Assembly: GCA_038153405.1 (NCBI GenBank)
Contig: JAYOYH010000032.1
Location: 1 to 54,916 of the forward strand
DNA length: 54,916 nucleotides
DNA from: Gemmatimonadota bacterium
GTDB lineage: Bacteria; Latescibacterota; UBA2968; UBA8231
Direction of reading: 5' to 3'
Shown here: positions 1 to 54,916 of the stretch, piece after piece
How the letters are laid out: each line of letters opens with the position of its first letter
Position numbering within the stretch: position 1 is the stretch's first letter
Program-made: the position numbers and the translations under genes
Notes under the pieces: generated by a model
Database searches by the model: none
What the model saw: only the letters and a program-made list of their open reading frames with translations
Told to the model about the DNA's origin: nothing

Positions 1-2
1 GC

Positions 3-1553
3 CGCACGCACTACTCGCGTGCTCTGGGCGAAGGGCCGACGCTGTGCCGCCAGCTGCGCGACCAGGGCCGCGCGGGAGCCAACCTCATCATCAGCCGCTA
101 TATCGAACGTTCCGACGGCCAGCCGCCGACGGCGCGCGTGGCCAGCGGCCATTTCTATATCGACGCCGAGACCTATGCCCAGGCCCTGCAGCGCCACAAA
201 GGGCTGTCCGACGAGGAGGCGGCGCGGCGCGCAGCGACCGTACCAGCCAAGGGCATTCGCGTGGCTGCCACCTTCACGCGCCCCGTGCTGGCCGCACTGA
301 TCTACCCGTTTCACGGCGACCCGTCTTACGACGAGGGCCAGCTCGAAGCGTGCGGACTGCCCTACACAATCCAGTCGCTTTTTCACACCTGGACTACCTA
401 CGACAAGGCCAAATACCCAGACATCTTCCCGCCCTCATCCGGCGTGGAGATCCCCGCGGAGATCGACTGGCTCAGCCGCTATGGCGAGGGCGCCAGCGAG
501 GCACAGGTCAAAGAGTGGATCGAACGCGGCCGGGAAGGCACACCCTATCCGGGCTTGGCCGACTTTGCCCATCGCCACCGCATCGCCATCGTCAAGGATG
601 CAGCCGGTTCGGGCGGGCGCGGCATGAGCGTCTTTGTTCTGCGCCGCGTCGATGGCAGCCTCGACGAAGAGGCCATGCGCGAAGCGGTGGATTTCACCTA
701 CCAGATCGCGCTCAAAAACAACGTCTCCATTCAGGAGGTGGTCGTCTCCTCGCCGGAATACTGGGCGACAGAGGACTTTATGCGCTCGTTTGTCGATCGC
801 CAGATCGTCGATTGGGGCAGCTCCGTTGATCGCCAGCGCCGTCCGCGCACCAGCATCTACGGATCGCATCGCATCATCCTTTCGACCGACGCGCCCCAGG
901 CCGAAAACGCCGCCGACAAATGGCATATTTCGCACTGGATAACCCTCAACAGCAAACAGCTGGTGACCAACGTCGGACGCGGGGGCAATCTCGACTTATT
1001 TACGCCCGACATCGTGCAGGAAGCGCACCGCGAGACGCTCTTTGCCAAGCTGGCCGAGGCCGGAGCCCGCGTCATGGAGGCGCTAGCCGCCTACGAAACG
1101 CGCACGGCAGAGGCCTACCAGCGAGAGACCGGACGCCCGATCGGTCGAGATCTAGCCGGCGTATCCTATGGCAACCCGCGCTACATGATGCTCGACTTTC
1201 TCGTCGCCCCGGTCTTTGCCGAAGAGGGGGCACTAGTCGATATACGCCCACAGCACGACGAGCGCGGCCAGCGTTGCGGCTCGCAGTACGTGCTGCGCCG
1301 CGGCGACCAGACCTTTCCATCCCGCATTAGCGACTGGCGCGTCGTGCTGGTCGAGCCGAATATCGGCCTGGGCCTGTGGGATCGCGTCGCCCTGCGCGAG
1401 GCCGTCGTAGAAGAGCAGCGCGCCACCGCCGAGGGCCGCGCCGTCGACGCCGACGCCATCGGCCAACAGGCGCGCATCGTGCTATCCGACTTGACCAAGG
1501 CGGGCGAGGACTATTTAAACGCCTTGCGCCAAGCGGTCGATGCGCATCAGTAG
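3..1553 (+). CDS. ATP-grasp fold protein, divergent, 5'-truncated by the window edge
   Basis: Frame is open from position 3 (RTHYSRALGEG...) into ORF 138..1553. ATP-grasp-like motifs: IVKDAAGSGGRGMSVF, SIQEVV, TNVGRGG, MLDFL, LVEPNIGLG. Confidence 0.7.
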   Translation, partial: RTHYSRALGEGPTLCRQLRDQGRAGANLIISRYIERSDGQPPTARVASGHFYIDAETYAQALQRHKGLSDEEAARRAATVPAKGIRVAATFTRPVLAALIYPFHGDPSYDEGQLEACGLPYTIQSLFHTWTTYDKAKYPDIFPPSSGVEIPAEIDWLSRYGEGASEAQVKEWIERGREGTPYPGLADFAHRHRIAIVKDAAGSGGRGMSVFVLRRVDGSLDEEAMREAVDFTYQIALKNNVSIQEVVVSSPEYWATEDFMRSFVDRQIVDWGSSVDRQRRPRTSIYGSHRIILSTDAPQAENAADKWHISHWITLNSKQLVTNVGRGGNLDLFTPDIVQEAHRETLFAKLAEAGARVMEALAAYETRTAEAYQRETGRPIGRDLAGVSYGNPRYMMLDFLVAPVFAEEGALVDIRPQHDERGQRCGSQYVLRRGDQTFPSRISDWRVVLVEPNIGLGLWDRVALREAVVEEQRATAEGRAVDADAIGQQARIVLSDLTKAGEDYLNALRQAVDAHQ

Positions 1554-2955
1554 CCCCGAGGCGCGCGAATGCGCCGCGCGCGCCCTGGGACTTGATTCGG
1601 CCGCATCGCTGCGCGATGAAGAGCTCAGCGTCGCCTTTAAGTACGCCCTCGTCGATGCCCTCAGCGGTTGGGAGGAAGACGGCGAGAGCGCACTTGATGC
1701 GCTGTGTGCCGGATGGAATTGGTCGGCTTCAGAAAGCGCCAGTGCTGCGCGCCAAGCGCTCGCCTACTCGGCCCCATTTCGCCAGCGCCTCGTCGAATTG
1801 GCACGCGATGCCCGCATGAGCCAACCCCTAGCACCTGAGCTCTGCATAGCGCCGCATCCCCCGAGCGCCCAACGCCTGCGCCAGCTGCTGCCGGCCGCGC
1901 ACAACCACGCCGTTGTCTGCGCGGCGACCGCCCTCTTTACGCACGAGCTCTACCCGCTGGTCGTCGATGCCTTCAGCGCCGACTCGACCGCGCTGGGCCG
2001 GGCGCACTTCAACGTGCTCGGCGTGCACGTGGACTGGATCGACGACGGCAACTGTGCGCGCCGCGCCATTTTCTTCGATATGGAAAGCCAGCGCTTTGTC
2101 GAGGCCCCGCTCGACGCACCGCTGCCCATCGACAGCGCCCACTTCCTCAGCTTGGGCCGCGATGAGCAAGCCCTACACAGAGCGTGGTCGGCGCGCCTAT
2201 CGGTGCCCCAGGTCAACCCGTGGGATGGGGCCCGGCTGGCAGATGACAAGGCGGCGACGATAGTGGCCTGGGAACGCTGCGGTCTCGAGGTGCCGACCAC
2301 CTGCTCGGTTGCCGTGTGCGACGGCGACGCAGCCCGGCACTTTATTGAGCGGCATGCAGCCGTCGTCGCTAAACCAAACGACGCCAGCGAAGGGCGCGGT
2401 GTGGCCTACCTCGACAGCCCCTCCGACTGGATGGACTACGCAAGGACGCAGACCGCAAGGGGCGACGCGCTCTTGCAGGCCCGGCGAGACGGCGTTTTTT
2501 TTAGAGGTCACGGAGAGGACGCTGTGCGCACGCTGGCCCTGCGCATCAACGTCGGCACGTGCGGGGCGCGGCGCTGTGCCGACTCGCACTACGTCCAATT
2601 AGGAACCCACGACAGGTCGCCCGCTTCGCGCGGTCGGGGCGGCCGCATCGCCTCCGTTGCATCGCTGCGCGACCAGCTGGTCTATCGCCGCGATGGCGCT
2701 TGGCAGCCCATCGCGTTAGACCCCGTTTTCTGGCGCGAAACCATTGAGCACGCCGAGCGCGCCGCGGCCCTCTTTGCCGACCTGCTGCTGGTCGGCATCG
2801 ACCTCGTGATTGACGTAGTCGCAGGACGCCCCTGCGCCGTCCTCCTCGAGGCCAACCCCAGGCCGGCAGGCCTGTGCCACGCCCAGCGAATGGGCGATGG
2901 CAAAGCCGGCGTAAGCGAAACGCTGTGGAATGGCCTGCGCGCGCGCATAGCATAG
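1540..2955 (+). CDS. RimK-like ATP-grasp ligase with N-terminal extension
   Basis: QVNPWDGARLADDKAATIVAWERCGLEVPTT, VVAKPNDASEGRGV, LVGIDLV, LLEANPRPAG. Overlaps the upstream stop by 14 nt, suggesting translational coupling. Confidence 0.75.
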   Translation: MRISSPEARECAARALGLDSAASLRDEELSVAFKYALVDALSGWEEDGESALDALCAGWNWSASESASAARQALAYSAPFRQRLVELARDARMSQPLAPELCIAPHPPSAQRLRQLLPAAHNHAVVCAATALFTHELYPLVVDAFSADSTALGRAHFNVLGVHVDWIDDGNCARRAIFFDMESQRFVEAPLDAPLPIDSAHFLSLGRDEQALHRAWSARLSVPQVNPWDGARLADDKAATIVAWERCGLEVPTTCSVAVCDGDAARHFIERHAAVVAKPNDASEGRGVAYLDSPSDWMDYARTQTARGDALLQARRDGVFFRGHGEDAVRTLALRINVGTCGARRCADSHYVQLGTHDRSPASRGRGGRIASVASLRDQLVYRRDGAWQPIALDPVFWRETIEHAERAAALFADLLLVGIDLVIDVVAGRPCAVLLEANPRPAGLCHAQRMGDGKAGVSETLWNGLRARIA

Positions 2956-2994
2956 ACCGCACAAGTCGCCTTCTCACGGAAAACGAATACACCC

Positions 2995-4854
2995 ATGGAC
3001 GAATATCTCAAACGGCTAGCGGCGGTGGCACAATTGGACCAGGCAACCGAGCTAATCGATCGCATCGTAGAGCGCGTGCGCAGCGGTCAGACCAGCCGCG
3101 ACGAACGCCGCCAGTTTATCCGCCACCTATTGCTCAACGACGCCCTGCTCGGCCACCTGCAGACGCACGCGGCCATAGACCATCTCTTTTCGGCTATTGC
3201 GCCCGAGGCATGGACCCAGCTCTTCGCCGATGCCATCGAACGCGAACTGCCCAAGGTCACCGTCGACGCCGTCGACGCACAGGCCGATATAGACCACCGC
3301 CAGATCCTCCGCCTGCTGCCCGACAGCGATCCCAAAGTGCTCTTTGCCGCGATCAAGGCGCTCAGCACCTACATCGACAAGCAGCAAAATTCCAAGCGCC
3401 GCCTCCGCGGCATGCGCACCGCGCGCATTTTGGCCGATTTATACGGCCGCATGCAGACCGACGCCAGAGCTTGGCACCGGCGCTCTCCACCCTCTTGCAG
3501 CATCGATGGCGAACCCATTGCCAAGCTCAAGGAGAACGGGGCCTACGACCAGCTGGCCGAGGCGTACGAGACGCGCATCAACCAGCTACAGCGCATCGAC
3601 CTGCGGCGCAGCCTAGCGGCGCTGGGCGAAGAGCGCGACGCCGCACCGCGCATGGTTGAGGACGATTTCAGTCGCACCTTTCTCGTCGAATCGCCCCTGC
3701 GCATCGGCCTTTCTAGCGCCAACGCCTCCGACAACCACATGCGCAGCAAAGAACAGGGCGGCAAGACGCTCAACCTCGGCATCGACCTGCAGATGGAGGG
3801 AGAGGAAAGCGCCTCGCCGCCGCTGACGGTCAGAGCGCGACGTCTAGCCGAGCCCAAGCTCATTTTGCGCTCGCTGTCGATGGATTTCAAAGCCGATTTT
3901 GAGGCCAGCAACAAGGGAGACGACGCCACGCAGAGCAAGCTGTTTTTCGCCTATCGCCGCGGCGGCGACGAGGCATTGCGCTTAGTCAAGCAGGCGCTAG
4001 TACACGTCGGCATCGTCCGCGATAATTCGGACAATATCATCGACGACGTCGCGGCCTTTACCGGCGGCGGCGGCCTCGAATTGGTGACCAGCAGCAAGGT
4101 GCAGCAGGGTTCGGGCCTGGGCACGAGCAGCATCCTAGCCGCCGCCGTGCTCAAAATGCTCTACCGCCTTTCGGGCCACGCCTACGGCAAGGCCGAAAGC
4201 GAGTATCCCGGCCTCTACGACCAGAGCGTATTGCTCGAACAGAGCTTTGGCCTCAACAGCGGATGGCAGGATGCACGGGGCGCCTGCGGCGGTCCCTCGG
4301 CCATCAAGGCCTTCTACGCGCCGCCGACCGACGGCCTGCCGGCACCGGAGCGCCAATTTATCAGCGGCATCGACGAGTCGCTCTTTGCCGAGCGCGTCGT
4401 CCTCTTCGACACCGGCATCGCGCGCGGGGCGACGCGCGGGCTCAACGAGGTACTCGACGCCTATCTGACGCGCGACCCCAAACGCTACCCGGCCATTCGC
4501 GAGTCGCTCGAAATTCACGATCGCATGGTCGAGGCCCTGCGCCGAACCGACTACGCCCAGCTCGGGCAGCTGGCTACGCGCTACTGGCAGCTGCGCTGCA
4601 CCCTCGACCCGGGCGCCACCAGCGAAACGCTGCAGCATCTATTTGAGCATTCTTCAATGCGCGAGCTGAGCGAGGGCGGCCTCATTACCGGTGCCGGCGG
4701 CGGCGGCTTTGCCCTACTCATTGCACGAGAAGGCCGCGAAGGGGCACTGCGCCAGCAGCTCAGCGAGCTGCGCAAGATGGCAGCCTATGCCAAGAGCAGC
4801 GTCGTGTCGTACCGCCTTAACCGCACGGGCATCGCCCTGAGCGAGCGCGCGTAG
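2995..4854 (+). CDS. GHMP kinase (L-fucokinase/HddA-like) with an ~220-aa N-terminal domain of unknown function
   Basis: SPLRIGLS, VQQGSGLGTSSILAAA (GHMP P-loop), EQ...SGWQD, TGAGGGGF. Confidence 0.85.
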   Translation: MDEYLKRLAAVAQLDQATELIDRIVERVRSGQTSRDERRQFIRHLLLNDALLGHLQTHAAIDHLFSAIAPEAWTQLFADAIERELPKVTVDAVDAQADIDHRQILRLLPDSDPKVLFAAIKALSTYIDKQQNSKRRLRGMRTARILADLYGRMQTDARAWHRRSPPSCSIDGEPIAKLKENGAYDQLAEAYETRINQLQRIDLRRSLAALGEERDAAPRMVEDDFSRTFLVESPLRIGLSSANASDNHMRSKEQGGKTLNLGIDLQMEGEESASPPLTVRARRLAEPKLILRSLSMDFKADFEASNKGDDATQSKLFFAYRRGGDEALRLVKQALVHVGIVRDNSDNIIDDVAAFTGGGGLELVTSSKVQQGSGLGTSSILAAAVLKMLYRLSGHAYGKAESEYPGLYDQSVLLEQSFGLNSGWQDARGACGGPSAIKAFYAPPTDGLPAPERQFISGIDESLFAERVVLFDTGIARGATRGLNEVLDAYLTRDPKRYPAIRESLEIHDRMVEALRRTDYAQLGQLATRYWQLRCTLDPGATSETLQHLFEHSSMRELSEGGLITGAGGGGFALLIAREGREGALRQQLSELRKMAAYAKSSVVSYRLNRTGIALSERA

Positions 4855-4871
4855 AAAAACGATACGTTACC

Positions 4872-5495
4872 ATGGCCAAGCATCGCCCACATATCCTGAT
4901 CGACGGATACAACCTGATCAAGTGCGTCCCGCTCTACAGCGAAACGCAGAACCAAAGTCTGGCCGCGGCGCGCGACCACATCGAAGCCGTGCTGTCGACC
5001 CATGCCAAGAGCGGCAATCTGCGGGTGTCCATCTATTACGATGGCGACCCAGAAATCGGTCACGCGGACTACCAGCAACGCGGCGACATAGATATATTTT
5101 TCTCTCGCCGTCCGCAGAAAGCCGACGACCTCATTATGGAAGCCGTCGCCCGTAAGCACGGCGCGCGCTGGCTGCGCGTGGTCACATCGGATCGCGAAAT
5201 TCAGCGCTTTGCCGCGCGGCACAATATTGCCTTTGTCGATTCGCCGACCTTTGCCGAGGAGTTGGAGCGCCCGGTCCAACGCGCCGACCGGGCCGAGGAC
5301 GTCGATCCGGGATCCGATCCGCACTGGACGCCCGCACGCGACGAGATCGACGAATTTGCCAAGGTCTTTAAACAGCCCACTCGGCGCGCACAACCGCAGC
5401 GCGCAAGAGAGCTCGATCCCAACCTGTCGTTGGACGAGAGCGAGATCGACGAGTGGGAGCAGTTATTCAAACAAAAGAGCGACTTAGACCAGTAG
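4872..5495 (+). CDS. NYN-domain (YacP/Rae1-like, PIN-fold) ribonuclease
   Basis: LIDGYNL, ADDLI and VVTSDREI acidic motifs. Confidence 0.85.
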   Translation: MAKHRPHILIDGYNLIKCVPLYSETQNQSLAAARDHIEAVLSTHAKSGNLRVSIYYDGDPEIGHADYQQRGDIDIFFSRRPQKADDLIMEAVARKHGARWLRVVTSDREIQRFAARHNIAFVDSPTFAEELERPVQRADRAEDVDPGSDPHWTPARDEIDEFAKVFKQPTRRAQPQRARELDPNLSLDESEIDEWEQLFKQKSDLDQ

Positions 5496-5516
5496 AAGAT
5501 ATAAAGGAGCTATACC

Positions 5517-6287
5517 ATGTTGATGCAGGACAAATTTGCCTTCGTATCCGGCGTAGCCAACCACCGCAGCATCGCCTGGGCCATCGCCCGCTCGCTCGAC
5601 GCGCACGGCGCGCGCTTAGCGCTGAGCTATCTGAGCGAGCGCGAACACGACAGCATCAATAAGTTAGTCGGCGAACTATCGCAAACGCCGCTTGTCGTGC
5701 CCTGCGAAGCGACCAACGACGATTCGATTGCCGCCGCATTCGACAAGGTCAAAAGCGAGTACGGGCGCCTCGATGCGGCCGTGCACTCCATCGCCTATGC
5801 GCGGCGCGAGGACCTCGAGGACGGGCACTTTCTCGGCATTGAACAAGAACACTACCAGTTGGCTCTATCGGTCAGCGCCTATTCGCTCAACGCCCTCAGC
5901 CGCGGCGCCGTGCCCCTGATGGACAACGGCGGCAGCATTGTTGCCATGACCTATCTGGGCAGCATGCGCGCCATCCCCCGCTACAATGTGATGGGCGTAG
6001 CTAAAGCCGCCCTAGAATCGGGCGTGCGCTATCTGGCGCGCGAGTTGGGCGATCGCAACATCCGCGTCAACGGCCTGTCGGCCGGCCCGGTCAAGACGCT
6101 GGCCGCGCGCGGCATCGGTCAGTTCAATATCATGCTGGAAACGCATGCCGAACGCGCCGCGCTCAAGCGCAACGTCACCGTTGAAGAGGTCGGCAACAGC
6201 GCGCTCTTCCTGTGCAGCGCGCTCAGTTCGGGCATCACCGGCGAGATTATCTACGTCGATGCCGGCTATCGATTTATGGGCATGTAG
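5517..6287 (+). CDS. fabI: Enoyl-ACP reductase
   Basis: GVANHRSIAWAIA, HSIAYA, YNVMGVAKAALE, SAGPVKTLAA, ITGEIIYVDAG; RBS AAGGAG. Confidence 0.95.
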   Translation: MLMQDKFAFVSGVANHRSIAWAIARSLDAHGARLALSYLSEREHDSINKLVGELSQTPLVVPCEATNDDSIAAAFDKVKSEYGRLDAAVHSIAYARREDLEDGHFLGIEQEHYQLALSVSAYSLNALSRGAVPLMDNGGSIVAMTYLGSMRAIPRYNVMGVAKAALESGVRYLARELGDRNIRVNGLSAGPVKTLAARGIGQFNIMLETHAERAALKRNVTVEEVGNSALFLCSALSSGITGEIIYVDAGYRFMGM

Positions 6288-6307
6288 CCCCGCAAAACAG
6301 CGCTTAG

Positions 6308-7012
6308 TTAGGACGGGGGCGGCAGTTCAACGCCTTCCAACGCCGACAGACTGTGTCGTCCACTCGCGCTTCCGGCCCGACGCAGCGCGCGCAGATGAAC
6401 GCGTAAAAAGGCCGCTTCGCGCGGCGTATCGACGTCATACCAAGGCGGTAAGAGCGCCAGCGCCTGCTCGCCGATTTCCTGCAAGGTCTGTTCGAGCACA
6501 GCGCCCGAACTCCAGGCGATATGTGAAAATGGAGGACGCGCCGTGCGCTGCAGACCGACCAAGTAGTAGCCGCCGTCGGTGCTTGGCCCAAGCACAACCT
6601 GGTTTTCTTCGAGCAGTTCAAAGGCGCGCTCGATATATTCGCAGGGCAAGCTCGGGCTATCCGAACCGATCACCACGACGCGCTCGGCGCCGCGCCCTAT
6701 CGCCCCCTGCACGACGGCCTGCAGGCGCGCGCCGAGGTCGCCCTCGCCCTGTGCCACATAGGTAAAATCGCCGCAGCCTTTCAGCAGCCGTTGCAGTGCC
6801 TCTCGCCCATCGCGCGGCGCATAGGCTACGATTTTTTCGTCGGCGCGGACGGCCGCCAGCAGTTCGGCCGAGTCGCGCAGAAACGCAGCGTAGAGCGCAG
6901 CGGCGCATTCAGGGGTGCAGCACGGCTGCAGGCGCGTTTTCACTTGACCAGCCTCTGGTTTTTTGGCCAAGAGTGCAATGCAGCGCTTCTTCGGTAGCCT
7001 CCTGTTGTTCAC
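6308..7012 (-). CDS. DUF2064 / TIGR04282-family (CofC-like, GT-A fold) transferase
   Basis: AKKPEAGQVKTRL, QGEGDLGARL, IGSDSP, VLGPSTDGGYYLVG, WYDVDT. Start moved to GTG at 7012 (GAGGA upstream); the longer ORF-track version overlaps the opposite-strand gene. Confidence 0.85.
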   Translation of the reverse strand: MNNRRLPKKRCIALLAKKPEAGQVKTRLQPCCTPECAAALYAAFLRDSAELLAAVRADEKIVAYAPRDGREALQRLLKGCGDFTYVAQGEGDLGARLQAVVQGAIGRGAERVVVIGSDSPSLPCEYIERAFELLEENQVVLGPSTDGGYYLVGLQRTARPPFSHIAWSSGAVLEQTLQEIGEQALALLPPWYDVDTPREAAFLRVHLRALRRAGSASGRHSLSALEGVELPPPS

Positions 7013-7102
7013 ACCGCCATTCCTCTTTATTTTATCTAACCGCAAAAACATATCGCAACGCCACTTTAATCTCGAATCAATCCACGAAAAAAGGGGAACC
7101 TC

Positions 7103-8299
7103 ATGGCCCAGGTCAACATTATTCGCCACAACTCGATTGCCGTCTTTTCCAATCCCACCGAGGTGCTTATCCGCGACGACAACGGCGACGTCGTGCGCCT
7201 CGTCGAGCCATCCGGCAACGTCGGCACGCAGTATGCCAACGACGTCGGTTCCGAGTGGTTTGGCACCATCGAAAACCTCAACAAGGGCTTGACTACCTGC
7301 GGCGTGCACTGGTCCGACGTCTACAAAACAGACGTGCTGTGGACCACGCCCTCGGCCGACCGCGACGAGTGCGATGCGCGTAAAAACGATTTCAATAAGA
7401 TCTATGGCGCCCTGATCAACGCCGTTACCGGCGGCCCGCTGCGCTCCAATCGCATGGCGCGCTTCACGCATCAGGAAGGCTTTCCCGACCCAGCGGCCCT
7501 GTTTGAAGTGCAGATCAAAGCGGTCAAAGGCGAAAAGGTCACGATCGGCGGCGGCAAGGTGGACTACGGCACGTGGATCGACCACCAGCCCTCCGGCGCC
7601 TCCGTGCTGCACAAGAAGGGCGATCAGATGATTACGACGCTGGGCGACGACTTGGTCGAGGAGATGAACTTCATCTTAGAAGAGCAGTACGCCAAGCCCT
7701 TTGCCGAGCAGGGCGTCGACTTCCGCAAGCAGACGGTCTTTATGGAAATCCTCGTCGCCGTCGACGACGATCCGGCCAAGACCTGGGAGCGCATCGAAAT
7801 TACGCGCAAGGCCTTTGTCGACTACTTTGGCGACGACCTGCCGGCCGGCCTGATCTATCCGGTTTCGCGCATTCCCAACCTCGACAGCATTATCGAACCG
7901 CAGCCGCGCGTCGTCTCCGGCGAGGTCGATATCGTGCGCTCGGGGCAGGTCGAAGACGGCTTTAGCACCTGGACGGCCATCCGCCACCACGGCGTGCGCG
8001 AGGTCATGGTCAGCGCCGTAGCCGGCGACGATGCCGGCGCTCAGCTGAGCACTATTGATGCGCGCGTGAAAGAAGCCGGCGGCCAGGGTCTGAAAGAAAA
8101 CGGCATCTTCAACAACGCCTATATCGGCGCCGGGGCCGACACGGCGGCCAACCGCGCCGGGCTCGGCACGTTCAACGAGTCGTTCAGCGCCTACTACGCC
8201 GGCAGTGCACCGGCCGGACGCACGGCGCAGTTTGTCGGCGGCATCCAGCGCGAGGGGGCGGCCTACGGTATCTCCAACCGCTCGATTTTTGCCGAGTAA
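7103..8299 (+). CDS. Protein of three tandem divergent Rid/YjgF-like domains
   Basis: Unit 1: SGNVG..IENL..G..WSDVYKT..DFNKIY..PDPAALFEVQ. Unit 2: AFVDYFGDDLPAG..VSRIP..IIEPQ. Unit 3: FS..VMVSA..FNESFSAYY..PAGRT..V. RBS AGGGG. Confidence 0.6.
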   Translation: MAQVNIIRHNSIAVFSNPTEVLIRDDNGDVVRLVEPSGNVGTQYANDVGSEWFGTIENLNKGLTTCGVHWSDVYKTDVLWTTPSADRDECDARKNDFNKIYGALINAVTGGPLRSNRMARFTHQEGFPDPAALFEVQIKAVKGEKVTIGGGKVDYGTWIDHQPSGASVLHKKGDQMITTLGDDLVEEMNFILEEQYAKPFAEQGVDFRKQTVFMEILVAVDDDPAKTWERIEITRKAFVDYFGDDLPAGLIYPVSRIPNLDSIIEPQPRVVSGEVDIVRSGQVEDGFSTWTAIRHHGVREVMVSAVAGDDAGAQLSTIDARVKEAGGQGLKENGIFNNAYIGAGADTAANRAGLGTFNESFSAYYAGSAPAGRTAQFVGGIQREGAAYGISNRSIFAE

Positions 8300-8312
8300 G
8301 GTGCGTATCCCC

Positions 8313-8807
8313 TTGTTAAGTTCAGAAAAGATCATTGACGCCCTTGAGGAACAGGGCGTTACGCACGTAGTCGGCGTACCCGACAATGGTTCGCGCGCGC
8401 TCTTTGAGCGCCTGTGGGCCCATCCGCAGATCGAAGTCATTCTTACCAGCCGCGAAGGCGAGGCCTTTGGCCTCGCCTCCGGGCTTTATCTGGGCGGCGC
8501 CACTCCGCTCGTGCTGATCCAAAACACGGGTTTTTTCGAAGCGGGTGACGGCTTTCGCGGCACCGCCTACAATATGGGCATACCCCTCGTCATGATGGTC
8601 GGCTACCGCGGCTACAAGACCATGGAACCCGGTGCCCCGCGCGTCGATACGGCGGCGACGTTTTTTGAGCCGACGCTCAAGGCCTGGGACATTCCCTACA
8701 CCGCCATGCACGAAGACGGCGATATCGCACAGATTCCGGCCGCCTTCGCCAAGGCACGGGAAACCTCTCTGCCCACCGCCGTGCTTATTGTCCCGGAGAC
8801 CGTCTGA
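8313..8807 (+). CDS. ThDP-dependent decarboxylase alpha subunit (ComD / phosphonopyruvate decarboxylase N-half-like)
   Basis: VVGVPDN, SREGEAFGLASGLYLGG, LIQNTG, VGYRG. Start TTG 8313 after TAAGGT (alternative GTG 8301). Confidence 0.85.
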   Translation: MLSSEKIIDALEEQGVTHVVGVPDNGSRALFERLWAHPQIEVILTSREGEAFGLASGLYLGGATPLVLIQNTGFFEAGDGFRGTAYNMGIPLVMMVGYRGYKTMEPGAPRVDTAATFFEPTLKAWDIPYTAMHEDGDIAQIPAAFAKARETSLPTAVLIVPETV

Positions 8808-8808
8808 T

Positions 8809-9372
8809 ATGCTCGACAAATACGAATGCCTGAAGAAGCTAGCGGCGCGACGCACGGACGAAGTCGTCGTCACCACCATGAGCGTGGCCATGCCCTGGGC
8901 CGAGCTATCCGACGGGCCGCTCGACTTTGCCCACGTCGAGAGCGCCATGGGCCACGCGGCCGACTTCGCGCTCGGCCTGGCCATCGCCCAACCCGAACGC
9001 CGCGTCTTTGTCATCAACGGCGACGGCTCGACGCTGATGTGTTTGGGCACGCTGGTCACGCTGGCGCAGCGCCCGGCACCCAACCTGACGATGGTCATCA
9101 CCGAGAACGGCACCTACGAAGTGACGGGCAACCAGCCGGTGCCCGGAGCCGGCCAGATCGACTACGAGCAAATCTGCCGCGGTGCCGGTATCCAAAACGT
9201 CTACACGATCGAAGATGCCGACCAGTTTGACGCGCATTTGGAGGCGCATTTCACCGGCGCGGGACCACAGGTCTTTATCTGGAAGATCGCACAGGCCAGC
9301 GAACCGGTGCCCAAACCCAAGCGTCCCATCCGCGAGCGAGCGCACAACCTGCGCCAAGCGCTAGTCGGCTAG
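8809..9372 (+). CDS. ThDP-dependent decarboxylase beta subunit (ComE-like)
   Basis: SAMGHAADFALGLA, NGDGSTLM...ENGTYEVTGNQP (GDG...N ThDP motif). ATG lies 1 nt after the alpha-subunit stop. Confidence 0.85.
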   Translation: MLDKYECLKKLAARRTDEVVVTTMSVAMPWAELSDGPLDFAHVESAMGHAADFALGLAIAQPERRVFVINGDGSTLMCLGTLVTLAQRPAPNLTMVITENGTYEVTGNQPVPGAGQIDYEQICRGAGIQNVYTIEDADQFDAHLEAHFTGAGPQVFIWKIAQASEPVPKPKRPIRERAHNLRQALVG

Positions 9373-9402
9373 GATCGCCAGCCCCAACATAGGAGATACG
9401 CG

Positions 9403-10647
9403 ATGCAACTGCCCCGCATGGCCAAAGTAAAGCAGCACTTTGCCGCCACCGCGCTCGACGATGTCGAAGCCAGCGTGCGCCAAACGCTGGCCGCAGCCGA
9501 TTTGGCTGGATCCATCGCTGCGGGGCAGCGCATTGCCGTTTCCTCTGGCAGCCGCGGCATCGCCAATATTCCCCTCATTACCCGCACCGTCGTCGACTGC
9601 GTCAAGGAGGCGGGTGGACAGCCCTTTCTGCTGCCGGCCATGGGCAGCCACGGCGGCGCCAACCCCGAGGGACAGAAAGAGGTGTTGGCCAGCTACGGCA
9701 TCACGCTGGAGGCCATGGGCTGTCCGGTGGAAGCGACGATGGACGTGGTCGAAGTAGGGCGACTGGCCGACGATACGCCGGTGCTGCTCAACCGCCTGGC
9801 ATGGGAGGCCGATGGCGTTGTCCTGATCAACCGCATCAAGCCGCACACTTCGTTCCGAGGGCGCTTTGAGAGCGGCCTGATGAAAATGATGACCATTGGC
9901 TTGGGCAGCCATAAGGGAGCGACTATAGCCCATGCGCAGGGCGCCGAAGGCCTGGCGCGCCTCATCCCCGCCTGGGGCGCTGAGATTCTGGCCAAGGCAC
10001 CGATTTGCATGGGGCTGGCCATCGTCGAAAATGCCTACGAGGAAACGCTGCGCGTCGAAGCACTGCGCCCGGACCAATTCGAGAGCCGCGAGCCCCACCT
10101 GCTCGAAGAGGCCCGCGCCGCCATGCCACGCATTATGGTGCAGGGCGTCGATCTGCTGATTGTCGAGGAGATGGGCAAGAATATCTCCGGCACCGGCATG
10201 GACACCAACGTCGTCGGCCGCATGCTGCTGCCCGGCGTCAAGGAGCCCGAATCGCCCGGCGTGGCACGCATCGTCGCCCTCGGCCTAACGGAAGAGAGCC
10301 ACGGCAACGCCAACGGCGTCGGCCTAGCCGATATCATTACGCGCGATCTCTACGAATCCATCGACTTTCAGGCGACCTACGCCAACGTCTTTACCACGAC
10401 CTTCCTCAACCGCGCCAATATACCCGTGATCATGGACAGCGATCGCCAGGCCATCGAGGCAGCCATAGACGTGCAGCGTTTAGAGCATCCCGAGCGCGCG
10501 CGCGTTGTGCGCATTAAAAACACGCTCGACATCGGCGAAATAGAGCTCTCCGAAACGCTGCTGCGCGAGATTGCCAACCACCCCGATCTGCAGCAGGTCG
10601 GCGAGCTGATGGACATGCGCTTCGACGAACAGGGCCGCCTACGCTAG
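9403..10647 (+). CDS. LarA-superfamily (lactate racemase N-terminal-like, DUF2088/DUF362-type) protein
   Basis: GSRGIANI, PAMGSHGGA, NRIKPHT, ESGLMKM..IGLG, GKNISGTGMDTNVVGR, SHGNANGVG; RBS AGGAG. Confidence 0.8.
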   Translation: MQLPRMAKVKQHFAATALDDVEASVRQTLAAADLAGSIAAGQRIAVSSGSRGIANIPLITRTVVDCVKEAGGQPFLLPAMGSHGGANPEGQKEVLASYGITLEAMGCPVEATMDVVEVGRLADDTPVLLNRLAWEADGVVLINRIKPHTSFRGRFESGLMKMMTIGLGSHKGATIAHAQGAEGLARLIPAWGAEILAKAPICMGLAIVENAYEETLRVEALRPDQFESREPHLLEEARAAMPRIMVQGVDLLIVEEMGKNISGTGMDTNVVGRMLLPGVKEPESPGVARIVALGLTEESHGNANGVGLADIITRDLYESIDFQATYANVFTTTFLNRANIPVIMDSDRQAIEAAIDVQRLEHPERARVVRIKNTLDIGEIELSETLLREIANHPDLQQVGELMDMRFDEQGRLR

Positions 10648-10689
10648 ACGCCCCCGGAGTTCCGATCAGCTCCCAACGCTACCGCGCAC

Positions 10690-10723
10690 AAAAAAACCCG
10701 CTGGCCTCTCGGCCGCGGGTTTT
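10690..10723. terminator. Probable bidirectional intrinsic terminator
   Basis: A7-CCCGCTGGCC-TCTC-GGCCGCGGG-TTTT between convergent genes. Confidence 0.75.
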
Positions 10724-10743
10724 GGCGTTTAGAGCACCCTATT

Positions 10744-12204
10744 TCACAGCGCCTTGCGATAGCGCTGCGAGGGAATCTTGAGCTGGTCGCGGTATTTGGC
10801 CACCGTGCGCCGCGCGATCTGCAGGCCGTCTTCGCTCAGGCGGTCGGCAATCTCCTGGTCGGACAGCGGCTTGGCCTTGTCCTCGTCAGACACCATGCGC
10901 CCGATCTTGTCCTTTACGGAACGGGCCGAAACGTCCTCGCCATCGTCCGTGCTGACCCGACTGTCGAAAAAATACTTCAGCTCAAATACGCCGTGTGGCG
11001 TCTGCATATATTTGCCGTTGCTCACGCGGCTTATAGTCGATACGTGCATTTCCACCGCATCGGCTACGTCTTGGAGCACCATGGGCCGCAAATGCGAAGA
11101 GCCGTGCTCGAAAAAGTTCATCTGAGCGCGGACCAAATAGTTGGCGACGCGGAGCATGGTCGTGCGGCGCTGATGTATGGCGTTGATGAGCCAGCGCGCG
11201 TCGTTGAGCTTTTTCGATACGTAGGTCTTTACATCGTCGGGGCCCTTTTGCTGCTTGGGCTGCTTGAGCAAATCGGCGTATTCGGGGTTGATGCGCAGCG
11301 CCGGCAGCGTGCCATCGGCCAGCGATACCACCCAGTCCTCGCCGATCTTCTCGACGATGAGATCCGGCGTGATATAGGAAACTTCCGTATCCAACGTCAG
11401 CAAACCGTTGTAGTCGCTGCTGCTGGTCGAACCGGGATAGGGCTGCAAATTCTCGATGATCTCCAACGCCTCTTTGAGCAAGTCGTTGGAGATATTCAGC
11501 GCGCGTGTAATGCGCGTGAGGCGACGGCGCGTCAGGTCTTCCATGTGGTCGCGCACAATTTCCAGCGCCAACTCGGCCAGCGGCTCGTCGCTAAACGCCA
11601 GCTGGATCATCAACGACTCGCGCAGATCGCGCGCGCCGACGCCCGGTGGCTCCAAAGACTGGATCATGCGCAATATGCGCTCGGCTTCTTCGACCTCGAC
11701 GTCCAGATCGGCAGCAATATCTTCGATCGAACAGCCCAGATAGCCCCTGTCGTCGAGGTTGCCGATGATGTACTCGCCGATTTCGCGCTCCTCAAGAGAC
11801 AGCTCGCCCAGCGCCAGCTGTTCGCGCAGCTGCTCGACTAGCGGCGGTATCGTCGTGATGCGATTTTCCTGCGGCTCGCGATCAACCTCCCAATTGGGAT
11901 CGTATTCGGTGCGTTCGCTATTGTACGATCCCATGTCAAACTGGTCGTCTAAGAGGGCGTCGATATCGACCTCTTCGCTCTCCTGTGGGAGCTCTTCTTC
12001 CTCCTTTATGCCCTCTGTTTCCTCGGCGCTTTCTTCCGTCTCTTCGAGCTGCTCCATCGTCTCTTCAAGCAGGGGATTGATCTCCAACTGCTGCTTGATC
12101 TCCAGCTCCAATTCCAGCGTCGACATCTGCAATAATTGCAGCGACTGAATAAGCTGTGGAGCCATCTTTTGCTGAAGACTCAGATTTTGCGCAATTCGGA
12201 GCAT
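10744..12204 (-). CDS. rpoN: RNA polymerase sigma-54 factor
   Basis: PQLIQSLQLLQM, PPGVGARDLRESL, HVSTISR, RpoN box ARRTVAKYR. Confidence 0.97.
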   Translation of the reverse strand: MLRIAQNLSLQQKMAPQLIQSLQLLQMSTLELELEIKQQLEINPLLEETMEQLEETEESAEETEGIKEEEELPQESEEVDIDALLDDQFDMGSYNSERTEYDPNWEVDREPQENRITTIPPLVEQLREQLALGELSLEEREIGEYIIGNLDDRGYLGCSIEDIAADLDVEVEEAERILRMIQSLEPPGVGARDLRESLMIQLAFSDEPLAELALEIVRDHMEDLTRRRLTRITRALNISNDLLKEALEIIENLQPYPGSTSSSDYNGLLTLDTEVSYITPDLIVEKIGEDWVVSLADGTLPALRINPEYADLLKQPKQQKGPDDVKTYVSKKLNDARWLINAIHQRRTTMLRVANYLVRAQMNFFEHGSSHLRPMVLQDVADAVEMHVSTISRVSNGKYMQTPHGVFELKYFFDSRVSTDDGEDVSARSVKDKIGRMVSDEDKAKPLSDQEIADRLSEDGLQIARRTVAKYRDQLKIPSQRYRKAL

Positions 12205-12269
12205 AAAATTACTTATCTAAATACTTTTACAAGTATTTATATAGCTGGTTCGATAATTGCTGTAAAGAG

Positions 12270-12299
12270 AGTATACTATTAAAGGGGAAAAAGTGTCAA
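12270..12299 (-). promoter_or_regulatory. Sigma-70-type promoter for rpoN
   Basis: TTGACA-N18-TATACT on the minus strand in the AT-rich lptB-rpoN gap. Confidence 0.6.
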
Positions 12300-12324
12300 G
12301 TGACGATATGGCCGCTGAAGTGGC

Positions 12325-13050
12325 TCAGCGGTCCATGCGGAAGCGCTCGCCTAAATAAATGCGCCGCACTTGCTCGTCGCTGGTCAATTCGCCGGCGGTT
12401 CCCGCCGTTAGAATACGCCCGTCGACCATGATGTAGGCGCGGTCGGTAATAGCCAAGGTCTCGCGCACGTTGTGGTCGGTAATGAGCACGCCCAGGCCCT
12501 TGGCGCGCAGTTCGGAGACAATGTTCTGCAGATCTTCTACCGTGCGCGGATCGATGCCGGCAAACGGCTCGTCGAGCAGGATGTAGCGCGGATCGCAGGC
12601 CAGCGCGCGCGCGATCTCCACGCGGCGCGTCTCGCCGCCCGACAGCGTATCGGCGCGCTGGTCGGCGCGCGGCTCCAGATGCAATTCTACCAACAACTCT
12701 TCCAGGCGCTCTTCGAGCGCAGCCCGCTTCATCGGGCGCATTTCGAGCACTGCGCGAATGTTTTGCGCCACCGTCAGACGGCGAAAAATGGAGGTTTCCT
12801 GCGGCAGGTAGCCAATGCCCCGGCGCGCGCGGCGATACATCGGCAGCTCCGTTATATCGGTGCCGTCCAGTTCGATGCGGCCGTCGTCCGGCGTCACAAA
12901 GCCAACCATGCTGTGGAAAGTAGTCGTTTTGCCGGCTCCGTTGGGTCCCAACAGACCGACAATTTCGCCCGACTCCACCGCGATGCTGACGCCGTCGACG
13001 ACGGCTCGTCCTCCGTAGCGCTTGCGCACATTATCGGCTCGAAGTGCCAC
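12325..13050 (-). CDS. lptB: LPS export ABC ATPase
   Basis: [57 protein letters not shown]; sits upstream of rpoN. Confidence 0.95.
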
Positions 13051-14900
13051 TACGGACCGTCCTCTGCCGGGAGGTAGTGGCCCTCGATATCCGGCCCCAC
13101 CTTCACTTTGGCCAGCGAACCATCGACAAAGTATAGATCCATTTCGCTTCCCTTGACGCTGTTTACAGTGGCCTCGCTCCCCGCCCGCACCAGGCGCGAT
13201 GCTAGGCGCGCATCGCCCTCGACGCGAACCTGATAGAGCCCCCCTTCGTCAAAGTAGAGCACCATCGAGTCGCCGCGAAATCGGCTCACCTCGTCCCGAC
13301 CGGCATGGCGATAGGTCACGTCGGCATCGCTCGCCAAGTCGACCTGCTGCAGTCGGTCGTCGCGCAGGGTGAAGGCGCCGCCCGAGCCGGACAACCAGCT
13401 AGTGCGCTGTCCATCTATTGCTATCTTACCCGACAGCGCGCCGCCAATCTCCGCGCGCTGGGCCACCCCGTCGTCGAGCAGAACGACCATCGAATCGGCC
13501 TCGATGCGGTATTGATTGAACGCACCGTCAGTGCGGCGTTCCAACACGACGCCTTCGCCAAAGGTAAAGCGCTGCGCGTCGGCCGCATAGCGACTGCGCT
13601 GCGCGCGGATGCGCACGTCGCCGCTGGACAGCGCGCACTGGCCGTCGCCCATTAGCGCGCGAGCGGCCATATCAAAGTGCATCGAGTCAGCCTCCCAGCG
13701 CAGGTCGTTTTCTTCTCTGCTGTGCAACCGCGGCGTTCCCAACAGCCAGCCGCGCTCTGCCCGCAGATCAAAAAATAGGCTATCGCCGCTTAGCACGCCC
13801 TCCCACGCTTCGCCCTTGACCGATACCCCACCGCCTGCGCGCAGCACGTCCCGACGACTGTCGTAGACCATGGTCTGCGCTCTCATCATCCGCTCGCCCT
13901 CGCTAAATAGCACTGCGCCGCTGGCCTCCACGCGCTCATCATCGCGCTCATAGTCCATGCGCAGCGCCTCCATGCGGCGACCGGCTCGGCGATAGCGCGC
14001 CGGATGGCCGGCAATCTGCGAGCGGTGCTCGCGCCACGCCTCGCGCCACTCCTCCGCCTCCAACTGTGCCTGACCGCGCTGGACGCGCACCTGACCGCGC
14101 GCGCGCAGTTCCTTTTGGTCGATGTCGACTTCGACATGCCGGGCGCTAAACGCGCCGGATGAATCCACCCCTTCCACGCCCCCGCCCAGCACCAGTTGGC
14201 GTTCATCCGGCAACCAGTGGGCCAGCGCGCAGCGCAGCTGCATGCCGGCCACCTGCAGTTCGGCTTTTTCATAGCGCACCTGCAGCGCACCGCCGACGCG
14301 CTGACTGCGCTCTCGCTCGGCGCGCACATCAACCTCTTCGTCGGCCCATTGCCAGCGCCCGTGCACATCGCTGAGCGCCCAGCTATCGGCTGAAGAGTCC
14401 GTTTCCAGATCGCGTCCCGTCTCCACACCGTCGGCCATCTCAATGCGCAGAGTGCCCGGTATGGCAACGCGCTCTCCCTCGGGATGCCAGCGCAGCGAGT
14501 CGGTGCGCGCACTCAAGCTATCGCCCATGTGCATGAGGACATGGCCCGCCATAGCGATCGTGCCGGTACGGTGGTCCAGATGCATGCGGTCGGCGCGCAG
14601 ATCGACCCCAGCCTGCCCAGAGGCATCGTAAAAAGCCATGCGCACGGACCCCGTCGCCAGCGCCTCTTGTCGCTCGCTGTACTCGCTAATCGAATCGGCG
14701 CGGATCTCTAAGCGCGCCCCCGGACGATTCAACTGCAGAAACACGCCCCGAGCCTCGGCATCGGCATCGGGTGCTTCCACGCGCGGCGCATCGGGTTCAA
14801 TGGGAGCACAGTGATTGAGCAGCAGGACAACGGCGCCAAAAAAAGGTCGCGCCCCGTGGCATAGGGCGCGACGCAGGATTGGAACTATAGACCAGTGCAC
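13050..14900 (-). CDS. Long LptC/LptA(OstA)-like beta-jellyroll repeat protein
   Basis: LptC-like N-part ([19 protein letters not shown]) followed by recurring 'A..M.YD....ASG.V' units; directly upstream of lptB. Start uncertain (GTG 14900). Confidence 0.7.
14838..14872 (-). terminator. Intrinsic-terminator-like hairpin after pyrG
   Basis: GTCGCGCCC-N9-GGGCGCGAC followed by CTTTTTTT on the minus strand. Confidence 0.55.
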
Positions 14901-14907
14901 GCGATGT

Positions 14908-16770
<1,863 letters not shown>

Positions 16771-17058
16771 TCAGTCGATTATTCTCGGAACTTTGAAATA
16801 GTCGCCTTGTCGGTCGGGCGCGATGGATCGCAACTCCGCCAGCGACGGAAAGAGTTCGGGCTCGTCGCGGCGAAATGCATTGGCCATGGGCAGCACGTGC
16901 GAAGTCGGTTCGACGTCTTCGGTATCCAACTCGTTGAGCTTCTCCATATAGGAGAGAATGCCGTTGAGTTCTCCCGTTAGAACGCGCTCTTCGCCTTCGC
17001 TAAAACGCAGGCGTGCAAGCCCGGCCACAACACGGACATCGTTAATTGTAACAGCCAT
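16771..17058 (-). CDS. gatC: Asp/Glu-tRNA amidotransferase subunit C
   Basis: VAGLARL, ILSYMEKLNELDTEDVEPTSH, YFKVPRII. Confidence 0.93.
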   Translation of the reverse strand: MAVTINDVRVVAGLARLRFSEGEERVLTGELNGILSYMEKLNELDTEDVEPTSHVLPMANAFRRDEPELFPSLAELRSIAPDRQGDYFKVPRIID

Positions 17059-17225
17059 ACAAATAACAAACTTATGGATTATATAGGGTTTCTTTTTTTC
17101 CGCGCATACCGCCGCCTAAATCGGACCTAATATGCTGCAAAGAACAGGCGGGCGCAAGAGTTTTGTCCCCTTGAACCCACACAGTCGTTTGCCTATACTC
17201 TGCCTTCAAAAGCAAAGGATAGACC

Positions 17226-17708
17226 ATGCCGAGCAAAGCGTTTACCGTGGCCGAAGCCAATGCAGTCCTGCCGCACATCGAGTCTATTTTACAGCGTTTA
17301 GAGGCCAAGAAGGCCGCGCTCGGACACCACGTGCAGAAGCTGCACATCCTCGACGCCCTGTGGGGCAGCGAAGTGAGCGATTCGCACAATCCGGACAACG
17401 ATGAGTTTCAACAGCACCGCCGTCGCATTGGCTATTTGAAGCGGGATATCGTGCAGATTGTCGAAGACGATCTGCTTTCGCTGGGCGTGCGCTTTCCGCA
17501 GGGCGGCCTGGAGCACGGGCTCATCGACTTTCCAACGACCTTTGAAGGCCGCTGGGTATTGCTGTGCTGGAAGCGCGGCGAAAACGCAGTGGGCTACTGG
17601 CACGAATTGGACGGCGGCTATGCCGGACGCCGAGAAATTCAGGCCGAGCACATCATCGCCATGGGGCGCGACGAAGGTGCGGTAGATTCTTCACCAAACG
17701 ATTTCTGA
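17226..17708 (+). CDS. DUF2203-family protein
   Basis: FTVAEANAVLP, GLIDFP, LLCWKRGE..V.YWHELDGGYAGR. Confidence 0.85.
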   Translation: MPSKAFTVAEANAVLPHIESILQRLEAKKAALGHHVQKLHILDALWGSEVSDSHNPDNDEFQQHRRRIGYLKRDIVQIVEDDLLSLGVRFPQGGLEHGLIDFPTTFEGRWVLLCWKRGENAVGYWHELDGGYAGRREIQAEHIIAMGRDEGAVDSSPNDF

Positions 17709-18521
17709 TGCCAATAGGTGGTCGGCCGCGCCGCGCGCATCGGCAAAGACCAACTCCCAGGCGGGGTGGTTCTCGACCAGCGCGGCCACCGCGTCGATGG
17801 CCCGCTGTTCCCACTGCGCGACGTTGAACGACTGCTCTAAAATGCGCTGGGCCGCCTCTGCCTGACCGAGGGGTCGCAGCGCGGACGGTCCGCTGCCCGG
17901 CAGGCGCGTAAAGAGCCGCGCCCTGCAGGGCACGGCGCCTTCGGCGCTGGCACACCAACCGCGGGGCGGCAGGTGCTTTCGATCGGCAAAGGATTTCCAA
18001 GGGGGCACAGAAATCGACGCTAACTCGGGAAAGAGCGACTGCGTGCCGGCATGGACGATGAGGTCGCGGGGAAAAGGTTCGACGCGCAGGGCGTCCATGT
18101 CGAATGCGGCGACTTCATCGCTGTAGACGGCAGCACCGCGCAGGCCGAGGGCCACGCACAGCGAAGTCTTGCCCGCACCCGACGCGCCGCATACAACAAG
18201 TGCACCGCCGTTGCGAACGACGACGCCAGCGTGCAGCTGGTAGCGGTGGGCCAGTCCCTCCATCAGCGCCCGCGTCATGCGCCACTCGAGCTCAATAAAA
18301 AAGGCGCGCTGCGTCGCGGCCAATGCGACCTGCTCGCCCCCTTCCCAAATTCCGTAGGCACCCTCTTGCCCGGCAAGGTACAACGCGCGCGCGTCTTCGG
18401 CACGTTCCTCGCTGCGCGCGCAGGGGTAGAGACTAGCCGCCCACGCCTCTAGTGCCGGCGACGCGCCCTGGAGAGCGAGTGCGCTATCGCCTATGCGATA
18501 CGCTGCCTGCCACTGGGACAC
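17691..18521 (-). CDS. HPr kinase-related P-loop kinase
   Basis: LHAGVV, CGASGAGKTSL (Walker A), YSDE, PFPR. Start moved to GTG 18521 after GAGGT. Confidence 0.75.
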   Translation of the reverse strand: MSQWQAAYRIGDSALALQGASPALEAWAASLYPCARSEERAEDARALYLAGQEGAYGIWEGGEQVALAATQRAFFIELEWRMTRALMEGLAHRYQLHAGVVVRNGGALVVCGASGAGKTSLCVALGLRGAAVYSDEVAAFDMDALRVEPFPRDLIVHAGTQSLFPELASISVPPWKSFADRKHLPPRGWCASAEGAVPCRARLFTRLPGSGPSALRPLGQAEAAQRILEQSFNVAQWEQRAIDAVAALVENHPAWELVFADARGAADHLLASEIVW

Positions 18522-18531
18522 ACCACCTCGC

Positions 18532-18816
18532 TCAAGCGGCGATGCGCACACCAGCCGGCCGGCGCAGACGCTCCAACTCGCCGCGTGCAGCGGCAACCTC
18601 GTTGAGTAGGCGAGAGCGGCGTATGGCGTACTGCCGCTGCTGGCGCTCGGCGTCCTGCAGCTCGGTTTGAACGGCGTTCATCTCGTCGGAGATAGCGCGG
18701 AACTCGCCGTCTATCTGTTGCATGTATTGGGTGCGTTTTCTCATCGAATTGGCCGTGACGATGCGCATGCACAGCGGCACGAGTATCAGGGCGAAACCAA
18801 GTGCGTATTCCAACAC
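18532..18816 (-). CDS. Small membrane-anchored coiled-coil protein
   Basis: N-terminal hydrophobic stretch then heptad-like Q/E/R-rich helix; purine-rich RBS. Confidence 0.65.
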   Translation of the reverse strand: MLEYALGFALILVPLCMRIVTANSMRKRTQYMQQIDGEFRAISDEMNAVQTELQDAERQQRQYAIRRSRLLNEVAAARGELERLRRPAGVRIAA

Positions 18817-18890
18817 GTCTTCCTGCTTTCCGGTATTACTTAGTATCCAACTATGCGATATATACTATATCGACTTCCGCACCTGATCCT

Positions 18891-19127
18891 CTACTGATTT
18901 CCGCTTTCTTTCTGCGCCTCCATCTTCTCGATGTCCGTCATAAGCAAGCGCAGGATCTGTCGTTCGCGCTGATTGACCCCCGCAACGAGGGCGAGAATTA
19001 GACGCATGGTCTCCCCCATCTCAAATTCGTCGTTGAGCGCCTTCATCACCGCGCGCCGATCCTCGGGCAGCTGCGCGACGATCTGGCCGTGGAGCGTTTC
19101 TATATTCAATCGTTTCCTTACCTCCAT
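18891..19127 (-). CDS. Hypothetical 78-aa helical protein
   Basis: ATG start, protein-like composition, fills the gap co-directionally with the downstream genes. Confidence 0.65.
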   Translation of the reverse strand: MEVRKRLNIETLHGQIVAQLPEDRRAVMKALNDEFEMGETMRLILALVAGVNQRERQILRLLMTDIEKMEAQKESGNQ

Positions 19128-19178
19128 TTTGCGCTAATCTGCACCCGGCAGCGCCGCGCGTCAAGCCGCACAAAATGC

Positions 19179-19207
19179 TTGACCCCACATCCAATATACA
19201 GTACTAT
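19179..19207 (+). promoter_or_regulatory. Sigma-70-type promoter for smc
   Basis: TTGACC-N17-TACTAT. Confidence 0.5.
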
Positions 19208-19379
19208 ATGCATCGCTCGACCCAAGTTATTGTGTATATTTTCGCCGCGTCCCCTTCCCCAGATGCGGGCGATAGGGCCCCATTCTCCCCAACTGGTGCC
19301 CGCCGCTCCCCCCACAGGTCGTAATCAATGCCTATATGCACCCCTGTACTAGCGGTGTATCTATCGGGAGTCCTGCATC

Positions 19380-22300
19380 GTGCGTCTCACTCAACTGGAA
19401 GTATTTGGTTTTAAGTCTTTCGCCCAGAAAATCGTCATTCCCTTTGACCCGGGCATTACCGCCATTGTCGGCCCCAACGGATGCGGCAAATCAAATGTCG
19501 TAGAAGCCATCCGCTGGGTTCTCGGGGAACAGCGAGCCGGCGCATTCCGCAGCCACAAAATGGAGGAAGTCATCTTCTCGGGCACGCGCAACCGCAAGGC
19601 GCTCGGCATGTCGGAAGTCGCGTTGACGATTGAGAACCACGAAAATATCCTACCCGTCGAATTCAACGAGGTCATGCTGACTCGCCGCCTTTTCCGCTCC
19701 GGCGAGAGCGACTACCTGATGAACAAAATTCCCTGCCGCCTGCTCGACATCACCAATCTGCTGATGGACACCGGGCTCGGCCAGGGCGCCTACTCGGTCA
19801 TGGAACAGGGCATGATCGACGAAATCGTCAGCGAAAAAACGGAAAATCGCCGCCGCATCCTAGAGGAGGCGGCCGGTATCACCAAGTACAAGACGCGCCG
19901 GCGCTCGACGTGGAACCGCCTCGAAGCCACGCAGGCAGACCTGACGCGCATCGAAGACATCATCGCCGAAGTCAAGCGCCAGGTCGACTACCTCGGACGA
20001 CAGGTCGGCCGCGCCCGCCGCTATCAGGAATACAAGCAAGAACTCGACAACTTAGAGGTCCTGCTGGGGCGCTTCACGTTTTTTGCCATTCGCACTGAAC
20101 TCAAACCGCTCGAGGGGGAATTTGAGCAACTCAATCGCGGCAGTGAAGCCGACTATACCCAATTTACCACGCGCGAAGCCGAACTGGAAAAGGCGCGTCT
20201 GGCGCTGACCGACGCCGAACGGCAAATGCAAGAAGCCGGCCTGCAGCTCAACAGCCGCATTGAGGAAATACACGACAGAGAGCGCGAGTTGGTCGCGCTG
20301 CGCGGTCGGCGCGAAGCGGCCGAACAGAGCGTCGAGCGCGCCCAGCGCGAAGCCAAAGACTACGAAAACCAGCTGCAGCAGACGCGCGCCCAGCGCAGCG
20401 AAGCAGTTGAACGACTAGGCGCAGTCCGCCAAGCGCTGGCGGCCACCGAGTCCACCCTAGGCGAGCGTGAAAGGGAGGCACAGCAGAGCGAAGAAGCTTA
20501 TCGCGCTCTGCGCGCCGCACTCGAACAGCGCCAGCGCCAGCGCATGGACTACATGCGGCAGCAGGCCGACAGCAGTCGCGCACTCGAACGCCAACAGGCC
20601 GAGTGCGAGTCACTCGACGAGCGCGAGGGGGGCATGCGCAGCGAGTTGGAAAGCCTCGACGCCGAGGGCCAAAGCGCACATCAGCGCCACGCCGAGCTCG
20701 GCGTTCAGATCGAAGCGGCGCGCGCCCAGCTAGGCGAGGTCCGCCTGCACCAAGAACAGACCCAAGCCAAAGTCGGCGCCGCGCGCCAGCGCCTATACGG
20801 CCTCCAGACGGAGCGAGACGAACTGCTTCGCACAACCGCCGCCAACGAGGCGCGCCTACAGGTGTTGCAGAAGCTGCGCTCCGGCTACGAAGGCTATGCT
20901 AGCGGCGTGCGCACGCTCATGTTGGAATCGCCCTATGCCGACCTTTTCCAAGGCGTCCTCGGCGATCTAATCGAGGTGGCACCCGAGCATGCGCGCGCCG
21001 TAGAAACGGCACTGGGCGAATCGCTCCAAGCGCTGATCGCCCGAGACGACAGCGGCGTTATAAACGCCATACGCCATCTCAAAGAAAACTCGGGGCGAGC
21101 GGGTATATATCCCTTGGACTGGCCGCTGTCACCCCAGCCTAGCACTGCGCTGTCACCGGCACCCGGCCTGCGCGGTCCCCTACTCGACTTCGTGCGCGTC
21201 GACGCTGTCGCCGTGCCGCTGCTGCAGCACCTCTTGCACAATACCTACTTAATCGACGATCTCGGCAGCGCGCTGGAATTGGCCCGCCACAACGCATCGG
21301 CGGCCATGCGCTTTATCACTCCGGATGGCGATGCCATCGACCTCTACGGGCGCATAGCCGGCGGCAAGGCCGGAGACGAGGAGTCAGCCGTCCTCGGTCG
21401 GCGCCGCGAAATCCGCACCCTGCGCGACCTGCTCGCCCGCCAGGGGGCCCAGCTCGTCGCTCTCGATCTGCAGATCAAGGCACAGGACAGGCGGCGCGCC
21501 ACGCTTGAAGACATGCAGCAAACCCTCGACGACCGAGTCGATCAGTGCCGCGAAGCGGAGCGCGATACCACCCATAGCCACCAGAGCGCCGGCCAAGAAG
21601 TGCAGCGCCTAGAGGCGCGCTTGGCACAGCTGCGCGCAGAAGCGGCCCGCATTGCCGAGCGCAGCCATTCGCTGCGCGACTCCATTGCCGCGCAGACCCA
21701 GCGCCTGACCCAAATAGACGAGCAAACCCGAGGCATCGAACAGGCCATCGAGGAGGGTGAAGTCGAACTGCGCGCCAGCGAAAATACGCGCCAGGAAAAA
21801 CGCGATCAGCTCGGCGTGCTGCGCGTTGAACGAGCGCGCACGGCCGAATCGTCCCAAAGCTTAGAGCGCGATGCCCAACGCCTGGGCAATATCGAGGAAA
21901 ACTTGGTGCGCAATATCGATCGCCTGCAGAAGGAAAGCGAGCAGGCCGCGCGCGAATCGGAAGAGCGCAGTGCAGATATCGTTCGATTAGAAGAGGCACT
22001 GCGCGACCTGCACGAGGGGCGCGAGGTGCTGGCCGCAGCCCAGGACGAGCGTCGCCAACACTGGGCACAGCTCAACGCGCAAAACAGAGACTTGGAAGAG
22101 CAGATCAGCCGCATGCAGCGCACGCTCAACGCCCAACGCGAGCGCAGGCACCAGGTGGAGCTGCGCATTTCCGAACTGGGCAATCGCGCCAAGTCCATCC
22201 GCGAAAGGCTGCAGGAAGAGCAGCACTGCGACGTCGAGGCCATGGGCGCACCGGAAGAGGAAGTCAATGCCGAGGAATCGCAGCGCCGACTGGACGAGCT

Positions 22301-22943
22301 GCGCCAAGCCCTGCATCGGCTCGGCTCCGTGCACCTAGGCGTGCTGGAAGAATACGACGAGCAAAAGGAGCGCTATGACTTCCTAGTGCAGCAGCGCGAC
22401 GATCTCGTGGTGGCGGCAGAAGATCTCAAAAAGACGCTCAACCTCATCGACCGCACGGCGCGGCGCATGTTTATGGAAACCTTCGGTCAGATTCGAGAAA
22501 AGTTCCAGCAGACCTACGCGCGCTTTTTCGAAGGCGGGCAGGCCGACCTGACGCTAGAAGAGGGCGTCGACCCATTAGAGGCCGGCATAGAAATTATTGC
22601 ACGGCCGCGCGGCAAGCAGCTGCAGAGTATCGCCCTGCTGTCGGGCGGCGAGCGCGCGCTGACGGCGATCTCGCTGCTCTTTGCCATCTACCTCGTCAAG
22701 CCCAGTCCCTTTTGCATTCTCGACGAAGTGGATGCGCCGCTGGACGACAGCAACATCGGCCGCTTCGTGCGCGTGCTTAAAGAGTTCGCGCGCAAAACGC
22801 AGTTTATCGTCGTGACGCACAACAAAATAACCATGGCCTCTGCCGATACGCTGCACGGGGTCACCATGCCCGAAGAAGGCGTGTCGCAGCTGGTATCGGT
22901 TCGCGTTGACGAGAGCGACCAACTGGTCGAAGCGGCCGGATAG
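19380..22943 (+). CDS. smc: Chromosome segregation protein SMC
   Basis: GFKSFA, GPNGCGKSN, coiled coils and hinge, LSGGERAL, LDEVDAPLD, VTHNK. Confidence 0.97.
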   Translation: MRLTQLEVFGFKSFAQKIVIPFDPGITAIVGPNGCGKSNVVEAIRWVLGEQRAGAFRSHKMEEVIFSGTRNRKALGMSEVALTIENHENILPVEFNEVMLTRRLFRSGESDYLMNKIPCRLLDITNLLMDTGLGQGAYSVMEQGMIDEIVSEKTENRRRILEEAAGITKYKTRRRSTWNRLEATQADLTRIEDIIAEVKRQVDYLGRQVGRARRYQEYKQELDNLEVLLGRFTFFAIRTELKPLEGEFEQLNRGSEADYTQFTTREAELEKARLALTDAERQMQEAGLQLNSRIEEIHDRERELVALRGRREAAEQSVERAQREAKDYENQLQQTRAQRSEAVERLGAVRQALAATESTLGEREREAQQSEEAYRALRAALEQRQRQRMDYMRQQADSSRALERQQAECESLDEREGGMRSELESLDAEGQSAHQRHAELGVQIEAARAQLGEVRLHQEQTQAKVGAARQRLYGLQTERDELLRTTAANEARLQVLQKLRSGYEGYASGVRTLMLESPYADLFQGVLGDLIEVAPEHARAVETALGESLQALIARDDSGVINAIRHLKENSGRAGIYPLDWPLSPQPSTALSPAPGLRGPLLDFVRVDAVAVPLLQHLLHNTYLIDDLGSALELARHNASAAMRFITPDGDAIDLYGRIAGGKAGDEESAVLGRRREIRTLRDLLARQGAQLVALDLQIKAQDRRRATLEDMQQTLDDRVDQCREAERDTTHSHQSAGQEVQRLEARLAQLRAEAARIAERSHSLRDSIAAQTQRLTQIDEQTRGIEQAIEEGEVELRASENTRQEKRDQLGVLRVERARTAESSQSLERDAQRLGNIEENLVRNIDRLQKESEQAARESEERSADIVRLEEALRDLHEGREVLAAAQDERRQHWAQLNAQNRDLEEQISRMQRTLNAQRERRHQVELRISELGNRAKSIRERLQEEQHCDVEAMGAPEEEVNAEESQRRLDELRQALHRLGSVHLGVLEEYDEQKERYDFLVQQRDDLVVAAEDLKKTLNLIDRTARRMFMETFGQIREKFQQTYARFFEGGQADLTLEEGVDPLEAGIEIIARPRGKQLQSIALLSGGERALTAISLLFAIYLVKPSPFCILDEVDAPLDDSNIGRFVRVLKEFARKTQFIVVTHNKITMASADTLHGVTMPEEGVSQLVSVRVDESDQLVEAAG

Positions 22944-22968
22944 TACGCGAGTTTAGCCGTTGCGGAAA

Positions 22969-23820
22969 TTACTCGTCGAGCCGGTAGATGTTCTCGTCGA
23001 CCAGGCGCTGCGCGCGTTCGCGGGTGCGCGCATCATCTGCCTGCAGCGCCGCCTGCAAGAAGTGCGGATTCTCAACGAGGAAGGCGCGCATCGCCGCGTG
23101 TGGATCGCGGTAATAGGCCGCTAGCAGTTCCGCCTGTGTCGCATTGATATGCCCGACCTCGACGAGGCGCGCAAAGAGCGCTTCGTCAACGCGCAGCAGA
23201 GCACTCGACGGCACTCCCCTCTCGCACAGCGCTTCAATACCTCCCTGACCGCGGTCGACCACGTTGGCGCTGTAGACAATTTGCCCGCCCCCTTCGCCGA
23301 CCAGCGGTATCCAGTCGCGAAAATAGCTCGACGCCTCCGTTACCAGATCGGCCACGTGCAGTGTGCGCAACCCCTCGACGCCAGCGGTGGACACCTGCTG
23401 GCCGTCAAAGAGCACCTTCTGGCGGTTCTTGAAGATGAGCAGATTGGGTTTGCCCAGGCGCTCGGCCACGGCCAGCGAGAAAAACCAATCGCGGCGCTCA
23501 CCACCCGATACGGCATCGATCTCGCCGGCCAGCGCGCTCTGCGCACGGGCCACGAGCGCATCGACGACGTGCCGATAGATCGCATTGTCCTCGTATTGGC
23601 CCAGCACGCGCTCGCGCAGATCAAAAGCAAAGCGCGGATGGGCTTTTTCCGCATCGATAAAAGCCAGTAGATCGGCGGCGGCGTCCGGCCCCCCGTATAG
23701 GTTTTCGGTATTTATGTAGTAGGGTCCGACCGTGCCCGACGTGTACCAGAATACCGCTCCCTCGGGTGCCAGGCGCAGCGCCCCAGTCTCTAGCAGAGCC
23801 CGCACTAAATCAACGCTCAT
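22969..23820 (-). CDS. Orotate phosphoribosyltransferase-like PRTase (divergent)
   Basis: FWYTSGTVGPYYIN, degenerate PRPP loop LHVADLVTEASS, VVDRGQGG. Confidence 0.65.
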   Translation of the reverse strand: MSVDLVRALLETGALRLAPEGAVFWYTSGTVGPYYINTENLYGGPDAAADLLAFIDAEKAHPRFAFDLRERVLGQYEDNAIYRHVVDALVARAQSALAGEIDAVSGGERRDWFFSLAVAERLGKPNLLIFKNRQKVLFDGQQVSTAGVEGLRTLHVADLVTEASSYFRDWIPLVGEGGGQIVYSANVVDRGQGGIEALCERGVPSSALLRVDEALFARLVEVGHINATQAELLAAYYRDPHAAMRAFLVENPHFLQAALQADDARTRERAQRLVDENIYRLDE

Positions 23821-23854
23821 CTCGCCTCCTCATACACATGGAAACCCGCATGGC

Positions 23855-24508
23855 TCAGGCCGCCTTGCCGCAGCACTTCTTGTATTTCTTGCCGCTGCCG
23901 CAGGTGCACGGATCGTTGCGCCCCACCTTGGGCATCTCGCGGCGAAACGTCTCGACCTTGGTTGGAAACAGCCGGCCGCCCTCCAGCATTTCAGCCGGCT
24001 TCTTTCCCTCCAGAGCTTCGCGCGGCGTTTGCAGCCATTCCTCGTGCAGTTCCTGCATCGCGTCGCTCATTTCGCCCTGTCCCGCATCCATCTCCACGCC
24101 GCGCTCCTGACAAAAAGCGCCGAAGTCGGCCAGTAGCGCGCCGCGCGGCGAGGCGAGCATTTTCTGCACCTGACTCATATCAACCCCTGGGGGCAACATG
24201 CCCCGCAGTTCCTCCATATTCAGATCGGCCGGGTCAAAATCATCCTCGTCTGCCGTCTCGACATCGCCTTCTCCAGCCGTCTCGCTATCGCCTTCACCAT
24301 CTTCCTGGTCAGGCGCTTCCGGTGCCACATGCGCTGCGATCTGCTGCAATAGGTCGCCGATAGGACTATCAGCGGCCTGTCCTACCTGCTCGAGAATCCA
24401 CCCCACTTCCTCTCCGTCTTCCAGCAGTTCGACAATCTCCTCGGCGGAGAACTTGTCGACGCCCGCACTTTCGCACAGCGATTTCAGCTGCTCTACCAAT
24501 TCTTGCAC
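23855..24508 (-). CDS. Acidic protein with C-terminal SEC-C zinc motif
   Basis: [24 protein letters not shown]...L.GK.P motif. Confidence 0.85.
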
Positions 24509-24708
24509 TCACTCAACTCCATTCGCGATGGGCTGTACTTAATGGGTTTAGAAAACTATTACCTGCCCTGTCAAAAGTCAAAATAGGGTACAGTGAGACC
24601 ATCAGATTTCTGGTACCTCCTCAGATTTCTGAGGAAGATCTTCGATCAATCAATACAAAATGGGGCTTTTTTCGGCTATAATCGCGGCAAAAGAGCCGAT
24701 TTCAGCTG

Positions 24709-24724
24709 CGGTACGGAACTTGCT
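24709..24724 (+). promoter_or_regulatory. Sigma-54-type -24/-12 promoter
   Basis: CGGTACGGAACTTGCT: GG-N10-GC, close to the consensus TGGCACG-N4-TTGC(A/T); about 90 nt upstream of the ECF sigma gene. Confidence 0.55.
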
Positions 24725-24812
24725 AAACACCCTGCACGTGCGGCGAGCCCGCACGCGTTAGCTTCCCCAAATCCTGTGCCATCTATTCAGGCCACTACGA
24801 AAGGGACGCGTT

Positions 24813-25421
24813 ATGGAAGCCATGGAAAAGCTCAGCGATCGACAAGTGTTGCAAAGAGCAGCAACAGACCAGGGATACCTCTCCCTTTTGGTAAAGCGCT
24901 ATCGCACTCCCCTCTACAACTTCGTCTACCGCTTTGTCGGCGACCGCGAAACGGCAGAGGACATCGTTCAGGAGACCTTTCTCCGCTGCATGCGGCACAG
25001 CCATCAGTATCCGGCTATCGAACAGGTCTCGACGTGGCTCTATACCATCGCCGGCAACCTGGCCAAAACCGAACTGCGCCGACGCAAGCGCTGGCACTGG
25101 ATTCCCATTGGACCCAGCGAAGATGAAGAGCGCACCGCATTCTACGAGCCGGTTGATCGCGAGCGCCTGCCCGGCGAACGCGCCGACTCTAACCAAGTGC
25201 AAGACGCCGTGGTTGCAGCAATACACCAGCTGCCCGACGAGTTCCGCGAAGCCGTGTTGCTGCGCGACCTTAACGGTCTATCCTACGAAGACATCGCAAA
25301 GATCATCTGCTGTCCGGTAGGAACGGTCAAGTCGCGCGTCAATCGCGGCCGCCTGCGGCTGCAAAAAACGCTGCGCAACTTGGCCGAGGAAATCATCGGG
25401 CCTCTGGCAGCTACCGCCTAA
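24813..25421 (+). CDS. ECF sigma-70 family factor
   Basis: AEDIVQETF, STWLYTIAGN, LPDEFREAVLLRD..GLSYEDIA, GTVKSRVNRGR. Confidence 0.93.
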   Translation: MEAMEKLSDRQVLQRAATDQGYLSLLVKRYRTPLYNFVYRFVGDRETAEDIVQETFLRCMRHSHQYPAIEQVSTWLYTIAGNLAKTELRRRKRWHWIPIGPSEDEERTAFYEPVDRERLPGERADSNQVQDAVVAAIHQLPDEFREAVLLRDLNGLSYEDIAKIICCPVGTVKSRVNRGRLRLQKTLRNLAEEIIGPLAATA

Positions 25422-25443
25422 TGCGCTGCCTATAGGATTCCGT

Positions 25444-25478
25444 AGGCGCCCGCTCAAAAGGCGGGCGCCTTTCTATTT
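25444..25478 (+). terminator. Intrinsic terminator after the ECF sigma gene
   Basis: AGGCGCCCGC-N7-GCGGGCGCCT-TTCTATTT. Confidence 0.7.
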
Positions 25479-25527
25479 GACGCACTCGGCAGGACCGACT
25501 ATCTTCGGCGGCAAAAAGGACGATTCC

Positions 25528-26583
25528 ATGGCACTGCAAATCGACGAAAACCGGCTCCTGTCGCACATAGAACGCCTGCTGCCCATACACGCTCCTTCGG
25601 GCTACGAGGCAGAAGCGGACGCCCTCGTGCAGGACCTGATTGGCGGCCTGGGCGAGCGGACCTGGCAGGATGCGGCCGGCAATATCATCATCCACATAAA
25701 GGGTCGGCAAAGCAATGCACCCATCGCCGTCATTTCCCATAAAGACGAGATATCGATGATCGTCAAACGCGTGGAGGAAGACGGCCGCCTGCGCGTCGTG
25801 CCGGTCGGCGGACTGCACCCTTGGGCCATCGGCGAAACGCCGGTGGAAGTGCTGGGCGACGACCTCGTGCCCGGCGTGCTGTCCATCGGCGCCAAACACG
25901 TGTCCAATGCCAGTCCCGCCGGCAAGCTAAAAGAGGGCGCAGGGCTGGTATGGGAAGATATGTGGGTGGAGTGCAAGCTATCGGTAGGCCAACTGGCCGA
26001 GCGCGGCGTGCGCGTTGGCACGCGCGTCTGCATCGCGCGCCACCGCAAAAACCTCTGGCATATGGAGGACTATCTGTGCGGCTATAACCTAGACTGTCGC
26101 GCCGGACTGGCCGCGCTCTTTGAAGTAGCGCAGCAGCTGGCCGACAACCAGCCCGCACAGGACGTGTACGTGGTGGCAAGCGAAAGCGAAGAGATCGGCG
26201 GACAGGGCGCGGCCTACGCATTGGCCAACCTACCCGTAGATACAGCCGTTGCCGTCGACATTGCTCCAGCGGCTGAAGAGTACGGCACGCGCAACAGCGG
26301 CGATCCCATTCTCATAGAAAAGGATGCGCGGGGCGTCTACCACGCCGCCACCAACAGGCATCTGGAAGCGCTGGCTATCGCCGAAGGTTTTAATGTGCAG
26401 AAGGCCGTCGTCACGTCCTATGCCAGCGACAGCAGCATTGCGCGAGCCAGCGGAATCGTCGCGCGTGCAGCGCTGATAGGCTATCCCGGCGACAATACGC
26501 ACGGCTACGAGATTTGCTCGCGCGAGGGTATCGTCAACACGACGCGGCTGCTGCTGGCCTACGTGCTCAACCCCATGCCGTAG
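25528..26583 (+). CDS. M42-family metallopeptidase
   Basis: SGYE, SHKDEI, LDCRAG, EEIG, VDI, NTHGYE; ATG 25528 after AAGGA. Confidence 0.88.
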   Translation: MALQIDENRLLSHIERLLPIHAPSGYEAEADALVQDLIGGLGERTWQDAAGNIIIHIKGRQSNAPIAVISHKDEISMIVKRVEEDGRLRVVPVGGLHPWAIGETPVEVLGDDLVPGVLSIGAKHVSNASPAGKLKEGAGLVWEDMWVECKLSVGQLAERGVRVGTRVCIARHRKNLWHMEDYLCGYNLDCRAGLAALFEVAQQLADNQPAQDVYVVASESEEIGGQGAAYALANLPVDTAVAVDIAPAAEEYGTRNSGDPILIEKDARGVYHAATNRHLEALAIAEGFNVQKAVVTSYASDSSIARASGIVARAALIGYPGDNTHGYEICSREGIVNTTRLLLAYVLNPMP

Positions 26584-26595
26584 GAAACGCTCGCG

Positions 26596-27648
26596 TTAAA
26601 AAGCGCGCTGCACGAGAAAATCGAGCATTTCCGCCAATATGTCGCGCCCGGTGTTCTGCGGTATCTGCTCCAAATAGTGGCGGCTTTCGCGCGCCTTCTC
26701 CATGCACACTTCTTCGGCGTATTCGCAGCAGCCGTAATGCTCGACTAGCGCGATGACGCGTTCGATCTGCTCGACTGTATTGTGCTGCCGATCTTCGTGT
26801 AAAATCTCCAGCACCTCCATCTTCTCCTGCGCCGAGCACTTGCGCAGCAGGTCGATGATAATGAGCGTGCGCTTGCCCTCGGCAATATCGCCTCCGCGCT
26901 CCTTGCCATAGGCACCCGAAGTCAATCCCGGCGCGACCGATGCATCCTGTTCGGACGTGCGCAGGTTGAGCAGATCGTCGCGTATTTGAAAGGCGATGGC
27001 CATCGCCTCGCCAAAATGGCCGACCGTCTCGCGCAGCTGCGGTGTCGCATCGGCAATGATCGCTCCCGCCGTGCAAGGACCGCGCCCGGTGTACCAGCCC
27101 GTTTTCTTGCGCAGCATAACCATGAATTCTTCTTCGCTGGGAATGTGCCGTTGGCGTATCCAGCCCACGTCGTAGGCCTGCCCCTCAAACGTTTCCCGCG
27201 ACCCGCGAATCATTTCCTCTATCAGATCCAGCGATTTCTCAGCGCCCAGTAGAGGGCGATTGGCGCTGAGCACCTCGAAGACCTTGGCGTAGAGCGCATC
27301 GCCGATATTAATACTCAACGGCGTGCCGTGCATCTTGTGCAAGCAGGCCTTGCCGCGGCGCATTTCCGAATCGTCTTCGATATCGTCGTGCACGACGGCA
27401 AAGGACTGGAACATTTCGAATGCAGCAGCCGTGCGCACCGCCTTTTTCATATCGCCGTTAAACACCTGGCAGGCGAGCAGGACCAGCGCCGGGCGAAAGC
27501 GTTTGCCGCCGCGCTCCGGATAGTCGCGCATGGGCGCATAGAGAAAGTCCTCGGGTTCCTGCACGGGCAGAAATTCGAACATCTCCCGTTCTATTTCGGG
27601 AATATAGCGGTGCAGGAAATCACTCAGTCCACGGGGAACGGAAGCCAT
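26596..27648 (-). CDS. Short-chain trans-polyprenyl diphosphate synthase (GGPP/FPP synthase-like)
   Basis: GGKRFRP, HDDIEDDSEMRRG, EGQA.D, KKTG, FQIRDD. Confidence 0.92.
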   Translation of the reverse strand: MASVPRGLSDFLHRYIPEIEREMFEFLPVQEPEDFLYAPMRDYPERGGKRFRPALVLLACQVFNGDMKKAVRTAAAFEMFQSFAVVHDDIEDDSEMRRGKACLHKMHGTPLSINIGDALYAKVFEVLSANRPLLGAEKSLDLIEEMIRGSRETFEGQAYDVGWIRQRHIPSEEEFMVMLRKKTGWYTGRGPCTAGAIIADATPQLRETVGHFGEAMAIAFQIRDDLLNLRTSEQDASVAPGLTSGAYGKERGGDIAEGKRTLIIIDLLRKCSAQEKMEVLEILHEDRQHNTVEQIERVIALVEHYGCCEYAEEVCMEKARESRHYLEQIPQNTGRDILAEMLDFLVQRAF

Positions 27649-27712
27649 AGATAACCTTTGCAGCTACGGGTATTCCACCAATTAGAATAAATTGTCGCGC
27701 GTGGGCAACACA

Positions 27713-27747
27713 AAGCAAAAGGCCAACCACCGGCAGATGGTTGGCCT
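27713..27747 (-). terminator. atp operon terminator
   Basis: AGGCCAACCA/TGGTTGGCCT stem followed by TTTGCTTT on the minus strand. Confidence 0.7.
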
Positions 27748-27769
27748 AGAAAAAAGGAGCTACGACGCA

Positions 27770-28177
27770 CTATAGTTGGCCGCTCACCTTGAGGCGATTG
27801 AGCGCGCGAGCCAGCGCAGCCTGTGCGCGAGCCGAGTCAACGGCCTCGGCGGCGGATTGGGCGAGGCGACCCTCAGCCCTTTCGCGCGCGCTGCGGGCGC
27901 GATCGACATTGATCTGATCGGCGCGTTCCGCCGTTTCGGCTAGCACGGTGACGCCCTGTGGGGCGACCTGAGCAAAGCCGCCGCTAATAGCCATTTTCAG
28001 CTCCGCTCCGCCCTCTTCGTCGATATTGAGGATGCCTATCTGCAGGGAGGTGAGAAAGGGCACGTGGCCGGACAGGACGCCAAAGCTGCCCTCGCTGCCC
28101 GGAGCCTGCACGTGGCGCACCTGCCCCGAGTAAACGGTCTTTTCCGGCGTGACAATGTCTAGTTGGAACGCGGCCAT
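27770..28177 (-). CDS. atpC: ATP synthase epsilon
   Basis: LDIVTPE, GSFGVLSGHVP, SGGFA; operon position. Confidence 0.95.
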   Translation of the reverse strand: MAAFQLDIVTPEKTVYSGQVRHVQAPGSEGSFGVLSGHVPFLTSLQIGILNIDEEGGAELKMAISGGFAQVAPQGVTVLAETAERADQINVDRARSARERAEGRLAQSAAEAVDSARAQAALARALNRLKVSGQL

Positions 28178-28180
28178 GCC

Positions 28181-29584
<1,404 letters not shown>

Positions 29585-29608
29585 TTATTCCTCAAGAGTA
29601 AAACGCCG

Positions 29609-30469
29609 CTAAGCCACGGCTTCGGCGCCGCCGATGATATCCATCAATTCCAGCGTGATGGATGACTGCCGCACCTTATTCATTTCGCGCGTCAATTCGT
29701 CGAGTAGATCGCCGGCATTCTTGGTCGCATTGTCCATGGCCGTCATCTGCGCGGCAAAAAATCCAGCATTGACTTCCAGTAGCGCGCGCCAAACTTGAAA
29801 GTTGACGTGCCGAGGCACCAGCGTGTCGAGCAGGGCCTCCGGGGAGGGTTCGAAAATATAGTCTACCTCCCGCTCTTCCCCTCTGTCTTCTTGCTTGGGC
29901 AGAATCGGCAGTAACTGCTGCGCGATCGGCACCTGCTGAGCTACGGAGCGGAACTCGCTGAACACGAGCAATACGCGGTCGACCTCACCGGAGATAAAGC
30001 GCTTCGTGAGGCCCTGCGCAATTTCCGCCGCCCTGGAAAATTCCAACTGGCGGAAAACCTCTCTGTAGTTGGTGGCAATGGATACATCCCGATTGCGGAA
30101 GTAGTTGTATCCCTTGCGCCCAACCGTAACCAATTCGACGGTTTTGCCCGCGTATTCTTTGAGTTCGCCCTGCACGCGTCGACAGATGCTGCCATTAAAG
30201 GCCCCGCACAAACCGCGGTCTGCCGTCACGACAACGAGCGCAATTCGCTCGGCGGAGCGCTCGCGGAAAAGCGGATTTTCCTCGGGATCAATGCTCTTCT
30301 GCAGATTGCCCAACACCGCGTCCAACTGCTGCGCATAGGGGCGCGCTGCCTCAATGGCATCTTGCGCCCGACGCATCTTAGCAGCGGCGACCATCTGCAT
30401 GGCATTGGTAACGCGCTGAATATTGGAAATGCTAGCAACGCGCGTTCTGAGCTGGCGAAGTGTAGCCAC
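29609..30469 (-). CDS. atpG: ATP synthase gamma
   Basis: AMQMVAAAK, DRGLCGAFN, MDNATKNA, RQSSITLEL. Confidence 0.97.
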   Translation of the reverse strand: MATLRQLRTRVASISNIQRVTNAMQMVAAAKMRRAQDAIEAARPYAQQLDAVLGNLQKSIDPEENPLFRERSAERIALVVVTADRGLCGAFNGSICRRVQGELKEYAGKTVELVTVGRKGYNYFRNRDVSIATNYREVFRQLEFSRAAEIAQGLTKRFISGEVDRVLLVFSEFRSVAQQVPIAQQLLPILPKQEDRGEEREVDYIFEPSPEALLDTLVPRHVNFQVWRALLEVNAGFFAAQMTAMDNATKNAGDLLDELTREMNKVRQSSITLELMDIIGGAEAVA

Positions 30470-30489
30470 TTCTCTTTCCCTTCGTTATC

Positions 30490-32016
30490 CTAGTTTTCGG
30501 AACGGCGGAACGTGCCCTTAAAGCTGGCAATGGATTCTTTGAGCTTGGCCGCATTCTCCTCGCTCAAATCGCCGGTCTCGCGAATGGCCTTCAACAAATC
30601 GCCCTGGTGATCGCGCATATACTGTATGAGCTCTTCCTCGAAGCGCCGCACGTCGGCCGTCTGCAAGTCGAGCACCGAGTCGATGGTGGCCAGCGCGACG
30701 ATTTCCTCTTGCAAGGGCATCGGCTTATACTGGCCCTGCTTGAGAATTTCCATCAGCTTTTCGCCGCGGTTGAGCAGGTTGCGCGTCGATTGATCCAGGT
30801 CAGAAGTACCAAACTGAGCAAAGGCCTTTACTTCGTTGTAGCGCGAAATATCGCCCTTGATAGAGCGCGCCACTGCTTTCATGGCCTTGGTCTGCGCTGA
30901 AGATCCCACGCGCGACACCGAAGCACCGACGTCCATGGCGGGGCGGTTGCCCGAATAGAATAGCTCGGGTTTGAGCAGGATCTGACCGTCGGTAATGGAG
31001 ATGACGTTCGTCGGCACAAAGGTCGACACATCGCCTTCGAGAATCTCAATGATGGGCAGGGCCGTAAGGGAGCCGCCACCCAGATCCGCGTTCATCTTGG
31101 CGGCGCGTTCGAGCAGGCGCGAGTGCAGGTAGAATACATCGCCCGGATAGGCCTCGCGGCCTGGCGGACGGCGCAGCACTAGGGACATCTCGCGATAGGC
31201 CCAAGCTTGCTTGGACAGATCGTCGTAGACGATGAGCGCATGCTGGCCATTGTCGCGGAAGTACTCGCCCATCGAGCAACCGGCATAGGGCGCGAGAAAC
31301 TGCAGCGGCGCAGGCTCTGAGGCGGTAGCCGATACGACGATGGTGTATTCCATGGCACCGGCCGCTTCGAGTTCGGCGACGACCTTGGCTACCGTTGAAG
31401 CCTTCTGTCCGATGGCCACGTATATACACTGTACGTTGAGGCCCTTCTGGTTGATGATCGCATCGACGGCAATGGCCGTCTTTCCGGTCTGACGGTCGCC
31501 GATGATTAGCTCGCGCTGACCGCGACCGATCGGCACTGTAGCGTCGACGATCTTAATGCCGGTCTGCAGCGGTTCTTTAACCGGCTGGCGGGCGATAACG
31601 CCGGGGGCCTTGCGCTCGATTGGCAGGGTCTGCGCGGCATTGATATCCCCCTTACCGTCGATCGGCTGCCCCAGCGGGTTGACGACGCGGCCGAGCAGCT
31701 CCGGCCCAACCGGCACCTCTACGATGCGGCCGGTGCGCTTTACCTGATCGCCCTCGCTGATCAGCGTATCGTCGCCGAAGAGCACGCAGCCAACGTTGTC
31801 TTCTTCGAGGTTGAGCGCCATGCCCATAACACCGTTGGGAAACTCCACCAACTCGGTAGCGCGCACATTCCCCAAACCGTGGACGCGCGCTATACCGTCG
31901 CCCACGTAGAGTACCGTACCCGTCTCGTATATGTCGATTTCTTTCTCAAAGCCGAGCAACTGCTGCTTGAGTATCTGAGAAATTTCGTCGGGCTGGACCA
32001 TCGCTTCGGTGGCCAT
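30490..32016 (-). CDS. atpA: ATP synthase alpha
   Basis: [29 protein letters not shown]. Confidence 0.98.
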
Positions 32017-32075
32017 AGAATCTACCCCTTCTCGTTCTTTGTATTGCTTGCTTGTTACTAACCTGTGGCTAACGC

Positions 32076-32615
32076 TCAGGCGCCGACCAATCGTCGGCGC
32101 AGGCGTTCTAAATGCGTATTGAGACTACCGTCGAATACCGTGTCGCCCACGCGCGCTACAAGACCCCCTCGCAGCTCAGCATCAACGCGCGCATGCAAGC
32201 GTATCTGTTTACCCGTATATGCGGCCAAGCGCTCGGCCAAGCGGCCTTGCTGCTCTTCGCTCAACTGCACGGCCGAGACCACTTCTGCGCTGACAACTCC
32301 CTCGCGCTCTTCCACCATTTCGGCGAATGCGGACAGAATGGCAACGAGGATCCCGGCGCGACGGCGCTGTGCAACCAACGACAAGAAATTGCGCGTAAGC
32401 GTCTGCACCTTGCCGTCAAAAATGGCAACGAGCGTCCGATCCTGCACTTCGACGCTGAGCAGGGGGTTGGCGAGAAAATCGACGAGCTCTTGCGAACTGG
32501 CCATTGTCTCGAGCACGCCCTGAACGTCTTTGCGCACAGCATCCAACACGCCCGTTTCTTCGGCGGCATCTAACAGCGTAACCGCGTAGCGCCGCACAAC
32601 TTCGGGAGCGTTCAT
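32076..32615 (-). CDS. atpH: ATP synthase delta
   Basis: RRYA..L, VD..L.GG...RVGD...DGS; operon position. Confidence 0.93.
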
Positions 32616-32654
32616 TCGCGTTTTGCTCGTATGGTAACGTGTTGCGCCCAGCCG

Positions 32655-33155
32655 CTAGTTGCGCTGAGCATTCTCGGGAATTCCGGCGATCAGTTCGTCA
32701 ACCAATTTGCGGTTCTTTTCGTCGTCGAGATTGGCATCGACCAGCGCGCTAGCCGCCAGCACGGCCAAATCGGCCATTTCGCGGCGCAGCTGGGAGATGG
32801 CCGCGTTTTTCTCGCGCTCAATACTCTGACGCGCTTGCTCGGCCATGCTCTGTGCTTCCTCGCGTGCCTTGGCAACGATGTCCTGGTGGACTTTCTCAGC
32901 CGCCTCGCGCGATTGGGCAACGATCTGACGCGCCTCGGACTCGGCTTCTGCGAGCGTTGTCCGATGTTCAGCCAGCGCGGCTTCAGCCCCCTCGCGCGCT
33001 CGTTCAGCCCCTTCAAGGGCTTCGCGAATGCGACGTTCACGCTCGTCCAAGGCACCCAAGAGCTGGGGCCAAGCGAATGTTTTCAAGACGAATAGAACCA
33101 ACACAAAGGTGATGATCGTCCAGATTATAGTCCCATAATGGGGATCTAGCAGCAT
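32655..33155 (-). CDS. atpF: ATP synthase b
   Basis: N-terminal TM, FAWP..L..LDERE, coiled coil. Confidence 0.93.
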   Translation of the reverse strand: MLLDPHYGTIIWTIITFVLVLFVLKTFAWPQLLGALDERERRIREALEGAERAREGAEAALAEHRTTLAEAESEARQIVAQSREAAEKVHQDIVAKAREEAQSMAEQARQSIEREKNAAISQLRREMADLAVLAASALVDANLDDEKNRKLVDELIAGIPENAQRN

Positions 33156-33180
33156 AAGTCGAAGCTAATCCTTTTAGGTA

Positions 33181-33408
33181 CTACTTTGTGAGGACGACCA
33201 ACAGCGAAACAACTTCACCGATAAGGGCAACGCCTTCGATGAGAGCAGCCGTCAGAATCATATTCGTGCGAATATCACCAGCCGCTTCCGGCTGACGCGA
33301 AATACCTTCCATGGCCGAACCGGCCAAGCGACCAATGCCCAAGCCGGCACCGATCGTGCACAGACCCGCGCCGATACCGGCGCCCAGATAAGCCCACTGC
33401 ATTTCCAT
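33181..33408 (-). CDS. atpE: ATP synthase c
   Basis: GAGLGIG, RQPEA, ALIEGVAL; start trimmed to MEMQW. Confidence 0.95.
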   Translation of the reverse strand: MEMQWAYLGAGIGAGLCTIGAGLGIGRLAGSAMEGISRQPEAAGDIRTNMILTAALIEGVALIGEVVSLLVVLTK

Positions 33409-33442
33409 CTTGCGACACTCCTCTCTTATGAAAGAATCCCCG

Positions 33443-34288
33443 CTAGTGATCCGGGTGCGCGGCCATGCCGATAAACACCGTCGATAGCAGGGTAAAGACA
33501 AACGCTTGTACGAAAGAGACAAACACCTCGAGTAAGTAAATGGCCGCGGCAAAGGGCACGGATCCCAGTGCAACCCACTCGCTCTGCAGTATGACGATCA
33601 AACCTAGAAAGACCAGAATGGCAACGTGGCCACCTGTCATATTCGCAAAGAGACGCACGCACAGCGCGAAGGGCTTCACGAAAAGGCTAATCAATTCCAC
33701 GGGAACGAGGATGAAAAGTAGCCAGCCCGGCACACCCGTGGGAATCAGGCTCTTGAAGTAGCCAAAAAAGCCGTTGTTTGCAATGCCCGCCCCCAACATG
33801 ACGAAAAACGTGCACATAGCCAATCCCGCCGTCACGTTTATATTGCCTGTGGCAGTCGCACTATAAGGGACGAGACCGAGCAGATTGCAGAAGAGAATGA
33901 AGAAGAAAATGGTCAGCAGGAAGGGAAGATACTTTCTGCCTTGGTGCCCCATGATGGGATCGACCACTTCGTCGCGCAAAAACACGGCGATTGACTCAAA
34001 GAAGTTGGCCACTCCAGAAGGCACGACGTTGGCCTTGCGGAAAGAGCTAAGGAGCATCCCTATCAGCACCGCACTAGCAACCCACATCATCACGACATGG
34101 CGCGTAATCGACAAGTCGATCTCAACGCCCCCCAGCACAATGGGGGGGAACTGAGGCAACTCAACTTTTCCTGCGAGAAGATGCTGCGAATCGACAAAGG
34201 GCAATTCCAAGTAGTTCTGATTGAGAATATGCCCAATTATATCTACTTGCGGGGATGCGGCATCAGCCGCGTGCGCGTCTCCGGCCAT
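33443..34288 (-). CDS. atpB: ATP synthase a
   Basis: NLLGLVP, TATGNINVT, VRLFANMTGGH, QAFVFTLL. Confidence 0.96.
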   Translation of the reverse strand: MAGDAHAADAASPQVDIIGHILNQNYLELPFVDSQHLLAGKVELPQFPPIVLGGVEIDLSITRHVVMMWVASAVLIGMLLSSFRKANVVPSGVANFFESIAVFLRDEVVDPIMGHQGRKYLPFLLTIFFFILFCNLLGLVPYSATATGNINVTAGLAMCTFFVMLGAGIANNGFFGYFKSLIPTGVPGWLLFILVPVELISLFVKPFALCVRLFANMTGGHVAILVFLGLIVILQSEWVALGSVPFAAAIYLLEVFVSFVQAFVFTLLSTVFIGMAAHPDH

Positions 34289-34356
34289 TGAATATCGTCA
34301 GACTGCTTTAAAGGGCGTCGGGAAATGTAATCTATCAACACGTTTACGGGGTGAAT

Positions 34357-34385
34357 AAACTAAATAGGCCCGCGACATCTGTCAA
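34357..34385 (-). promoter_or_regulatory. Sigma-70-type promoter upstream of atpB
   Basis: TTGACA-N17-TAGTTT. Confidence 0.6.
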
Positions 34386-34410
34386 TAAAAATTGGTCTAT
34401 AATGGACAAT

Positions 34411-34737
34411 TTAATCGGCTTTTGCGGCCTCTCCTACTTCGGCCTGCTTGCGCTGGGCATTTTTTGCCAGCGCGTAGTATATCTCTATACCCAAAAACAG
34501 CAGATAAGCACCCAACATAGCGACGATGTAGCTCGGGGCGTGCGTGTCGGTAAAGGACAGCACATATGCAGAAGCCGCTGCGATGAGCAGGAGGCGTATG
34601 AGCATCCCCCCCATAAACGCCGTCATGAACACCTGGTGTCCCTTGCCATCCGACCAGCGCAGGGCCCACAGCGCCAGACACCCCGTCAGCGAACCGACGG
34701 CCGCTCCGAGCGCGACACCTTCCCATTCCATGGTCAT
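34411..34737 (-). CDS. AtpI-like membrane protein
   Basis: Several TM segments with GMLIRLL; ATGA overlap with the upstream gene. Confidence 0.75.
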   Translation of the reverse strand: MTMEWEGVALGAAVGSLTGCLALWALRWSDGKGHQVFMTAFMGGMLIRLLLIAAASAYVLSFTDTHAPSYIVAMLGAYLLFLGIEIYYALAKNAQRKQAEVGEAAKAD

Positions 34738-34988
34738 TTTTTCGACTCCCGATCTCTCTTTTCCATGTCCATTAGTTTTAACCACAAGTGGTAAAACCCT
34801 GCGCCTGCGCCCAAGAACATGCCAACCAGTACAAAGAGCGGCAAGGTGGAGAAATAGCCATCTAACCACCAGCCACCGCCCGCCCCGAATAGGGTAGAGA
34901 GGGCAAATTGTATGCCCATGCCCATGTAGCGACTGGATTCGGCGTACGAGGACAGCACTTTGGGCTTGTTGCGCTTGTCCGGTGACAT
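34734..34988 (-). CDS. AtpZ/AtpI-family (ATPase gene 1) protein
   Basis: MGIQFA..GWWLDGYF.T.P.F.LVG..LG. Confidence 0.85.
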   Translation of the reverse strand: MSPDKRNKPKVLSSYAESSRYMGMGIQFALSTLFGAGGGWWLDGYFSTLPLFVLVGMFLGAGAGFYHLWLKLMDMEKRDRESKK

Positions 34989-35017
34989 GACCTACTCCGA
35001 TTGCGGCAGCGCAGCGC

Positions 35018-35049
35018 AAAAAAAAGCGGTGGACGTACGTCCACCGCTC
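35018..35049 (-). terminator. nqr operon terminator
   Basis: Perfect 24-bp palindrome AGCGGTGGACGTACGTCCACCGCT running into a T8 tract on the minus strand. Confidence 0.8.
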
Positions 35050-35069
35050 ATACACAAACTCATCGCACG

Positions 35070-35288
35070 CTAGTTAGCGGCCAGTACCGCATCCAGCGAT
35101 TTCTTTTCCTCGCCGCCGCACGATCCGGGCTTGGCCCCGCACTCGCACATCGGCTGACCGTAGCGGTCGCTCATTGAACTCAGACCGCCACACGATCCCT
35201 TGATGCGGCGATCGGAGAAAATCACGCCCACGGCCATGGCCAACATGACCAATCCAAAAGCGATAAATGCGGCAATTAGCGAAGTCAT
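35070..35288 (-). CDS. nqrM: Na+-NQR maturation factor (DUF539)
   Basis: TM helix, MAVGVI..RIKGSCGGL, C..C and a further Cys; follows nqrF. Confidence 0.85.
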   Translation of the reverse strand: MTSLIAAFIAFGLVMLAMAVGVIFSDRRIKGSCGGLSSMSDRYGQPMCECGAKPGSCGGEEKKSLDAVLAAN

Positions 35289-35330
35289 TATCCTATCCCA
35301 GAGAGAGAATGGCGCGCACTTAGGCGCGGC

Positions 35331-36578
35331 TCAGGAACCAAAGTCGTCAAAGCGGATCATCTCTTCTTCCACGCCGAGGTCGTCGAGCATTTTGAACACC
35401 GCCTGTGCCATCATCGGCGGTCCGCACATGTAGAACTCAATATCTTCGGGCGACGGATGGTCCTTAAGGTAGTTTTCGTGGACGACCTGGTGGATAAAAC
35501 CCACGTAGCCCGTCCAATTATCTTCCGGACGCGGATCGGACATGGCAATGTGAAAAGTGAAGTTGGGAAACTCCTCTTCGATCTTGCGGAAGTGGTCTTC
35601 GTAGAAAACCTCGTTGGGATTCCGTGCCCCATACCAGTACGATACCTTGCGACCCGTCTTCAGCGTGTGGAAGAGGTGGAAGATATGCGAGCGCAGCGGC
35701 GCCATACCCGCGCCACCGCCGATGTACACCATCTCGCGATCGGTCTCTTGAATAAAGAACTCGCCAAAGGGACCCGAGATCGTCACCTTGTCACCCGGCT
35801 TGCGGCTGAACACGTAAGACGAGGCTATGCCAGGCGGCACCTGCTTCCAACCGGTCGGCGACGAGCGATCCGGCGGCGGCGTGGCGATGCGAATGTTGAG
35901 CATGATGATATTGCCCTCGGCCGGATGGTTAGCCATCGAGTAGGCGCGCACCGCCGTCTCTGTATTGACGGCCTTGAAATCCCACACCTTGAATCGATTC
36001 CAGTCGGGCTTGAAGCGCTCTTCAATGCCTTCAAAACCGCTGTAATCGGCTTCGTAGGGCGGCACCTCGATCTGAATGTAGGCACCCGATTCGAAGTCCA
36101 GCGTTTCCCCTTCGGGTAAACGGACGACGAATTCCTTGATAAAGGTCGCGACGTTGTCATTCGACACGACTTCGCACTCCCACTTCTTGACCGAGAAGAA
36201 TTCGGCCGGCACTTCGACCTTCATATCCTGCTTGACGTTGACCTGGCACGATAGGCGCATACCCTCGCGCGCCTGTCCCTTGGTGATGTGGGTCAGTTCC
36301 GTCGGCAGGATATCGCCCCCCCCCTCGTGCACGTGCACCTTGCACTGGGCGCAGGTGCCGCCGCCGCCGCAGGCGGAAGAGACGAAGATCTTGTTGTCGG
36401 CGAGGACGTTGAGCAATTTGCCGCCGGCCGGCACCGACAGGGCTTTGCTCTCGTCGTTATTGATGAGAATCCGCACATCGCCGCTGGCCACCAGCTTGGA
36501 ACGGGCAGCCAGAATGAGGGCCACCAGCGCCAACACGATGGCGATGAACATGCCTACTCCGGATACGATTTCAGTCAT
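35331..36578 (-). CDS. nqrF: Na+-NQR subunit F
   Basis: [44 protein letters not shown]. Confidence 0.97.
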
Positions 36579-36602
36579 TTGAACGCTCGCTTCTCCTCGG
36601 GA

Positions 36603-37211
36603 TTAAAGCTGGATGCCGGAAAACGACATAAAGGCCAACGACATCAGGCCAACCGTGATAAACGTAATGCCCAAGCCGCGCAGGGGCGGTGGCACATCGC
36701 TGTATTTCAACTTTTCGCGCACTCCGGCCAAGGCGACAATGGCCAGTCCCCAGCCGAACCCTGAACCCAGTCCAAAGACGGCGCTCTCCGCAAAAGTGTA
36801 ATCGCGCTCAACCATGAAAAGCGAACCGCCGAGAATGGCGCAGTTGACGGTAATGAGCGGCAAAAAGATGCCGAGCGCATTGTAGAGGGCGGGCACGTAT
36901 TTATCGAGAAACATCTCGAGAATCTGCACCATGGCGGCAATAATGCCAATGTAGCTAATTAGCCCAATAAAGGTCAGGTCGACGCCGCTCAGACCAGCCC
37001 AGGCCAGCGCGTCTTCCTTTAGCAGATACTGAAAGACGAGGTTGTTGGCCGGAACTGTAATCAGCTGCACAACGGTGACCGCAATGCCGAGGCCAAAGGC
37101 CGTACTGACGTTTTTAGATACGGCCAGAAAGGTGCACATGCCGAGAAAAAAGGCCAGCGCCATATTCTCGACAAACACCGATTTCATAAAAATGTTCAGA
37201 TACACTTCCAC
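36603..37211 (-). CDS. nqrE: Na+-NQR subunit E
   Basis: [29 protein letters not shown]. Confidence 0.96.
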
Positions 37212-37214
37212 TTT

Positions 37215-37841
37215 CTAGTTCTCCTCTTCAATCTGCTCGGTCTTCACTGCGCGCAGCAACCAGATAAAAAAGCCGATGAGGAAAAAGGCGCTCGGCGGTA
37301 GCAGCATCATGCCGTTGGGCACGTACCAACCGCCTTCGTTCGCCAAGGCAAACATCTCTATACCGTACAGCTTGCCCGAGCCGAATAGCTCGCGAAAAAA
37401 GCCGACGACGAGCAGAATCAGACTATAGCCCAGCGCATTGCCCAATCCGTCGAGAAAGCTCATACCGGGGCCGTTTTTCATAGCAAAAGCCTCGGCGCGC
37501 CCCATGACGATACAGTTGGTGATAATCAGGCCAACAAAGACCGATAGCTGCTTGCTGACATCAAAGGCGTAGGCGCGCAAAAACTGGTCGACGATTATCA
37601 CCAGCGAGGCAATAATCGTCATTTGCACGATAATGCGGATATTGTTGGGAATAAAGTTGCGAATCAGACTAACGGCCGTGTTCGACATGGAAATGACAAA
37701 CACAACGGCCAGCGACATGGTGACAGCGGTCTCGAGTTTAGTCGTCACCGCCAGCGCCGAACAAATTCCCAGGATCTGCAGGGCGATTGGATTGTCATTG
37801 AAGAGCGGATTGAATAGGACGTCTTTCGCCTTGTCGGCCAT
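37215..37841 (-). CDS. nqrD: Na+-NQR subunit D
   Basis: [35 protein letters not shown]. Confidence 0.96.
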
Positions 37842-37842
37842 T

Positions 37843-38631
37843 TTAGCTCACTCCTTGCTCGCGCAATTTGTCGAGATAGGGGGCAAAGCCCTCCTCGCCT
37901 AACCAATATTGCAACATGTCTTTCACCCCGCGCGCGGTGATCGTGGCGCCGGATAGCCCGTCGACCTGATGCTGCGCCGCCGGGTTGCCGGGTACGACCT
38001 GCCCCTTGATCACCTCGATGCGCACTTCCCCATTTTCGCCGTAGGCCTTCTTGCCATCCCACAGCGCTTTCCAGTTGGGGTTGTCGACTTCGCCACCCAG
38101 GCCAGGAGTCTCGGCGTGCTCGTAGTAGACCAACCCGCGAATCGTGTTGAGGTCTTTGGCATCGAGCGCCAGAAAGCCGTAGAGCGTCGACCACAGTCCC
38201 TTGCCATTGACCGGCAGGATGACCTTGCGTATGCGCTTGCCGTCCGACACCACGTAGACATCGGATAGCTTGGCGCGGCGCTTAATACCCGCCAAGTCCT
38301 TTGCTGGCGCAATAGCTTCGCTCTGAGCTGGGTCAATAGCCGCCTTGCGCGCGTCAAAGTCGCTGGGGTTAACGTCGGCGTACTCGCCCGTCGACAGATC
38401 GATCACGCGGGCTTCGATATTCCCATACAGTTCGTCGATGCGCGCCGAACCTGCGCTCTCGCCCGTTTTTAACAGGCCTGCGGCCATCAGAATGTTGCGT
38501 TTTTTGTCCAGCGCCTTGTTGACCGACTGGGTTGGCTTCAGCGATACGGCCGCTGCGGAAACCAGAACGGAGCAGACCAGGCAAACGGCCAAGGCGACGC
38601 CAAACGTCTTACCTACTGTGTCTTTTGCCAC
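37843..38631 (-). CDS. nqrC: Na+-NQR subunit C
   Basis: [16 protein letters not shown]-attachment motif DGLSGATIT. Confidence 0.96.
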
Positions 38632-38643
38632 GTGATACCTCGC

Positions 38644-39861
38644 TTAGTTGCTAACGGCCGTGCGCACCAACCGCCGCTTAATATTGGCGTGCACGACGAC
38701 GTAGTCGATGACCGGTGCGAAGACGTTTCCAAAGAGGATGGCCAGCATGACGCCCTCGGGGAAAGCCGGATTGATCACGCGCACCAGCACCGTCATTAGG
38801 CCGATGAGCGCTCCGTAGAACCAGCGTCCCGCCTCCGTCATAGAAGCCGAGACCGGATCGGTAGCCATAAAGACGCAGCCAAAGGCAAAGCCACCGACAA
38901 CCAAGTGCCACAGACCGTCCATTTGAAACATCGGGTTGGTGTCGCTGCCGATCCAGTGGAGCAATTCGGCAAAGAAAAACGTGGAAAGGGCCATGCTGAC
39001 GATGATGCGCCAGGAGCCAATGCCCGTGACGATGAGGACGATGGCGCCCAGCAGACAGGCCAGCGCAGACGTCTCGCCCATCGAGCCGGGAATCGTTCCC
39101 AAGAACGAGTCCATGAAAGAAACCGACTCGCGCACGGCGCCCATCCCGCTCTCGGCGCCAATGCCCAGCGCCGTAGCCCGGGTATAGCCGTCGGCTCCCA
39201 CCCAGACGGCATTGCCGCTGATGGCAGCCGGATAGGCAAAGTAGAGAAAGGCGCGACCCGTCAGCGCCGGGTTGAGAAAGTTCTTGCCCGTGCCGCCAAA
39301 GACTTCTTTGCCGACGACTACGCCGAAGCTCACGCCCAGGGCCACCTGCCACAGGGGGATCGTCGGCGGCAACGTCAGCGGAAAGAGCATGCCCGTGACG
39401 AGGAAACCCTCGTTTATTTCGTGGCCGCGCAGGGTGGCAAACAGCCCCTCCCATAATCCGCCGACCATGTTGCACACAAGGAAAACCGGCAGAAAATAGA
39501 GCGCGCCATGCAGCATATTAGCGATAAAGCTAGTCGGCGAATAGCCCAGTCCGACGATGTCCATCACCACGCCACGCCAGCCGCCAGCCGTAGATAACCC
39601 CATCTCCTGCATGGCCAAATTGGCCTGATAGCCCGTGTTCCAGAAAGCCATGAATATGCACGGGATGAGCGCGACGACCACGGTGATCATCGTGCGCTTG
39701 AGATCGATGCTATCGCGCACATGCGTCGGCCCATTAGTTACTCTGCCAGGCGTGTATAAGAAGGTGTCTGCCGCCTCAAAAAGCGCGTAGCCCTTTTCCA
39801 GTGGACCACCCTTGTGAAAAAGCGGTTCGGCCTGATCCAACAAATCTCTCAGCAGCTTCAT
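38644..39861 (-). CDS. nqrB: Na+-NQR subunit B
   Basis: [40 protein letters not shown]. Confidence 0.96.
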
Positions 39862-39870
39862 CGCACTATT

Positions 39871-41217
39871 TCATCCTTCCAGTTCAATCTGTTCGAGATT
39901 TTTCCGCAGAAGCGGCCCATACTCGTATTTACCCGGACATACAAACGTGCACAAGCCCAAATCTTCCTCGTCTAGCTCCAGCGCGCCCAACAGCTGGGCC
40001 TGATCCGTATCTCCGGTGATCAACGAACGCAGTAAATACGTTGGCACGACGTCGAGCGGCATCACCTTTTCGTAGGCGCTGATAGGCACCATGGCGCGAT
40101 CGCTACCCTCTATCGACGTAGTGAAGTTAAAGAGCTTGCTGGGAAGCAGCTTGGACACGAATACGTTTTTGACGGAAAACTTATCGACGCCGGGCTTCTG
40201 CCAACCGAGAAATTCGCGCTCGCGGCCCTCGGCCAATACCGAAATCTGGCCGTGGTAGCGACCGAGAAAGTCGAACGGTCCAACGGCCGCGCGCCCCGAA
40301 AATACGGAGCCGGAGATGATTCGATTTTCGCCCGATTTCAACTGGCCGGCGGTCAGCTCGCTTAGGTTGGCGCCCAAGCGCGTGCGCACGAGGCGCGGCC
40401 GCTCTACCTGCGGGCCTGCCAGCGCGACGACGCGCTCGCAGGAAAGGCGTCCGGTCGCAAAGAGCTTACCCACGGCAACCACGTCTTGGTAATTGATATA
40501 CCAAACGGTCTTATTCATGCCTACGGGATCGACGAAGTGAATGTGCGTCCCGGGCAAGCCGGCCGGATGCGGGCCGGCAAACTCGACCTCCTGGCAGCCT
40601 TCGGCGCGAACGGATGCGCCCGGCGCCTTGCACAAATAAGTCGGCCCATCGCTCAGCTTGCTCAGCAAGCGGGCGCCAAGGGCAAAATCCGCCTCATGAC
40701 CGGCCAGCACCGCTTGGGGGTCGGCGGCCAGTGGGTTGGTGTCCATCGCAGTGATAAAGAGCGAATGCGGAACGCTGTGCGGCGAGGGCACTTTACTGTA
40801 CGGGCGCGTGCGCAGCGCCGTCCATAGACCCGAGGCCACCAACTTGTCGCGCACCTGCTCGCGGCTGAGCTGGTCGGGCGCCACGTCGGAGAATTCCTCG
40901 AAGCGCTCTTCGGCGTCACCTGCCACTTCGATGACCAGCGACAGTAGAATCCGTTTGGCACCTCGGTTGATGGCGACGACGTTACCACTGGCAGGAGAGG
41001 TATAGCGCACGCCGGGCGTCTTCTTATCTTCAAATAGCAGCTGGCCCAGGGCTACTTGGTCGCCCTCTTTCACGGCCATCGTGGGCCTCATGCCGATGTA
41101 GTCCGTACCGATGACGGCTACATGGCGAACGGCCGCGCCTTCGTCGATCACCTGCTCGGGCGAACCCGTTATGGGCAGGTTGAGGCCTTTCTTCACTTGT
41201 ATGCGACTGCTAGCCAT
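39871..41217 (-). CDS. nqrA: Na+-NQR subunit A
   Basis: [36 protein letters not shown]. Confidence 0.96.
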
Positions 41218-41304
41218 AGTTGATGAGAACGATCCCCTCTGAGAAAGGAGCCAGAAACAGCTCCGGAGCTGTGCGTTGGCTTACATCTCGAAACTAAGCA
41301 GTCT

Positions 41305-41333
41305 AGTTTAAATCCGCATTCAAAGTCTGTCAA
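41305..41333 (-). promoter_or_regulatory. Sigma-70-type promoter of the nqr operon
   Basis: TTGACA-N17-TAAACT. Confidence 0.65.
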
Positions 41334-41539
41334 GACGGAGGTGCACCCCGCGCCAACCAGAGCGTCGAATGGCAAAAACGGGAGTCGCTCAGACCGCTCT
41401 TTCACTCTATGCGAGGCCGTTCCCGGCGCGCTCCCATCAGGCCAGCGATTTGCCAGCGGGGCGATTTCGGCGCTGCGCCGTGCAGCTTGCTACCCGAGGC
41501 AGGCCTACATATTATTGGCTAAATCAAACTAAGGTCTCT

Positions 41540-42442
41540 ATGTCCAACGACGCTTCCCGCGAAAAAACGACCGTTGCCCAACTGCAGGCGAAAAAAGGTC
41601 AGCAGCAAAAGATCAGCATGCTGACGGCCTATGACTACCCAACCGCGCGCCTGCAAGACGAATCCGGAATAGATATCGTCTTTGTCGGCGACTCGCTCGG
41701 CACCAACGTGCTCGGATACCGCTCGCCGCAGCAGGTCACCATGGAGGACATCCTGCATCACCTGCGCGCTGTCCGCCGCGGCGTCGAGCGCGCATTTCTG
41801 TTGGCCGATCTGCCCTTCATGGCGTACCAACCCTCCGTCGAAAGGGCCTTGATCAACGCCGGTCGCCTAGTGCAAGAGGGCGGCGCGGAGGGCATAAAGT
41901 TAGAGGGAGGGTCTCCCGTACTGTCCCAGGTGCGCGCCATAGCCGATGCCGGTATCCCCATCATGGGCCACCTCGGCTTCACTCCGCAGTACCAGGTGCG
42001 CGACTTCTATCTCTTTAGCGAGCGCCGCGGCACCGTCCCCAAGTTTCAGGGCAAGGGCCCCAAAGGCGCACAGCGCCTGTTGGAGGAGGCCTTGCGCCTC
42101 GAAGACGCCGGCGCGTTTGGCATCGTCTTGGAATTAGTGACGGAAGAGGCGGCGCAGATCATCAGCCAGCGCCTGCGCATTCCCGTAATCGGCATAGGTG
42201 CCGGCGTTCACTGCGATGGCCAAGTGCTCGTCGTCAACGATCTATTGGGTATATCGGACGCCGCTCTGACACTGGCTACGCCTTACATCAACGTGCATCA
42301 GCAGATGCGCGAGGTATTTATTCGCTTCCGCGACGACGTAGAGGCCCTGCGCTTTCCCGCTCCGGAAAACGCCATGCACATGCAGCCGGAAAAGTTACAG
42401 CAGCTGCAGACCCTCTTACAAAGCAATGGAGAAAAAAACTGA
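41540..42442 (+). CDS. panB: Ketopantoate hydroxymethyltransferase
   Basis: MLTAYD, VGDSLG, ADLPF, KLEGG, GHLGFTPQ, IGIGAG..CDGQVLV; start trimmed to ATG 41540. Confidence 0.93.
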   Translation: MSNDASREKTTVAQLQAKKGQQQKISMLTAYDYPTARLQDESGIDIVFVGDSLGTNVLGYRSPQQVTMEDILHHLRAVRRGVERAFLLADLPFMAYQPSVERALINAGRLVQEGGAEGIKLEGGSPVLSQVRAIADAGIPIMGHLGFTPQYQVRDFYLFSERRGTVPKFQGKGPKGAQRLLEEALRLEDAGAFGIVLELVTEEAAQIISQRLRIPVIGIGAGVHCDGQVLVVNDLLGISDAALTLATPYINVHQQMREVFIRFRDDVEALRFPAPENAMHMQPEKLQQLQTLLQSNGEKN

Positions 42443-43968
42443 TGCGCTCTTTTATGCCAAGCCCGGGGATGCCGTGGGCGGTAATATCACTACTGCTGAT
42501 CTCTCTGCCCGCAAGCGCACAGGAAACAGGCCAGAACAGCTGGATTCAGGGCCGTTTAGACGAGTTGGACAATATCCTCGGCGGCACCGTCGGATGGCTG
42601 GCCTCAATCCTGCTCTTTGACTTTGGCACCGGCGTGCCCTTTATCGTCGGCGTACTGTTGCTGGGCGGCATATACTACACGCTCTTCTTCGGCTTCTTCT
42701 CCATCCGCGCCTTTGGCCATTCCATCGACGTTATTCGCGGCACCTACGACGACCCAAACGATCCCGGCGAGATCTCGCACTTCAAAGCATTGACCAGCGC
42801 GCTGTCGGCCACGATAGGCCTAGGCAATATCGCCGGCGTAGCCGTGGCCATCGGCACGGGCGGTCCGGGCGCACTCGTGTGGATGATCGTCACCGCCGTC
42901 TTCGGCATGTCATCCAAGCTGGCTTCTTGCACGCTGGCCATAATGTATCGGGACATCCACCCCGACGGACGCGTTACGGGTGGACCGATGTACTACTTGG
43001 AAAAGGGCCTCGAGCGCAAGGGCCTCAAACCGCTGGGCCGCACCCTAGCAGTCGTCTTCGCCCTGCTGTGCATCGGCGGCTCGCTGGGCGGCGGCAATAT
43101 GTTTCAGTCCAACCAAACGCTGGAAGCGCTGGGCACGCTGAGTCCGTTTTTCAAAACCTACAACTGGCTGGTCGGCATGGTGCTAGCGGCCCTCGTCGGC
43201 GTCGTTATCATCGGCGGCATTCGCCGCATCGCCAACGTAACGTCGCGCCTCGTGCCGACCATGTGTCTGCTCTACGTAATCAGCGCGCTGTTTATTATCC
43301 TGTCGAATGTCGGCCAGGTGCCGGCCATAATCGCCCTCGTCATCAGCCAAGCCTTTAGCGGCGATGCGCTCTACGGCGGCGTGCTGGGCATCATGGTTAC
43401 CGGCATCACCCGCGCGGCCTTTTCCAACGAGGCCGGTATTGGCTCGGCGGCCATTGCGCACTCGGCAGCCAAGACAGAAGAAGCCGCGCGCGAGGGCATC
43501 GTCGCCATGATCGGACCGTTTATCGACACCATTATCATCTGCACCATGACCGCGCTCGTGGTGATGCTAACCGGCGTGTATCAGGATCCCAACTTGCAGG
43601 GCAAGGGCGCCGAAATGACCGCTATGGCGTTTGGCTCGGTGATCCCCGGCGCCGAGTATGTACTAGCCATTGTCATCTGCCTATTTGCTTACTCGACGAT
43701 GATTTCGTGGGAATATTACGGAGAGCGCTCTTGGGAGTATCTATTTGGCACCGGTTCGATGATCGTCTTCCGCCTGCTATTTGTCTTCTTCGTCTTTGTC
43801 GGCGCCGTCACCCAATTGAAAAACGTGATCGATTTTTCCGACCTGATGATCCTCAGCATGGCCTTTCCCAACATCATCGGCGGCATCCTGCTCAGCCCAC
43901 AAATCAAAGAGCGTTTGACTGAGTACTGGAACCGCTTGCAGAGCGGCCAAATGAAGCGCTATCGATAA
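42442..43968 (+). CDS. Alanine/glycine:cation symporter (AgcS family)
   Basis: SATIGLGNIAGVA, GGPGA, GGPMYY, FSNEAGIGSA, FIDTIIIC. Confidence 0.93.
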   Translation: MRSFMPSPGMPWAVISLLLISLPASAQETGQNSWIQGRLDELDNILGGTVGWLASILLFDFGTGVPFIVGVLLLGGIYYTLFFGFFSIRAFGHSIDVIRGTYDDPNDPGEISHFKALTSALSATIGLGNIAGVAVAIGTGGPGALVWMIVTAVFGMSSKLASCTLAIMYRDIHPDGRVTGGPMYYLEKGLERKGLKPLGRTLAVVFALLCIGGSLGGGNMFQSNQTLEALGTLSPFFKTYNWLVGMVLAALVGVVIIGGIRRIANVTSRLVPTMCLLYVISALFIILSNVGQVPAIIALVISQAFSGDALYGGVLGIMVTGITRAAFSNEAGIGSAAIAHSAAKTEEAAREGIVAMIGPFIDTIIICTMTALVVMLTGVYQDPNLQGKGAEMTAMAFGSVIPGAEYVLAIVICLFAYSTMISWEYYGERSWEYLFGTGSMIVFRLLFVFFVFVGAVTQLKNVIDFSDLMILSMAFPNIIGGILLSPQIKERLTEYWNRLQSGQMKRYR

Positions 43969-43991
43969 CGAGCCAACGCCGTAAAAGTCCG

Positions 43992-44023
43992 TGGGGAGCG
44001 CGCTCTTGCGCTCCCCATTTTTT
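43992..44023 (+). terminator. Intrinsic terminator
   Basis: TGGGGAGCGC-N6-GCGCTCCCCA-TTTTTT. Confidence 0.8.
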
Positions 44024-44093
44024 GTGCTATCATCAGCCCAATGCGGGAGCGCATACGTCCGCTGCTATAGCTGTACCTTCTCGGGTCTAACAC

Positions 44094-45167
44094 ATGCACA
44101 CAATGCTTGCACTACTGCTCTGCGTTCTATTGAGCGCGCTGGGCGCAGACGAATTGCCGCGCGTCGACACCATCATCGTCGAAGAAGTATCCCTGCCGCT
44201 GCAGATGCACTTAGATGGCACCCTGCACCCGCATCGCCAAGCCGAACTGGCCTGTGAGGTTGGCGGCATCGTCGCCGCGCGCGCGGCCCTCATTGGGCAG
44301 CGCGTCGAACGGGGAGACGTCCTACTGCGCCTGGATGCACAGCGCTTTGCCCTGCAGCTACAGATGCGCAGGGCCGAGTTGGATGCGATGCGCAGCAGCG
44401 CCCTACTCGCCGAGCAGAGCTGGCAGCGGGTGCGCCAGCTGCGCGCAGACGACACGGCCAGCGACGAAGAGCTCGAACGAGCGACGTTTGAAAAGGACAG
44501 CGCTGCAGCCCGAGTACGAGCAGCCAGCGCAGCGTTGGGCATGGCCGAGTTGGACTTAGAAAAAAGCACTCTGCGCGCCCCGTTTAGCGGCGAGATCGCC
44601 GCCGTCTACTGCGAAGTGGGCGAGGCCATTGGCGCAGGCCAACCGCTGGTGCGCCTAGCGGCAACCGATACGGTACTAGTGCGCGCAGCCGTTTCCAGCG
44701 ACCAAGTCCAGCGGCTGAGAAACGGACTCTCAGCGCACATCACCCCTCGCGATGGCAGTCCGCCATTCCAGGCGCAGCTGCGCTCGTTTTCGCGCGTTGC
44801 CGATCCGCAATCGCGCCGCTACGCCGTAGAACTGCAGGCGGCCAATGACATCCCACGCGCCTTTGGCGCGCTGGCCGCCGTCGAGCTGACCAGCAGCCAC
44901 ATCCAGAGCGGCGTGCTAGTTAGCGAAGATGCCCTGCGCTCGTTTGCCGGCACGACCTATGCCTACATTGCCGATCAGCGCGAGGGCATGACGCACCTGC
45001 GCCAGCACCCGGTGACCATTGGGCGCGAACTACCCGGCGGCCTGTTTCTCATCACGGAGGGCCTGAGCGCTGGCCAGACGGTGGCTGCGGGGGGTTCCCA
45101 GATGGCCGACGGACTGCGCGTGCAGCCGGCCGGGCGGCGGCATATTCCCTCGAGTTCGGCACCGTGA
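44094..45167 (+). CDS. RND efflux periplasmic adaptor (MFP)
   Basis: Signal peptide, GQRVERGDVLLRLD, helical hairpin, LRAPFSG. Confidence 0.9.
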   Translation: MHTMLALLLCVLLSALGADELPRVDTIIVEEVSLPLQMHLDGTLHPHRQAELACEVGGIVAARAALIGQRVERGDVLLRLDAQRFALQLQMRRAELDAMRSSALLAEQSWQRVRQLRADDTASDEELERATFEKDSAAARVRAASAALGMAELDLEKSTLRAPFSGEIAAVYCEVGEAIGAGQPLVRLAATDTVLVRAAVSSDQVQRLRNGLSAHITPRDGSPPFQAQLRSFSRVADPQSRRYAVELQAANDIPRAFGALAAVELTSSHIQSGVLVSEDALRSFAGTTYAYIADQREGMTHLRQHPVTIGRELPGGLFLITEGLSAGQTVAAGGSQMADGLRVQPAGRRHIPSSSAP

Positions 45168-48100
45168 AATCGCTCTTCGGCTGGGTCGTCGCCAATCCAC
45201 TTATCGCCAACCTACTCAGCGCCTGTTTTTTGTTGGGAGGTACCGGTGCCTATGTGACAATGCCGCAGGAGTACCTGCCTCCGGTCAATCTCAAGTGGCT
45301 CTTCGTCGTCCTCTCTTACCCTGGCGTCTCGGCTGCCGATATCGAGCGCCTCATCACCCAGCCGGCCGAAGATGAGCTAGAAAAAATAGACTACGTCAGC
45401 CAGTTTAATTCGATTTCCAGCGAAGGCAGCGTCGAATTCTCGATGCAGTTCGAGGACATTTCCTCCGATGAGTTTGAGCGCCAGTATCAAGAAACGCGCC
45501 AGGCCATCGACCGCGTCAGCCTACCCAATGCCGTTCTCGATCCATTCTACATCAAAATTAAGTCTTCCAACTTCATTCCACTCGTACAAGTTGCCCTCAG
45601 CGGCGACGAGCATATCTCTTATAAACAGCTGCGCCAGAGCACCGACGATCTGCGCGATGCCATAGAAGACTTCTGGGAGGTGGACCGCGTATTCCTCTTC
45701 GACGATCGCGAGCGCCAAATACACGTGCAGGTCGATCCGCCGAGCGCGCGCCAGCTCAACCTGTCGCTGGGCGATATCGGCGCGGCCATCGCGGCGCAGA
45801 ACGCCGATATACCCGCCGGCACGCTGCAGCTGGGCACGTCGGAATTTCTCGTGCGCCACCAGGGCCAGTTCCGCAGTATAGAGGACATCGAGTCCACTGT
45901 CGTATCGCGCGACCCACAGGGTAACCACGTGCGCTTGCACCAGGTCGCCACCGTCGTAGACACCTACGCGCGCGAGGAGGCGCGCTCGCGCCTCGAGGGC
46001 AGGCGCAGCATTGCCCTCGGCGTAACTAAGAAAGACGTCGGCTCGTCGTTGGATCTGCTCGACAAAATCCATCAGCGCATCGAGGTATTTTCGCAGACCC
46101 TGCCGCCCGGCATGCATATAGACTTGGTGAACGATACCTCGGTCCGCGTGCGCAATGCCTTAGTAAACCTGCAGACCAACGCGCTGGCCGGAGGCGTTCT
46201 GGTCATCGTAGTGCTATGGCTCTTTATCGGCTGGCGCAACAGCATGCTAACCGCCATTGGCATTCCCATCGCCTTCAGCCTGGCCTTTGCCCTGCTCAAA
46301 CTCATGGGCTCTTCGATCAACGAGAACACCCTATTTGGTCTGGTGCTCGTGCTGGGCATGGTCGTCGATGACGCTATCGTCGTTATCGAGAACGTCTATC
46401 GCTATCTGCAAATGGGCTGGAAGCGCACGGAAGCCGTCATCGTCGGCACCCAAGAAGTGCTGTCGCCCGTGCTAACTTCGACCCTGACGACCATCGCCGC
46501 CTTTATGCCGCTGGTCCTGCTGCCCGGAACGATTGGCGAATTCCTCAAGGTCGTTCCCATCACCGTCAGCCTGACGCTGGCCGCCTCGCTCGTCGAGTGC
46601 TTTCTCATTCTGCCATCGCATATCGCCGACTTCGGCGGCGGGCGGCAAATGAGTCCGCTCGACGGTCGCATCGAGCGCCTGACGCAGCGCTATACAGGAC
46701 TGCTGGCAACGATCCTGCCTTCCTGGCGACGCTACGCCGTTTCCATCGGCGTGCCCACCGCCATACTCGTTTCGGCTAGCTTCGTATTTCCCCAGCTGCG
46801 CCAGGAGTTATTCAGCTCCGACCCGCAGAGTTATTTCGCCGTCTGGCTGACCTTGCCAGAGGGGACTGCGCTCGACGAGACCGACCGCCACAGCCAGCGG
46901 CTCGAAGGCATCGTGCGCGCCATGCCCGACGAATACGCCCAGCACGTCGAGCGGGTGCTAGTCAACGTCGGCGTGCAAAATACCGAGAGCCGCACCTTTA
47001 CGCGGCCGAACTACGCCGAGATTATCGTCGACATTGCAGACGGTTCTGAAGTAAAAGGGCGATTGGAAAGCATGGTTGAATACGTGCGTCAAGCCGCCGC
47101 ACAGATGGGCTATACGCAGGAGGATGTGCGCGTCAAGATCATTGAAAATGGCCCGCCCAAAGACTTTCCCATCGAAGCCAAAATACAGGGCGATGACTAC
47201 GCGACGCTCGATGCCATCGCCGAACGGCTCAAGGCACGCCTAGCCACGCACCCAGGACTCATCAACATCGGCGACGACTACGTGCCGGGAAAGGGCGAGC
47301 TAACGTATCAGCTCAAGCGCGCCGAAGCCCAGCGCCTCGGACTGACGTCTAGCGACGTGGGCTACGCGCTGCAGAGCGCTCTCAACGGCCAACCCGCCGG
47401 CACATTTCGCGCCGAAGACGAGGAGCGCCCGATCCTCGTTCGCTATGCGCCGACCTGGTTCACTGCGGGCAGTCGCCTAGAAGACATCGACGTGCGCACG
47501 CCGGGCGGCGACTTCGTGCGACTCGGCTCCGTAGCCGACCTGCGCCGCGACACCGGCTTCAGCGAAATCAAACGCCGCGACTTCCGGCGCACAATTACCG
47601 TATATGCAGAAGAGAGCGAAACGGGGGCCGCCGCCCGCACCGTTGACGATCTAAGAGCGTACTTTCAGGAACAGATCGCTCCAACCCATCCGGGCTATTC
47701 GCTGGTCTTTGGGGGGCAGTTCCAAGAATTCGATCAGGCCTTTGACAATATCGTCCTGCTCTTTAGTCTGGGCGCTATGTGCATCTTTTTCATTCTCGTC
47801 GTGCAGTTCCGCTCGCTCATCCAGCCCTTTATTATTCTCACCACCATACCCTTTGCCCTAGCCGGAGCCATGGTCGGCCTCATCGCCAACGGCTACCCCC
47901 TTTCCATCACTGTCATTTACGGCATGGTGGGCCTATCCGGCGTAGTAGTCAACGACTCGATCGTGCTCATCAGCTTTGCCAACGCGGCGCGCCAGCGCGG
48001 ACTAGCCGTGCGCGAAGCCATACTCGACGCGGCCTCCAAGCGCCTGCGCCCGATTCTGCTGACCACCGTCACCACCGTCGGCGGCGTGCTGCCCATTGCC

Positions 48101-48295
48101 CTCGGGCTGACGGGCAAATCGGCCGTATGGTCACCGCTGGCCACGCTCATCGTCTACGGCCTGACCACGGCCACTGCCCTGATGCTAGTGGTCATTCCCT
48201 GTCTCTACTGGGTGACCGAAGACGTGCGCTATTTCATTCGGGAAAATATGGGATGGGCGCGCCTCGAAGAGCGCCTGCGCCAAAAAGATGCCTAG
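45164..48295 (+). CDS. RND efflux permease (AcrB/AcrD/AcrF family)
   Basis: GMVVDDAIVVIEN, VVNDSIVL, RLRPILLT; GTGA overlap with the MFP gene. Confidence 0.95.
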   Translation: MKSLFGWVVANPLIANLLSACFLLGGTGAYVTMPQEYLPPVNLKWLFVVLSYPGVSAADIERLITQPAEDELEKIDYVSQFNSISSEGSVEFSMQFEDISSDEFERQYQETRQAIDRVSLPNAVLDPFYIKIKSSNFIPLVQVALSGDEHISYKQLRQSTDDLRDAIEDFWEVDRVFLFDDRERQIHVQVDPPSARQLNLSLGDIGAAIAAQNADIPAGTLQLGTSEFLVRHQGQFRSIEDIESTVVSRDPQGNHVRLHQVATVVDTYAREEARSRLEGRRSIALGVTKKDVGSSLDLLDKIHQRIEVFSQTLPPGMHIDLVNDTSVRVRNALVNLQTNALAGGVLVIVVLWLFIGWRNSMLTAIGIPIAFSLAFALLKLMGSSINENTLFGLVLVLGMVVDDAIVVIENVYRYLQMGWKRTEAVIVGTQEVLSPVLTSTLTTIAAFMPLVLLPGTIGEFLKVVPITVSLTLAASLVECFLILPSHIADFGGGRQMSPLDGRIERLTQRYTGLLATILPSWRRYAVSIGVPTAILVSASFVFPQLRQELFSSDPQSYFAVWLTLPEGTALDETDRHSQRLEGIVRAMPDEYAQHVERVLVNVGVQNTESRTFTRPNYAEIIVDIADGSEVKGRLESMVEYVRQAAAQMGYTQEDVRVKIIENGPPKDFPIEAKIQGDDYATLDAIAERLKARLATHPGLINIGDDYVPGKGELTYQLKRAEAQRLGLTSSDVGYALQSALNGQPAGTFRAEDEERPILVRYAPTWFTAGSRLEDIDVRTPGGDFVRLGSVADLRRDTGFSEIKRRDFRRTITVYAEESETGAAARTVDDLRAYFQEQIAPTHPGYSLVFGGQFQEFDQAFDNIVLLFSLGAMCIFFILVVQFRSLIQPFIILTTIPFALAGAMVGLIANGYPLSITVIYGMVGLSGVVVNDSIVLISFANAARQRGLAVREAILDAASKRLRPILLTTVTTVGGVLPIALGLTGKSAVWSPLATLIVYGLTTATALMLVVIPCLYWVTEDVRYFIRENMGWARLEERLRQKDA

Positions 48296-48298
48296 GCG

Positions 48299-49441
48299 CT
48301 ATTCCGGCAGCAACGCCCCCAGCGGTTTGGGAAAGCGCTCGCTGTGGTCGCGCACCGTGCTCGTACCCGCAATAAAGTGGGCGATCGCCGCCAAACCCAC
48401 CTCGTAGCGACTGCCTGGATTCCACAGCAGCCAGCCGCGTGCACCGCCTTCTTCGGCCCCGTGCAGTTGCTCCGTAATGTACGACGCGTCGTAGTCGGTC
48501 ACGCGGTAGTCAAAGGCCTGCACCCACGGGCGGACTTCTACGCCGTGGGCGGCCGCGCGCGCGCGCAGCCGCATGCACCCCTGATAGAGAAAGTAGTAGG
48601 GATGGTCGACGGGACTGGGAATGCGGTTGAACCCATCTTCGAAATGGGACGGATAGAGCATCGGCGAAACGGCGTCGAGATGGGGCAGCAAATCGTCCAC
48701 ACTCTGCCCAATAGTCGCCACATCGGCGCGGCGCCCCCAGGCCGTAATGCCGAAAATATCGGCAGATAGGCGCACGCCCACAGGCTGCAGGGCCGCGCGC
48801 AGGCGCCGGACGAAACCGGTAATCACCGCATCCTTGGGCAACTCCTGTGGATCAAAGGAGAATACGGCATCGGCTAGGTTGCCTTCCGTTGGAAATCGCA
48901 CGTAGTCCAATTGGATCTCGTCGACTCCTAGGGCCGCCACCTCCAGCGCCAAGTCAATCAGATACTGCTGCACTTGCGGTAGAGCGGGATCGACCCAGTT
49001 GGGTCGATTCTTTTCCGCCCACAGCCCCTTGCCGCTGCGCGAAAGCGGCACATATTCGGGACGCTTTTCGGCCAGTAAGACATCGTGGAAGCAGGTCAGG
49101 CGCGCCACGACATAGATGCCCCTCTCCCGCCAACCGGCCACCAGCGCAGCCGGCGCGCGAATAGGCGCCTCGGCGCTAGCCCCGATGTCCTGCGCCAGGG
49201 GAACCGATGAAGCATAGCTAAGCCGGCCCAGGCGATCTTTCACGTCGAATACGACGGCGTTGCCGCCCGCATCGACCAGCCCATCGACCAGTTTAGCGCC
49301 GCGCGCACTGCCCGCCGCGTGCGCGTTTATGTAAATGCCGCGCGCCGCCGGAAAAGCGTTCTCATCGCTCCAAACAGCGCAGACTTGCAGCAGAAAAAAT
49401 GCCAGCACAACCGGGAGTCGGAGCAGGAAAAATGCGTTCAA
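48299..49441 (-). CDS. Secreted putative glycoside hydrolase (DUF4015-like TIM barrel)
   Basis: Signal peptide, RGIY, VFDVKD, DEIQLDYVRFP, SADIFG, SPMLYPSH, RPWVQAF, WLLWN. Confidence 0.85.
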   Translation of the reverse strand: MNAFFLLRLPVVLAFFLLQVCAVWSDENAFPAARGIYINAHAAGSARGAKLVDGLVDAGGNAVVFDVKDRLGRLSYASSVPLAQDIGASAEAPIRAPAALVAGWRERGIYVVARLTCFHDVLLAEKRPEYVPLSRSGKGLWAEKNRPNWVDPALPQVQQYLIDLALEVAALGVDEIQLDYVRFPTEGNLADAVFSFDPQELPKDAVITGFVRRLRAALQPVGVRLSADIFGITAWGRRADVATIGQSVDDLLPHLDAVSPMLYPSHFEDGFNRIPSPVDHPYYFLYQGCMRLRARAAAHGVEVRPWVQAFDYRVTDYDASYITEQLHGAEEGGARGWLLWNPGSRYEVGLAAIAHFIAGTSTVRDHSERFPKPLGALLPE

Positions 49442-49556
49442 AAAAAGATCTTTTTGTGTGTATTGTCATAGAAATAAAGCACTTAGGTAAGATAGAATGT
49501 CGGAATAAAAAAGCAAGGGCTTTGCGGGCATAGAGGCACCTTCACGCCTCCATTAC

Positions 49557-51347
49557 CTACTGGCCAACCGGATCCGATTCACCCTGCTCAAGCCATTCGC
49601 GGTCTTCGGCGAGGAAAATTTCCTCCATTTTCAAATCGGGAAAGGCTCCTTGCCACTGTCCCAACGGCACCTGCTCTTCTTGCTTGCCCATGCGCAACTG
49701 GCTGATAAAGGCAAAGCGGTTGAGGGCGAAGTTGAGCGTCAGCACCCGTCCTCCCCGCAGTTCGAAGTCCATTTGCTGCGTCTGACCGCCATAGCTCAGC
49801 TCGATCCAGTGTGGCCCAGCTGGCATATTGTGCAGGAGAATGCCGTTGTAGCCCGTCTTCAACAATTCCAGTGCATAGCGGCCATCTATGCGCAACTTCA
49901 GCTCGCTCTCAATGGCCGCGCCCAGCGGGGCCTGCACCAGCGCCAGCGACGCGTCGAGCGCCGCAAAGACTTCGCCGTCGGCCACGCCGCGATCGACGAC
50001 GCGCTCGGGATCGTCCAGCCCGGGTTGGGCCTTAACTGTCGGGCGCCTGTTCATCCAAGCCGGCGGCGGCAGTTGAGGGGTGCGCCCGCCGTCGCGCGTT
50101 AGCGCGTACGCGATGATATTGGCACCGGCCATAAGCGAGTAGAGAACGGGCTCGGTGCCGGCCCCCTCTATGCTGAAGCTGAGCCCCCAATTGGCGTGCA
50201 AGCTCATATCGCTGAGCAGGGCTACGAGCTTACCATCCATCTCCACGCCCCAAATGCCTAGGCGCGGCGGCTGCTCTTCCTGCAGCGCGTCTTCGGCGTT
50301 GGGGTCGAAATAGGCGGCCGTTTCGGCCGCAGTCAGTTCGTCGCGCTGCTGGGTGGGATAGTACCAGCTGGGATTGTCGCCCACGTCAAGGGCGCGCGCT
50401 TTGTCTTCGCCGGGAAAGCCGCCGCTGAAGTCGTAGAAGGCATGGTAGAGCGGATGGGTAACGGGCACCGGGCGCAGCACGGCATCTCCACCCAAAATCG
50501 AGCGCAAATGACCGCGCATCTCGCGCAGATAGCGATTGCTGCCCTCGATGAACAAGAAGCCACCCTCGCGCAAATAGCGCCCCAACATGGCCTTTTCCTC
50601 GGGCGAAAAATGCGTGAGGACATCGTCGCGATAGGCCGTCAGTCCACCGTCCTCAAAGAGGAAGTGGATCGGGTCCTTGAGCAGGTTCTCGGAGAGGAAA
50701 TAGTCGTAGGTCTTGTCGCGCACGCTGGCTAAAATGCGCGAGTTATCGCGCAGGTAGCGCCCCAGCGCATCGAGCGCTCCGCGCCCGCTGCCCGCGCCAT
50801 ACACGCGCAGCTGGGTGAAATTTACATAGCCTGTGAGGTCGCGCCGACTGTTCGGGTCGACGATCACCGCGGCGTGATCCTTATTGGCGCGCGCCATATC
50901 GACGATGCGCAGCAGATCCATCGAGGGAATGCCCAGACTGTCGGCCAGGCCTAATTCCGACGGCGAAAGCATGTTGACGGCCTCGATGATGGGTTCGTCC
51001 TCTTTGGCGCCGCTGGCGATCGAGCGCAGCGCCAGCGGCACTTCCTGCAGCTCGATTTCTTCCGGCTCGACCTGTAGCTTCAGATCGCGCTCGCTCAGTT
51101 CGACCGCCTCCCGCTCCGCGGCGATATACTCGAGCTTAAACTCGACCGGCGGCTCTTGCAGGGCGTTCTGCGCGATATTCAAGCGGCGCGGTTTAAACTG
51201 GGGGGCGATATTGGCCAAGCGCGCGCGGAACGACTCCGTCTCCAGCTCATCCAGCCACAGGTCGCGCACGACGTAAAGCCCGACCACGTGCACGAGTAGC
51301 GATAAGATAACGCTGAGCCAAACAGCTCGATGTCCTCTGCGATTCAT
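49557..51347 (-). CDS. Membrane-anchored DUF4159-domain protein
   Basis: TM 'SVILSLLVH', E/P-rich linker, then FSPEEKAMLGRYLREGGFLFIE, HPLYHAFYDF, GANIIAYALT. Start uncertain (ATG 51347 or up to 51419). Confidence 0.75.
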   Translation of the reverse strand: MNRRGHRAVWLSVILSLLVHVVGLYVVRDLWLDELETESFRARLANIAPQFKPRRLNIAQNALQEPPVEFKLEYIAAEREAVELSERDLKLQVEPEEIELQEVPLALRSIASGAKEDEPIIEAVNMLSPSELGLADSLGIPSMDLLRIVDMARANKDHAAVIVDPNSRRDLTGYVNFTQLRVYGAGSGRGALDALGRYLRDNSRILASVRDKTYDYFLSENLLKDPIHFLFEDGGLTAYRDDVLTHFSPEEKAMLGRYLREGGFLFIEGSNRYLREMRGHLRSILGGDAVLRPVPVTHPLYHAFYDFSGGFPGEDKARALDVGDNPSWYYPTQQRDELTAAETAAYFDPNAEDALQEEQPPRLGIWGVEMDGKLVALLSDMSLHANWGLSFSIEGAGTEPVLYSLMAGANIIAYALTRDGGRTPQLPPPAWMNRRPTVKAQPGLDDPERVVDRGVADGEVFAALDASLALVQAPLGAAIESELKLRIDGRYALELLKTGYNGILLHNMPAGPHWIELSYGGQTQQMDFELRGGRVLTLNFALNRFAFISQLRMGKQEEQVPLGQWQGAFPDLKMEEIFLAEDREWLEQGESDPVGQ

Positions 51348-51606
51348 CTGAGTGTGAACAACCCCACGTTTATCCGCGCCACGCGGCGCGCCGTCTTTCC
51401 CCATAGGGAGACGGCGCAATCACCGCCTCGTTCCTCGCGTGCTACGGCTCGTTAATATATATAAACAGGTGATCATCTGCCCGGTGACGGGCACGTTTAC
51501 GGCTGCGGTTGATCCTTTGCAAAAAATGTCGAAGTTCTTATTTTGATTTGTTTAACAACGCGCACCCGGCGCGCCCCATCCCAGAAGACGAGGACTCGCG
51601 TTCGCT

Positions 51607-54270
<2,664 letters not shown>

Positions 54271-54297
54271 CGCGGCGCGCGCCGAAACTGAAAGACT

Positions 54298-54916
54298 ATG
54301 TCGACAGAATTTAACATGCCCGACCTGGGCGAAAACATCGAGCGCGGCGATGTCGTCAGCGTGCTGGTCGCCGTGGGCGACCGCATTGAGGAAGACCAGC
54401 CCGTCATCGAGCTAGAAACCGACAAGGCCGTTATCGAAGTGCCCGCTTCCATCGGTGGCATCGTAGAGGCCGTGCATGTGAAAGAGGGCGATAGCGCCGC
54501 CGTCGGCCAGCTCCTGCTGACCATCGGCAGCACCGAGTCGGCAGGCGAGACCGGTGCCGAGCCAAGCGCAGACCCGGCGCCGGTTGCAAATACCGCAGTG
54601 CAAGAGTCCGCACCCGAGTCGGCGCCCGTCCCGCCGATCGCACCGCAATCGGCCACCGCAATCGAGTTTAACATGCCCGACCTGGGCGAAAACATCGAGC
54701 GCGGCGATGTCGTCAGCGTGCTGGTCGCCGTGGGCGACCGCATTGAGGAAGACCAGCCCGTCATCGAGCTAGAAACCGACAAGGCCGTTATCGAAGTGCC
54801 CGCCTCTGCCGGTGGCATAGTAGAAGCCGTGCACGTAAAGGCAGGCGACAGCGCCGCCGTCGGACAGCTGCTGCTGACCATTGCCGGCACGGTTGCCGCA
54901 CCCGCTGCTTCCGCAC
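54298..54916 (+). CDS. aceF: Dihydrolipoamide acetyltransferase E2, 3'-truncated; at least two lipoyl domains
   Basis: Not in the ORF track because no stop lies in the window. [14 protein letters not shown]...[11 protein letters not shown] occurs twice with A/P-rich linkers; follows aceE. Confidence 0.9.
54310..54803 (+). repeat. 137-bp exact direct repeat (54310-54446 and 54667-54803) encoding the lipoyl domains
   Basis: Base-by-base identity at an offset of 357 nt. Confidence 0.9.

Follow-up and report, generated by a model that had tools for sequence, protein, structure and literature searches.

A conserved Latescibacterota gene cluster for a predicted Rid-domain trimer, a split ThDP enzyme and a LarA homologue that are gained and lost separately

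RESULTS

Gene layout and transcript end

The window, which is the whole stretch of 54,916 nt analysed here, carries four plus-strand genes followed by a hairpin and preceded by a divergent neighbour.

6308..6976, - strand: divergent TIGR04282/DUF2064 glycosyltransferase-like gene; TIGR04282 180.5 bits, cut-off 134
7103..8299, + strand: OrfA, 398 aa, ATG start; predicted pseudo-trimer of three Rid/YjgF domains
8313..8807, + strand: ThDP enzyme alpha subunit (PYR domain), ComD/RhiE-like, 164 aa, TTG start behind TAAGG; PF02776
8809..9372, + strand: ThDP enzyme beta subunit (PP domain), ComE/RhiF-like, 187 aa; PF02775
9403..10647, + strand: LarA-superfamily nickel-pincer enzyme (LarAH), group 22, 414 aa; NF052515 and Lar_N
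10690..10723: GC-rich hairpin between A7 and T4, probably a two-way terminator shared with the converging rpoN

The ORF coordinates bear out the four co-directional genes and the intergenic gaps of 13, 1 and 30 nt that an earlier note on this DNA had read. Their GC (0.61–0.64) and GC3 (0.72–0.82) are close to those of fabI (0.62 and 0.80), so there is no sign of recent import. Judging from this layout, which is conserved, the four genes are likely co-transcribed. One RNA run matched 0.12 of the words and gave five contigs of 151–200 nt, none bridging genes, and is evidence neither way. The cluster itself has no gene for a dehydrogenase, dehydratase, amine oxidase, aldehyde dehydrogenase or transporter, hence each metabolic link needs a partner in trans.

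The hairpin had been taken for the terminator that closes the cluster. It does fold, the segment 10680–10735 reaching -26.6 kcal/mol (z -2.97) with 2 of 200 shuffles equally good, but it is absent from the consensus terminator scan of the window. Because the T-run is longer on the minus strand (7 nt) than on the plus strand (4 nt), the hairpin appears to suit the converging rpoN at least as well as the cluster and is probably a two-way terminator.

OrfA is a predicted covalent trimer of Rid domains

OrfA matches no Pfam or NCBIfam model at E 0.05, PF01042 and TIGR00004 included. Single-sequence and profile searches against the solved structures give nothing significant, the best of the weak Rid matches of the profile against the PDB having an E of 0.1. 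Neither are the hhalign comparisons of its thirds with four RidA sequences, or with each other, significant. The predicted structure (pLDDT 86, pTM 0.89) is more telling. Its domains are bounded at about 1–144, 145–275 and 276–398, and the thirds 5–143, 145–278 and 276–397 each align to a single Rid chain with Z of 9.3–11.3 and rmsd of 1.9–3.2. The triple-Rid assignment of the earlier note is thus confirmed at the model level, as three fused Rid domains in one chorismatase-shaped chain.

The residue register between OrfA and RidA comes from MAFFT and HMMER motif alignments rather than from coordinates. By this register, OrfA keeps N98 and R117 in domain 1 and N358 and R373 in domain 3, while G249 replaces the Arg in domain 2 and G389 replaces the Glu in domain 3. 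Among 121 aligned rows, E135 and E265 are conserved in all, R117 and R373 in 120 each, and F15, G38, P128 and N358 are invariant or nearly so. The query OrfA has Leu246 where 111 of the 121 rows have Arg. In RidA, Arg105 is essential and the active site is split between two chains, according to excerpts of PMC4433059 and PMC12218379. The modelled fold and these residues make OrfA a likely imine/enamine hydrolase.

The host genome has four further Rid-family genes, at least three of them with the Arg motif, which leaves no need for OrfA as a general deaminase. As to whether OrfA stands in for canonical RidA, a strong RidA (at least 140 bits) occurs in 14 of 102 OrfA-bearing and 20 of 30 OrfA-lacking genomes of the whole class, and in 4 of 68 and 0 of 8, respectively, inside the source's family; kin being non-independent in both counts, these favour neither side.

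The best whole-chain matches of the OrfA model are chorismatases, with Z of 20.8–21.2 and rmsd of 3.1–3.3 over 266–272 residues. This likeness opens the reading that OrfA is a chorismatase-type enol-ether hydrolase, which would cleave an enolpyruvyl compound and so supply the ThDP pair with pyruvate or another 2-oxo acid. We consider it very unlikely. The identity is only 10–13%, and any covalent Rid trimer would match such a fold. Moreover, Hyg5 has its catalytic Glu334 close to the C-terminus, a place for which the RidA register gives Gly389 in OrfA, and the loci examined show no aromatic or secondary-metabolite genes near OrfA.

The ThDP pair branches apart from ComDE and Ppd

The split ThDP assignment stands, with PF02776 (TPP_enzyme_N) matching alpha at E 4e-12 and PF02775 (TPP_enzyme_C) matching beta at E 2.5e-19. 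The invariant alpha E48, which aligns with a Glu of RhiE, is presumably the activating Glu, and the invariant G71-D72-G73 and N100 of beta we take to be the GDG...N motif for the ThDP cofactor. The closest solved relatives are RhiE (9IZ3_A) for alpha and RhiF (9IZ3_B) for beta.

ComDE and Ppd are the nearest named families, as had been suggested, but the pair falls outside both. Alpha scores 76.6 bits with TIGR03845 (cut-off 147.95), beta 99.7 bits with TIGR03846 (cut-off 221.5), and the two reach 55.8 and 93.7 bits with the Ppd model TIGR03297 (cut-off 312.5). In a quick tree with long branches, into which one ComDE row, two Ppd rows and 26 of 80 metagenome loci were entered, the pair appears to form a clade of its own outside ComDE and Ppd. 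This clade includes the cultured Gemmatirosa kalamazoonensis (42%) and metagenome members, where the pair is a free two-gene unit, and is estimated at about 940 metagenome stretches.

Some other gene contexts were seen. A D-2-hydroxyacid dehydrogenase gene lies two genes upstream of the pair in one genome (G037) and, by resemblance, in another (G039). A 35% Bradyrhizobium relative of the pair sits among genes for a DAO-family oxidoreductase, an amidase and an aldehyde dehydrogenase.

As to annotation, some sources label members of this clade sulfopyruvate decarboxylase although the family cut-offs are unmet. Such labels can mislead sulfur-cycle inventories.

The earlier note had given a sulfolactate/sulfopyruvate-like substrate as an example. 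In a dedicated organosulfonate or phosphonate route of this kind, a sulfolactate racemase would supply a sulfopyruvate decarboxylase, and OrfA would remove the imines that arise when cysteate is deaminated. That ComDE and Ppd are the best named families for the pair, that RhiEF is its closest solved relative and that many cluster-holding genomes are marine by their record titles all agree with it. It is nevertheless decidedly unlikely, as the pair lies under every ComDE and Ppd cut-off and in a separate clade, the contexts of group-22 LarA homologues are sugar-acid ones and the three units are separable. In the 93% complete genome, Xsc has no match above its cut-off of 676 bits, the highest score being 282, and PepM has no match, so this reading is unsupported.

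The LarA homologue belongs to group 22

LarAH scores 537 bits with NF052515, above the cut-off of 400. Its R51, H83, H148, K161 and H177 are invariant in 16 of 16 sequences and match R75/H108/H174/K184/H200 in the group-22 rows compared, 11 of the 20 in the alignment of PMC7583248. Its model has the LarA fold (E 6e-12 against LarA/Mar2), and among the Foldseek matches listed, all with E below 1e-8 are of the LarA family, with TM of 0.45–0.57. Single-sequence and profile searches of LarAH against the solved structures yield nothing significant, and the profile gave spurious repeat-protein matches only. Sequence and model together place LarAH in LarA group 22, refining its superfamily assignment by the earlier note. 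The larB, larC and larE genes, rightly said to be missing from the cluster, are found elsewhere in the genome, all above their cut-offs (contigs C10, C8 and C29).

Group 22 is present in 129 of 132 genomes of the class. Desguin et al. 2020 (PMC7583248) list its function as unknown and give SDR, dehydratase, TRAP and sugar-kinase genes as its neighbours. Its cultured relatives include Rubrobacter, Marinovum and Sporomusa. Sugar-acid genes neighbour it in 4 of 4 plasmid regions examined here, and a LarAH paralogue (43–48%) lies downstream of FAD-linked glcD/E-type oxidases in 3 of 3 second-lineage loci. These neighbourhoods are suggestive of sugar acids and of 2-hydroxy-acid oxidation of a generic kind. 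By its sequence relations, LarAH is likely a C2 racemase or epimerase of 2-hydroxy or sugar acids, and its host has 17 D-2-hydroxyacid dehydrogenase matches and 4 FAD-oxidase matches.

The second group-22 gene of the host precedes a gene for a DSD1-like PLP enzyme. A conserved link of LarAH with DSD1 was rejected because the same arrangement recurs in only 2 of the 12 other paralogue loci fetched.

Synteny is conserved but the units are separable

The synteny holds in other genomes, all four genes being present in 48 of 80 OrfA loci. Of the 76 genomes in the source's Latescibacterota family, f1, 60 have all three units (OrfA, alpha/beta and LarAH). The gaps stay tight across relatives of 61–100% identity. 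Full-length relatives of OrfA are confined to one 50%-identity cluster, and in a second lineage OrfA is downstream of a PLP aminotransferase gene, whose protein cluster is found in 21 of 80 loci. Neighbours of this PLP aminotransferase type are reported for Rid genes (PMC4433059).

Each of the three units comes and goes on its own. Within f1, 7 of the 8 possible presence patterns are seen. With the flanks visible, the same locus holds alpha and beta only (G097-099, G103-105), alpha, beta and LarAH (G107, G108), or OrfA and LarAH without alpha/beta (G093, G100, G154, G155). Outside f1, none of 56 class genomes has all three units; of the 31 genomes in family f4, 30 have OrfA alone, and of the 22 in family f3, 14 have the LarAH orthologue alone. 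None of 80 wider decarboxylase loci, 36 of them with room on both sides, carries OrfA or LarAH. Joint gain and loss with linkage in distant lineages, as expected of a dedicated operon, were not found.

The flanking genes are instructive here. The TIGR04282 gene, which is outside the module and was used as the synteny control, adjoins OrfA in 50 of 50 informative loci. A birA-like gene is inserted in the cluster in several genera. The steady control gene and this insert, along with the separate gains and losses, speak against the claim of one dedicated module. As for rpoN, it lies no more than 400 nt away in 20 of 46 loci.

DISCUSSION

Co-location without a common metabolite should be weighed seriously. 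Three unrelated units, plus birA, might have settled in an ancestral housekeeping stretch between the TIGR04282 gene and rpoN and share a promoter. The partial combinations at the same locus, the scattering outside f1, the wider decarboxylase loci, the birA-like insert and the control gene as steadily adjacent as any of the four are all as expected. Three enzyme families acting at the C2 of carboxylic acids would, however, be rare for a random trio by general knowledge of the families, the tight gaps persist over a wide identity range, and the adjacency of birA and rpoN is lost more often than that of the trio. We regard mere co-location as somewhat unlikely.

Our preferred reading, held tentatively and a little short of even confidence, is a conserved cluster whose three enzymes are kept and lost separately and probably all act at C2 of small acids. 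Together they would make up a loose 2-oxo-acid funnel and not a single obligatory pathway. In its favour are the tight gaps and shared end, the joint presence in most f1 genomes, the Rid fold and conserved residues of OrfA, its PLP aminotransferase neighbour in the second lineage, the LarAH residues and contexts with larBCE in the genome, and the dehydrogenase and oxidase genes near relatives of the pair and in the host. The separate losses, and housekeeping neighbours conserved to the same degree, agree equally well with enzymes that have no metabolite in common.

In the funnel, OrfA would use an Arg105-type site to hold an imino or enamino acid by the carboxylate, and would hydrolyse that acid to a 2-oxo acid and ammonia. 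By parsimony in pairing the domain faces, we infer that the domain 3/domain 1 cleft still has each of the seven RidA site residues or a close equivalent, that part of the site remains in the domain 1/2 cleft and that the domain 2/3 cleft is dead. LarAH, with its nickel-pincer cofactor made in trans by larBCE, would invert a 2-hydroxy acid at C2, the most likely kind being a sugar acid. The inversion would let a stereospecific dehydrogenase or dehydratase encoded elsewhere form a 2-oxo acid. The alpha/beta pair would decarboxylate a 2-oxo acid to an aldehyde.

A tighter scheme is a linked undescribed catabolic route, in which the group-22 enzyme oxidises or epimerises a 2-amino or 2-hydroxy (sugar) acid, the asymmetric Rid trimer hydrolyses the imine and the new split ThDP clade decarboxylates the 2-oxo acid. 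We deem it unlikely. If true, LarA chemistry would reach amino acids, and three orphan families would gain their first substrates.

Its narrower form, with LarAH acting on a 2-amino (sugar) acid via the imine in three linked steps, is highly improbable. OrfA and LarAH do remain neighbours after alpha/beta deletion in four genomes, yet both flanks surviving one central deletion needs no functional link, and the two are mostly apart outside f1. The host's DSD1-like neighbour and its 2 of 12 counterparts would fit an amino acid. So would the lack of LarA's D72 and K298 in group 22, in the alignment of PMC7583248, and a nickel-pincer ornithine cyclodeaminase mentioned in section 6 of PMC13524815. 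Still, the characterised LarA homologues in the literature searched all act on 2-hydroxy acids.

Overall, the observation of the earlier note is confirmed and its interpretation partly supported. A dedicated new pathway from these four genes is not shown, and the cluster itself matters less than its appearance suggests because the units are separable. What deserves assaying is the three orphan enzyme families, OrfA, alpha/beta and LarAH. Among them, LarA group 22 is near-universal in the class.

Comparison with known systems

The literature searched, with subscription journals mostly outside it, held no paper describing this combination of enzymes, in line with the earlier failure to match a described pathway. 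For LarAH, the published group-22 contexts list neither a ThDP pair nor a Rid protein among the neighbours (PMC7583248).

ComDE (sulfopyruvate) and RhiEF/Ppd (phosphonopyruvate) share the two-gene PYR and PP architecture and the cofactor motifs with the present pair, which is, however, 27% identical to Leisingera ComDE and 24–25% to fused Ppd and branches apart from both. The funnel resembles the logic of the mandelate pathway, in which a racemase and a dehydrogenase precede a ThDP decarboxylase, and of Ehrlich-type routes, in which deamination gives a 2-oxo acid and then an aldehyde. Those routes use other racemase and decarboxylase families, and their dehydrogenases are missing from the present cluster.

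The 3x-RidA proteins (e.g. EF_0115; Niehaus et al. 2015, PMC4433059) likewise have three Rid domains per chain. OrfA retains the Arg105-type residue of RidA and 3x-RidA in two domains. It differs from both in having no PF01042 or NCBIfam match, in its unequal, strongly diverged domains and in one cleft that has apparently lost both Arg and Glu. The chorismatases FkbO and Hyg5 (PDB 4BPS, 5A3K, 5AG3) are the same kind of single-chain pseudo-trimer, at Z of about 21, although OrfA departs from them in its low identity, in the Gly at the C-terminal Glu position by the RidA register and in gene context. OrfA appears to be a lineage-restricted covalent Rid trimer with three diverged clefts, a possible intermediate between the homotrimeric RidA and the chorismatases.

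Cluster layout and flanks

The four co-directional genes of the earlier note were re-derived with intergenic gaps of 13, 1 and 30 nt, and their base composition agrees with that of the host.

7103-8299, + strand, OrfA (398 aa, three Rid-fold domains)
8313-8807, + strand, alpha (first gene of a split ThDP enzyme)
8809-9372, + strand, beta (second gene of the same enzyme)
9403-10647, + strand, LarAH (LarA-superfamily homologue)

A divergent TIGR04282 gene lies on the 5′ side, with fabI farther out, and near relatives are labelled Candidatus Latescibacterota or Gemmatimonadota bins. The hairpin at 10690-10723, put forward as the closing terminator, does fold (z -2.97), but a consensus terminator scan did not pick it up and its longer T-run is found on the strand that carries the converging rpoN gene.

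Upstream of an NYN gene and fabI, three genes at window positions 138-4854 form a conserved run; they encode an unclassified 471-aa protein, an ATP-grasp protein and a GHMP kinase that is fucokinase-like. The kinase cluster is present in 42/80 loci. In genus g12 (L006-L032), varying genes have often been inserted in the LarAH-rpoN gap, and some of them look defence- or mobile-like from their sequence, which suggests an insertion hotspot at the terminator downstream of LarAH.

Distribution of the units

All four genes stand in order at 48 of the 80 OrfA loci, three more being cut by contig ends, and all three units (OrfA, the ThDP pair and LarAH) occur in 60 of the 76 genomes of the host's family, f1. 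Both counts speak for a single pathway. Presence was scored at E 1e-10 for OrfA, 49% or more for beta and 56% or more for LarAH, including the partial beta of G116 and G095 and the frameshifted LarAH of G108. Since kin are dependent and many genomes incomplete, the counts here and below are patterns, not statistics. The unrelated TIGR04282 gene also adjoins in 50/50 informative loci; therefore, the synteny inside f1 is plain inheritance.

The proposed four-gene module is kept in synteny at many OrfA loci, but its units are separable at the same locus and lie apart outside f1. With the flanks visible, that locus carries alpha and beta only (G097-099, G103-105), alpha, beta and LarAH (G107, G108) or OrfA and LarAH (G093, G100, G154, G155), and 27/80 OrfA loci have room downstream yet no alpha gene. 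Co-occurrence, well seen inside f1, fails beyond it: none of the 56 class genomes outside f1 has all three units. In family f4, OrfA is alone in 30/31 genomes and has a nucleotidyltransferase, a GHMP kinase and an inositol monophosphatase as neighbours; in f3, 14/22 genomes have the LarAH orthologue alone, next to amidohydrolases; the decarboxylase is alone in 2/3 of f2. A class I/II aminotransferase lies upstream of OrfA in 21/80 loci, and close beta is absent from 5/5 tested genomes with such loci. Among wider metagenome beta loci (best 80 of 477), alpha is present in 72 and neither OrfA nor LarAH in any, 36 having room on both sides. Co-location with no metabolite in common fits these separations and the inherited order; we consider it a serious rival, if rather unlikely.

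Several genera have a birA-like gene between OrfA and alpha, probably the ancestral order. This biotin ligase gene (L044:6563-7705; also L076, L079, G147, G151, G103-105) is in the OrfA-alpha gap or alone before alpha. In G108, which lacks OrfA, the LarAH orthologue is split over three frames (L138, G108:C1:3459647-3460877), either by real decay or by assembly error.

Characters of the three units

OrfA has no match in Pfam or NCBIfam. For it the Atlas yields two unnamed Latescibacterota clusters and a weak PF01042 lead at 0.86, and its profile found 64 matches among 1.84 billion representatives, one full-length cluster and otherwise fragments. In the predicted structure (pLDDT 86, pTM 0.89), each third aligns with a single Rid chain, so the triple-Rid assignment made earlier is confirmed at the level of the model. 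The best structural matches are chorismatases (Z 20.8-21.2), and Foldseek also returns cyanuric acid hydrolase and barbiturase. A chorismatase-type hydrolase, for which the Hyg5 residue Glu334 is the reference (excerpts of PMC7170507), draws on these matches; we give it an outside chance.

Two chains build each RidA site: one supplies Asn and Arg, the adjoining one Tyr, Gly, Asn, Pro and Glu, and Arg105 is essential (excerpts of PMC12218379, PMC4433059). In a MAFFT register against four Rid proteins, which hhalign did not confirm, domain 1 has N98/R117 plus F15, G38, N58, P128 and E135. Domain 2 shows G249 at the Arg position and keeps G165, P258 and E265, and domain 3 keeps N358/R373 with G389 replacing Glu. 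By the simplest pairing, the 3/1 cleft would be complete and RidA-like, 1/2 partial and 2/3 dead. Residues were counted over 121 aligned rows (the query and 120 of 189 matches). K/R139, R269 and R393, which occupy one equivalent position on the final strand of each domain, are basic in 121/121 rows and may line a central cationic cavity; cyclic amide hydrolases are likewise among the Foldseek matches.

LarAH has the LarA fold and scores 537 bits against NF052515 (group 22; cut-off 400). Its R51, H83, H148, K161 and H177 are invariant and agree with the 11 rows compared, of 20 for group 22, in Desguin 2020 (PMC7583248, in part), where group 22 is of 'unknown function' and without D72 and K298. 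Neither 'group 22' nor 'sulfolactate' occurs in the main text of PMC11770544. The LarA histidines are treated in PMC12611868 (excerpts). As noted earlier, the cluster is without larBCE; larC, larE and larB are on three further host contigs. Group-22 neighbours in cultured strains are UxaA/altronate and arabinonate dehydratases, KDPG aldolase and a four-carbon acid-sugar kinase (4/4 regions, of 118 records). The paralogue type described below is preceded by glcD/E-type FAD oxidases in another lineage (3/3) and by an Fe-dehydrogenase in f4, g9 and f2. Nickel-pincer amino-acid chemistry coupled to OrfA is a further rival, which we find very improbable; a nickel-pincer ornithine cyclodeaminase is mentioned in excerpts of PMC13524815.

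A second host group-22 homologue (L082, G000:C81:14007-15251), 44% identical to LarAH, is the first gene of a run that continues with those for a DSD1-like PLP enzyme, a Zn-dehydrogenase and an HpcH aldolase. This type is found across the class, including 5/5 genomes of the other OrfA-bearing lineage.

Alpha is a PYR domain and beta a PP domain with cofactor motifs in place, and the closest solved structure is 9IZ3, identified as RhiEF (excerpts of PMC12141560). A quick ThDP tree with 49 rows joins alpha/beta to homologues from Latescibacterota and metagenomes (44-81%), to Gemmatirosa (42%) and to a pair on a Bradyrhizobium plasmid (35%). Because long branches meet, its deep order is uncertain.

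A possible 2-oxo-acid route

Our best reading, a tentative one, is a loose 2-oxo-acid funnel. OrfA would convert imino acids to 2-oxo acids, LarAH would invert a hydroxy or sugar acid at C2 so that a stereospecific dehydrogenase or dehydratase, acting in trans, can use it, and alpha/beta would take off CO2. We infer all these activities. For the step in trans, the host genome has 17 D-2-hydroxyacid dehydrogenase and 4 FAD-oxidase matches. Neighbourhoods in other genomes fit each link: alpha/beta lies near a D-2-hydroxyacid dehydrogenase in f2, and the Bradyrhizobium pair is flanked by a DAO-family oxidoreductase, an amidase and an aldehyde dehydrogenase. This Bradyrhizobium run (L260, NZ_CP022220.1 195080-205613), with FAD oxidoreductases and an ABC transporter, is a compact catabolic cluster, testable in cultured strains.

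Comparison with known systems

The cluster is real and its three units belong to known superfamilies, as orphan members or as variants; as one pathway it is unproven. We found no open-access paper on the combination, in line with the earlier failure to match it to a described pathway. The earlier lean to a sulfolactate/sulfopyruvate-like substrate finds no support. Against the family models for ComD, ComE and Ppd, alpha/beta reaches roughly half the cut-off score at most, and it branches apart from Leisingera ComDE (27%), the sulfopyruvate decarboxylase, and two fused Ppd (24-25%). In the host genome (93% completeness), nothing exceeds the Xsc cut-off and PepM has no match. A sulfonate or phosphonate route is hence improbable. 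Other Latescibacterota (L131, G102:C2; L132, G009:C7) have, distinct from the split pair, fused phosphonopyruvate-decarboxylase-like genes next to genes that look PEP-mutase-like from their sequence.

OrfA shares its three-domain fusion with the covalent '3x-RidA' proteins. Because these are already described, the fusion as such is not new; OrfA stands out by its degree of divergence and the asymmetry of its domains.
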